64,000 nucleotides of DNA from Octopus vulgaris (lineage: Eukaryota). The position numbers were made by a program, and so were the translations under genes. The number at the start of each line of letters is the position of its first letter. Position 1 is the stretch's first letter. The stretch covers positions 80,042,001 through 80,106,000 of the forward strand of contig OX597826.1 in assembly GCA_951406725.2 (NCBI GenBank), given 5' to 3'. Below, one piece after another: positions 1 to 64,000 of this stretch. Below the pieces are notes generated by a model. The model searched no databases and had not been told where the DNA came from. It worked only from the letters and a program-made list of their open reading frames with translations.

Positions 1-1082
1 TTTTATTTTATCGATCCAGAAAATTGATTTTGGTGATATTCGCAATCAGTACATAAAGAACCAGATAACGCTGCTAAGCAGTTTTAAAAATTCACACAGA
101 ATAAGTTAATGAATATATCGTTACAAAAATGTAATTAAATAATATAAAAAAGTGAAGCACAAAACAAAGAATGTAAGCCACTTCAATGATAAACGAGCAG
201 CGGGTTTGATTGAAAGTACTTTCGAATTGATCTCATGTCTGTCCGCCTCCTGATCCTCATATCAAAACCTGGTGCAACCAAATGAGCCAGTCAGGATATT
301 GTTTTACATCGACATGGTAAAAAGCACCAACCTCCATCCGAAAATGTTTGTTTATAGCATGAAAGGAACTCGATACAATTTTCAACAACAGCCGATCTAC
401 TGAATATTCTATCCCGTCGCATGTTTACAGAGCCGTAAGCTTCATGGAATGTAGAGACAGAGAAGTCTTCTTATTTATTTTATTTGGATTCATTGCTTTA
501 TTCTGAATTTTCTCCTGTTCCAACCTGTTCAGGTTCCATTTACCTCTTATTCCCTCGATTTCATAAGTGGCGCTCGTATAGAAGATGCATAAAGTTTCTT
601 CGCTATTGACTTCCTGATCCGTTTTCTCATAGTTGACATCTAGAGAAGGTTTCGAGGATTCACAGATCTATAAAAGGTAGTATTTTGAAATAAGCAGCCT
701 CTGGGTCTGGTGTCTATCAGCCTCTCTACGGTGTTCTCCTTCTCTCCTTTGCGTTTCCAGCCTCTGAGACCTGAAAGCCCCCAGGAGACTTTTACAATTA
801 GATGTGTAAAAAATAAGCTTTGTGTTCTCCATAATACCAGCCATTTCTTCTTCCAGTTCTTTTCCAAAGTGGAGTCTAGATGCAAAAAAAACGGTTCTGT
901 GGTTTACAGAAACCATTGCACATCTCCACTTAGATTCCACTCGAGCACATGCCATTTATGGTCAGCCTCATCGGCTTTAACAACCTGAATGAGCTGTAAA
1001 TTAAATGGTATCATTAACCAAATGTCTCCGTACAAACAAATGTAGCTGGTGCGGAATCTTGTGTTACTTTGGCCTCTTTACG

Positions 1083-1300
1083 TTTTTACTCTTTTACTTG
1101 TTTCAGTCATTTGACTGTGGCCATGCTGGAGCACCGCCTTTTTAGTCGAGCAAATCGACCGCAGTACTTATTCTTTGTAAGCCTAGTACTTATTTTATCG
1201 GTCTCTTTTGCTGAACCGCTAAGTTACGGGGACGTAAACACACCAGCATCAGTTATCAAGCGCTGTTGGGGAGACAAATACAGACACGCAAACATATACG

Positions 1301-1368
<68 letters not shown>

Positions 1369-1490
1369 CACGACAGGCTTCCTTAAGTTTCCGTCTACCA
1401 AATCCACTCACAAGGCTTTGTTCGGCCCGAGGCTATAGTAGAAGACACTTACCCATGGTGCCACTTACCACACAACCACTCCTACGCCTA
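1083..1490 (-). mobile_element. Second tRNA-derived SINE family with internal (TA)n/(CA)n
   Basis: Shares CAGTCA..TGACTG.GGCCATGCTGGAG...GAACCGCTAAGTTACGGGGACGTAAACACACC-[microsatellite]-ACGAC.GGCTT...CCAAATCCACTCACAAGGCTTTG with several other copies in the window. Confidence 0.85.
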
Positions 1491-2549
1491 TATATTATGG
1501 CAGTAGATGTGGTCATATATGTGACAAAAAAAATTTGGTTTCGATCCCAAATACCAGTTGCACAACCATATACCTTATCCATTTCATGGAAAATACATCG
1601 CCATTCAAATGAAGCTGGAACTTAACGTGACCGCTCCTTCAGATACTCGGCAACCCTCCACTTTTCGAGAAGACATATATTAATTATTGTTTTGCTCTTT
1701 CTTTGATCAAATTAAGATATAAATATTCCATATCGTTTTTTTTTCTTATGAAAGCCGCTCCATTATTGTCAGCCGTCACAATCAGGTGAACAAGTCTTAG
1801 TAACTAAGCTTTCATTAAATCGTTTAAGAGTATATCTATTCGCGAGCAGAAAAAACGACTTCTTCTTGATTTACACTGAAGCCAACAGAATGTCGAAGAT
1901 GGGAAAATTCGAAGGAGAGGAGAATGAAGGAACACCTTGCTATTCATTACCGCTGAATATACGGAAGCAATGTGAATGAAGAGCCTTGCTCAAGCCCAAA
2001 ACTATTCACCTGGTCTTCGACTTGAATCCACCTTATTTATCTTTTAACTTTTATCATTTTGCTTGTTTCAGTCATTAGACTGCGGCACTTTGAAGAATTT
2101 TTAGTCGAATGACTCGACCACTGTACTTATTATTTGCAAAGCCTGGTACATGCTCCATCAGTCCCTTTAGCCGAACCGCTATGTCACGTGACACAGACGC
2201 ACCAACGCCAGTTGTTAATCGGTGGTACTGGACAAAGACAGGCACAAACACATGCACGTGCACGTGCACGAATACACGCGCGCAGACAGACACATGTATG
2301 TGTGTGTGTTTGCATCTGTGCTCGTGTCTGTGTGTGCGTTTGCATCTGTGCTTGTGCCTGTATGTGTGTTTGTGTCTGTGTATGTCCCACCACCACCACC
2401 ACCACTTCACATCCGATAAAATAAGTATAAGGCTTAAAATGCATGTACTAAGGTTGATTCATTCAACTAAAATATTCTTGAAGTCGCTGCACCAGCATGG
2501 CCGCAGTCTGATAACTGAAACAAATAAAAGATTAAAGCTAAACGATAAT

Positions 2550-2946
2550 CCTTTCTACTCTAGGTACAAGGTCTGAAATTTTGGGCGAGGGGGCCAGTCG
2601 ATTCGATCGACCCCAGTACGCAACTGGTACTTAATTCATCGACTCCGAAAGGATGAAAGGCAAAGTAGACCTCTGCGGAATTTGAAACCAGAACGTAAAG
2701 ACAGGCGAAATACCTATTTCTTTACTACCCATAAGGGACTAAACACAGAGAGGACAAACAAGGACAGACAAAGGGATTAAGTCGATTATATTGACCCCAG
2801 TGCGTAACTGGTACTTATTTAATCGATCGCGAAAGGATGAAAGGCAAAGTCTACCTCGGCGGAATTTGAACTCAGAACGTAGCGGCAAACAAAATACCGA
2901 CAAGCATTTCGCCCGACGTGCTAACGATTTTGCCTGCTTCCCCACC
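2550..2946 (-). mobile_element. Same SINE family, dimeric form
   Basis: Two core copies separated by the CTACCCA.AAGGG spacer; A-box-like head at the right end. Confidence 0.85.
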
Positions 2947-3510
2947 TTTAAAGCTAAACGGTGATGCCTACAGCTACACAAAGAGTATTTGCACACGGCA
3001 CGGAATTGACGTATAATGTGAATGCGCGCGCAGGTGTGTATGTGTATGCAAGTTTGAGTTCATGAATGCACCTCTGTGCATACCTAAACGGACGGGTAGG
3101 TGTGTCACATAAGTCGTTAGGCTTCTCTCAAACAACATAAATACATAACAACAGTGAAATAATTTCTTTATTCACGTGTTTTATTTACATAACCAAACGA
3201 AAGAAAGTGGATCTCTTTTATTTGTTGATTCCAAACACAGAAAGACTGCAGCGTATATGCAGTCTTATATTATCTACGCACCAGCAGTGCCACCACGGTT
3301 GTAACAACAAGGCAGAATTCCTCCCTAAATAGGCAGCATTAAGAAAGAAAAATAAACAATCCAAGAGGGACACGTGAAACATTGTAATAAAATAAAAGTG
3401 GAAGGCAATGCAAGCGTGTATGTTTGATATATTAATGGCCTTGTGTGTGTATAACATATATATAAATATATGTACGAATATGTGTATATGTATATAAGTA
3501 TATGCATACA

Positions 3511-3573
<63 letters not shown>

Positions 3574-3850
3574 ACAATTGAGGGTAAAATTAATTAATTA
3601 ATCAATTTCACCAAGTGTTCAGTATGTAAAAGGACCATTTAAGGCGAATTCAAAATATTACATTATATAATTAGGGCTTAGTAAAATAAATTACTTTGCC
3701 ACATACTGAACTTAGTAGAAATAGCAGCCAAAAAAATTTTCTTAGCATTTCTACTACTTAAAAGAAAATTTCTCTCAGATAATGTTTACTCCAGACAGCC
3801 CACGAAGGTTTGGAGGTAAATACAGAAAAATATCACAAGTACATAGATCG

Positions 3851-3913
3851 TTTGAGTACGTCAACGTTTCAAGATTAGCCAAATAAAATCAGCATTTCTT
3901 TCGTCAGCTCAAA
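3851..3913 (-). ncRNA. Type I hammerhead ribozyme (inverted-arm copy)
   Basis: Exact reverse complement of 4318-4380. Confidence 0.9.
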
Positions 3914-4317
3914 ATTTCTTAATTTGGATTTGGAAACACTAAAAAGAAGGAACTTTACCTATCCGCGAACTTGTCGCTTCAGATGAATCACTCCAACTAA
4001 CAGTATCAACAAATTCAAAATGCGCAGGCGTAAATCTCTGCAATCCCCTTCCACCACGTGGTCTATCTAGCAAACATTATATTTTAACCGCGAGAACCGA
4101 GGCAGTATGACCGAGAGAAATGAATTATAATATCAACAATTGAGGGTAAAATTAATTAATTAATCAATTTCACCAAGTGGAAGGGGATTGCAGAGATTTA
4201 CGCCTGCGCATTTTGAATTTGTTGATACTGTTAGTTGGAGTGATTCATCTGAAGCGACAAGTTCGCGGATAGGTAAAGTTCCTTCTTTTTAGTGTTTCCA
4301 AATCCAAATTAAGAAAT

Positions 4318-4380
4318 TTTGAGCTGACGAAAGAAATGCTGATTTTATTTGGCTAATCTTGAAACGTTGACGTACTCAAA
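4318..4380 (+). ncRNA. Type I hammerhead ribozyme
   Basis: TTTGAG-CTGACGA-AAGA...TCTT-GAAA-CG TTGA CG-TA-CTCAAA: 6-bp stem I, intact CUGANGA and GAAA core, stems II and III, GUA cleavage triplet (4372-4374). Confidence 0.9.
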
Positions 4381-4557
4381 CGATCTATGTACTTGTGATA
4401 TTTTTCTGTATTTACCTCCAAACCTTCGTGGGCTGTCTGGAGTAAACATTATCTGAAGAAATTTTCTTTTAAGTAGTAGAAATGCTAAGAAAATTTTTTT
4501 TGGCTGCTATTTCTACTAAGTTCAGTATGTGGCAAAGTAATTTATTTTACTAAGCCC

Positions 4558-4628
<71 letters not shown>

Positions 4629-4633
4629 GTACA

Positions 4634-4692
<59 letters not shown>

Positions 4693-4908
4693 GTTTTTAG
4701 AGCGGTGCAGTTCACTTGAAGCATTATAATATCGGAGAATGTAAAAAGAAGGAAAATAGAAAACCTCTGACAATGTGGAAAGTTTATATTTTAGGCGCAA
4801 AGGCCCATCTTCAGAAGAAAAACTATTTGGGGACCTGAGATATAAAGGTTTTATAAAACCTTCCTCATTGTCAATAACTTTTTATTCTCTCTCTTTTTAC
4901 TTTCATTC

Positions 4909-4944
<36 letters not shown>

Positions 4945-4979
4945 GTGTGTGTGTGTATGTGTGTGTGTATATATATATG

Positions 4980-5070
<91 letters not shown>

Positions 5071-5098
5071 GATACATAGATAGATAGAAAGATAGATA

Positions 5099-6177
5099 TT
5101 AGCTTGAGTAAAAAGTAAGCAACATTATGAACCATGGATAATTTGTACTGGGAATTTGCAGAGTTTTGATTTTTTTTAAACAATTTTTTTTGCTATAGTC
5201 TGATAATACAGACGTAGACTTTCCCAAATGCATCAAAAAATTAACATTGAAATTTTTTTCACCGTTGTTACAATCATCTGAAATGGATGTAAAGAAGCTG
5301 AAACTGCGATATCAACGATATCAACCAGTGAGTGGTCAGAAAATGATTTAAATGATTTCACAGTGGAAATCTGAGTCTCGAAGATAGCGAGCGTAGTGGA
5401 GGCCAATGTGTCATTGATGACGGTCGATTAAAGACAGTCGTTGAGAAATATCCACGTAAAACCCCTCGAGGACTGACAACAGACCTTCATGTCAGCCAGA
5501 AAATTGCCTGAAATCATTTGCATGCGATTGGAAATTGAAAAAAGCTTGACAAATTGGTACCACACGATTTGAAAGAAAATCAGAAAATGTGCAGATATGA
5601 AGTTTGGTCATCGCTTCTTCTCCGTGACCAGACTCTCTCCCTGTTTATTTCCCTAAACCTGAAATCTTGAAAAAGAAGGTTATGGTGACTCTTTGGTGGT
5701 GTACTGCTGGTGTCATCCACAATAACTTCTTAAAACTGGAAAAACCGTTACTGCAGGAGCATTGCCAAAATGAAGGAAAAACTGATACTCCTCCGTTCCA
5801 GACTGGTCAACAGAAGAAGCTCGATCATTCTTCTTGACAATGCTCGACCAAACGTTTCACTAATGACGCTTCAGAAGTTGAGTGAATTTGGCTACGAAGT
5901 TCTTCCTTTCCCTGCTTATTCCCCAAACCTTTCTCCTACCGGCTACCACCCTTTCAACACCTTGATTGTTTCCCGCGAGAGAAGGAGTTCAAAAATCAAA
6001 CCGATGCTGAAAGTTATTTCAAAGAGTTCATCAGCTCCAGAACTCCAGATTATTAACTCGGCAAAAATGTGTTGATTGTAATGGTATTTACTTTAATGAA
6101 TAAAATTTCCGCATTGTTGAAATATATTGTGATGAATTTCATGTTTCAAAACGTTGTTTACTTTTTCCTCAGCCTGA
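5099..6177 (+). mobile_element. Mariner (Tc1/mariner) transposon relic with both TIRs
   Basis: TA-flanked imperfect TIRs (TTAGCTTGAGTAAAAAGTAAGCAAC / revcomp TCAGGCTGAGGAAAAAGTAAACAAC); broken transposase with LVPHDL (WVPHEL), VMVTLWW, LLDNARP and AYSPNLSP (YSPDLAP). Confidence 0.9.
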
Positions 6178-6398
6178 TATACATACGTATGTATGTATGT
6201 ATGTATGTATGTATGTATGTATGTATATATATATATATGTATGTATATATAAGGATGTGTATATGAATAGACAGATATGATTATATATATATCTTATATG
6301 TATATATACCTAGACATCAGGCATATCTATAGATATATTTATATTTATCTATGTATATATTCATATATATGTATACGTACATGCATGTATATGTGTAT

Positions 6399-6459
<61 letters not shown>

Positions 6460-7421
6460 TGCATATACACTCATATACATGCAGAAAGACATGTTCACAG
6501 AAATATTATAATTGTTATTATTCAACTCCAGTCAGATTTGGTATTTTGTTTTACATAAGAAATGTATACAGAGAAAGAGATAGAGAGATAGAGATAAACA
6601 GACAGACAGCCAGAGGTAAAGAGAGAGGGACGGAGAGAAGGTAAGAGCTAAGTTTACAGTGCTCCAAACAGATCATGTTATTCTTCGGTCCTATATCGAG
6701 GAATTTAGTTGGCACACTTTAGATATGGAACCAAGTAGCTCACTGAAATCAATAGCTGTTTGCCGTGTTGAATCTGTTTCTGAAATTATCATAGCTTACG
6801 TTAACCGAGACAACGTTTTCCTTTCTGCTATCCTTTTATCTTTTTCATGTATTTAACGTTGTACAACTTCAACTTGCTCGTCTCATACAAAATTGACATA
6901 TTTAATCGTAAATTGCATCACAGTGATTTCGTTTGAAATTTGAAACGGTTACACTCGGTGCCATTTTTGTAGACAGGCACATAATTAGGAAAAACCAAAG
7001 TACAAGAAAAACGAGACTCTGATAAGATGTAGGTGAAATCCACATGAACCTTGACAACCTCAAATATCATAGGTAAATCTGTTGTCTGTATTGTGAATGC
7101 ACTATAAAACAATAAATCATCCTGCTCAAAGAGAAAACTTGCAGCACGAACCCACGCTTTAACATTCGGTCCCTCATGCCAAAACCAGTAGGCAGTGTGT
7201 CATATATATGAATATGTGCATGTGTTTGCGTTCGCATGCTCGTGTCTCCATACACACATGTGTGCTTGGGCGAATGCATATATAAATTTGGGTATACGTG
7301 GATATATATATATATATACGTATATATAAAAAAAATTGTACAATAAATTTAAGTTGGATGTGAATGTAAAAACGACATAAACTGCGGTAAATCGCTCCAA
7401 GAAATTTCGTATATATATATG

Positions 7422-7489
<68 letters not shown>

Positions 7490-7835
7490 CACACACACAC
7501 ACACATGTATATAAACATACACACACATATATGCATGTATGTATGTATAGTCAATTCTCATGTTTCCGTACAATTTTTGTGAACGCAGAATAGGGTTTCC
7601 TGGTCACTGCCAAAGTGTTAAGCAACACGTCATATCAGATGTAATACTATGGAGGCTGCCCAAGAATAACGGAGGATGTGAACCGCCTAATTAGTAGTGG
7701 TAATTAGTTGAGACCTACAAGAACTGAAGACTTACCGAAGCTAACGAGGGGGAGAGAGAGGAACGTTATTGGTGCGGCACGTATGATATCTTTTACTTAT
7801 ATACATATATATAAATATGCATACGTATATACATG

Positions 7836-7881
<46 letters not shown>

Positions 7882-8141
7882 CATCGTCTGAAGAAGATGC
7901 CTTATGAAAGCTCATATAACTACCAAAACTTGTGTAACAAATGCATTGCAAACATCAATATTTTACCTCTATTCTGATATTAGTGGACTATTTTCCGTAA
8001 AGGTTTATCCTGGCCTTACATTGATAATACATTTGAAGACAACAGGAATATAGGAATATGATTTTTAACCGGACTGCGAGTAGAAAAATTTGAAAAACCG
8101 TATTGCATCATAGGAAAGCATAATATGTATATATATATATA

Positions 8142-8291
8142 TATACATAATTTACAAGATAAGAGCAGAACAAATTTTTCTTCTGCCCTTATCTTGTAAA
8201 TTATGTATAAATTTTACCTTTAAAAGCATTTTTTGATATGCTGGCCATTGATAACATTTTTTTCCCGAAAAACAAAAAATTATCATATATC

Positions 8292-8295
<4 letters not shown>
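8142..8295. mobile_element. Minimal foldback element (29-bp arms plus right-hand tail) in (TA)n
   Basis: Hairpin 8142-8209 (TATACATAATTTACAAGATAAGAGCAGAA / TTCTGCCCTTATCTTGTAAATTATGTATA); tail motif ATGCTGGCCATTG resembles the 59.5 kb element tail. Confidence 0.55.
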
Positions 8296-8355
<60 letters not shown>

Positions 8356-9040
8356 GTATGCACATGTATAGAGACATACATATGTATATATACATACACA
8401 TACATATATATATATATATATATACGCATATACACACATATATATAGGAATAGAGGATTCAGTGCTACTTCTGCGCATGCGTATTTTGTGCATGGGTAGA
8501 TATAAATGTAGGTGTTGCTGGTATATGTATCCATAAAAAGAAGTGAATATTTATTATTTTTGCACCCTATGATATTAAGTGTTGTCCAAATACGTCAAAG
8601 TCTGTTTTACAGATAGGGAAACTGTCAAATTGTCAAACATCTTACGAGCTTGCACTGCCGGGTTTCAATTATTTTGCACATAAAGCGTTGTGATTAGAAC
8701 GGGACTCAATATATCATTGCAAAATATTTCGGACGTATAATGTAATGACGAGCTCTTACACAGTTCCTCAGATTATTGGACTGTGTATGCATATATACAA
8801 ATGGACAATATGGACAATATGCAGGTAAAAATGTATATATATATATATATGTATGGATATATATATATATGTATATGTATATATATAATATATATATATA
8901 TATATATGGATGCGTGTATTTTACAATTGACACGAAAAAATAAATTAACAGTTACCAGGGCAGCAAAAAATTACACAAGTAATAAGGATGTAACCCCCGT
9001 TCGTAAAGGTAGAAACTCTGGGTTGATGTGAAATATTTTG

Positions 9041-9096
<56 letters not shown>

Positions 9097-9201
9097 GAAA
9101 ATAAACGCACTTTCTTTCTTTTGGAATAATACCAATGTTATCTTCGAAACATATGTCGGAAGTAAAGAGTTTGAATAACACCTGCGTTTAACTCCATTTT
9201 A

Positions 9202-9280
<79 letters not shown>

Positions 9281-9612
9281 TTACTTGCATATGTGTATAG
9301 GTATAAAATATTTATTTAAAAATTTAGAAACATTTATAGCAAAGCTGCAAATTTGTGATTCTCTTTCAGGTTTTTTGTTTTTGTTTTTGAGGCAGAAAAT
9401 TTTTAAGAAATTAAAGGAAGCAAAAATATATTCCGATTTATTTTGTTCGAAGGTGATTTTTGACGGTATAAGTACCATAATTTTTTTTTGAATTTTTCAT
9501 ATATTTTGCAGAATGTGCCAATATTAGCAGAATAAAATTGTAGTAAGGTGCCCAGAAGAATAGCTCATACAAATATAGATTATGTATAATTTACAATATA
9601 CATATATACATG

Positions 9613-9644
<32 letters not shown>

Positions 9645-9658
9645 TATATGTATATATA

Positions 9659-9701
<43 letters not shown>

Positions 9702-9877
9702 ATAAATATTAGGGAATAAATCCAAATTTACAGGGAAAAAAATCAGATTTAGGATTAAATCCAATTTTATAGTAAAATATTATAAAATATTATTAGAGAC
9801 AAAACCACTATTTTGCAAAACAAACAAGGAAAGACTTAATCAATACATAAAATTTTAATAAATAGTCAAAAAAACCG

Positions 9878-9920
9878 CCACTACAATTGTTTCTTGTCTT
9901 GATCGACAATCTTCAGGTGG
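9878..9920 (-). ncRNA. Minimal type I hammerhead ribozyme
   Basis: Minus strand CCAC-CTGAAGA-TTGTC gatcaa GACAA-GAAAC-AATT-GTA-GTGG; palindromic stem III region (ACAATTGT) as in PLE minimal hammerheads. Confidence 0.85.
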
Positions 9921-9974
9921 ACTTCCAATAAGTCAGTTTCAAATTTCATAATTTGAAACTGACTTATTGGAAGT

Positions 9975-10017
9975 CCACCTGAAAATTGTCGATCAAGACA
10001 AGAAACAATTGTAGTGG
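9975..10017 (+). ncRNA. Minimal hammerhead, G8>A core mutant
   Basis: Same fold, but CTGAAAA (A at 9984) replaces CTGAAGA. Confidence 0.75.
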
Positions 10018-10104
10018 CGGTTTTTTTGACTATTTATTAAAATTTTATGTATTGATTAAGTCTTTCCTTGTTTGTTTTGCAAAATAGTGGTTTTGTCTCT
10101 AATA

Positions 10105-10271
<167 letters not shown>

Positions 10272-10642
10272 GTACAAACACGTACACACATATGTGTGTA
10301 TGTATAGATATATGTACGCATGTATTTACAAATACAGATACATATATTGTATTGTTATTTTTATGCATATCTCTATAAAATATATTTTCATGCAACTGTG
10401 TATCAGCGTTTTTGGTAGGCATTTTGCGTGTATCCATTTCGCGTTGAATGCTTTTTTGTGAATGGCTGCATGTGTAAAATCAGACCATTAAAAAAACACA
10501 TGTTGTGATTGAACTATGCTCAGATGAACGCACTTAAATATTTTTTTAGTCTTTTTATTGTTTTCGCATGAGCACATCTAGGAAAATATGTCCGTATACA
10601 CACATAAACATAGAAGCATAATGATATAACCAGATATATATA

Positions 10643-10678
<36 letters not shown>

Positions 10679-11327
10679 TGTGTCTTAATGCTGTTTAGTA
10701 ATGATGACTTTCTCTTCTGGTTAGTAGAACAAATGCATATCCAGTGGAAATAACAAACATAGAAACAAAAGTAAAGGAAAATGGTTGGGACAAAACTATA
10801 AAAAAATGCACAGTTTGATGCGTTGAGTTTACAACACGTTTGACTGGGGTTAAAGGAATAATAACTGACGTTTCGAAGTGTTTTCATTTGTCAAAATAAA
10901 AGTGAGTGGAGAGTAGAAAATTAGCTGAGGACGTAAGAGGTAATTGTTTTAATAATGCTTACATGGTAGCTAGTGTCATGTGCTTCCAATACGTACACGC
11001 AGACGCAAACACAAGCACACAGACGCACACATAGGCACACGTATACACGTGTATAATTTTTTTTGTAAACCATGAATTCTTGAGTTCTTAAAATTTCTTC
11101 GTCTTTAGAGCACGTGTCAGAATTGTCAAATATCAATTGGAAACAGATCCATGTGAGAACGGGAGATATTCTCCAGAATCGAGAATTATCCCCAATTCAC
11201 CTGCTAGTCAATAAAAAGACAGGCTTATTGTCTGATAAGACATTCATTATTGATCTGAGTGATTTTTCGTAACTTACTTTTGCATGCCCACGCACACACA
11301 TACACACATACACTTATCTCTCTCTCT

Positions 11328-11382
<55 letters not shown>

Positions 11383-11516
11383 TATATATGTATATATGTA
11401 TGTATATATGTATGTATGTATGTATATATATATATGTATATATGTATATATATATATATGTATATATATATATACATACATATATATACATGTATATATA
11501 TATATATATATATATG

Positions 11517-11608
<92 letters not shown>

Positions 11609-12028
11609 TAAATATGCATATTATTTCAGCCAAGAGCTGAGATCGATTGATCAAAATTAAAATCTTCCATATAAACTATTTCTTATAATTATTTGGGATC
11701 GATATATGTCATACAACAAATGATATGACATAATATCAAACGGGAAAGAAATTTCTTGTCTATCTGCACGGATCTCACGTTGACATGAGGTGACATGAAG
11801 GTAAGTCAACAAATTCTGATAAGTAAAATTCTTTCTGCGTACACTATCGCCGAGGAAATCAAGGGTTGACGTGCGCATGTGCAAGTGCGCATGCATTTAC
11901 TTATATGCATGTATTTAGCATCACAATTTATATCAGGAAAGGTCATTCGTCCTCAAACTTTCGTATACACGCAAGTATCACAAATAAAAGATCATGCATG
12001 TGCTTGTGTGAAAATGCTGTATTTGAGT

Positions 12029-12060
<32 letters not shown>

Positions 12061-12104
12061 AATTATGTATCCCTGTGTATGTGTGCATGTATATATGTAT
12101 ATAC

Positions 12105-12142
<38 letters not shown>

Positions 12143-12194
12143 ATACATATGTATATATATGTATACATATATATACATATGTATATGTGTGTGT

Positions 12195-12239
<45 letters not shown>

Positions 12240-12434
12240 CATACCGATATTGAGATGAATTTATTTCAATATTAATATGGTTTCTTAGAAAATGTCAAAA
12301 ATAATATGAGAATCAAAATTTAGATAAATATATACATCTTTAAAATTTCAAACACTTTAGGTACACTTGAAATATAAATACATATTAGTAAGTGAGAATA
12401 TATATATTTGTATGCGAGTGTATATATTTGTATG

Positions 12435-12487
<53 letters not shown>

Positions 12488-12574
12488 GAATATATGTGTG
12501 TAGGCCTATGCATGTACGTATTTATAAATACATATGTATGTATTTATGTATATACATATATATATATGTTTGTA

Positions 12575-12622
<48 letters not shown>

Positions 12623-12995
12623 GTATGTAGACATAATATTCATGTGCCTATGCAGTTATATATACTTATATTTTTCTTTTTCACTTTATATTAGTATTTA
12701 TTATCATAAATTAGCATATATGATTATATAAATGCAAAAATTTAGCAATAATATTTTTGAAATAAACAAACTTTATTGTTTTTACACAATATTGGGGATG
12801 CTCATTCATTGATATGTGTTTGGAATCGACAAATCGGAGCCTAAGAGTAAAGGCAGAAAGTTTGAAAACATTTAACACGAAGTCTTTTAAATTAAGAAAT
12901 TGATTATAACTCTGTATAGTCATGATGACTAGAGAATCATTTTGCTAGCTTGGACTCCATTATTTGGAGAAACATAGAAGTATATATATATATAT

Positions 12996-13070
<75 letters not shown>

Positions 13071-13125
13071 TATACATATATATATATGTATATATATATA
13101 GGTATATATATAGGTATATATATAC

Positions 13126-13160
<35 letters not shown>

Positions 13161-13303
13161 GAGAGAGAGAGAGAGAGAGAGAGATTCATAGATAGATGAT
13201 AGTTGGATATAGATATATGTACATATCTGTATGTGATTCAGTGTATGTTTATGTATGCATGTGTACATTTATGTATACATACATACATACATATATATGT
13301 GTG

Positions 13304-13355
<52 letters not shown>

Positions 13356-14800
13356 CTTGTGTGCGTGTGTACGTGTACATATATGTATATTCAATTTTCT
13401 CCGAAAAATTAATTAAAACAAATTTCATTCCACAGTCTGTCAAGTTTCTTAGATCTTCCAGATTCTTTTAGTTTAAAATTATTTAATGGGTTTTATTTTG
13501 ATTTTTTCGAAATTTTCTTTCCATTTTTTCACGAATACATTTGAAGTCTACAATACTTTCGGTCTTGTTCAACTGTTTTGCTCTTTGCAACAATTTCATC
13601 ACCCCTTTCAACCTTTTTTTTTCTTTATAGAGGAATCATCACTATCCACAATGTCACTGTGATCATCACCATCATTTGTTTTAATTTTGTCTTTATTTTT
13701 ATCGTTAGTGTTATTGTCACTAACGATAAGATGATCATATTCGACCTTATCTTCCCGATCTTAATTTTCACTGTATAACATCTTCACCACTATCTTCGTC
13801 GTCGTCGTCATCAGTCATCATCATCATCATCATCATCAGCATCATCACCATTGTCGCTGTCGTCGTCTTCGCAAACCGCTATTAGCTTCGTCGACAAAAA
13901 CATTCGCTTCTCGATGTCATCTCATTTTAAAGTTCAGCGACTCCATATTTTAAAACTGTCAGAACGAAAACAAGCCGGGAAAAGAAAAAGAGAGAGGAGA
14001 ATCATCAATATTAATTAATAATTTATTTTCATTAAATAATGGCAGAATTTAACACTTTGAAAACTTCTCTCAAATTTCAAAAGAAAATAATGATTATTTT
14101 TCAACTTAATGTTAGTTTCTCTTCATCAAAAATGGCTGAATGGGCGAATGTGAAATGCTACGATATTTATACATTTCAGTGACATTAAAAAGACAATTAT
14201 AATATAAATTGAAATATTTATCTTGCTTTGTTGGAAATATTTACAATTTCTATATTACTATTTCTGCTTTGTTTTTATGTGTTTTTCTTTTTTTAGTTTA
14301 TTTTGCATTGTTTTACTTGTCTCCTTTCTATTGTATTTAACACACTCTGCATAATATGCGTGAAATATTTCCTGGGTGTTGTGGATGTGCAATTCCCACT
14401 GTTTACGTCATCTGTTTGTCTGCATTGTTTCGCTTATTCTAAACATAACATTTCCCTTACGGATGTTATTAATAAATCATTTTTTATATTATTATCATAT
14501 AAGACATCGCACAATATTCAATATCGCGATGCTATAGATTGACAAGATATGTCAACTACAAAAGTCAAACATAAAGGTCGTTCCTGTTGTCATTAGAGCA
14601 TTGGATTCAATACCATCCAGCTTCAAGCAACATCTGGGCGTTTTAAAAATACCCTAAAATCTTAATGAATTGCAAAAATCGGCTTCACTTACAACTGCGC
14701 GCAAACTACGCAAAGTGCAGTCTGTCTGAGGTTCTCGTTGTAACTTGACAGTCAACCCAAATACCCAGTACGCACAGTTATTATTATTATTATTATTATA

Positions 14801-14865
<65 letters not shown>

Positions 14866-15189
14866 CAGAGAGCGCATGGTTTAGTGGTTAAGGTGTTACA
14901 TTCTGGAACTAGCGACCGTGATTTCAATTCCTAGAGCGGATGGTGCGTCTTGAGCAAAACACTTCATCTCACGTTGGTGTGTGTGATCACTTCCACACCC
15001 GACGGGTGGCACACTGTGCACTAGTTCAGACAACGTCGATTTGATGGAAAGTGTGAGCCAATGTGCCGCACGAACATTTCATCGCTAATCGTCATCCGGC
15101 AAATACTGAACGCTCATACGTTGGCTTCGACGGGACAATCCATCATTATTATCATCGTCATCATTTTATCTGACATAGCTTGTTGTTGG

Positions 15190-15680
15190 TGGTGCCATTA
15201 ATGTACCAGCTGTTCCCTTCCCGTTTACTATAATGGTACATTCTTTCCACGTTTCGAGAACTCTGTAGTGGTTCTTTGCACTCTCACTTAATGCTGTCTT
15301 CTGAATTCTAAATATGCTCTGTTTTCCTTTCTATTCCTATCATTGACAACAATTTCTTTTCCTGGCTTCCCCCAATTTTTGGAACACTATACGCTTTTTG
15401 CATTGGTACAGCTTTTTGATTTCTCTCCTCAGAGCTTCATATTGCGTCAGTCTTTCTGCTTCTTTTTCAACGATTCTGCCATTTCTAGGGCATGCGGTTT
15501 CCCTTGTCTATTCGTGCAATATCAGATTTTCGATGATCGATTCAATGATCACGTTCGATCAAGAAATAGCGAAATACGTTTGCTCTGACATTTTCCAACA
15601 CATCCTTTTGCTCATATTCATACCAATTTCTCGCATCCGCCAATCGAAACTTGTTGCATAGTTCCCAGTAAACCATTCTT
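15190..15680 (-). mobile_element. Decayed Dong/R4-like 3' (REL domain) fragment
   Basis: Minus-strand remnants such as ACPRNGRIVEKEAERLTQYEALRREIKKL and IQKTAL. Confidence 0.55.
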
Positions 15681-15714
15681 AACTCCCGTAGGGCCCTTGA
15701 GGCCAACAAAAGAT

Positions 15715-15745
15715 ATCATCATCATCATCATCATCATCATCATCG

Positions 15746-15787
<42 letters not shown>

Positions 15788-15810
15788 CCATCGTCATCAT
15801 CATCATCATC

Positions 15811-15851
<41 letters not shown>

Positions 15852-15855
15852 TACC
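15715..15855. repeat. (ATC)n microsatellite
   Basis: Direct inspection; source of the poly-D/M/I ORFs. Confidence 0.95.
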
Positions 15856-16168
15856 ATTATCATAATTATTGTTGGTATTATTATCATTACTAACAGTAAT
15901 AATACTAATAAAATGGGGTGCGCCGCCAGAAGCGTTAGCAATCCGCGGAAAATGCTTAGCGGTATTTCGCCCGTCTTTACTTTCTGAGTACAAATTCTAC
16001 CGAGGTCGACTTTGCCTTTCATTCTTTCGGGGTCGATAATATAAGTACCAGTTCAGGAGGATAGTTGATATCACCCTCTTTCAAATTTCAGGAGCTTGTA
16101 CCTATAGTTGAGAGGAGTATTATTATTAGTAGTTTTGCTTGGCTTTAATAATGATAATGATGATGATG

Positions 16169-16238
<70 letters not shown>

Positions 16239-16787
16239 TGATGATGATGATGATAATAATATTGCTCAGATGCAGTGCCAGGCTGATGCAGTATCGGGCA
16301 GTGGCTTTCATGGCTTCTGATCTTAACTAATTGGAAGTGTTATCATGTACATGTCTTGGTATAAAAGATGGGCTACAGCAAATATTCTGCTCAATACCAC
16401 AGATTTGCTTGTCAGTTGTATGACCTTAACCAGTTCACCATGTGGCTGACGATATGTGCATCTCTGATCTCGAGCAGAAGTAGTTGGGGAGCATCGTAGT
16501 TGAGAGGAATTCTTTGGGGTTTGGATAATTCACTTATGGGAACATCGGTGTTTTATTCAATATCTTTAAACAACCCTTATTCAAGGACCATTTGAGTGGG
16601 GTGGGCTACACGATCTGAAGAAAATTCTAACTGGGCTATTTATCTTGATATGAAATCACCATGTCGCGCACATATGGTTGTGTTGTATGTGCCTGGTGTA
16701 CCCTTATCAGGCAGGTAGTCATTGTGGGTATACTGGACTTTGTATATTTTATCCGTGTCACTTTGATGGCATACACTGCTCTCACTC

Positions 16788-16888
<101 letters not shown>

Positions 16889-16939
16889 TAATAATAATAA
16901 TAATAATAGCAATAATAATAATAATAATTCTTCTGAACG

Positions 16940-18290
16940 ATTATAACATCAGACTCACGCTTTGTATTCTAAAGTTTCGTAATGACAATCCTTGTCTTTG
17001 AAGATTTCTATTTCTGTTTTTACAAAGTCGCCAGAACCATTTTCTGTGCGTTGGAATCCGACCCTGATGCAAACATTCCAATGAATTATTCTAGCAGTTT
17101 CATCAGTCATCTTTTGATGATCTAAGTGAAGGGGCTCCGATTAAAAGTAAGCTTATATTCTCGTGTGTAGCGATACTCATTCTATGTTTGAGTGAACACC
17201 CCTATAATTCTTTTTGTCTATTTTACCCTTAAAACCTATTTTCTGCTACTTAAATCATCGTCTCGGTATCTTTCTTCATTATTCTACTTTAATCAAAGCC
17301 AGTCGTTCGTGTCATCTTTATCTCTTTGAAAAGCATTAGATGAAGCTTCTTTACTCGAACCTTTCACTATTTTCAGCTTTGTTTTCTTTCTGTGTGAATC
17401 TCAACTAAATCTCTAAATAACTCTTCACTTATTAACCTCCATAACTAGTACTTCTTTTTCTACTAAATATATTCCTAGATTTCTTTTCTCTTGATCTGCT
17501 ACATCTTCAAATCTCACGAACATCAATCTTATTTTTCTTCTTTTCCATTCCAAACGATTCAAGCTTCTGTATCCTGTGAACCGATTCCTTGTCTTCTGTT
17601 CATACCTTTCCATTCTTTTTTTCCAACTCATTAGGAATATTGAACTCAGGTTGATTGAAGCTTTCGCTTTCGATTTTTAAGTATTCTTCGTTCTATGATA
17701 ATATTCTTTATTCAGTACATTCTTTAGTTCCATACCTTTGATTTTATCAATATCCGGTATTCTAAGATACCTATGTATTTTTCTACATCAAAGGTTTTGA
17801 TATTCTCGCTATCAGGTTCATCCATTTCCGTAACATTTTTATGATGTTTTTTTTTCCATGTTCCTTTCCATTGCTGTACAATTATCGATTCCAGATGCCA
17901 TCCAAATGTCACTGCGATATACACTTTACATTAATGGATCAACTTGATACTCGTCTCAAATCGCTCATAAACAGATGGTTCATTTTCCCCCATACTTTCC
18001 CGGTGAATATCTTAGTGTAGCTCGGTTCTGTACAATCGACGAAGGAACCAGTGCTATTACAAACAAGACAAGTCCAATCCCTTTCGATGATTCCTTTACT
18101 AATCTGAACCTCAGCGAATCATTATCCTCTAATACTTAATTCCACTTCACAAACAGCTCTTGACAACACAGCCTGTTATTAGTCCACGTGTATTTCTATA
18201 ATCACTCCATGCTTTAAAACTATTTATCATTTTCTTTATTTAATTCTTCAAAATTATTTGCCATTTATTGCTATTTGGTTCCCTATTTCT
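16940..18290 (-). mobile_element. Highly decayed Dong/R4-like LINE fragment
   Basis: Broken frames with EKYIGILE and MERYEQKTR...GYRS-like peptides similar to the 46.9 kb copy; next to (TAA)n. Confidence 0.55.
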
Positions 18291-18299
18291 TTTTTCGGT

Positions 18300-18545
18300 G
18301 CAGGCGCGTGGCTTAGTGGTTAGGGTGTCGGCATCATGATCGCAAGATTGTGGTCTCGATTCCTGGACCGGGTGACGCGTTGTGTTCTTGAGCAAAACAC
18401 TTTATTTCACGTTGCTCCAATCCATTCAGCTGGCAAGAATGAGTAACGTTGCGATGGATTGGGATCCCGTCCAGCTGGGGATCACATACGCCATAGAAAC
18501 CGGGAAACCAGGCCCATGAGCACGACTAGGCTTTAAAAGGGCGCA
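18300..18545 (+). mobile_element. Fourth tRNA-derived SINE family
   Basis: TGGCTTAGTGG A box, GTCTCGATTCC B box, TTCTTGAGCAAAACAC.TT..TTCACGTTG core; related copies at ~14868-15140 and ~31050-31320. Confidence 0.75.
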
Positions 18546-20938
18546 TTTACTATATTCTATTTCCTTTGTCGACATCCTTTTTGTTCATAAGGACTTCAGT
18601 GTTTCGCACATAAGCGTTAGTGGACCTCTTCTAAATTGAAGCCTTTTGTTAGTTTCCTTTCAGTTTCTGCTTCGATATTAGGAAGTCTGTCCTTGAATCC
18701 ACCAATTGGTGTTATTCCTTTTGCTGCCTCAATATGCTTTTACAGCGATTTGTAAACTCTTTCAGTCAGTAACCATGGACAAGATCTGCAGCAGCAGCAG
18801 AAGCAGAAACAGCAGCTTCCCACTTTGTTACTTTAAATTTTTTCTTTTTCCAATATTTGCTTTTGCCAAATCAAAATATTTTCTACACCTCAACATTTAC
18901 AGCGATATTTTCCCCTTAGATTTTATTTACATTCTGCTTAATTAGCATGCCTGGCATTCTCCCACGCCACAGAAAAATGCTTGCTTTCTTATAATTTCAC
19001 TTACATCCCTTAGGGATATATAACACTTTGTGATATATGTAATACGTATATGTATAACAAAACCAGATATATATATGTGTGTGTGTGTGTGTAACTTATA
19101 TAATATGTAAGTAGATAACTTTCTGGCTTGGGTGAAAACAACCTGATTTTGCTCAAATCAGTTTCTTTTTCTTCGTACTTTCTAATTTTGATGGCGTTCT
19201 TGACTTTACTCTACTTAAGTCGTCCGATCGACGTCTCAATTCCTTTTCCTTTCACGAGCAGGCTGATCCGTTGATCGGATCAACTGGAACCTTCGTCGTC
19301 GTAACCGACGGAGTACATCTGTTGATGTTATAAAAGTTTCTCATTAGCTATGAATTATTTGATGGTACTTTTCAACAGAGAGCATTGTACAGGCGCTGCT
19401 AATGGTGTCAAACATTGTAGACTACATAAGTGCATATGCTGTGATGCTGTGTTATATAATCTGTTTGTGGTTGTTATGTTTTGTAATAAGTCTTTCTCTT
19501 GTAGGCACAAACCTCGAATAAGTCTTTCTCCTGTAGGCACAAGCCCCTCAAACCCACCCCGACTGATCACCTGTTATTCATTGTATCGTCCCTAAAATGT
19601 TGAAAGGCAAAGTCGACCTCGGTGGAATGTAAACCCAGAACGTTAAGAGGGAAGTTCAGTTTCGGAATTACGTCATGTCATGATTATATACATTTTATTT
19701 GTTGTATACGTTGAGCCCAAAACTCAGTATTGGAAATATGAGATTGAACTGAATGTGACATGCGTAAAATACTGGCGCTTTCTCGCAGTTGTGTGTTTTG
19801 GACTATGCTCGGAGTGGTTTGCTTTATGTCAAACCTACTATCAAAGGCTGTACATTTTTGACAATCTTATTTGTTCAAATAATATTTCTCGAGAACTTAC
19901 ATTATACATTTTATTACTTTTCAAAAAGAGACCGTGGTGTGTCATTTGAGGAAGATGCGACTGTTATTTACCAAGATGTGCAAATTCAAAAGGGTCCTTC
20001 CTGCGAACGACTGTTTAAAGTTGTAACTCGTGGTACGGTTTCAATGTCTTTTTTTTTTGTTATTTTATTTAAGCTCCCATCAAACACCTTGTTTGCTACA
20101 TTACTATGCATGTTTATGCTACTTCTTGGTTTTTATATCAGACTACCATATATGGATGATCTGGTATAAAAACTGCCCTTTGTCTCAAGTTTGTGTATAT
20201 ATTCTATATTCACATATGGGCTGATCTGCCAACAAAGATATGCTCGATAATTTATTTATGACGGGCGCAATATTCTACAGATGGTGTTAGGCTCTACTTA
20301 CATAATTTGTTTCGTTTTTCTATTACTATAGATAGTTAAAAAACAGCACCGCTAAAATCATTTAACTTTCGTTTCGCCTCTTAATCAAAAACTATTCTTG
20401 ATTAAGAGATGTGACGATGACTTCTCTCGGTTGGGATTTGCAAGATATTGAGAACGGACTAGATTTTCTCTGCATATATTCTTTACTATAAGTATGTATG
20501 TCAATTTGATAGTGGCATTTATAATCTTTGAAATACTTTACCATCTTTTCTCAGCCACTATATTTATTTCCTACCTTACGTTTTAAAGACGTACGTGGGA
20601 TGACACAGAATTACTATGTACAAAAACGACAACGAAAGCGAAAACTACCACAAACAACCACAACGACAACCACAATAAAGTCGATATTAAAAATGTACGT
20701 GATATGTGAAAATATTTCTAAGATTCCACTTACCATTTCTGTCTTGCTGCATCCATCATTGCATCCATATCGTTTCAACGTAAGGCGAACGTTTCGAGAA
20801 TTTAATAATCTTGAACATTTTCTTTTATTCATAATGATTTAATTCTTCAATCACCGACAAATATAATTAAATACATTTTCTCACCACCGAATTATTATTT
20901 ACATTAAGTCTTGCATGCTCTTTTATCCGTTTGGCGGC

Positions 20939-21018
<80 letters not shown>

Positions 21019-21023
21019 GTATG

Positions 21024-21057
<34 letters not shown>

Positions 21058-21132
21058 TGTATATATATGTATATATATATATATACACACACATATATAT
21101 ACACACATATACATATATATATATGTATATAC

Positions 21133-21194
<62 letters not shown>

Positions 21195-21212
21195 ATATAC
21201 ATATATACATGC

Positions 21213-21243
<31 letters not shown>

Positions 21244-21426
21244 CATGGACATGTTATTTCAACATAAGGAACTTTGAGTATTTTTCTACATCTTCCGTTA
21301 TATACTACTAGATATTCGATGTACACACTCAAAGATGCGGTGCACACTGCTTAAAAATTATTTTGCATCTCTCTTGAAACTTTATTTCATATTATAAATT
21401 TCCGAGTTAATTATCCCGTCTAGGCT

Positions 21427-21478
<52 letters not shown>

Positions 21479-21650
21479 ATAAATATTAGGGAATGAATCC
21501 AAAATTACAGGGAAAAATCAGATTTAGGGTTAAATCCAATTTTATAGTAAAATATTATATAATATAATTCGAGACAAAACCACTATTTTAAAACCAAACA
21601 AGGAAAGACTTAATCAATACATAAAATTTTAATATAAATTAAATAAACCG

Positions 21651-21694
21651 CCACTACAAATGTTTCATGTCTGCTACCGACAATCTTCAGGTGG
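21651..21694 (-). ncRNA. Minimal type I hammerhead ribozyme
   Basis: Minus strand CCAC-CTGAAGA-T TGTC ggtagca GACA T-GAAAC-ATTT-GTA-GTGG. Confidence 0.78.
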
Positions 21695-21769
21695 ATTTTC
21701 GATCTAAAAATATCTTCTAATCAGTATCAACTTTTGATACTGATTAGAAGATATTTTTAGATCGAAAAT

Positions 21770-21813
21770 CCACCTGAAGATTGTCGGTAGCAGACATGAA
21801 ACATTTGTAGTGG
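21770..21813 (+). ncRNA. Minimal type I hammerhead ribozyme (inverted-arm copy)
   Basis: Plus-strand copy of the same motif, core intact. Confidence 0.78.
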
Positions 21814-21897
21814 CGGTTTATTTAATTTATATTAAAATTTTATGTATTGATTAAGTCTTTCCTTGTTTGGTTTTAAAATAGTGGTTTTGTCTCGAAT

Positions 21898-21958
<61 letters not shown>

Positions 21959-22887
21959 CGTATAAACATGTATGTATGCTTAAATATGTGTGTGTGTGTG
22001 CGGTGTGTATGTAAGTGTGATGTACTGAACAGCGTACACAACAAATGTTTAGTGGAAAACGGAAACGAATATTTAGGGATAATTTTTTGAACGCGGTTCA
22101 AGATGGTGACATAATTTCAAGAAATATTGAACAAATTTCTCGGCTAATTTCCATGCTAAGAAAAAAATTAGACTGATAGTTTGATGATTGTTGGCACTAC
22201 GGAGAAACCATTGAAAATATATTCTAAGCTCTTTGGCCTTGTACAGTTTCGGCTAGTTTTTAATTCATAAAATTACTGTCTTATAAATTGAAAAATTATT
22301 AGGTATATTTTTTCATCAATGTTGATTTCTATAATTCAAAATTATCAGGAATAATAGAAACACTTCACCGAGCCTGATACTCCTGGTGTTCCGCGTTAGC
22401 GTTGAGCTGTCAGTTTGGTACAACTATCCGCTATCTTCAAATCTTATTTAAGCAGTCGCTCTTTTACGCATCGGTTATCTCTCGTGAAACCATAAATATA
22501 ACAGTAATTCTTTATTAGCTGCCACTTCAGAAATATTCTTCTTACTCGAATATTCCTGACATTTTAATAAAAAAAAACACATTATTTTGTATTTCTTGAT
22601 CTTCAACCGTCAAAACACCATCTTTTGTGTTTTGTTGTAGATAATGTTTTATGGAACAAAGTCTATATCGGTGGATTGCAGATTGAGCAACACTAGAGAT
22701 AATCACAATTTTTTTGTGATATAAATTACATTTCCATTGAGAAGACTTATTTTTATATTAGAATTTCTCGACGTTCTGTTCTGTTCCAAGCATAAGTATG
22801 AAACTGAATTTGGTGAGAACCAGGTTTTCCGTGTTTCACGAGATTTGAACGAGAAATGACATGAAACCCTTTCTCAGGTTATTTGTT

Positions 22888-22948
<61 letters not shown>

Positions 22949-23668
22949 TGTTGTTGTTGTTGTTATTGAGGCACAGGTCGTTGTGAATGGTGAAGATAAA
23001 TTCTCCATTTTTATGATAACTTGGTCAGATAGTTACTCACACATTATTATTTTTAAATATTTTGACTTATATATAGTTAATTTTAGTATCAGCAATGTAG
23101 TCCCTTGTATTTTGGGTTCTTTTTTCCCCTTTATGACCCATTATTTTATCAATAGAGACAAAGTGATTATGATACATAAAAAGTATGGATAACACTAAAT
23201 TTTGTTCTATTTTTGCATCATCTCAAATACAAAACGAAAGGAAACGTTTAGGGGTTTTTTGGTTTCTATATTGTCTAAATTAGCAACACGAGATTAAGCA
23301 TTTAAAGCTGTGAATCAAAAAGCAGACACTGGAATTTCTTATGTTTTAACCACAGTTGTACCATTTTAATGCCTTCTCAATAGCGTTATGTAGAATATGT
23401 TAGTGGGTGTCCTCATTAAGGACAAACAAATAAATTATTTATATAAATGCAAATGAATAAGAAATTTTAGGACCATAATTAAATGCAAATATAATCATTT
23501 TGTCGGCGCCCAAACAGTTCTTCCATGTATTGACTTTATAATTTCAATCATACTTCTTAGATTGGCCGAAAGCCACGCATTTGTAGGCAATTTAAACAAT
23601 ACTCGAAATTTTCCATTCTTTTTTTTTTTGTGAATTGATTTTGTGAACAAATACAGACTGTAAATAAA

Positions 23669-23885
23669 TACTCTTTTCTACTCTAGGCACAAGGACCGAA
23701 ATTTTGGAGGAGGGGGCAATTGATGAAATCGACCCCAGTACGCAACTAGTACTTAATTTACCCACCCTGAAAGGATGAAAGGCAAAGTCGACCTCGGCGG
23801 AAATTAAACTCTGAACGTAATGACAGACGAAATACCGCTAAGCATTTCGCCCGGCGTGCTAACGTTTCTGCCAGCTTGCCGCCTT
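23669..23885 (-). mobile_element. Same SINE family, monomer
   Basis: Head GGCGGCAAGCTGGCAGAAACGTTAGC, B-box-like segment and core. Other diverged monomers at ~15918, 26680, 29690, 32385, 35710 and 42310. Confidence 0.85.
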
Positions 23886-24578
23886 ACTTTAAGTAAATAT
23901 TGCAAGGGAGACAGCTGATAATGAACGCAAGAATAACGATGAAGAACGCAAGAATAACGATAGAAATATGCTACAGAAGCACAAGACCTTATAAATCTCA
24001 GAGCAGGGGATGATTGCATTTGAGAGCAATAGACTAGTACGTTTCATATTTATATAAAGAATCTAGAAAAGCGGTTCACAAATTAATCACCCCAGCTTAC
24101 GCAAATTTCATTGACAACAATACTTTTTAGACATGGAACAGCTTTGTAGAGATGTTACATTATCAACTACTCAGAAATATAAATAAACTTTAGGATGTAT
24201 AATGGAGATGGAATAGTGTAATGTTATCAACAAACCTAATACTGATGTCCACTATATATTTTAAAAGTTAATTTCATAGGTTTCCAGTCTGTCAAGAATT
24301 AATAATGTGCTCACTTTATAATGTTTCCCTGGTGTTACAATAATAGTGTTTGTGAAACGCATGTAAATTTATAAACCATTTCAGTAGAAGTTTTTAAAAA
24401 TCTATTCACAAAACACGATCTTTCTACCTCTGAACCCAGTGAAAGGAAACTTGAAAGGAAACGCGAATTATTCTGCTTGCATTTTTCATCTCTTTCAATG
24501 TGTATGATTGTACAGGGAGTCGTAAATTCGGTTCATATGCCATGCATGTAAATCTTAAATCGCAGTATACAGCTAACC

Positions 24579-24647
<69 letters not shown>

Positions 24648-24796
24648 CATACATCTATACACGCACATTCACACACACGTATATATATAAATATTGTGGG
24701 TGTGGGTATGTGGGCCTATGTACCTGTGTATATTCTACAATGTCGTCATTTTAAAGCAATTTTAAGAATGATGACAATAAGTACTGCTGAGGAATC

Positions 24797-24848
<52 letters not shown>

Positions 24849-25068
24849 TAATTGCTGCTATTGTAGAGTCAGTAATTGTTGCTTCTGCGTAGGATAAGCG
24901 GGTTTTAGTGAAAGTGTGAAGATTCCTAAAACACCAACCACAAAATGACGTTTTCATATTCATTCGTTTTAAGGCATACGTACTTACATGGGGTTTCATT
25001 AAGGATAAAGTACAAAAGGGTTTAAAACTCTAACGCGATGCAACAGACAGTGAGGGTGGGGAGGGAAG

Positions 25069-25109
<41 letters not shown>

Positions 25110-25417
25110 TCGCAGGAAAAGACGTAAGCATAAGTATTAATAGTGGAGAGAAATATGACAGTTTGAATGACAATTGTAATTAATTACTGTATTTATATGT
25201 GTTTTCTGTGTTGTATACTTATTGTTTGTTGTTTGCCCTTCTTGTTTGCGCTGTTTCTGCAAGATTACCGTTTATTATAATCGTGTTGCACTTCGTTATA
25301 GAGTCTAGTATACTATTTATTGTTTAATCTTTTCATTCTAAAAAATTGTAACGTTGGAATTTTAAAATATTTATATATTTATTCTGGTAAGTACACGAAT
25401 ATACAGCTATATTGTCC

Positions 25418-25478
<61 letters not shown>

Positions 25479-25660
25479 CATACATATATAAATATATATG
25501 TATATAAATATATGTATATAAGATATATATCTAGATATATATTTATAAATATATATATATATACATAAATATACATATGTATCAATATATATTTTTATAT
25601 ATATGAAACATATATTATGTGTTTATAAATATATATTATGTACGTTTTTAAATTCAGGTG

Positions 25661-25724
<64 letters not shown>

Positions 25725-26050
25725 TATGTATATGTATATACGTGAAAAACATACTCAGACTGAATTAATGGTGTATTTATTCTATCACCTTGAACGAAAA
25801 CAATTTATAACAATTAAATAATAATAATAATTATAATTATAGTAGTAGAAGTAGTAGTAGTAGTGATAGTGGTAGTAGTAATAATGATAATAATAATAAT
25901 AACAATAGTAATCATTATTAGTATTTTTGTTGTTGTTGTTATTATTGTCCATTATTACAATAACAATAATAATGTAGGTGGTAATAGTTATAATATCAAG
26001 AGTAACAATAAAAGTAAGAAGAATGTCATTGGCGTGAATGCGATCGTCTT

Positions 26051-26233
26051 CTAACGCAAATAGATGGACCAGTAAGGAATGAGGAAAATTGCGAAGAGTG
26101 TCGGGAAGACAACACGTGATATGACGTCGACTCGTTTCGCTCTCTGTTTGGCTATAGGGTTTGGTACAGTGACATCTAAGGTGACGTTGTCGTTGTCCAA
26201 TGTGTAAGGATTGTCCGACGCACCTTCTTGCAC
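26051..26233 (-). CDS. Same channel, terminal exon (end of M3-M4 loop, TM4, stop)
   Basis: tttcag|GTG CAA ... TAG; 183 bp, phase 0, matching the preceding donor. AKRVDVISRVVFPTLFAIFLIPYWSIYL is a typical GlyR/GluCl TM4 (AK.ID..SR..FP..F..F...YW..Y). Confidence 0.95.
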   Translation of the reverse strand: MQEGASDNPYTLDNDNVTLDVTVPNPIAKQRAKRVDVISRVVFPTLFAIFLIPYWSIYLR

Positions 26234-29086
26234 CTGAAAATAAAAGCACGTCCACTTCAATAAAACTTCAGTAAAATCACAACGAGAAACATATTACATT
26301 TAATGTGTTGTATTTGTGATCCCTTCAGTGAATTGCTTAACTGAATTGATTTATAATTCATCGAAGAGCGAGCATTTGCAGAGCTGCTCTGTCAGCGAGA
26401 CACATTTAATATAGATATAAATGATATGATATGATATGAATCACGTTATACCGTCGTAAAAATATATCATTGTTAATCTAGTTATAGATAAACTGTGTCC
26501 GAAGGTAAAGATTATATCCCCCTTTTTGGAATGCCTGTCTCTGCTGTTCCAGAGCTAAACACAATCAAGATAACAAAATGCAACGTCAACGGCAACAAAT
26601 AGATATTTCTGTATTATTGTTTCTTTTGTTGCCAAAACTTTTAAAATGGCGGAGCGTATGAATTGATAATTGAAATAATCCCTTCAACTATAGGTATAAG
26701 TCCTGAAATTTTGAGAAAGGGAACAAATCAGTGACATCGACCCTCAGGCCTCAAATGTTACTTATTATTTTTTTATCGACCCAGAAATGAAGAAAGGTGA
26801 AGTCGACCTCTGTGAAATATGAACTCGAAACGTAGACAGACAAAATGCTACTAAGCATTTACTCCGGCGTGCTAACTATTCAGCCATGTCGCCGTCTTTA
26901 CCGTAAATGCTACAATAACGATATCTTTTATTTGCCATGACAGCCCCAAAGAAGGGTACGTTACAGGGTCGGGTTACATAAATGAAGACGTTTAGTGAAG
27001 GAGTTTAGTAATAGTCGAAGGGAACGTATGTTCCCGATAGAAAATGTAACAATATCTATAGAGCAGAATTGAGGTCAAGAACCAATCAAGGACCGAGACA
27101 GATAACCGTTTATCTTAAATACGTCAGGCAAAAGCTCTCTCCCAACTGTCACTCTCCAGCAAAGAGAGGGAAGAATTTCTTGGTTTTATAATGGGTTGTA
27201 GACTTTGTGACCTCATCTAGCAACCTTATTAAATACGTGTTTATTAATCACCAAACTAATTAAAATGGGAAGCATGATAAGATCCGAGACAACCGGCTCA
27301 GAAATTAGTGGTTCTTAATCAGATTCTTGTATTGTTTATAATCGTCTATAAAAGCCCAGAAAGCTTTGACTTCTGGACGAAAGGCTAACCAGGAAGATTC
27401 TGAACTAGCGATCCTCCCTTAAATCACTTCGTAACTCTTAAACAACCAAGAAGTACCCAACGGTAATATGGCCCAGGGGGAAAAGACGGGACGGGGACAG
27501 AACGCGTTTGATCACTGGTCTGCTGAATCAGAATTGACCTGGCGCTGCTGACCAACACGTAAACAACAACAATGACATTTAAGAATGAAACATGTCTGTA
27601 GTGAACAACACTAGAGAACCTGTTCAAAATCAGTCAGCATTCAAGAAATAGAAGCCAAATGGCCTTCCAGCTCGGCTACAGCCTTAAGGAAAGGATGCAT
27701 AAAATAATACGGTGCTGCGTCATAATTGAGACAGTGGATCACGCTTGAGATGCAAAGCGTTACGTAACTTCCCATTCAATGCTAACCTGAGTCAAAAGAA
27801 CAACAACAGCTAAACGACAAGAATAACAATTCTCTATAATTGATGTTTGTTTTGTTAGTTGGCCTGTATAAGGTGGAATCCGTCTGCAAAATGAGACGAT
27901 CATTTGAAGCACTGCTGGAACGAATGTAATTTCGAGTTTTATCAACGCAGCTCTAGCGTGGATTAGAATAGGAATGGCTGGAATATAAACAGTTACAAAA
28001 TGAATCTATTCTGAACGATTTCCGGATAACAATCTTACGCTTTTCAGGCTAAAACGACTTATTCTTGAAATAAAATGAAGATTGTAATTAAATGTTTGGT
28101 TCAGAAGATAGCGAAGACATTAGAGGAAAACAGTTGAAAGGAAACAGTTTTGAGATGTCGATCCATATATTGAACTTGAACAAAGAATCGGTCGTGACTC
28201 AACTCACACAAGTGTGATAGACACAAGTCGTTGTCGCTCGATATTTTCTTATCAAATATAGCGTTCACTGCTTGATTAGTTGTATTGCTTTGAGAGGACT
28301 TTCTTTCCAAGTAATATCCATTCTATGGATCTGAAAACTGGCTAGAAATAGCAGGGAGATCTCCGTAAGATCACACCCTACAAAGATGATCATGTAGTTG
28401 TAGATGTACTATATGAAAAATAGCCGAGGGGATCATGGTTTGAATACCTTTGGTCAGAGTTAAGCGGAAGGTATAAAGAGAGCAGCAGAACCATTAACTA
28501 CGAAGTCAACGACAGCAAAAAACTCTTTGAAAATAACTCAGTCTTCAGTGATTGAAGCGTATTGTTCCATGCTGTCAGATGGAGTTGCGAAACTTGAGCG
28601 ACTTGTCCAATGTTAGAAAACAACGATCGTTTCAAAAGCTACGGTTACTCGGTCAGCTGTGACATATGAAAGCAAGGAAGGAGTATCTACACAGATGCTT
28701 GTCTTATATTGTAGCCAATCCTCATCAAATTAAATCCCACACTTTTAAAACGAGGCACACCAGGCAATGTCACAGCTAGAGAGCTTGTCAACTTATCTTG
28801 ATCGATGCGGATCGTCCTCAATATGAGCATATCTCTAAGCCCGTTTTTTTTTTGTACTCGTGTAGAATGATGAAATGACAATAGTTTGTAGAGCGAGTGT
28901 GTTTTACTTACATTTGTTATTCCTATATCTGTATCTTTGGGACTCTGAAAAGATATCAAAGCTATAGTCAGTAGAATGACAACAACAATACGAGGCAATA
29001 ACGTGTGAAACCAAATGTACAACAGACAGCAATAACAGAATAATACCATCAATATCATAAGTTATATTGAAGGTTTCTTAAACTGC

Positions 29087-29148
<62 letters not shown>

Positions 29149-30220
29149 TATTGAGTTTGGTTTAATGGCCTACCAATGTATACTATGAGTTTCTTTGCCC
29201 TAGGAGTCGGGAAGACACTCGGCAAGAAATGGAAGCAAATTTGAAAGAAGAAAAAAAAGTAATAATAATAATAATAACAACAACAACAACATCGCATTGT
29301 ATGGCATATAAGATACTGTTTTCCCACAAAATCGCTTAAAAATCGCCGTTGTTCGTAAATGCATCGTTGGGCCTCCCATAAGCTCAGTTTGTCCCTGTCG
29401 ATTATTTCTATCGGCCAGTTTTCATTCACCGGATTTCTGCTGCCTGATCCATAATAATAATATTCACTTGAATATTGTTATCATTACCTATAGTGTGAAA
29501 GGAATTATCATTACAATGTACTGGTGGCGTTCAGATCAGTGCTAATTGATCCATTTCCAATAAATACGCTTAAACACATTCCAACCAACAACAAATCGGA
29601 AACCACAGAGGAAAGCGTGTAAAAGAATCTTTTGTAATGTTTGATAATGTACTGCTAGTTTGCTTTAAATTTTGGGTTCAAAATTTGATACAAATCTAGC
29701 AGTGTAGGGAAAGGGGCTAAATCGTTTACATCAACACCAGTGCTCAACTGGTACTATTTCTATCGGCCCCGAAATGATGAAAGGTAAATTCGACCCTATG
29801 GGATTTGAACCGAGAACATAAAAATGGACGAAATTTCTCCAAACATGTCACCCGGCGTGCGAACTCGTCACCACATTGCTTTAAACATTTAGTACCTCAT
29901 TCAACTAAAATCTATTTTCCTTGATTATGTACTGCTGAAAACAATGTTTGGTTAACATGCCTGTGCGTCTTTTATGCCATAAATTAACGATGCTTACCAT
30001 CCGCTAATACCGGGTGTTCAAAACGTATTTTTATTGCAAATTAAATATTTATAAGACTACAAAAGAATATATTAGACTTTACGAGACTTTAAAGAAACTT
30101 GATAAGAGGTGTTGAAAGTGTCGACCTTCATTTTCAATTCAGCATGAGAAGAAAAAAATGCAGCATGAGAAGAAAAAACCAGAAGACTATATATATATCA
30201 TACGTATATATATATATATA

Positions 30221-30520
30221 CAAGGTGACCGACCAGGCCATCAGATGCTGCTACACATCGCTGGTCACAATGCGCTTCGCATTGTTTTAGCCTTCAAATG
30301 ACGCCTCCCCGGTTGCTAAGCGAGCAGGCCAACAGAAGAAAGAGCGAGAGAAAGTTGTGGCGAAAGAGTACAGCAGGGACCGCCACCACCCCCTTCCGGA
30401 GCCTCGTGGAGCTTTAGGTGTTTTCGCTCAATAAACACTCACAACTCCCGGTCTGGGAATCGAAACCGCGATCGCACGACCGCGAGTCCACTGCCCTAAC
30501 CACTGGGCCATTGCGCCTCC
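30221..30520 (-). mobile_element. Third tRNA-derived SINE family
   Basis: Minus GGAGGCGCAATGGCCCAGTGGTTAGGGCAG...GGTTTCGATTCCC (A/B boxes); second copy at 50124-50398. Confidence 0.85.
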
Positions 30521-30531
30521 ACACACACACA

Positions 30532-30599
<68 letters not shown>

Positions 30600-32140
30600 C
30601 CCATATATATGTGTGTGTATGTGTGTGTGTATGTATACACATACATACATGTATGTATTTATTATTGTATGAAGCATAAAGCAACCGCAAACCGTTCCTT
30701 GCAATCGATCCATTTGATTTTTCCCTTTTCCTACCGATGTGTCGCTTTGCATTGGAAGAATCGTTCTTAAAGTAAAACTTCTCAAAATAAACAAAACAAA
30801 ACAAAGAGAAAATAACCTGCTTCGTTTCCTTAACATTATATAACTTTTTTTCCCATAGAAGTTTGGTGAAAGATATTTTGATGGCACTTTCTTACAGAGT
30901 CGCCGCTTACTCTTTACTCCAAACTGTTTACTCTCAAACATTTTGAGTCCCCACCTCATGGCCACATAATACCCCCAGCGCCCGCACCCTTATTTTTATG
31001 TATAAATAAATATTTTATATTTTACCAATTTATATATATTATGAATCATTTGACCGGGCTGCGTGTTGTGTTCTTGAGCAAGACACTTTTTTTCACGTTG
31101 CTCCAGTTCACTCAGCTGTAAAAATGAGTTGCGACGTCACAGGTACCAAGCTGTATCGGCCCCTTTGGTTTTCTCTTGGAAAACATCGGTGGTGTGGAGA
31201 GAGAGGCTGGTATACATGGGCGACTGCTGGTCTTCCGTCAACAACTTTACCCGGATTTGTGCCTCGGAGGGTAACTTTCTAAGTGCAATCCCATGGTCAT
31301 TCATAACTGAATGCGTCCCCCAATTCACTGCCTTCCTCCCAACGCCTCCTTTTCCTTTACTGTTCCCTTAGGAACCAGTGCCCACCTGAACCGAATCAAC
31401 GCCCACCGGGGTACGGTAGCGCCTATTTTGAGAACCTAAGCTCTATGGTGTCAAGTTTTCAGAAATTTTACAAATGGTATCGTATGGTTAGCATATAATT
31501 TGGTATCATTAGATTGTTAGTTTGGATACCATTTGCACTGAGTGAAATACTTCGTTTCAAGCCTATTCAGTGAGGCATTCATATCATCGTACACGCTTCT
31601 CTCTCGAAGATTTTTTTCTCTTACAAAAGACGAGAGCTAATTTGATACAGCGGGAAGACATTCAGTTCATACTGGAGAAAATATCGATGATCCATAATGT
31701 ACCAAATCTATACAGTATTATCGACGTTTGCATTGTCTTCTTTAATCTCTCAATTCAGTGGAGATGTTCCAGTTATTATTTCGTACAAAATGAATGCTAC
31801 TTGGATATTTTTGCTTCATTAACCGATTACTTGATTGATTAAGACAAGCTACACTGGTGACAAAACTATAAGTTGTAATTATTTGTCACAACAAAATAGA
31901 TTAATTACTTCAGTGACCACCATTTCATTATTATTATTGTTATTATTATTATTATTATTCTATGTTTGAATTTTGCTTTATATCTGTACAGGTTGGCTCC
32001 AAGTCTCACCCAGGGACCTCAAGAGACAACAGGTTGGAAGTTCACGTTGTTGTTATGCCTAGTGTGCCATATATTTGCTTTTTTTTGTTGTTGTTGTACT
32101 AGTGAATGTCTAATAAATAAAAATAAATAAATAAAATATG

Positions 32141-32232
<92 letters not shown>

Positions 32233-32964
32233 CATTATTATTATTATTCTTGGCATTACTTTCATATCGCGCTCCTTCCTTCTCTCACAAAAGTGCTTAT
32301 TTATTGTCTATATCAAGTGAAGTCGAAAATATTCATTGGAGTGCAAGAAATAGGTTGATTAATCTCGAGACAACCACGGCCGGCGAGAGGACAAAATTGT
32401 TAACAAGCCGGACAAAATGAGTAACGGCATTTCGTCCATCTTTACGTTCAAAGTCCAAATGGCTTCGAGGTCGAATTTGCTTTTGATTCTTTCAGGGTCG
32501 ATAAAATTGTAACTAGCTGTGCACTGGGGTCGATGTAATCGACCAGTTCCATTCTTACAAATTTCCGACCTTCTGCCGGTAGGAAAAAAAACATTTTAAC
32601 ATTTGCTGATTCCCAAATTTAGCTGAAGTCCATCATAACTTGAAATCTTATCATAACACAAAAATTTAAACAAAAGAAAAAGGTTTGAGAGTTCATTCGC
32701 CAATCACCGCTGAATAACCTCCGCTTAAAAACATCAAAAGATTTGTTTTGCAGCCTAAGGAAACCCCAAAACATTTCATTATCATCACCATTACCACCGC
32801 CATCATTATCATCGTCATCACCCTCATCACCACCATCATCATCATTGTCATCCTTATCCCCACCATCACCACCATCACCACAACCCCCCACCACCACCAA
32901 CATCATTATCATCGTCATCCTCATCATGACCACCTCTATCATTATCATCATCATTATCATACTT

Positions 32965-33300
32965 CAAATCCGGCAGGCAAGGCAGTTTTCCTTTGTCTGA
33001 TGGCTGTGGCGAAAGAGTTTGTTTGGTGGACAAGGCTGAAAGGCCTGAGGGCAAATACATTCCTCTCCGGTAAAGCTCTGATTGACTTCTTCATGTGAAA
33101 CTTGGAAAGGAAACTGAATATGGGGAAGGAAGCGCTGTCCTTGGGTGAATTTATTGAATGTTGCGAAAATGGCACGAGTCTAAGAATAGACCTTTGAGTC
33201 GGAGAGAAGGAATTGGAGAGGGCACTTGTTCTTAGTGTTCAGGGATATCTCGCACAGAGGGGTTCATCGATTATCCCTAGATAATCCTCTCCCTACTTTT
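32965..33300 (+). mobile_element. Probable L1/Tx1-like LINE 3' end
   Basis: AVFLCLMAVAKEFVWWTRLK resembles the AK..IW..R motif near the Tx1 ORF2 C-terminus; T-rich end. Confidence 0.4.
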
Positions 33301-33317
33301 TTTAACCTTTGTATACC

Positions 33318-33356
<39 letters not shown>

Positions 33357-33358
<2 letters not shown>

Positions 33359-33710
33359 CTGATAAAAACGCTAAGACAATAAAAGAAAGAGATATTATGT
33401 AAATAGAGAATTTATCTGTAAATGTAATATGTGACAATTATTCGGTAGCCATGATAGAACTCCGAGTTACGGATGCCGAGGTGGAAATCCACGCCGCCAT
33501 CTCTTCAGTTATCCGGCAATCGGAAAAAATGCTATGAAAATCTTTCTATCTCGGAGAAAATTACACAGCATACGATTTTTAAAACCTTCTTTTTTTAACG
33601 ATAGCCGGATAACTGAAGAGATTGCGGCGTGGATTTCCACATTGGTATTCGAAACTCGAAGTTTTATCATGGCTACCGAATAATTGCCACATATTATATT
33701 TGCATATATA
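33357..33710. mobile_element. Older foldback hammerhead element (intronic)
   Basis: Diverged ~110 bp inverted arms ~33413-33522 and ~33599-33708; left tail; TA tracts on both sides. Confidence 0.8.
33608..33668 (+). ncRNA. Type I hammerhead ribozyme
   Basis: GATAA-CTGAAGA-[imperfect stem II with GTGG attt CCAC]-GAAA-CT cga AG-TT-TTATC; stem I GATAA/TTATC; GUU triplet. The minus copy (33453-33513) has GAAA>GTAA. Confidence 0.72.
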
Positions 33711-33827
33711 TATATAAATATTGGTGCGTGTGTTTCTGGTCGACTTGTTTGCTACGGGTCACATACTTGCCATGCAGAAGTTTCTGTTCCCATCTGCTAG
33801 CTAATTTTTCATGCACTTTTGTCTTTG

Positions 33828-33881
<54 letters not shown>

Positions 33882-34012
33882 GGTTGTTATACTCTTTCTT
33901 CTTTCAATAGGATAAAGAAACTCACTGTATGCATTGATACGCCATTGAACTAAACACACCGGATTGTTTTATTTTCCAAAAATGGAATTAATAGAAATCT
34001 GAAAAACATTAC

Positions 34013-34401
34013 CTGATTCGATGAAGTGGCGAAAATCGATTCTTTGGCTCCCGTCAACGAGATGGTAAGGACGTGACAGTCTTGTCGAGAGAAGAAACAA
34101 ACCAACGTGTACTCGACAAAAGCAGCAAAGACGAAAAGAAGGCAGGCCACTGTCCATATGTCAATGGCCTTGATGTAGGAGACTGGGGGTAGGTCCCCGC
34201 TGTTGCTCTGTCTCTGGGTAATCATTGTTAGGATTGTCAAGCTGCTGAGGGAGATCCTGGCAGCGGTGGATTCGGTGGGTAGCCAGAACGACAACCACGA
34301 TATCACCACAATCAATGTACTGGGGAGGTAGGCGTGCAGCATGTAATAGGCATACTTCCGTTGGAGATGGAAACTGGTTGAGATACAAGTAAAGTTGTTT
34401 T
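34013..34401 (-). CDS. Same channel, exon encoding end of loop C and TM1-TM3
   Basis: ctcttgcag|AA AAC ... AAT CAG|gtaatg; 389 bp, phase 1/0. ENNFTCISTSFHLQRKYAYYMLHAYLPSTLIVVISWLSFWL...AARISLSSLTILTMITQ...LPPVSYIKAIDIW...FVFAAFVEY matches anion-channel TM1-TM3 motifs. Confidence 0.97.
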
Positions 34402-34522
34402 CTGCAAGAGAGAGATAGAGAGAAAAATAAACAGAAGGATAAAATAAAACAGACGAATAAGGGATACACATTGGGAGACTAAGTAATCTGATAAGTGTAT
34501 GCGTGTACACACACACACACGG

Positions 34523-34555
<33 letters not shown>

Positions 34556-34565
34556 ATAATAATAA

Positions 34566-34623
<58 letters not shown>

Positions 34624-34624
<1 letters not shown>

Positions 34625-34868
34625 TGGAATATAATTCCAAATTTACAGGGAAAAATTCAATTTAGCGATTCTAAAGCATATTTCACAATATATAATTAAG
34701 AGAAATAACCTCTATTAAGTAATTCAATAGTGAATGGCATTATATCATATAGAAAAAATTTAAATATACTATAATAAATATTATTTAAAAAATCATTAAA
34801 TTAAATAAACATTAAATTGACTTTCACTATTGAATTACTTAATAGATGTTATTTCTCTTAATTATATA
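34624..34868. mobile_element. Short foldback element, no hammerhead retained
   Basis: 46 bp inverted arms 34689-34734 and 34823-34868 (1 mismatch); left tail TCCAAATTTACAGGGAAAAA shared with the 9.7/21.5 kb family. Confidence 0.7.
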
Positions 34869-35240
34869 CATACATATATACATACATACATACATACATA
34901 CATACATACATACATACATACATACATACATACATTCGTACATACATACATACATACATACATACATACATACATACATACATACGTACATACATACATA
35001 CATACATACATACATACATACATACATACATACATACATACATACATACATACATACATACATTCGTACATACATACATACATACATACATACATACATA
35101 CATACATACATACATACATACATACATACATACATACATACATACATACATACATACATACATACATACATACATACGTACATACATACATACATACATA
35201 CATACATACATACATACATACACACATACACACACGCACA

Positions 35241-35277
<37 letters not shown>
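34866..35277. repeat. (TACA)n/(CA)n microsatellite
   Basis: Direct inspection. Confidence 0.95.
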
Positions 35278-35279
<2 letters not shown>

Positions 35280-36709
35280 GCAGCATGAAGTTTTGTCAGT
35301 GAACAGTGAACAGTTTTGTCAAAGCAACGAAAATATTTTGACAAATTAAATTTAAATGTTGAAGTGAATCTAACGGTTTTTGTGTGTTTCTTAAATGGCT
35401 TATATATATAAGCATTTTCTTTATATTCCATTCCCGAAAGTGTTTCTACTGGTTAAGTGTCCAAGTGTATCTTGATATAGCACTTATGCGCATTTAGCTC
35501 ATTTATATTAAATCAATTCCAATACAGAAAGAGAGAGGGTGGGGGGAAGAGAAGGAGAGTGAAGGAGAAAGAGAGAAAGATGGTTGTGCTGCTTGAGTGA
35601 CCAAACATCCAGCCATAGAACAGCCTCTACAGAATTTCATCAAACCAGTATCACTCACAACAAAGCCTATAATATCTATTATAATGGCTTAAGATCTGTT
35701 ACACACATAAGGTGACGAGCTGACCAAATGGTTGTTACGCTGGACAAAATACCTAGTCGTATTTCTTTCGGCTTTCCATTCTGAGTTCAAATTCCGTAGA
35801 GATCGACTCTGCATTTTATCCTTTCGGACTCGAGCACCAGTCGAGCACTGGGGTCGATGTAACCTTTTAGTTCCCTCCCTTCCAATTTGTAGCCGTGTGT
35901 ACCTATAGTAGAAACGATTTACTATTGCAAGCATCGAAGAAACATAATTTGCCTAATAGAACTTAAACCGGTTCGCTCCAGAATATCATATACATTATAG
36001 AATAACACATCATAATGTGAAGATATATGCTCAGGTTTCGCATAAAGTATTTCGCAGCTAACTCCAGGCACCAACGTTATAAAACGTCAGTAGCTGTAGT
36101 CTTTCGCTGGAATTTTCAATCGACAAATCACAAAGCAACAATCCCACAAGACTCGTCTATCATTCATTTAAAACGTCAAATAAAGCAAGAAGATTAGAAT
36201 TCATTCTGACATTCCAGAGACTGGAATCAGAATATGGACAGCAGAATATTGTTGTTAGTAAAAAGGGAAAGAAAAAATAATCATGAGAATGAAATATGAA
36301 AAAGAAGTTTGTGGTATTAACCAATCATATCCGGTGACAAACGGTTGTGTTTTTAAAGACTATTTGGAAAGGAAAGCTGTTGCCACAGACACACACACAC
36401 ACACACACAGACACAGACACACACACACACACACACACACATACACACACACACACACACACGTATATATACATGCGTATGTACATATATATATATATAT
36501 AAATATATGCATGTGTGTGTGTATATATATATATATATATACAATCATAGACACACACATACACAGAAACACAGAAACACACGCACACACACACACATAT
36601 ATATATATAACGTATATGCATATATGTGTGTGCGCACACGCATGCGTGTGTGAGAGTAAATGTCGGTGTTCCTCCGAATACTTGTGGGAGATGAAATATA
36701 AAAACCAAC

Positions 36710-36841
36710 CTTCATAGTCTCTATGACAGTCGCCAAATGTGATATTATAAATGGTGAATTGAGACAACTCCATTTGTCGGTTGTGTGTAACGGCCGAACC
36801 GTCATCCCATTCAAACACAACATTATCCGGTGTGTATACAA
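36710..36841 (-). CDS. Cys-loop ligand-gated chloride channel (GlyR-alpha/GluCl-like), internal exon: loop B to first half of loop C
   Basis: ttttacag|TT GTA TAC ... TAT GAA G|gttggt; 132 bp, phase 1/1. Translates (x)VYTPDNVVFEWDDGSAVTHNRQMELSQFTIYNITFGDCHRDYE, collinear with GlyR FGYTMNDLIFEW...LPQF...CTKHYN. Confidence 0.93.
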
Positions 36842-37029
36842 CTGTAAAAGAAGAAATAGAAACGTTTACGTAAGTCACATTGTATAAATGGATAACGCCG
36901 CAAAACAGCCATGTTTTTTTTTTTATATGGGCGTCTATTGAATCATAATGAACCGAAGAACGAATAATGTTATGTGTTGTGAATGTAATTGCAATGGAGA
37001 AAAACCTGAAAGATACTATGTATGTATGA

Positions 37030-37066
<37 letters not shown>

Positions 37067-37749
37067 GAAGCTTTTGTGTTGTTTATGCCCGGTCAAAAAG
37101 TTACCATTGATTTCACGTCTGTTATCTCTCTTATCGATATATGGGCGACTCAACAGATCAGCTGACCGGAAGCACATAACATCTTTACGAACGGAGGCGA
37201 CACAGAATGCAATCTTGGTCAGCGTAGTTGTGAAAAGAAAACTTAAAGAGAAATTCTCCGAAGCGAAAACCCTATCGGGTCGAACAATTTCGTTATGGAT
37301 TTCTTTTTTTTCTTTTTTGTTCCCAACTTCTTTGTCTCAAGCTGTATTCTTACATCTGCTTGGATAGAATTTATGTGCCTCCCGCTAGAAGGTCCTGTGT
37401 GTGGCCTTTGTTGCCAAGAGCAATAATAGACGTTGAGCCAGTTGTGACTTTCTCTCCAGCCATATCCAACTACATAAAATACTACAGCTCAAAATAACCT
37501 TTTAGAATACGCTTTTGTTCAGACTTATGAACAACTAACCGAGAAATATACATATATAGATATATGTGTGTGTGTGTGCATAAGTAATATATATATATAT
37601 AATATATATATGCATATATAATATATATTTACATATATGATATGCACATATAATATATATATGTATATAATATATATATATACATATAGAATATGTATAC
37701 CTTTATAATATATATGTATACACATATATCATATATAATATATATGTAT

Positions 37750-37855
<106 letters not shown>

Positions 37856-37857
37856 TT

Positions 37858-38240
37858 ATAGGAGATGTTATCGAGAAGTTCCGGGGCTAGTTATGTTCAA
37901 TAAAATATGACTTATTTAACATCAACTCCTTCGAAATAGTAACCTTTGCACAACAAAACAGCGGTCCCAGCTTTCCTGCCATTTTGGGGAATCCGGGGAA
38001 ACCGTTTTCCGTAAGTAAGGTAAGGACCCTCTGCGATTCGCTCTGGATCTCGACAGCGGCATTAAAACGGCGACCTTTGAGCTGCATTTTCATCTTGGAG
38101 AAGAGATGGAAGTTCGCATGTGCTAAATCAAGCAAATAGAGCGGTTGCGGAAGCTATACCGTGTTGTGTTTGGTGAAAACTCCACAAGTGAGGGGAGTCC
38201 GGTGACAGGGTGCACTGTCGTCGTGAGGAATCCGATTCTC
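37858..38240 (-). mobile_element. Mariner transposase C-terminal fragment with terminal repeat
   Basis: [26 protein letters not shown] matches mariner DLAPSDFHLF..LK..L.G.RF. Confidence 0.8.
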
Positions 38241-38242
38241 GG

Positions 38243-38815
<573 letters not shown>

Positions 38816-38862
38816 ACATGAATTATTTATGCACACACGCGCGCACTCACACACATACACAT

Positions 38863-38905
<43 letters not shown>

Positions 38906-39449
38906 TAAATTATAGCAGTGCAGTTAGAATTACCATCAACCTAACCGTGAAGCAGACTTTATTGCATTACACGTTGCCAGTATCACTCGCGGGCAACCTG
39001 TCTGTCATAACTCTTATAACATATCATTGTCTCTATTTTACGCATCTAAAGAAGAAACTTAATCGGTTCAACAGAACATTAAACCCTGTATCCCTTAACG
39101 TAATTCTCACTCACAGATTTGAAATACATTAATCATCACCTGATTCTCCAATATCATGATCGCCATCATCATCATCACCATTATCAAAATCGTCGTTTCG
39201 AAATAGCTCGATTTACAAGAATTGGCAGCGAAACTACTTCAAATCCCATATTTTTACTCAATGTCATCTCAAATATAAAAAGACGACAATGAAAGAATAT
39301 ATGCTGGCGCTAAAGAACAACATCATGCCAGGAGCATTCTTCCTTTCCACTCTATAAAGAATGCACTCTTGTCTTCCAAGTCCCTTCCTATATGTATTAT
39401 GTGTGTATGTACGTATCTTTCTTTTCTTTTGGACATTTTTATATCTCCT

Positions 39450-39647
39450 GTTTCTGAAGAAGAGCTTTGCTCGAAGCGTAAAAGCAACCACTCTTTCTTT
39501 CCTTCTCCGAGCGTCTTATTAATATTTTGCATGTACCACTCCCCCGCGTTGTTGCTTTTTTTTTCGTGTCCTTTTACTCCGATTGTTTCTCTCCTTGTTT
39601 TTTCTGTGTCCCTTTCTGTAGAAGAGCGTTGGCTCGAAAAGTAAAAG
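39450..39647 (+). ncRNA. Tandem pair of degenerate minimal hammerheads (PLE pLTR-like)
   Basis: TTT-CTGAAGA-A-GAGC ttt GCTC-GAAGC-GTA-AAA (39450-39484) and CTTT-CTGTAGA-A-GAGC gttg GCTC-GAAAA-GTA-AAAG (39612-39647). Confidence 0.6.
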
Positions 39648-40216
39648 ACTTTTTCTATTCCTGAGCGTTATACTAATACATCTGTATGTTTTGTACACCA
39701 CCTGGCCTCGTCTTTTGGTTTTTTTTCGTGAACTCTCCCTATATATATATACACGCTACATATTGTATCAATCTCTTATAAAGAAACGCCAATTTGTGGG
39801 GACATAAACAAGGCCACAGCGGTTATCAGGCGGTGTACTGAGACAAACACACACATACATTCATACACGACGGGCTTTCGTACATTTTTCACTTACCAAA
39901 TTCATTCACAGTTGAAAAGGATGGAATGCTCAGCCCGGAGCTATAGCAGAAAACTCTTGGTTAAGGTGACGCGTTAATTGCGTTTCACCCGAAGTCCCGT
40001 AGTTCCAAAGCGATCGCGTTAACCACACAGTCATCACTGCGCCTATGATACTCATTGGTGAATTTCTCCACTTTTTCGTGTGCAAGAATTTTTCCCGTAT
40101 AATATGAAGTGTTGTTGATAGCTGCGTTTGCATCTGAGCCACATAATGTGTATGTGTGTGTATGTATACACACATACAAAGGCATATACATATCTGAACA
40201 TATATAAATATATACA

Positions 40217-40274
<58 letters not shown>

Positions 40275-40302
40275 GTGTGTGTGTGTGTATGTGTATATAT
40301 AT

Positions 40303-40335
<33 letters not shown>

Positions 40336-40483
40336 ATATGTATGTATGTGTGTACGTGTGTGCGTGTGCGTACGTGTGTTTTTATTTCTTCGTTACACGC
40401 TGTCTGTATTATATATATATGCATATATATGTATCTACATATGTGCATAGATATGTACATATATACACATATATATACATATT

Positions 40484-40533
<50 letters not shown>

Positions 40534-40545
40534 TATGTATATATA

Positions 40546-40581
<36 letters not shown>

Positions 40582-41051
40582 TATATCTATATATCTATGT
40601 ATGTGTGTGTACGTGTTTGTATTGCCTTGTTACACGCTTCCTGCATTATAAATTAGAGACGGTGCTTGCAACATGACACCTGCATGGCACTGAAACAACA
40701 CATTTCAGATTATGTCACGTGACCGATTCATTAGATTATTAATACCGTCACCATAGTAACACAGTAGATACTCTGAAGACCATAACAATCAAAATCTTAA
40801 TCTTTATCATGGTTGGTTTCTCTTATCTTCCGCAACATCTGCGCAATCGCCTCTCATCGTTTCATCATTCTTTTATCATTACGATAATAATCGCCTACAT
40901 CATCGTCATTACGGGATACAGTCATTAATTGCAAATTAATAATAATCATCATCATCATCGTATAAACATATATATGTATCATCATCATAATCATTATTAT
41001 CATCATCATCATCATCATAATAATCATCATTATCATCATTATTATCACCAC

Positions 41052-41096
<45 letters not shown>

Positions 41097-41221
41097 TATC
41101 ACCACCAATATCATCATCATCATCATCATCATCATCAGAAATGGCAGACAAACTGAGATCACGACCTATAACCAAATAAGATGTAGGACACAATTTCCTA
41201 ATGTACTCCTCGTTACATATA

Positions 41222-41443
41222 CCAGGGTGTGCTGAAAAGTTGCTGGCATTAAGGGTATAGCGAAAGGCCTGGTTGGAGGCCCAACCTTCCGCGTTCTTTT
41301 ACAGGGCTTAGAAAAATAAAACTGAAGGCCCGCTGCAATAAGTGCGGGAATCTGAGAGGGGAATATGTTGCATGAAACCATAATCAACTGACCCACCTGT
41401 ATTTTCTTTTATCCAATACAAGGAACTTTTCAGCAACCCTTCG
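41222..41443. mobile_element. Mariner-derived MITE
   Basis: Imperfect TIRs CAGGGTGTGCTGAAAAGTT and AACTTTTCAGCAACCCTTCG; TA on the left. Confidence 0.6.
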
Positions 41444-43179
41444 AATATGAAAACTGGTGACTTGAAGCAGAAGTACTTTTAATCTTAGGTTCTTTCTTTA
41501 ATCTTAGGTTGGGGCTAAAGGCGATCAACAGTAACCCTTCATCTTTGTGATTTCTACTTTTTAACATCATTCATCGTAAAACCTTTTGCAGTGTCTTTAT
41601 GGTTATTCTTTCCCTTATTCTCATCAAAACACTTTGAACTGCTATCGATCCCTGCTTAATTGCTGAATGGATATGTGTCTAAGCGTGTGCATTCGGGTTC
41701 AGCCCCACTGCGCGGAATATTGGACAAATGTCTTCTTATATAGCTCCCGACCGACCAACGCTTTGTGAGGAATTTAGTTTACAGAACCGGTGCGGTATGT
41801 GCGTGAGTGTGTGTGTGTGTGTGAGTGTGTGTGTGTGTGTAAATATACATTTATGTATATATATATGTATATGTGTGTGTGTCTGTGTATATGTGTGCGT
41901 GTATGTATGTGTGTGTATGTGTGTGGTGTGCATATATATATATATATATATATATGCGTGTGTGTATGTGACTGTGTGTTTATCTTCCTATTTTCGACAC
42001 CACCACCGCTACACAACCGGTGCTGGCTTGTTTATGTCCCCAAAACAGAGTGATCCAGCAAATAAAACCGATAGAGCAACTACCAGACTTAAAAAATTAA
42101 ATTCTGGGATTGACTTTTTTACTTTCTTTCTTTTCCCTTTTCTCCGACTAAATACATCAAGGCATTGCTGCAGCGTGGGCGCATTCCAATGAATGGAGCA
42201 CGTAAAAGATTGCAAGAATACAAAGAACCAAAGCTGAAATCCATTTTACAATACACAAGGACTTAGAAGGATCATCAGAAGAAAGTAGTGACCCCAATAT
42301 ATTGATTCTAAACTCTAGCACAGGCCAGAAAGTTGGTGGGAAGGGACTAGTCGAATGCATTGACCCCAAGGCTCATCGGGTCCTTATATTATCTTCCCCG
42401 GAAAATGAAAGGCAAAGTCGACCTTGGCAGATTTTGAACTCCAGACCTAAGAACAAACGAAATGCCGGTGATCATTTTCCCTAAGGTGCTAACAATGCTA
42501 CCTGCTCGGTCCCTTTGTGATGCCCCCAATATATCACAAGTAGTGCCACTTGGGACATTCCATTAGATGGCTGAAATTGAAACCAACGCTAGTGACTTCA
42601 CAAGCTTGATATGATACAAAGTCATTGGTCTTAACGCACACAAACCATTAGCAATGTTTTTTTTATACGCTATGCTATATTTATAAGAGCCAAACGTAGC
42701 CAATTCGAGCAATGCGCGATCTTAAACCAAATCGTTATATACCTTCCATATCGAACTTCATAATTCAACAATAAACCAGCAATAAACCACATTTCTAGTC
42801 TTGTATCAACTATATACATTTATGTTTGAATCAATAAATGATATAGAACGATCTATATCGAACATATAAAATATCACTATATACTTTGGATTCTTTCTGG
42901 TATTTACCATCATCCATTGTATTCCAAGGTGACATTAACAATATAAACATTTTATATCAATGTATATTTAAGTTGCTTTTTTTTTTCACATGCTTTATTT
43001 TTATTATTCACTTTGCTACATTATTTTGCTGTTTTATTATTTTTTTCATTTTAATTTTGCGTTGTGTATCTACTTTAGTCTGGTCTCATTTGTTGGTGGC
43101 TGGTGGTTGCAATATGATGAAATAGTGTAGGCTATTTATATATACAAACATACACACATGCATGCATATATACATACAT

Positions 43180-43274
<95 letters not shown>

Positions 43275-43661
43275 TAGTTAGATATATAGATATATATATA
43301 CATGTGTATATATATATATATACACACATGTATATATATATATTTATGTATACACACATATATATGGCTTTTTACAACCAAACGCATACATACATACATA
43401 CATATATGTATGTATTTATATATGCACACACACACACACACATACACACACATATATATACAATGTATATATATATATATATATATACATATATACACAT
43501 ATATGTATATATACGTATATATATATGCATGTATGTATCTATATATGCAGATACATGCACACACACACATATACATATATACATTCATGTACATACATAC
43601 ATTTATATATATGTATATATATATGTACATACATACATACATACATACATACATACATACA

Positions 43662-43693
<32 letters not shown>

Positions 43694-44298
43694 AATATAT
43701 ATATTAAATGCGTGTATGTGTGTGCGCAATTAAAGGAACAAAAAGAAACAGCACAATATGTAATTGTGGTATTATTGGTCTTACGCGACAGCACCAGACT
43801 TTTGCAGCGAAATACATTTAAGATTGCAGAGAGACAAAGAGCAAGGAAAGAAGTGCTACTTGACTCTTGTTGACTCTCAAACAGCGTTACTTGGTTACCA
43901 ACAGAATCATTTCACTCTCCTCCGACAATAAAGAATATTCGATGATAAATTCTCGTGACTAGGAGAAAGAATGGCTTTATTTACAGCCTTTCCGCAGTAA
44001 ATTATGAACACGCACAAGTGTATGTATTTATGTGTGTGTATGTGTGTATGTTCTTTACTTACTCGTTTCAGTCATTCGATTGCGGCCATGCTGGAGAACG
44101 TTTAGTCGAGCAAATCGCCCCCGGGACTTATTCTTTGTGAGCCTAGTACTTATTCTATCGGTCTGTTTTGCCGAACCGTTAGGTTACAGGGACGTAAATA
44201 CACCAGCATCAGTTGTCAAGAGATGTTCAGGGAACAAACACAGACACACAAACATATACACACACATACATACACACATAAATATATATATATACATA

Positions 44299-44413
<115 letters not shown>

Positions 44414-45702
44414 ATACATATATATATACGACGAGTTTCTTTCAGTTTCCGCTTGGTCGAGCCGAGGCTATAGTAGAAGACACTTGCCCAAGTGTGCCAT
44501 GCAGTTGGACTGAACCTGGAACCATGTTGTTGGCAAGCAAGCTACTTATCACACACACCTGTCAATTGTGCATTATAAGTGTGCATGTGCGTGTGTGTGT
44601 ATGTAGGTGCAAGCGTGGCAGTGTGGTAAAAAGTTTGTTCGGCAACCACACAGTTTAAGTGCAGTCCCACTGCATAGCAACTGGGACAAGTGTCCTATGC
44701 TATACAGTCGGGCCACCAAAGCCCTGTGACTGACTGGTAGATGCAGGCTGAAAGAAGCCCGTTGTATACATGTATACATGCAACCATGTATACATGCAAC
44801 CATGTATACATTAATTTCAATGCTCATTTACAATTTGAAGATCTTTCATCTATACATGAACAAGCATGTATCCAATTTTAAATTCTTGAACGAATGATAT
44901 GCAAATATTATATCGCGAATGCAATAGCTTATATTCTCAAGAGGCTTTATTCATATCAGACAATTTCAAGATCCAAATTACTTTTGACAAAATAAACATT
45001 TGTCCTCTCCACGGAAAAGTGATAAGAAAAATGGAGTCAGAATGACTACGACTGGATACAGAGGAAGAACATATATCAGAGAAATCATTTTCTTCGGTGA
45101 AATACTCTTCCATTAAATGTATGTTCCGAAACTGCATTAGCAACTAGGATCACTAAGAAAATGGGAGTAATGTGACGTCCTCAATAATATTTCTAGGGCA
45201 GGCTTCTTTTCCTGAAGAAACTCGTTCAACGTTTAACTAGGAATGACAAAGTAGAAATTGCGAGTGGCATACTTTTAAGTATTTATACGCTATAATATAT
45301 GATAAATATTTTAAAATATATATCTAAGGCTTTAACAGTTTTATTCTGTACTATTGGACTTAATATATACCTAGACTTTTCATCTACAGTATACATGAAA
45401 AACACAAGTAAATATCTTGTTTTCTCACTCACTGCATTTGTCAAAAGATACAGAGCAATAAGCCTCACTAATTTCGAACTTATATTGCGATTTCATTAGC
45501 CACGCTTTGATTGTCTACGGTGATCCGGCTCATGCACGAACTATTATTAAGCGCTAAATTAAACCGGATCGACCAATTTGCATATATAACACAGTTTTGG
45601 TAGCCACGAAGATGAATAAATTACTAGAGCGTAAAGAGAATTTTATTTCGAAACTATACTCTACTACAGTGTGTTTGTGTGTGTGTGTGTGAATGTATGT
45701 GT

Positions 45703-45762
<60 letters not shown>

Positions 45763-45906
45763 ATGTGTGAGTGTGTGTGTGAGTACATACACACACAGAC
45801 ACACATGTTTGAATGGTCCTGTGAGTGAGAGTAAATTCTGAGGTAGATGGAATCTGTAGGTAGGAGAACTAATTCTACTAATTTCCCAATGAGATTTAAT
45901 AATAAT

Positions 45907-45949
<43 letters not shown>

Positions 45950-45966
45950 GCAACAACAACAACAAC

Positions 45967-46035
<69 letters not shown>

Positions 46036-46036
<1 letters not shown>

Positions 46037-46720
46037 GAATCCCTTCTGATCTATTCTGAATAACCTATTCTGGTGGTAACCCTTCATTCTTTGGTCGTAT
46101 CTTACCATCTTTGCTTTCTTTGCAACGAGGCTCTGTTTCAGTTCCTTCTCTACTACTTCATGTCTCTCATCAAGTAAGCTACCACTGTTCATTTCTTGTG
46201 CTATGAGATTACTCTTAATTAGTAAGAACTGCATTTTCATTCTTATCTCTGCTGCTATTTTCCATGACCCGTCTTTTGATAGCTTCGAGCTCTACTTCTG
46301 TGAACCAACAATTTTTCCTTATTGCTCTAACTTTATCCCATAGTCTCTGTTCCGTGAGTTGAAACAATCCCATTTCTCTGCAATGTTCATACATACGTTG
46401 TCGGTAAACCCTGATTTGAGCACCATTTTCATCTACCGGGTTGCTCAGATAGTAACACTCCATGACCACAGCATTAATTTGTTTGCTCCATCTACGCCGT
46501 GTATGATGGTCCCTTTCTGGATATCGACAGGCTGGAGTGTAACACTGTCACCATCATTGGCTTCAGTTTCATTACCACCGTTATTCGCAATATTTTGTTT
46601 TATCACTGTCACTCATACGAGGTAGCGATTATCAGGTTGCGCAATTACCAGTGCTTTTATTGTGACACCATCACTAGATGTATCATTATTAGCCCATAAG
46701 GAGACTCCACCCGTTTCCTG
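46036..46720 (-). mobile_element. Dong/R4-clade element, 5' part (inverted)
   Basis: VMECYYLS...YRQRMYEH...LTEQRLWDKVRAIRKN and RYDQRMKGYHQNRLF..DQKGFY, typical of the Dong N-terminal/pre-RT region; abuts (TAA)n. Confidence 0.8.
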
Positions 46721-46859
46721 GTATTATTATTATTATCATCATCACTGATATCACTGGTATTATTGTTTTTATATGTAGTAGTAGCAGTGGTTGCAGCAAT
46801 AGCAACATTAACTAGGTCGGGGTATTGGTAAGGGTGGTAGTTGGGTCTCAGATTCCTGT

Positions 46860-48150
46860 GCCATCATAATGACAGAAAAATTTAAGGTGGAGTACTTGCG
46901 CAGACTGTGATTGATCCTTAAGTCAAAACTGAATGGACGGAATAAGATCGAAGCTATCAATACCTGGACAGTTTCACTCGTTAAATACGGAGCAGGGGTA
47001 ATCGCATGGACAGTAAACGAACTAAACAGCTTAGATAGAAAGACAAGGAAGTTGCTCACTGGATATAGGTCACTCCACTCAAAAAGTGACACAGACAGGC
47101 TGTACGTACCAAGAAAAAAAGGGGGAAGAGGACTTATTGGATGCGAACACAGCATTAGAGCAGAAGAAAACATCACAGCATGCTATGTAAAAATGCCACA
47201 GAACCGCTATTATTAGAAGTAGGAAGGTCAGCCTTGTGTAGGATGAAAGATTGCAAAGATAAAGCACAATACAAGAAATTGAAAACGAATGAAACTGAAT
47301 ATAGGTGGGTAAAGAAAAGAATGCATGGTCAATTTCATAGAGATGTTGAAGATAAGACAGACAGAGAAAAAAGATGGCTGTGGATGACTAAAAGTGATTT
47401 AAAACCGGAAACGGAGGCTCTAATCTGTGCTGCTCAAGAGCAAGCATTAAGAACCAATTACATCAAATAGAGAATAGACAACACATCAGAAAGTGATAAG
47501 TGCAGAATATGTGGACAAAACGGTGAAACCCTATGGCGTATTACCAGCCAATGTACGCCACAAGCCCAGAAGAAATATAAGAGATGCCATGACAATATAG
47601 CCAGGCTAGTCCATTGGACACTTTACAATAAGTATGGACTTGACAAAGCAAAGAACTAGTACGACCACAAACCTGAAGGCATCATCGAAAACGGAAATGC
47701 AAATATCCTATGGGATTTTATGATTCAGTGCGACCATGAATTTGAGAATAGGAACTCAGACATAGTCTTAATTGAGAAAGAAAACAAACTCTGCTGGATC
47801 ATAGATAGAGCATGCCCAGGTGACAACAAGGTATGCGATAAGGAAGAAAGAAATGTCGAGAGATATGACAGGTTAGCTCGGGAAGTTAAGCAGTTGTGAT
47901 CGATGAAAAACGTGGTAGTAGTACCAATAATTGTCGGAGCCCTGGGAACAGTGAATAGTAATCTGGAGAAGTACGTGAGAAAAATAGGAGCCGCAATAAG
48001 GGTGAAGCACTTGCAGAAAACAGCACTGCTTGGAACAGCTCGAATACTCCGGAAGGTGCTCGAAAAATAAGGGGTGTTACCTTAGTTCACTGGTAGGGAA
48101 CAGCTGACACCGTAGTATATCTCCAGCGTTAGAAGCTGTGCAAAGGCAAC
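46860..48150 (+). mobile_element. Dong/R4-clade non-LTR retrotransposon, 3' part (RT C-terminus, zinc knuckle, REL endonuclease), decayed
   Basis: NKIEAINTW...DRKTRKLL...DRLYVPRKKGGRGL; AAQEQALRT; CRICG..GET; ILWDF.IQCD; VPIIVGALG...LQKTALLGTARILRKVL; followed by (CAA/TAA)n. Confidence 0.9.
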
Positions 48151-48632
48151 AGCAACATCAACAACAACAGCAACAACAACAACAATAATAGTAATAATGA
48201 TAATGATATATACAGAGAGAGGGGGGAGGGAGATTATTTTTTTCCGAACGGCGTATGTCTAGACAGATGTAGGTGTATTGTTTGCGTGGACAGGTATAAA
48301 GACAAAGCGCTTACTTGAGTCTATACACAAAGTTGGCATCTACAGGTATCTTTAAAAGATATTTTACGCTCTTTTGACAAACTTAACAACGATAAAACTC
48401 TGACATGGCGTTTGTAATGGTCATGCGCAATTTGACATTAGGCAGCATCGGAAGCTGACTTTCACGTTGGAATAGTTACATTATGGAATCAAAATTACGA
48501 TATATAATTTATCATTGTTGAAATGATAAATCATTCAGCTCGATTCAATCGAGTATACTTGCTGAATTAGGAAATTGGTCTTGAGCTTCGTCAGCTCGCT
48601 TTAGAATTTGTTTACAGTTGATGCACACATAC

Positions 48633-48699
<67 letters not shown>

Positions 48700-50123
48700 G
48701 GTGTATGTATGTATGTGTATTTGTGTATGTGTATGCACGCGTGTCTTTCTGCTTGTACTTAACATTTCGGTAAATGAGATGGATAGAATAAATACCAGAC
48801 TTAAAACGAACAAACAAAAACAGTATTGGGGTCGATTTCTTTGACTCAGTTACTAAACCTTACTCGCTCGCAAGTGACGGCTAGCTGTACCCCCCCCCCA
48901 AAAAAAAGACGCTTTTATGACTGGAAAAAAAAAACTTTTATCGTAGTTCTGCTCGATAAGGACAAACAACAACAAAACCATCAGAATATTCTGTCTGCTG
49001 TTTACTGTTTCTACTATTGACCGGTTGGTCTGAATGGTATTAGTAAATTGAAAGTGACTTAGTTAGTAAAAGTCTCAATATAACTATACTAACGCATGTA
49101 CAGAAGGCGTAGGAAACATTCAAGTGTGTATTAGTGTGTCTGTGTGTTTGTTCATGCGTGTTAATATACATGCATATGTTCATGTTTGTCTACTTCACAC
49201 AATATACTTATCCACTTATTAACAGATGCACACACACACACACGCATATATACATACATATAAATACATGTATATATACATATAAATTGATAGGTAATAT
49301 ATATATATCTATATATGTATGTATTCATAGATTAGCTGTTTTCATTGCGAATCGCTTGTACATCTACGTCCACCTATATAATAGGTCTTTTCAATTTTAT
49401 TCACTAAAATGCTATTTAGGTCTGAAATAAATTGCATACAGCCTCATAAATGTACAACATATTTGTACAATCTTAATTTATTCTGCTTGTGAAACTATAT
49501 GGAACTTTTGAAAATAAATTTCACGCCGTGAGCAAAAGCGCAATAGAAACACACACACACACACACACATGTATGTAAACATTGCTTAAAACCCCAGATA
49601 CAGACGTGTGTTTGTATGAGAGGCGGAGAATACATATGAATACAAATAGTGTGCACAAAGGCAGAAATGAAGGTGCTCAACACAGAAAGTAAACTTATTT
49701 TTATCGTATTTATTGGAAACTCAAAACTTCACAAACTTTTATACTCGATATCCTGCTTCCGATCTTCGAACGAGAGAGATGAATATAATAAAAATGACCC
49801 AGTATACATTAACTATAATAAAGTTATTGATGGGCTAAATGGTATTGGTTAGAAGTGTATGTAAAAGGTTAGTAATGATGAAATCATTATTATTTTGGGA
49901 CAAAATAAGCAACCGTTCAGGTAAGCGCAATCGACTGAGGTGATTCGATGTAGACAGGTGCAGGTATGGCTGGCTGTGTGGTAAGAAGTTTGCTTTCCAA
50001 CCATATGGTTCCGAGTTCAGTTCCACTACGTGGAACTTTAGGTAATTGTCTTCTGTATACCAAAGCCTTGTGAATGGATTGTGTAGACGGAAACTGAAGG
50101 AAGCCCGTCGTATATATATATAT

Positions 50124-50398
50124 CACCGTGATCAGCGTGACCGACCAGGCTATCAGACGTTGCTACACAACGCTGGTCACAATGCGCTTCGCATTGTTTT
50201 AGCGAGCAGGTCAACAGAAGAAAGAGTGAGAGAAAGTTGTGACGAAAGAATAGAGCAAGGATCGCCACCCACTCTGCCGCTGCCGGAGGCTCGTGGAGCT
50301 TTTAGGTATTTTCGGTCAATACGCCCGGTCTGGGAATCGAAACCGCGATCCTACGACCTCGAGTCCACTGCCGTAACCACTGGGCCATTGCGCCTCCA
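50124..50398 (-). mobile_element. Third SINE family copy nested in the (TA)n of another SINE
   Basis: Collinear with 30221-30520. Confidence 0.8.
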
Positions 50399-50544
50399 TA
50401 TGTATATATATTGTAAGAAAAGGGAGGAAGAGAATTTCGATTATATCCAAGCGGTGAGTTGTAATGCGGCTTGCTTATCAACCACATGGTTCCGAGTTCG
50501 GTCCCACTGCGTGACACCTTGGGAAAGTGTCTTCTACTATAACG

Positions 50545-50605
<61 letters not shown>

Positions 50606-51620
50606 ATATGTATGCATGTATATGTTTGTGTGTTTGCGTTTGTCCCTCCCAAAATCGCTTCACAACCGATGCTGGCATAGGTTACTCAAATACCAAATAT
50701 ATTTCAAGAAAGCAGTAGCAAAGATCTTTTCAGCGTCACAAAAGAAATGCATTTGCTGAGAAACCCGCGTTTCAAATTGTTCGTTGCAGGCTAAGATTTT
50801 GTTCTAATGTTATCACTAAGTTGCATCTTATCGCAATATACATGTAATTCTGCCAGAAAATCACCACCAAGAGAGCAATTTAACCGATTGATACACTTGC
50901 ATATAGGGGCGTATGATGCGAGATAATTGTGCTTGATAGTCGCTTAACGTTGAAACTGCTGGTGGAATGAATGAGGGTTTTATATGAGAAATAGCTGTAC
51001 ACGGTAAAATTTCTGGAGATTTTATGTATTTATGAGTTTCGGGGAAATTTTTAAGAGAATAATTTAAGAAATCCGGTGAGGTCAAACGGAATGAATGTAC
51101 TGCTCTGTTTATCATGGACCTCCTGAAACCGTTCCAGAACTTTTACACTGCAACTCCATTAGAGGAAGGAATCCCGTTTTCTAATTCTAAGAATAATTAT
51201 CCCTATTGTTAAATACTTCGAACCTGTTGTGATGGGCTTAAGAAAACTTTACGTGTTTTTTCTGACTTTTCTTTTTATAAATGCTAAAGGTATTATTCGA
51301 TAGAATTTCATGTCACTGTTATGAAAATTTTGTCGTGTCAAATAAAACATGCGCGATCGTGTGTGGGAGTATGTGCAGTAATGCATGTTCATATCGAGAG
51401 AGATGGGAAACGTCCTTGGAGATAAGGTCTAATATTTGGTTGTCTGTTAGCCATGTGCCGTGTAGAAATGACTGAGCTTATTTGTTTCCATTCCACGATG
51501 CTTACAGAATATACGTTTCTCCTACTGCCATGCTACAGCTTTGTTTTCGTTTCTTTTCATACAAATACTGAACACCGACAAAACACGCTCGCACACAGTT
51601 TAATATTCAAATACGTTCAA

Positions 51621-51835
51621 GGCGGCGGGCTGGCAGAATCTTTAGCACGCCGGGCGAAGTGCTTAGCGGAATTTCGTCTGTCTTTACGTTCTGAGTTCAA
51701 ATTCAGCCGAGGTCAACTTTGCCTTTCATCTTTTCGGGGTCGATAAATTAAGTACCAGTTGCGTACTGGGGTCGATCTAATCGACTGTCCCTCTGCCCCA
51801 GAATTTCGGGCCTTGTGTCTAGAGTAGTAAAGAAT
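51621..51835 (+). mobile_element. Same SINE family, monomer
   Basis: GGCGGCGGGCTGGCAGAATC...GAGTTCAAATTC...GCCTTTCATCTTTTCGGGGTCGATAAATTAAGTACCAG. Confidence 0.88.
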
Positions 51836-52282
51836 ATTCAAATACGTTCATATAGATTTGCCAATGTATATATGTATTTGTATATGATTTGTTCTTGATA
51901 GAGTTCAAGCCGGTCGCTGACAAAGCGACAAGACCTTTTAAGTTAAGGGACTTCCCAGTGTTAGTAAATATGTGGTTGAATTGGTGCATTGATTCACCTG
52001 TCAGAGCATACACCCAAGTATGTATACATCTATTCACGTAAGAATCTCACATGCGAATTTTTGGAATGTTTTAAAAATCTTCACTGTGCCACTGACAGAT
52101 TGGATTTGGGGAATCCACGTCAGTTTCTATTGCTCTTTTTTCGTGAAACCGAGTATTTCCAGGGTTTTGCGCAAATTTGCCAGTATACGACCTAATGCAA
52201 CTATGCAGGGTTCAAGAGCTGTAAGTTCCGCTTTCATTCGCCATAAATGAAGAGGTTGTTTGCTCTCACGTTCGAGTATTCT

Positions 52283-52518
52283 TTTATTGTTTTACTTGTT
52301 TCAGTTAGTTGACTGCGGCCATGCTGGAGCGCCGCCTTTAGTCGAGAAAATCGACCCCAGGATTTATTCCTTGTAAGCCTAGTACTTATTCTATCGGTCT
52401 CTTTTGCCGAACCGCTAAGTTACGGGGACGTAAACACACCAGCGTCGGTTGTCAAGCAATGGTGGGGGGGGGACAAAAACGGACAGACAAACACATACAC
52501 ACACACGCACACACACAT

Positions 52519-52566
<48 letters not shown>

Positions 52567-52705
52567 GACGGGCTTCATTTACTTTCTGTCTACCAAATTT
52601 AATCGGCCCGAGGCTTAGAAGACACTCGCCCAAGGTGCCACGCAGTAGAACCGAACCCGGAACCATGTGGTTGCTTAGCAAGCTACTTACCATACAGCCA
52701 CTCAT
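52283..52705 (-). mobile_element. Second SINE family copy
   Basis: Collinear with 1083-1490. Further copies at ~41680-42190 (+), 44050-44545 (-) and 49955-50680 (+). Confidence 0.85.
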
Positions 52706-52739
52706 GGATTCATTCTATTGGTGTCATTATTAATGTGGA

Positions 52740-53125
52740 AGTTGCCAGTGTGAACTGGTTTTGTTGTCCAGGCTGCGTTTCGCAACGAGTGCAATATCTC
52801 GAATGTTGGTACGAACACTGGTACTACAAAAGCATTGTGAAACATTGTCTAGCTAAATGCACGGGGCTCTGAGTTACATATTTTCAGGAGTCTACAAAAG
52901 TCCCCTTCTCCTATTCCGGCTTTAGTCACTGCACCAGTGTACGCAACACTCGTATCGATTCCGAGGTACATGTAGTAAGCCATTGTTCTCTGCCTCGTCG
53001 ACCATTCATCCTTGGTTGACGATCATGTAAGAGTATTTATCTTGCCCAAACTCTATTCGTATGTCTCCTGAGAATGTTGTGACTACTTCTAATTGTCTCT
53101 TGATGTTGGTCATATCACCAGAATA
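52740..53125 (-). mobile_element. Dong/R4-like RT fragment
   Basis: LYSGD...QLEVVTTFSGDIRIEFGQDK (cf. FS.DI.M.FG.DKC), followed by YMYLGI. Confidence 0.65.
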
Positions 53126-53208
53126 TAACGTTATATGTACGTATGTACGTATGTGCGTATAAATGTATGTTTCTATATATGTATACACGTATGTATACAT
53201 ATACACGT

Positions 53209-53241
<33 letters not shown>

Positions 53242-53246
53242 CACGT

Positions 53247-53299
<53 letters not shown>

Positions 53300-53368
53300 T
53301 AATTTAATAAGTACTATTCTTATGCAATAGAATTATATAGCAAATTATAATTGCGTAACTTGTATGTC

Positions 53369-53421
<53 letters not shown>

Positions 53422-53443
53422 TATAATAAAAGAATACATACAT

Positions 53444-53496
<53 letters not shown>

Positions 53497-54356
53497 TATA
53501 CATATATATATATATATACATATATATATATGTGTGTGTATACAGATACTGAGTGAGAGAGAGAGAGTGATCGAGAGGAAGGCAGTGAAAGAAAGAAACC
53601 GAGATAACTCGCTAGATAGATATAGATATATTCTTACTTATTTCTATGTATATATAAATATTTATATAATTTATAATGCATATTATATAATTATATAGGC
53701 AATCATCTATATTTTCATGCGAATGAAATACTCGTATAAGCCATAAATCTATGTCCTGTATTTGAACTGGCTGATTGGGCACGAGGAAGCCATTTATGGC
53801 ATTGTAATATAATATCTTGTTTCCTATAATTTTGCCATTTCAAGCAGTCTGGTTCCAGTAACTGGCTACTTTCCTGAATTTTACCAAAGTCGCTAGCATT
53901 ATTCACTATCAAGAATAAAAATCTCCGATGTATCACTTGAAGTTCACTGCCATCGCGAAAACTGCCATAAATTATTGCATGAGGCAAGTGTATCGAGCAG
54001 TTTCAGATAGGTTGCCTCTATGTATGTATGTATGTATGTATGTATGTATGTATGTATGTATGTATGTATGTATGTATGTATGTATGTATGTATGTATGTA
54101 TGTATGTATGTATGTATGTATGTATGTATGTATGTATGTATGTGTGTATATCTGTATGTGTTTATGTATATATGTATGAATGCATGTATGTATGTTTATG
54201 TATATTCATATGAATGTATGTATGAATGTATGTATGTGTGTGTGTGCATGTACGTGTGTGTATGTATGTATCTGTCTATATATGCGCGCGTGTGTGCGTG
54301 TATGTATATGTATGTATATGTCTGCATATATATATATATATATATCTATATACCTA

Positions 54357-54399
<43 letters not shown>

Positions 54400-55094
54400 T
54401 TATACATAAACACACACTCATATTCGACCAAGTGCTTGAAAATAGTATAAGATTGATGTATTGTGTGACAAGTATAAAATAGTACTAAAATATGCAAATA
54501 TACTCTGTAACCATACAGTTAGCAACTGTCTGAAAAAATTCGCTGAAAATGTTGACACCTCATGAAGCATCTTGCTCTTTCAAAATCAATGCATCATGCT
54601 GCTTGTATAGTGAAATATTAATCAAATATCATTGCCAAAAAGCGTAATGAATATGGAATGAATTTAAAATTTTTAGGAATGCACTAAAATTTTCCATGTT
54701 ATACAATTACAAGAAATGTTCTTGTTATATTTCTAAATGCCATGTTGTGTCATAAAGCACTGCAGTCTTTCAGATGTAAATGTGGTTTCAGTTATAGGTG
54801 AAAATTGGAAATAGGTCGCGGCTGAAATTCCTTAACCTTAATTACAGGTTAATATTCATAAACATAACCATTCTTAGTGTACTGACATACGAAGCCAGGT
54901 ACTAAAGAATTTATAACATAGAATACAGAAAAGCTGGTTTCTTTAATCACCATCCATCTTACTCTGCATCTTCTCTTTCCATCCGTCTCTCTTTCTGAAT
55001 ACAAAGAAAGAGAGGGGAAGATTGAGGAGACCAGCTTCTCTAAGGATATATCTATCTGTCTGTTTGTCTATCTCTGTATGTATATGTATGTTGG

Positions 55095-55162
<68 letters not shown>

Positions 55163-55167
<5 letters not shown>

Positions 55168-55423
55168 CAAAATTGGGGTAAAATTAATTAATTAATCAAT
55201 TTTACCAAGTATTCAGTATACAAAGGGACCATTTAAGGCGAATTCAAATTATTACATTATATAAAAGGGCTTAGTAAAATAAATTATTCCGATACGAACT
55301 CATTAGAAAAGATAAAAATTTTCAAAACTATTTCCAATATAAAACTCTTCATAAGTGTTTGCTCAATTCAACTCTCAAACATATATTTTCTTGTATATAT
55401 ATATATGAGTTCAGTATATATTT

Positions 55424-55427
<4 letters not shown>
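55163..55427. mobile_element. Truncated relative of the 3568-4567 element in (TA)n
   Basis: Left ~120 bp aligns with 3570-3690 (GGTAAAATTAAT...CCAAGT.TTCAGTAT...GGACCATTTAAGGCGAATTCAAA...AGGGCTTAGTAAAATAAATTA); short degenerate inverted end (ATGAGTTC...TATTTTACTA). Confidence 0.75.
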
Positions 55428-55474
<47 letters not shown>

Positions 55475-55745
55475 CATGTATATATATATACAAAATACTT
55501 GGGATACTGCCCTATACAAACTGTCAACAAAGAAATCTGTGTTTGTTATAAATAGTGACCAAACCTCCCTCATATCACCCTTTCATCAAATATCTTCCCG
55601 TAGCGTTTAGAAATCTCCCTTAGAATGCCTCAACATGTACAACTTTAAACAAAATTGGAGATTTAATTATATTTGAAAAATCACAAATGGAATATGTCGT
55701 TAAGAAGAAGTCATAAAGGGACTCCGTAAGCCAGAGTTCAGACCG

Positions 55746-55801
<56 letters not shown>

Positions 55802-56749
55802 ATGTGTGGGGTGGGGGTTTCTGTGTGTGTGTACCGGTGTCCCACCAAGCCTGTCCTTTCTTTCTTGGTTGGACTACCATCCGTGCAGCATCTCATATAT
55901 TCCTTCTCCTGATTTTCATCCGTTATGTTCCTACCGTAAGGCTTCACCTCCACATACGCCAGCTTAATTTAATTTGCCCTTAGTCGAAAGATACCTATTG
56001 GTCCTGTTTTTATTTGTAATTGTGTACCATTTCTGCGTTTTTTCGTCTTTGTTTTAGTATACAATCGCTTTCTTTCTTCCAAGGGTCTAGTGCTCTTATC
56101 TTAGATTTTCGTGGGGTCGGCTGGATTGAAGGCCAAAACTGCAAAGACGGTCTCGAACTCAAAAGAAGATAAGAAGCTCCGAATAACCCGTCATTATTTT
56201 TTCCTCTCCTTTATTGTATCGCTTAACTGTCTGGATGTTTTGTTGTTACGCTCTTGTTCCATTTTATGTTTTCTTGATATATATATATATATATACATAC
56301 ATACAGATAGATAAATAGATAGATAGGTATATACATACATAACTATAAATTGTATGAATGTATGTATGCATATTGATAATCGGTGACTGAATTGCCAAGA
56401 GTTTCCTGCATTGGCATTCGAAACTCGGCACTCTGTAACATCTGCTGAGAAATATAAAATATTAGTGCAGCCTTTTACAAATTCGCAAAAAAGACCTGAA
56501 CTCAGAGCGGGTGACTTTTTGTAAGCTCTTCTGTCGCTATTTACTAGTACTAAATTCAATACCAACTAACTGAAATAGTTTGAATCGTACGTAATTGATT
56601 TGCTACATACCGAAATATTGTCATTTAATTTTTTAAACGATCTTTGATTTACTCATTAACACTAAACCGTCGTTTACAGCTGCCGCTTTCCCTTGCCTCG
56701 TTCATTACGGCAATGATAACGGAATTGTGATGAGAATATGACGAGGATA

Positions 56750-57670
56750 TTCTTTTCTCCTCTAGGCACAAAACACGAAATTTTGGGAGAGGGGGCCAGC
56801 CGATTAGGTCGACCTCAGTACACAACTGGTACTTAATTTATCGACTCCGAAAGGATGAAAAGCAAAGTCGACCTCGGCGTAATTTGAATACAGAGCGTAG
56901 TGACAGACGAAATACCTATTTCTTTACTACCCACAAGGGGCTAAACACAGAGGAGACAAACAGGGACAGACAAACGGATTAAGTCGATTACATCGATCCC
57001 AGTGCGTAACTGGTAATTATTTAATCGACCCCGAAAGGATGAAAAGCAAAGTCGACCTCGGCCTACTTTGAATACAGAGCGTAGTGACAGACGAAATACA
57101 TATTTCTTTACTACCCACAAGGGGCTAAACACAGAGGAGACAAACAGGGACAGACAAACGGATTAAGTCGATTATATCGATCCCAGTGCGTAACTGGTAA
57201 TTATTTAATCGACCCCGAAAGGATGAAAGGTAAAGTGGACCTCGGTAGAATTTGAACTCAGAACGTAGCGGCAGATGAAATACCTATTTCTTTACTACCC
57301 ACAAGGGGCTAAACACAGAGGGGACAAACAAGGACAGACAAACGGATTAAGTCGATTATATCGACCCCAGTGCGTAACTGGTAATTATTTATCGACCCCG
57401 AAAGGATGAAAAGCAAAGTCGACCTCGGCCTACTTTGAATACAGAGCGTAGTGACAGACGAAATACATATTTCTTTACTACCCACAAGGGGCTAAACACA
57501 GAGGGAACAAACAAGGACAGACAAACGGATTGAGGTAATTACATCGACCCAGTGCGTAACTGGTACTTAATTTATCGACCCCGAAAGGATGAAAGGCAAA
57601 GTGGACCTCGGTGGAATTTGAACTCAGAACGTAGTGGCAGACGAAATACCGCTAAGCATTTCGCCCGGCA
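56750..57670 (-). repeat. tRNA-derived SINE with internal ~184-bp tandem expansion (5 core copies)
   Basis: CTACCCACAAGGGG recurs at ~56927, 57111, 57295 and 57478; each unit carries a B-box-like segment (GTTCAAATTC on minus, degenerate in some units) and the core GC(C/T)TTTCATCCTTTCGGGGTCGAT. Confidence 0.9.
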
Positions 57671-57978
57671 AAAATATGACACGCTCCATACACGACAATT
57701 AAGTAAATGTTTAAAAGAATTTTAAGGCAAACAATCAAATCTCGATGTAAAGCTCCCTACCATATTGCAATAGACGAATATTTTTTGTTATAAATTTCTA
57801 AATTGCTTTCTTCCATGAATTGTTAAAATAATGTTTCGAATGAAACTCAAAATTGCGATTCAAGATGTTTCAGCTCCTAATAAACATTTGTACAGTCCCT
57901 GGGTTGAGCACTTTTCCCCTACTTTTTAAAACAAGCTTTCATTTCACCAATCTACACACACACACACACACACATACG

Positions 57979-58039
<61 letters not shown>

Positions 58040-58831
58040 TAGGTTTAAATACAAATTAGACATTAGGCAACAAAAACGTACGTCTGTCTCTCTAACTTAT
58101 GTGTCTGTGTATGTGAATGTTGTGTCTGATAACCTGAGTTACAGCAGTCTCTTTTAAAGTATTCCGCGCAAATGCAGCAACAGCAGCAGCAGCAGTAGTA
58201 GTAGTAGTAGTAGCAGCAGCAGCAGTCAGTCTGGTGAAAGTACGTTCTGCAGGAAGATAAGAGATGTGAGATCTTCCGACACAGCAATGGCGTAATTAAC
58301 GAAATATTCGCGATTGCAAGTTATCGAGTCATTCTTCGCTAATCAGACAATTCTCCAGCTACTGTCTGCTGTCTGCTTAATATTGTCGTGAAGAGCTGTA
58401 GCACTTTTATTTTTTTTAATTATTAAGTGCACGAGGTCATCTTTAGAATATAGGATTTCGAATCCGTGCATATTACAAGACAAATGACAAGTTTCAAACG
58501 TGAAAATTTGGACGAAGGATCAACTCGCAAGTAAAGCCTTTTTAGCTGAAATAAAATATCCAGCGAGTGATAGATACTTCTTTCTGAAAACTGAATTTAT
58601 TGTGAAAGCAACGTTACACGTACTTGCGACCGCACACAGATGTTGCGTTCATTGATGTCTATCTCGTGTACACTCCGATTAAATAGACGGATGATCGAGG
58701 AATTCCAGCAGTTAAAATCAATGATCCGGCTTGATGTTAAAATAAAAAAATTGTAAACTCATGCCAGGAATTTCCGCATCAGCATTGTTGTAGACGTCTC
58801 TACACAAAGCGAAAACCTGGTGGTAGAGCAG

Positions 58832-59168
58832 TTCTATATTTGAGAGATGAAGAATTATGTACATTATTTACATTATTTACATATGATGGATTACATTTGT
58901 TTTAAACACTACGCCATATTCCCACGAACATATGGCATAGTGGTTAAGAGCGCAGGCTACTAACCCCAAGATTCCGAGTTCGGTTCGATTCCAGGTAGTG
59001 ACCTGACTAATGATAATAATAACATCGGAAAAATACCTTAGGAACGAGAACCCAGTTTCAAAATTCCCCTAGGACACCTGATGAAGGCTGGAGAGCACAT
59101 CAGCCGAAACGTTGTGTTAACAACAAACAAGATGAGGACAAATATCTGTCTGTCAAATGTAAATAATT
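58832..59168 (+). mobile_element. tRNA-headed SINE-like element with 3' hammerhead
   Basis: A box TGGCATAGTGG (58933-58943), B box GTTCGATTC (58983-58991), hammerhead 59074-59117; short inverted copy of the 3' end on the left (ATTATTTACAT...ATTTGT). Confidence 0.72.
59074..59117 (+). ncRNA. Minimal type I hammerhead ribozyme
   Basis: ACAC-CTGATGA-A-GGCTG gagagcacat CAGCC-GAAAC-GTT-GTGT; palindromic AACGTT stem III region. Confidence 0.8.
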
Positions 59169-59463
59169 CAAAGATCCAAGACAGGTATGGATAAAGTTTT
59201 CGAGAAGTCGGCCGTGTCAGACATGGTTCATCACGTAGACGCAATACAAACATATTCAAAATCTTTTTATTTGTTAGATATGCCATTCAGAAAGGACAAA
59301 CGAGTCGCGAGCAGCTCCCGGGCCACAGCTTTCCCATTACTGATCTAAGATTACTATAAGTAAAGTTGCAACAATCGCGTGTTCATAAGTAAATTTATAT
59401 ACCTATGAATGTCTCTGTAGGTTTCACAACATATTCATAGATAAGTTGAAAAGGTGGTCTATA

Positions 59464-59811
59464 TATAAGGTCTATATATTTCTTTAAATTAATATACGGC
59501 AGGAAAAATTATAGAAATTTGTTTCTACCAGTGGCTAGCATGCATACAAAGTCAATAGACATATTTTTCAAATAAAAATTAGGGTACATTTAAACACAAA
59601 AGGTGGTGAGCTTTAACAATTCACCTTACATGCTAGAAGGAACAGTCAAAAAGTCCAAACCACAGTTAAGAGCAGTTTCGAAGGGAATGAAAAATTGCCC
59701 TTAACTGTGGTTTGGACTTTTTGACTGTTCCTTCTAGCATGTACGGAGACCTGTTAAGGCTCAACTCTTTTTGTGTTTAAATGTACACTAATTTTTATAA
59801 GGTCTATATAT
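59464..59811. mobile_element. Foldback element bounded by a 16-bp direct repeat
   Basis: ~107 bp inverted arms 59572-59678 and 59692-59798; left tail; TATAAGGTCTATATAT at 59464-59479 and 59796-59811. Confidence 0.75.
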
Positions 59812-60165
59812 ATGTAGATGTGTGAGTGTTATTATGCTGCTTCAAATATTGGCTAATTGTGTTCATCCGGAGATGGAGACAAAGGGATGTTAACATCTCT
59901 ACTAGGTTATTACTTTCAACACAATTTTTACACGTGAAAACCTCGCTGATATATAAACTGGTAAATAAAGCAGCAAAATCAACAGGCGGTCAAATTGTAG
60001 CTTGCTGTGTCCGTGATTCGGACAATCAGTTTTGTAACTAAGTTGGCATTGCCATTGAAGCAATGCTGACTGATTGGCAACGCGCCATCATTCCGTCAGG
60101 TGTGCGTGCGTATATATGTGTGTGTGTGGGCATGTGCGTATGTGAGAGCGCATGCGTGTGCATGC

Positions 60166-60200
<35 letters not shown>

Positions 60201-60856
60201 GCAGAGGAAAGATAACCTTCTACAACCTAGTGGCTTTAATAGGTTATCATGATGTCGATCTGGGAAGATTCAAAATCAGAAGTGACTTGTTATTGTTGTT
60301 GTGGTTGCTGTTTGTGTTGTTCTTATTGTTGTTGCTGTTGTTGTTTTCATCGTCATGATCGTTGTCATTGTTGTTGTTGTTGTTAATGTTCTTGTGGCTC
60401 TCCTTGCGTTTTTGCTTTTGTTCTTTTTTTGTTTTTTTTTTTTTGTTTTTCCATCCCCCTTCTTCTATTGTTGATGCTGATGCTGGTGATACTAGGCGAT
60501 GGCGGATACAGCGATAGCACTGCTACTGGCAGAACGTGTAGTTTTAGATATAGTCCCGCCGCCACCGCCGCCGCCGTCATCGTCAGGTTTGTTGTTGCTT
60601 CACCCTAGCCCCTCCCCCCTCATCTAGCATACCTAGAACGAAAATGATTCTATTCATGATTATCTCTTCTGTTTCTACATCGAGGACCCCGGTGCGGCTC
60701 TATGTAGCTCTCTTACTCTAAGAATAGATACAGTTCTCCTCTCCCGCAACATATTCTATTGATACAGGACCTGCACGGTTCAAAATGAAAGCTGTGTATT
60801 ATCTTATTACTGCTTACAATACACAGTATTTACCAGTCAGCCTCCTATCACATCAC

Positions 60857-61233
60857 TTTTCTACTCTAGACACAAGGCCCGAAGTTTTGGGGAGAGGACC
60901 ATTCGATTAGATCGACCCCAGTAAGCAACTGGTACTTAAAAGGATGAAAGGCAAAGTCGATCTCGGCGGAATTTGAACTCAGAACGTAAAGACAGACGAA
61001 ATGCCTATTTCTTTACTACCCACAAGGGGCTAAACACAGAGAGGACAAACAAAGACAAACATAGGTATTAAGTCGATTACATCGACCCCAGTACATAACT
61101 GGTACTTAATTTATCCCCGAAAGGATGAAAGGCAAAGTCGACCACGGCGGAATTTGAACTCAGAACGTAGCGGCAGACGAAATACCGCTAAGCATTTCGC
61201 CCGGCGTGCTAACATTTCTGCCAGCTCGCCACC
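60857..61233 (-). mobile_element. Same SINE family, dimeric form
   Basis: Two core copies; head GGCGAGCTGGCAGAAATGTTAGC on minus. Confidence 0.85.
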
Positions 61234-62111
61234 ATATATCACGTCACTAGTCTGATCAAAGCATCCCAGTCGTAAAATGGCAATTTTAGTTGGGTTTTTT
61301 TTCTTATCTGAGATTTTATCATCTAGTATAAATTTGTTTCGTTAAGACGGTAACATTTTATATGAGAGATATTTGTCTAATATTTGTAAAAGACAGTGTG
61401 AAGGATCTCCTGGTAACTCAGCCATACACATTTTGGCATTTCGATAGTTTCCACATAGAAACCCGAAACGGACCATAGCCATTGCGGAGAAAAAAAGACT
61501 GACCACACAATGAGGGAAGTCCATCTTTACGACTCGGACTGGTATGCACCAGTGAACAGAGCTGGGTTACGGACTGACAACAGAAGCGAATGCGTGCGAG
61601 GCGCATAGGTGACATCTTCGCACGCAGCACTTTGAGGTGCGTTTCTGAGACCCCGATTCCGACTACGAACTTTTCTTACACAACAACCTTCATGCTGATA
61701 TAAAGTCATCTCAGAAAGAAGATAAGCATCACATAATCTCATCTCAGCCTAAAGCCATGCATTATAACGAACACATTACTTCGGAACGGTAAGTAAAAGT
61801 ATAAGAATATAGAGAAACCATACCCAAACCAGTATTTCATTACAGGAACCACTCAAGAATGTTTGGTGGAAGAATATAAGAGGAGAAGAAATAGCGATTG
61901 CCAAAGAGAATGTTTGAAGGTTTGTTATCAGTTTTGTTTTTCTTTTTCTTTCATGGGTTGTTGTTTTTTTTTTGTGGTACTGACGCTTGGCAAAAGCACA
62001 AAACATAAATATATGTCCTACGGTTTGCGGTTTCAAAGAGAGAAATCATATACAGAATTTCGTAAAGTGCATATTATATCCAAATATTTCATCCTACATT
62101 CACATAAATAC

Positions 62112-62171
<60 letters not shown>

Positions 62172-62319
62172 ACGTATGAGTGCATGTATGTATATAGGTA
62201 TGTGTATATATATAGACACACGTACAGCCATATATATGTATATATATATATAGAGAGACATGTGTATATATATACACATATATATGTCTATACCATATAT
62301 ATATAGACATATGTATGTA

Positions 62320-62367
<48 letters not shown>

Positions 62368-62401
62368 TATACATATGTCTATATATAGAGACATATGTAT
62401 G

Positions 62402-62442
<41 letters not shown>

Positions 62443-63084
62443 CTACATGTGCCTTTTATGTCCACGTGTTTTTGTTGTTTTTTTTCTTCTAAGCTCCATA
62501 TTCGCATTCACCTCTGGTTTTTAGTGTATTTCTTTTTATTTCGCTTCGTATACGTTCGGGAAAGTCCCCTTGTGTCGTTGTTGTTGACGATGGCGAAGAA
62601 AAAGGTAAGCGATGGTAGTTAGGGTAGTGGAGGTGGTGGTGCTGTTGAGTGGTAGCGGTGGTGATGATGATTGTAGCACTAGTGGCTGTTATGATGATGA
62701 TGATGATGATGATGATGAGTTGAGAGAAGGGAAAGTGAAGAATGGAAATAACAGTAGACATTACGACTATGTTATATGAATGCACTTTTTGTCTGCGGTA
62801 TTCAAACGGCCCCACACTCAGATTCCACATTTTTATACGATCTATGAATGGGGTTGGGGGCCTCCATTAAACTACACCATGAATGCGCCATGAGCGAGCT
62901 TTTCAGAACATCGAATAATTCTTCATATTTCAACGTTTGTCTCTCCGTCTCTTCCCAAGATTTTCTGGAGTAACTCAGGTGAATAATTTACAAATTGCTG
63001 TTTTCTCCTTTACCGTTATTCGGCGACATCTAATGTTTTTTATCACCGAGTTTTAACCTTTTGAAGAAGAAACGCGCAAAATAT

Positions 63085-63247
63085 AGGCGGCGCAGGATAT
63101 GGTTGCGTGGTAAGAAGGTTGCTACTCAACTACATGATTCCGGGTTCAGTCTCACTGCGTGGCACCTTGGGCAAGTGAATTTTACTATGGCCTCTGACTG
63201 ACCAAAGCCTTGTGAGTGGATTTGGTCGACGGAAGCTGAAAAACTCC

Positions 63248-63334
<87 letters not shown>

Positions 63335-63640
63335 TGTATGTATGTATATGTATATATATATATATATATATACATACATATATATACATATATATATGTG
63401 TGTGTTTTGTGTGTATGTATATATATATATATATGTATGTATGTGCATGTGCGTGTGCGTCTTTCCGAATATCTACCTCACTACTCCGTGGCAACCGGTA
63501 CTGATGTGTTTATTTCCCCATGACATAGCGCTTCGGCAAAAGAGACCGATAGCATAAGTCCCAGGTTTAACGAAAAATAACTACTGGGGTCAATTCGTTC
63601 CCCAAGGCTTGCTCCAGCATGGCTGCAGTTTAATTACTGG
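63085..63640 (+). mobile_element. Second SINE family copy
   Basis: Head GGCGCAGGATATGGTTGCGTGGTAAG...GGGTTCAGTC, internal microsatellite, tail GCTCCAGCATGGCTGCAG. Confidence 0.8.
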
Positions 63641-64000
63641 AACAAGTATTACAAATAAGAGATAAAGATATGCGTTTAAAAATCGTACCACCGCGAGCTG
63701 CGGAAAGCGGTTTAATTATTCGTCCTCGAACAAACTCTGTCCTTATGCTGCAAGAAGCGAAATACCTTCTGTGACACATTTTATAAAAGACAATTTTTAT
63801 GTTTTTGGATTTGGTTTGCAAGATTCTTCATGTGAGTTTACATGTTGAAGCATGTTCTGTTGTGTCTAGGGAGAGCAATTCTCTTTCAGTGCCTTATAAT
63901 TTAACACACCCACCGGTAAAATTTCCACTCACGTACTTATTTTATTTTCTAAAAGTTCCGTTGCGTCTTGCAACCTTTTCAATAGTTGTAAATATGTGGA

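What the first reader, a model, noticed from the sequence alone, without database searches (positions are those of the whole stretch)
3568..4179. Head-to-tail junction implies a 562-nt circular or multimeric RNA template
Seen: 4130-4179 is an exact 50-bp copy of the element's outer end (3568-3617) in direct orientation. The minus strand therefore reads tail, 562-nt unit with one hammerhead, tail. The inverted arm starts at a GTG (4177-4179) shared by the tail copy and the arm. Inference: reverse transcription ran past one full unit of a circular or tandem RNA, then switched template through 3-nt microhomology. This would be a fossil of retrozyme-like circRNA replication.
Basis: partly seen in the sequence, partly recalled or inferred. 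Interest (0 to 1): 0.78.

Follow-up and report, generated by a model that had tools for sequence, protein, structure and literature searches.

The report
Two-armed 562-base hammerhead jumping element
This is one young copy of a multi-copy, non-coding 562-base repeat with a predicted self-cutting RNA motif, likely pasted into the genome by a Penelope-type retrotransposon enzyme from an RNA longer than one unit; whether that RNA was a circle is untested, and elements of this kind are already known.

Summary
Observation confirmed: 3568-3617 and 4130-4179 are identical, 562 apart, with one type I hammerhead motif per unit. The inverted arm (4177-4567) starts at a shared GTG and has 0 substitutions in 391 nt. 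The head-to-tail junction is not local. Nine contigs of one public run carry it with different flanking letters, and one contig of another organism has it in the same register. The layout is the known Penelope-like (PLE) footprint: partial tandem, inverted truncated copy, (TA)n target and two 3' ends 99 nt apart. Two copies of an unrelated family in the window are also two-armed with offset ends in (TA)n (offset 86 nt). The template had to be longer than one unit and intact at the ribozyme cut site. An uncut linear read-through RNA satisfies this as well as a circle (about 0.45 versus 0.35). The 3-nt microhomology has a 7% chance rate. No RNA was tested. Verdict: new member of a known kind (animal non-LTR retrozyme / non-autonomous PLE derivative); interest 0.3.

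The parts
3517..3571 (.). Left (TA)n target tract; last 4 letters shared with the element's outer end
   Evidence: sequence; overlap of 4 letters
3568..4129 (-). One full 562-nt non-coding unit, 33.8% GC; RNA sense is the minus strand
3568..3670 (-). PLE-type tail: about 99 nt between the outer and inner 3' ends (inferred reverse-transcription start sites); includes a 13-bp hairpin at 3583-3612
   Evidence: TA-rich loose ends before 3673 in 15 contigs of run X1
3568..3735 (-). Structured 3' module shared with much more abundant relatives; likely the enzyme-recognition region (inferred)
   Evidence: summed contig depth roughly ten- to hundredfold higher than in most of the rest; z -7.1 for 3568-3760; 84% copy at 55164-55323
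3851..3913 (-). Type I hammerhead motif: 6-bp stem I, complete core, extended stem II, short near-palindromic stem III, GUA cut site with the A at 3857
   Evidence: cleavage untested
4035..4129 (-). Head of the unit, predicted to pair at long range with 3768-3828
   Evidence: helices with mean pair probability 0.93-0.99; covariation not shown
4130..4179 (-). Truncated 3' end of a second unit (50 nt), making the 1.09-unit partial tandem; junction at 4129/4130
   Evidence: junction in other copies
4177..4179 (.). GTG microhomology at the inversion joint
   Evidence: 7% by chance
4177..4567 (+). Inverted 5'-truncated arm (copy of 4054 to 3664) with a second hammerhead copy at 4318-4380, ending at the inner site
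4562..4620 (.). Right (TA)n target tract; up to 8 letters shared with the inner site

Best explanation
This is one young insertion of a multi-copy, non-coding 562-nt element with a type I hammerhead motif, likely written into a (TA)n tract by the enzyme of a Penelope-like retrotransposon copying an RNA longer than one unit from two likely fixed start points about 99 nt apart. Shown: the 1.09-unit partial tandem, the inverted arm, (TA)n on both sides, the family-wide junction, and rare alleles shared by both arms. Inferred steps: (1) a tandem or partial-tandem donor is transcribed; (2) a PLE RT/GIY-YIG protein supplied in trans binds the structured 3' module and nicks both strands of a (TA)n tract; (3) one target end primes at the outer site (about 3570) and copies 612 nt, through the uncut ribozyme site, the whole unit and 50 nt of the next; (4) the other end primes at the inner site (about 3670) and copies about 390 nt of the same RNA or a sister RNA; (5) the two cDNA ends join at GTG/CAC. 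For the template I favour an uncut linear read-through RNA (about 0.45) slightly over a ligated circle (about 0.35); this locus cannot separate them.
For: Anatomy. Multi-copy: 5293, 2245, 1006 and 1169 contigs laid in 4 of 4 runs (3 organism codes, 3 studies), with all 30 of 30 bins covered in each. Junction inherited: in X2, 9 contigs have a loose end before 3571 whose consensus equals 4113-4131 in 19 consecutive letters (a 19-mer found once in the window) and differs beside them; in X3, one contig joins 4129 to 3570 with 2 letters between, the same register. Inner end: 15 X1 contigs have TA-rich loose ends before 3673. Two copies of an unrelated family (9699-10110, 21476-21902) are also two-armed in (TA)n, both with an 86-nt offset. 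One source: both arms carry alleles held by 0-0.15% (3988) and 0-2.9% (4005) of summed depth, and by 5-22% at 3760, 3800 and 4043. Non-coding: longest stop-free frame inside the unit is 55 aa; 0 of 10 frames hit an RT or GIY-YIG family. Only 2 listed variants fall in the 63-nt ribozyme, both in loops. Literature: PLE RT starts internally at two sites, extends both strands and uses uncut RNA in vitro (PMC11167929); partial tandem, inverted copy, tail and (TA)n bias are PLE traits (PMC8557442); animal retrozymes derive from PLEs (bioRxiv 10.64898/2026.07.22.740005).
Against: No autonomous partner was found or could be sought, since no genome is held. Junction rows were shown for only 2 of the 4 runs; the tool listed 24 loose ends and withheld 250. 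The offset (99 nt) is longer than the 30-40-bp tail in print, and both ends share 4-8 letters with (TA)n, whereas the anole enzyme started without homology. In the two sister elements the arms meet at loops of only 3-4 nt, which fits snap-back better than two independent cDNAs. Family variants did not support the long-range fold: 9 of 22 changes at paired sites kept pairing against 7.2 expected, with one likely compensatory pair, 3627/3701. No RNA evidence.
Confidence: 0.78

Rival explanations
1. One reading: the template was a 562-nt circle (hammerhead-cut and ligated at GUA), copied past one turn. This is a sub-case of the best explanation that differs only in the template.
For: Both arms pass through the GUA site intact, and contig depth shows no consistent step at 3857 (contig depth is a poor measure). 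The unit folds strongly as a circle on the ribozyme strand (z -7.2, other strand -2.7). Circles are abundant for coral, mussel and axolotl retrozymes (PMC7229834). Unchecked earlier scan notes report multi-unit arrays in sister families.
Against: This locus has one ribozyme per strand and cannot release a monomer itself. The fold is no better as a circle (-148.3) than as the linear unit (-153.4 kcal/mol), and its z-score comes mainly from local 3' hairpins. The active ribozyme fold competes with an inactive one (-9.9 versus -10.2 kcal/mol). Uncut RNA was the dominant PLE substrate in vitro, and only 1 of 9 Xenopus retrozyme dimers cleaved.
Confidence: 0.35
2. The inverted arm came from snap-back: the first cDNA's 3' end folded onto CAC at 4052-4054 of itself (a 122-nt loop) and was copied back, then was resolved by the endonuclease near the inner site.
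For: Arms share rare alleles and have 0 substitutions; sister elements have 3-4-nt central loops; Craig et al. ascribe the tail to endonuclease resolution.
Against: A fixed inner end (X1 loose ends; an 86-nt offset in both sister copies) and two-strand extension in vitro fit a second primed start; the microhomology is only 3 nt.
Confidence: 0.25
3. The 562-nt unit is only the pLTR repeat of an autonomous PLE whose donor has tandem pLTRs, not an independent non-autonomous element.
For: PLE pLTRs carry type I hammerheads; many relatives share only the 3' ~165 nt and diverge beyond about 3735.
Against: No ORF remnant was detected. The sequence continuing past the tail is the unit's own head in the copies shown.
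Confidence: 0.12
4. The 50-bp copy is a local duplication or an assembly artefact.
For: Palindromes next to (TA)n are hard to assemble; no contig spanning the inversion joint was examined.
Against: The junction occurs with other alleles in X2 and X3; the arm stops at a family-wide inner end.
Confidence: 0.04

Closest known systems
Animal non-LTR retrozymes (Cervera and de la Pena 2020, PMC7229834: 12 passages and Discussion read; Li, Clavereau and Pollet 2026, bioRxiv 10.64898/2026.07.22.740005: parts 1-3 of 5 read, supplements not seen)
   Same: Non-coding, low-GC unit with one type I hammerhead whose stem III is two base pairs plus a tetraloop; head-to-tail arrangement; proposed PLE mobilisation; 562 nt lies within the 51-972-bp range of Li et al.
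   Different: Only 1.09 units here, so it is not an 'active' two-ribozyme array under Li et al.'s rule; longer than the 150-450 bp of Cervera; no circle or cleavage shown; the parts I read do not describe two-armed insertions.
Penelope-like element insertions (Craig et al. 2021, PMC8557442: 12 passages and section 15 read)
   Same: Partial tandem, inverted 5'-truncated copy, tail on one side, (TA)n target; non-autonomous head-to-tail derivatives (MRC1) are described.
   Different: No RT/GIY-YIG ORF; tail 99 nt rather than 30-40; clade of the partner unknown.
Anole Poseidon element PAc (Frangieh et al. 2024, PMC11167929: parts 1-2 of 4 read)
   Same: Two internal start sites downstream of a hammerhead define the tail; both DNA strands are extended; AT-rich target.
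   Different: PAc starts lie in its ORF and have no homology to the target; here they are in non-coding hairpins and share 4-8 letters with (TA)n.

Membership tests
Non-LTR retrozyme | Type I hammerhead with conserved core in the unit | tested here: met
   All core positions and three stems present by manual check; not detected by Rfam
Non-LTR retrozyme | Non-coding, low-GC unit of a few hundred bases | tested here: met
   562 nt, 33.8% GC; longest internal stop-free frame 55 aa; 0 of 10 frames with a relevant Pfam hit
Non-LTR retrozyme | Head-to-tail arrangement inherited in the family | tested here: met
   Junction here, in 9 X2 contigs and in 1 X3 contig
Non-LTR retrozyme | At least two consecutive ribozyme-bearing units (Li et al. 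'active' rule) | tested here: inconclusive
   Not met at this locus (1.09 units); other loci could not be read because no genome is held and the contigs are short
Non-LTR retrozyme | Self-cleavage and accumulation as circular RNA | not testable with these tools
   No RNA data examined
PLE-type insertion | Partial tandem plus inverted 5'-truncated copy | tested here: met
PLE-type insertion | Tail at one end between two start sites | tested here: met
   99 nt, longer than the 30-40 bp in print; inner end recurs in 15 X1 contigs
PLE-type insertion | Microsatellite or AT-rich target | tested here: met
   (TA)n on both sides
Autonomous PLE | ORF with RT and GIY-YIG endonuclease | tested here: not met
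Non-autonomous PLE derivative | Sequence likeness to the pLTR of a coexisting autonomous PLE | not testable with these tools
   No genome; two metagenome scans found 0 loci

The most novel reading that the evidence does not exclude
A single 562-nt ribozyme circle is copied by a Penelope-type enzyme from two fixed start points at once, one into each end of a cut (TA)n tract, one cDNA rolling past a full turn. Such insertions would be direct genomic footprints of the proposed but unshown circle-to-genome step of animal retrozymes, and would name the start sites needed to rebuild it in vitro.
Probability: 0.28. Interest if true: 0.62.

Novelty: new member of a known kind. Interest (0 to 1): 0.3.

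Why it matters
The element class and the insertion layout are both in print. The value is a further family linking retrozymes to the PLE footprint, with two defined start sites and a shared 3' module that could be tested with a PLE enzyme. I found no paper on a cephalopod retrozyme (searches returned no such study) and none holding Penelope, inverted, twin priming, tail and microhomology together (0 papers); these searches cover open-access text only. Earlier notes of this scan describe sister families in the same genome with more copies, so this locus adds little beyond them.

Tried and rejected
Whole-genome copy census: no genome held. Metagenome pattern scans: 0 loci each. Rfam: 0 hits at gathering score in the window; 8 hits at E<=10 in 3500-4129, none a hammerhead, 7 in the (TA)n tract. 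Covariation variants: 40 variants examined, 18 at unpaired sites, 9 of 22 at paired sites keep pairing versus 7.2 expected; inconclusive, and partners were not phased. Circular versus linear folding energy does not favour a circle. One of 6 control stretches also gave z -3.85 with 10 shuffles, so only the -7 values stand clear. An ungapped 30-letter scan of the X2 loose end was uninformative (other places scored 20 of 30 against 19 of 30 at the junction); only the 19-letter run is specific. ORF remnants: none. Earlier-finding look-ups by sequence, near and relatives returned nothing. Of 5 close inverted pairs in the window, 3 were examined; the two 67-68-nt pairs were not. Rejected: local duplication; treating the 3-nt microhomology as proof of a switch; a cut linear monomer as template, which would stop at 3856.

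Full report
Observation. The repeat is real: 3568-3617 and 4130-4179 match in 50 of 50 letters, 562 apart, with no extension. Four of the letters are indistinguishable from the flanking (TA)n; the other 46 are far beyond chance. The arm 4177-4567 is the reverse complement of 4054-3664 with no substitution and two single-base indels, and GTG at 4177-4179 belongs to both pieces. Both ends run into (TA)n, so no target duplication can be read. The window is animal DNA rich in microsatellites, with an exon of a ligand-gated channel (PF02932). A cephalopod origin rests on my recall of its SINE-like repeats and on unchecked earlier notes, not on a test.

Ribozyme. The minus strand has a type I hammerhead at 3913-3851: 6-bp stem I, core CUGACGA and GAAA, a 4+5-bp stem II, a short stem III and a GUA site with the A at 3857. 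Rfam misses it, so this is a manual call. Stem III is nearly palindromic (self-duplex -10.8 kcal/mol), as in ribozymes that work better as dimers (PMC7229834, passages). The active fold is about as stable as an inactive one (-9.9 versus -10.2). Of the family variants listed, two fall in the ribozyme, both in loops, and one makes stem III a perfect palindrome. Cleavage is untested. The unit is non-coding.

Is the junction local? No genome is held, and two metagenome scans were empty. Public contigs laid on one unit gave 5293, 2245, 1006 and 1169 pieces in 4 of 4 runs, covering all 30 bins in each; X1 may be the source sample. In X2, 9 contigs continue outward from 3571 into letters that equal the unit's head (4113-4131) in 19 consecutive positions and differ beside them, so these are other copies with the same junction. 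One X3 contig joins 4129 to 3570 in the same register. No such row was shown for X1 or X5, but 250 loose ends were withheld. The diverged copy at 55160 ends on letters like the X2 form, a weak echo. The junction is therefore inherited.

Anatomy reinterpreted. The left arm ends at about 3571 and the right arm at the equivalent of 3670, 99 nt further in. Fifteen X1 contigs have TA-rich loose ends before 3673, so the inner end recurs. Two copies of an unrelated family (9699-10110 and 21476-21902, 83% alike) are also two-armed in (TA)n, both with an 86-nt offset. This is the PLE signature: partial tandem, inverted truncated copy, one-sided tail and microsatellite target (PMC8557442). In the anole element the tail is the stretch between two internal RT start sites, both DNA strands are extended, and uncut RNA is the main substrate in vitro (PMC11167929). 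The 3' ~165 nt form strong hairpins (z -7.1 for 3568-3760) and are shared with far more abundant relatives; I infer this is the recognition module.

One source for both arms. Both arms carry letters that are rare in the family contigs: 0-0.15% of depth at 3988, 0-2.9% at 4005, and 5-22% at three more sites (depth is not copy number). They were copied from one RNA or one donor, or one from the other. That fits two primings on one template and also snap-back. The fixed inner end favours the first; the 3-4-nt central loops of the sister elements favour the second. The 3-nt microhomology (7% by chance) does not decide.

Circle or line. A 612-nt cDNA through an intact GUA site needs an RNA longer than one unit that is uncut or re-ligated; a cut monomer would stop at 3856. 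A circle would do. So would a linear transcript of any tail-unit-tail or tandem donor, which passes the junction on without a circle. This locus has one ribozyme per strand and cannot make a circle itself. The unit folds strongly (circular z -7.2) and its head is predicted to pair with 3768-3828, which would zip a monomer, but the linear fold is as stable and family variants did not confirm the pairing (9 of 22 versus 7.2 expected). No RNA data were examined. I put an uncut linear template at about 0.45 and a circle at about 0.35.

Comparison and verdict. It works like, and meets the testable features of, an animal non-LTR retrozyme mobilised by PLEs (PMC7229834; bioRxiv 10.64898/2026.07.22.740005; supplements not seen, and they could list related families). 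A two-ribozyme array and circular RNA remain unshown, and it is not an autonomous PLE. Unchecked notes of this scan describe sister units of 359-544 nt, several with two-armed insertions; they agree but are not independent evidence. New member of a known kind; interest 0.3.

Noticed in passing
window 9699-10110 and 21476-21902: Two copies (83% alike) of another PLE-type family, each two-armed in (TA)n, with an 86-nt offset between the two 3' ends and central loops of 4 and 3 nt.
   Followed up: partly
window 55160-55400: One-armed, diverged relative (84% over about 170 nt) between (TA)n tracts; shares the 3' module and diverges beyond the equivalent of about 3740.
   Followed up: partly
window 3862 and 3888 (family variants): The only listed variants inside the ribozyme lie in loops; the one at 3862 (10-23% of depth) makes stem III a perfect palindrome, as a dimer-acting ribozyme would favour.
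   Followed up: partly
joints: 3591 to 4087 in X1 (depth 125) and 4129 to 4076 in X2 (depth 24): Single contigs suggesting internally deleted or locally rearranged derivatives of the unit.
   Followed up: no
window 2596-2714 and 2780-2898: Two adjacent 82%-alike copies of a short repeat; recalled as a cephalopod SINE, not tested.
   Followed up: no
window about 5200-6170: Decayed mariner-like transposase remnant by eye (recalled motifs); the one frame scanned had no Pfam hit at E<=0.1.
   Followed up: partly
window 33953-34642, minus strand: Exon of a neurotransmitter-gated ion channel gene (PF02932, E 1e-21); a probable further exon near 36700.
   Followed up: no
window 54700-55100: Control stretch that folds better than shuffles (z -3.85, 10 shuffles); cause not examined.
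   Followed up: no
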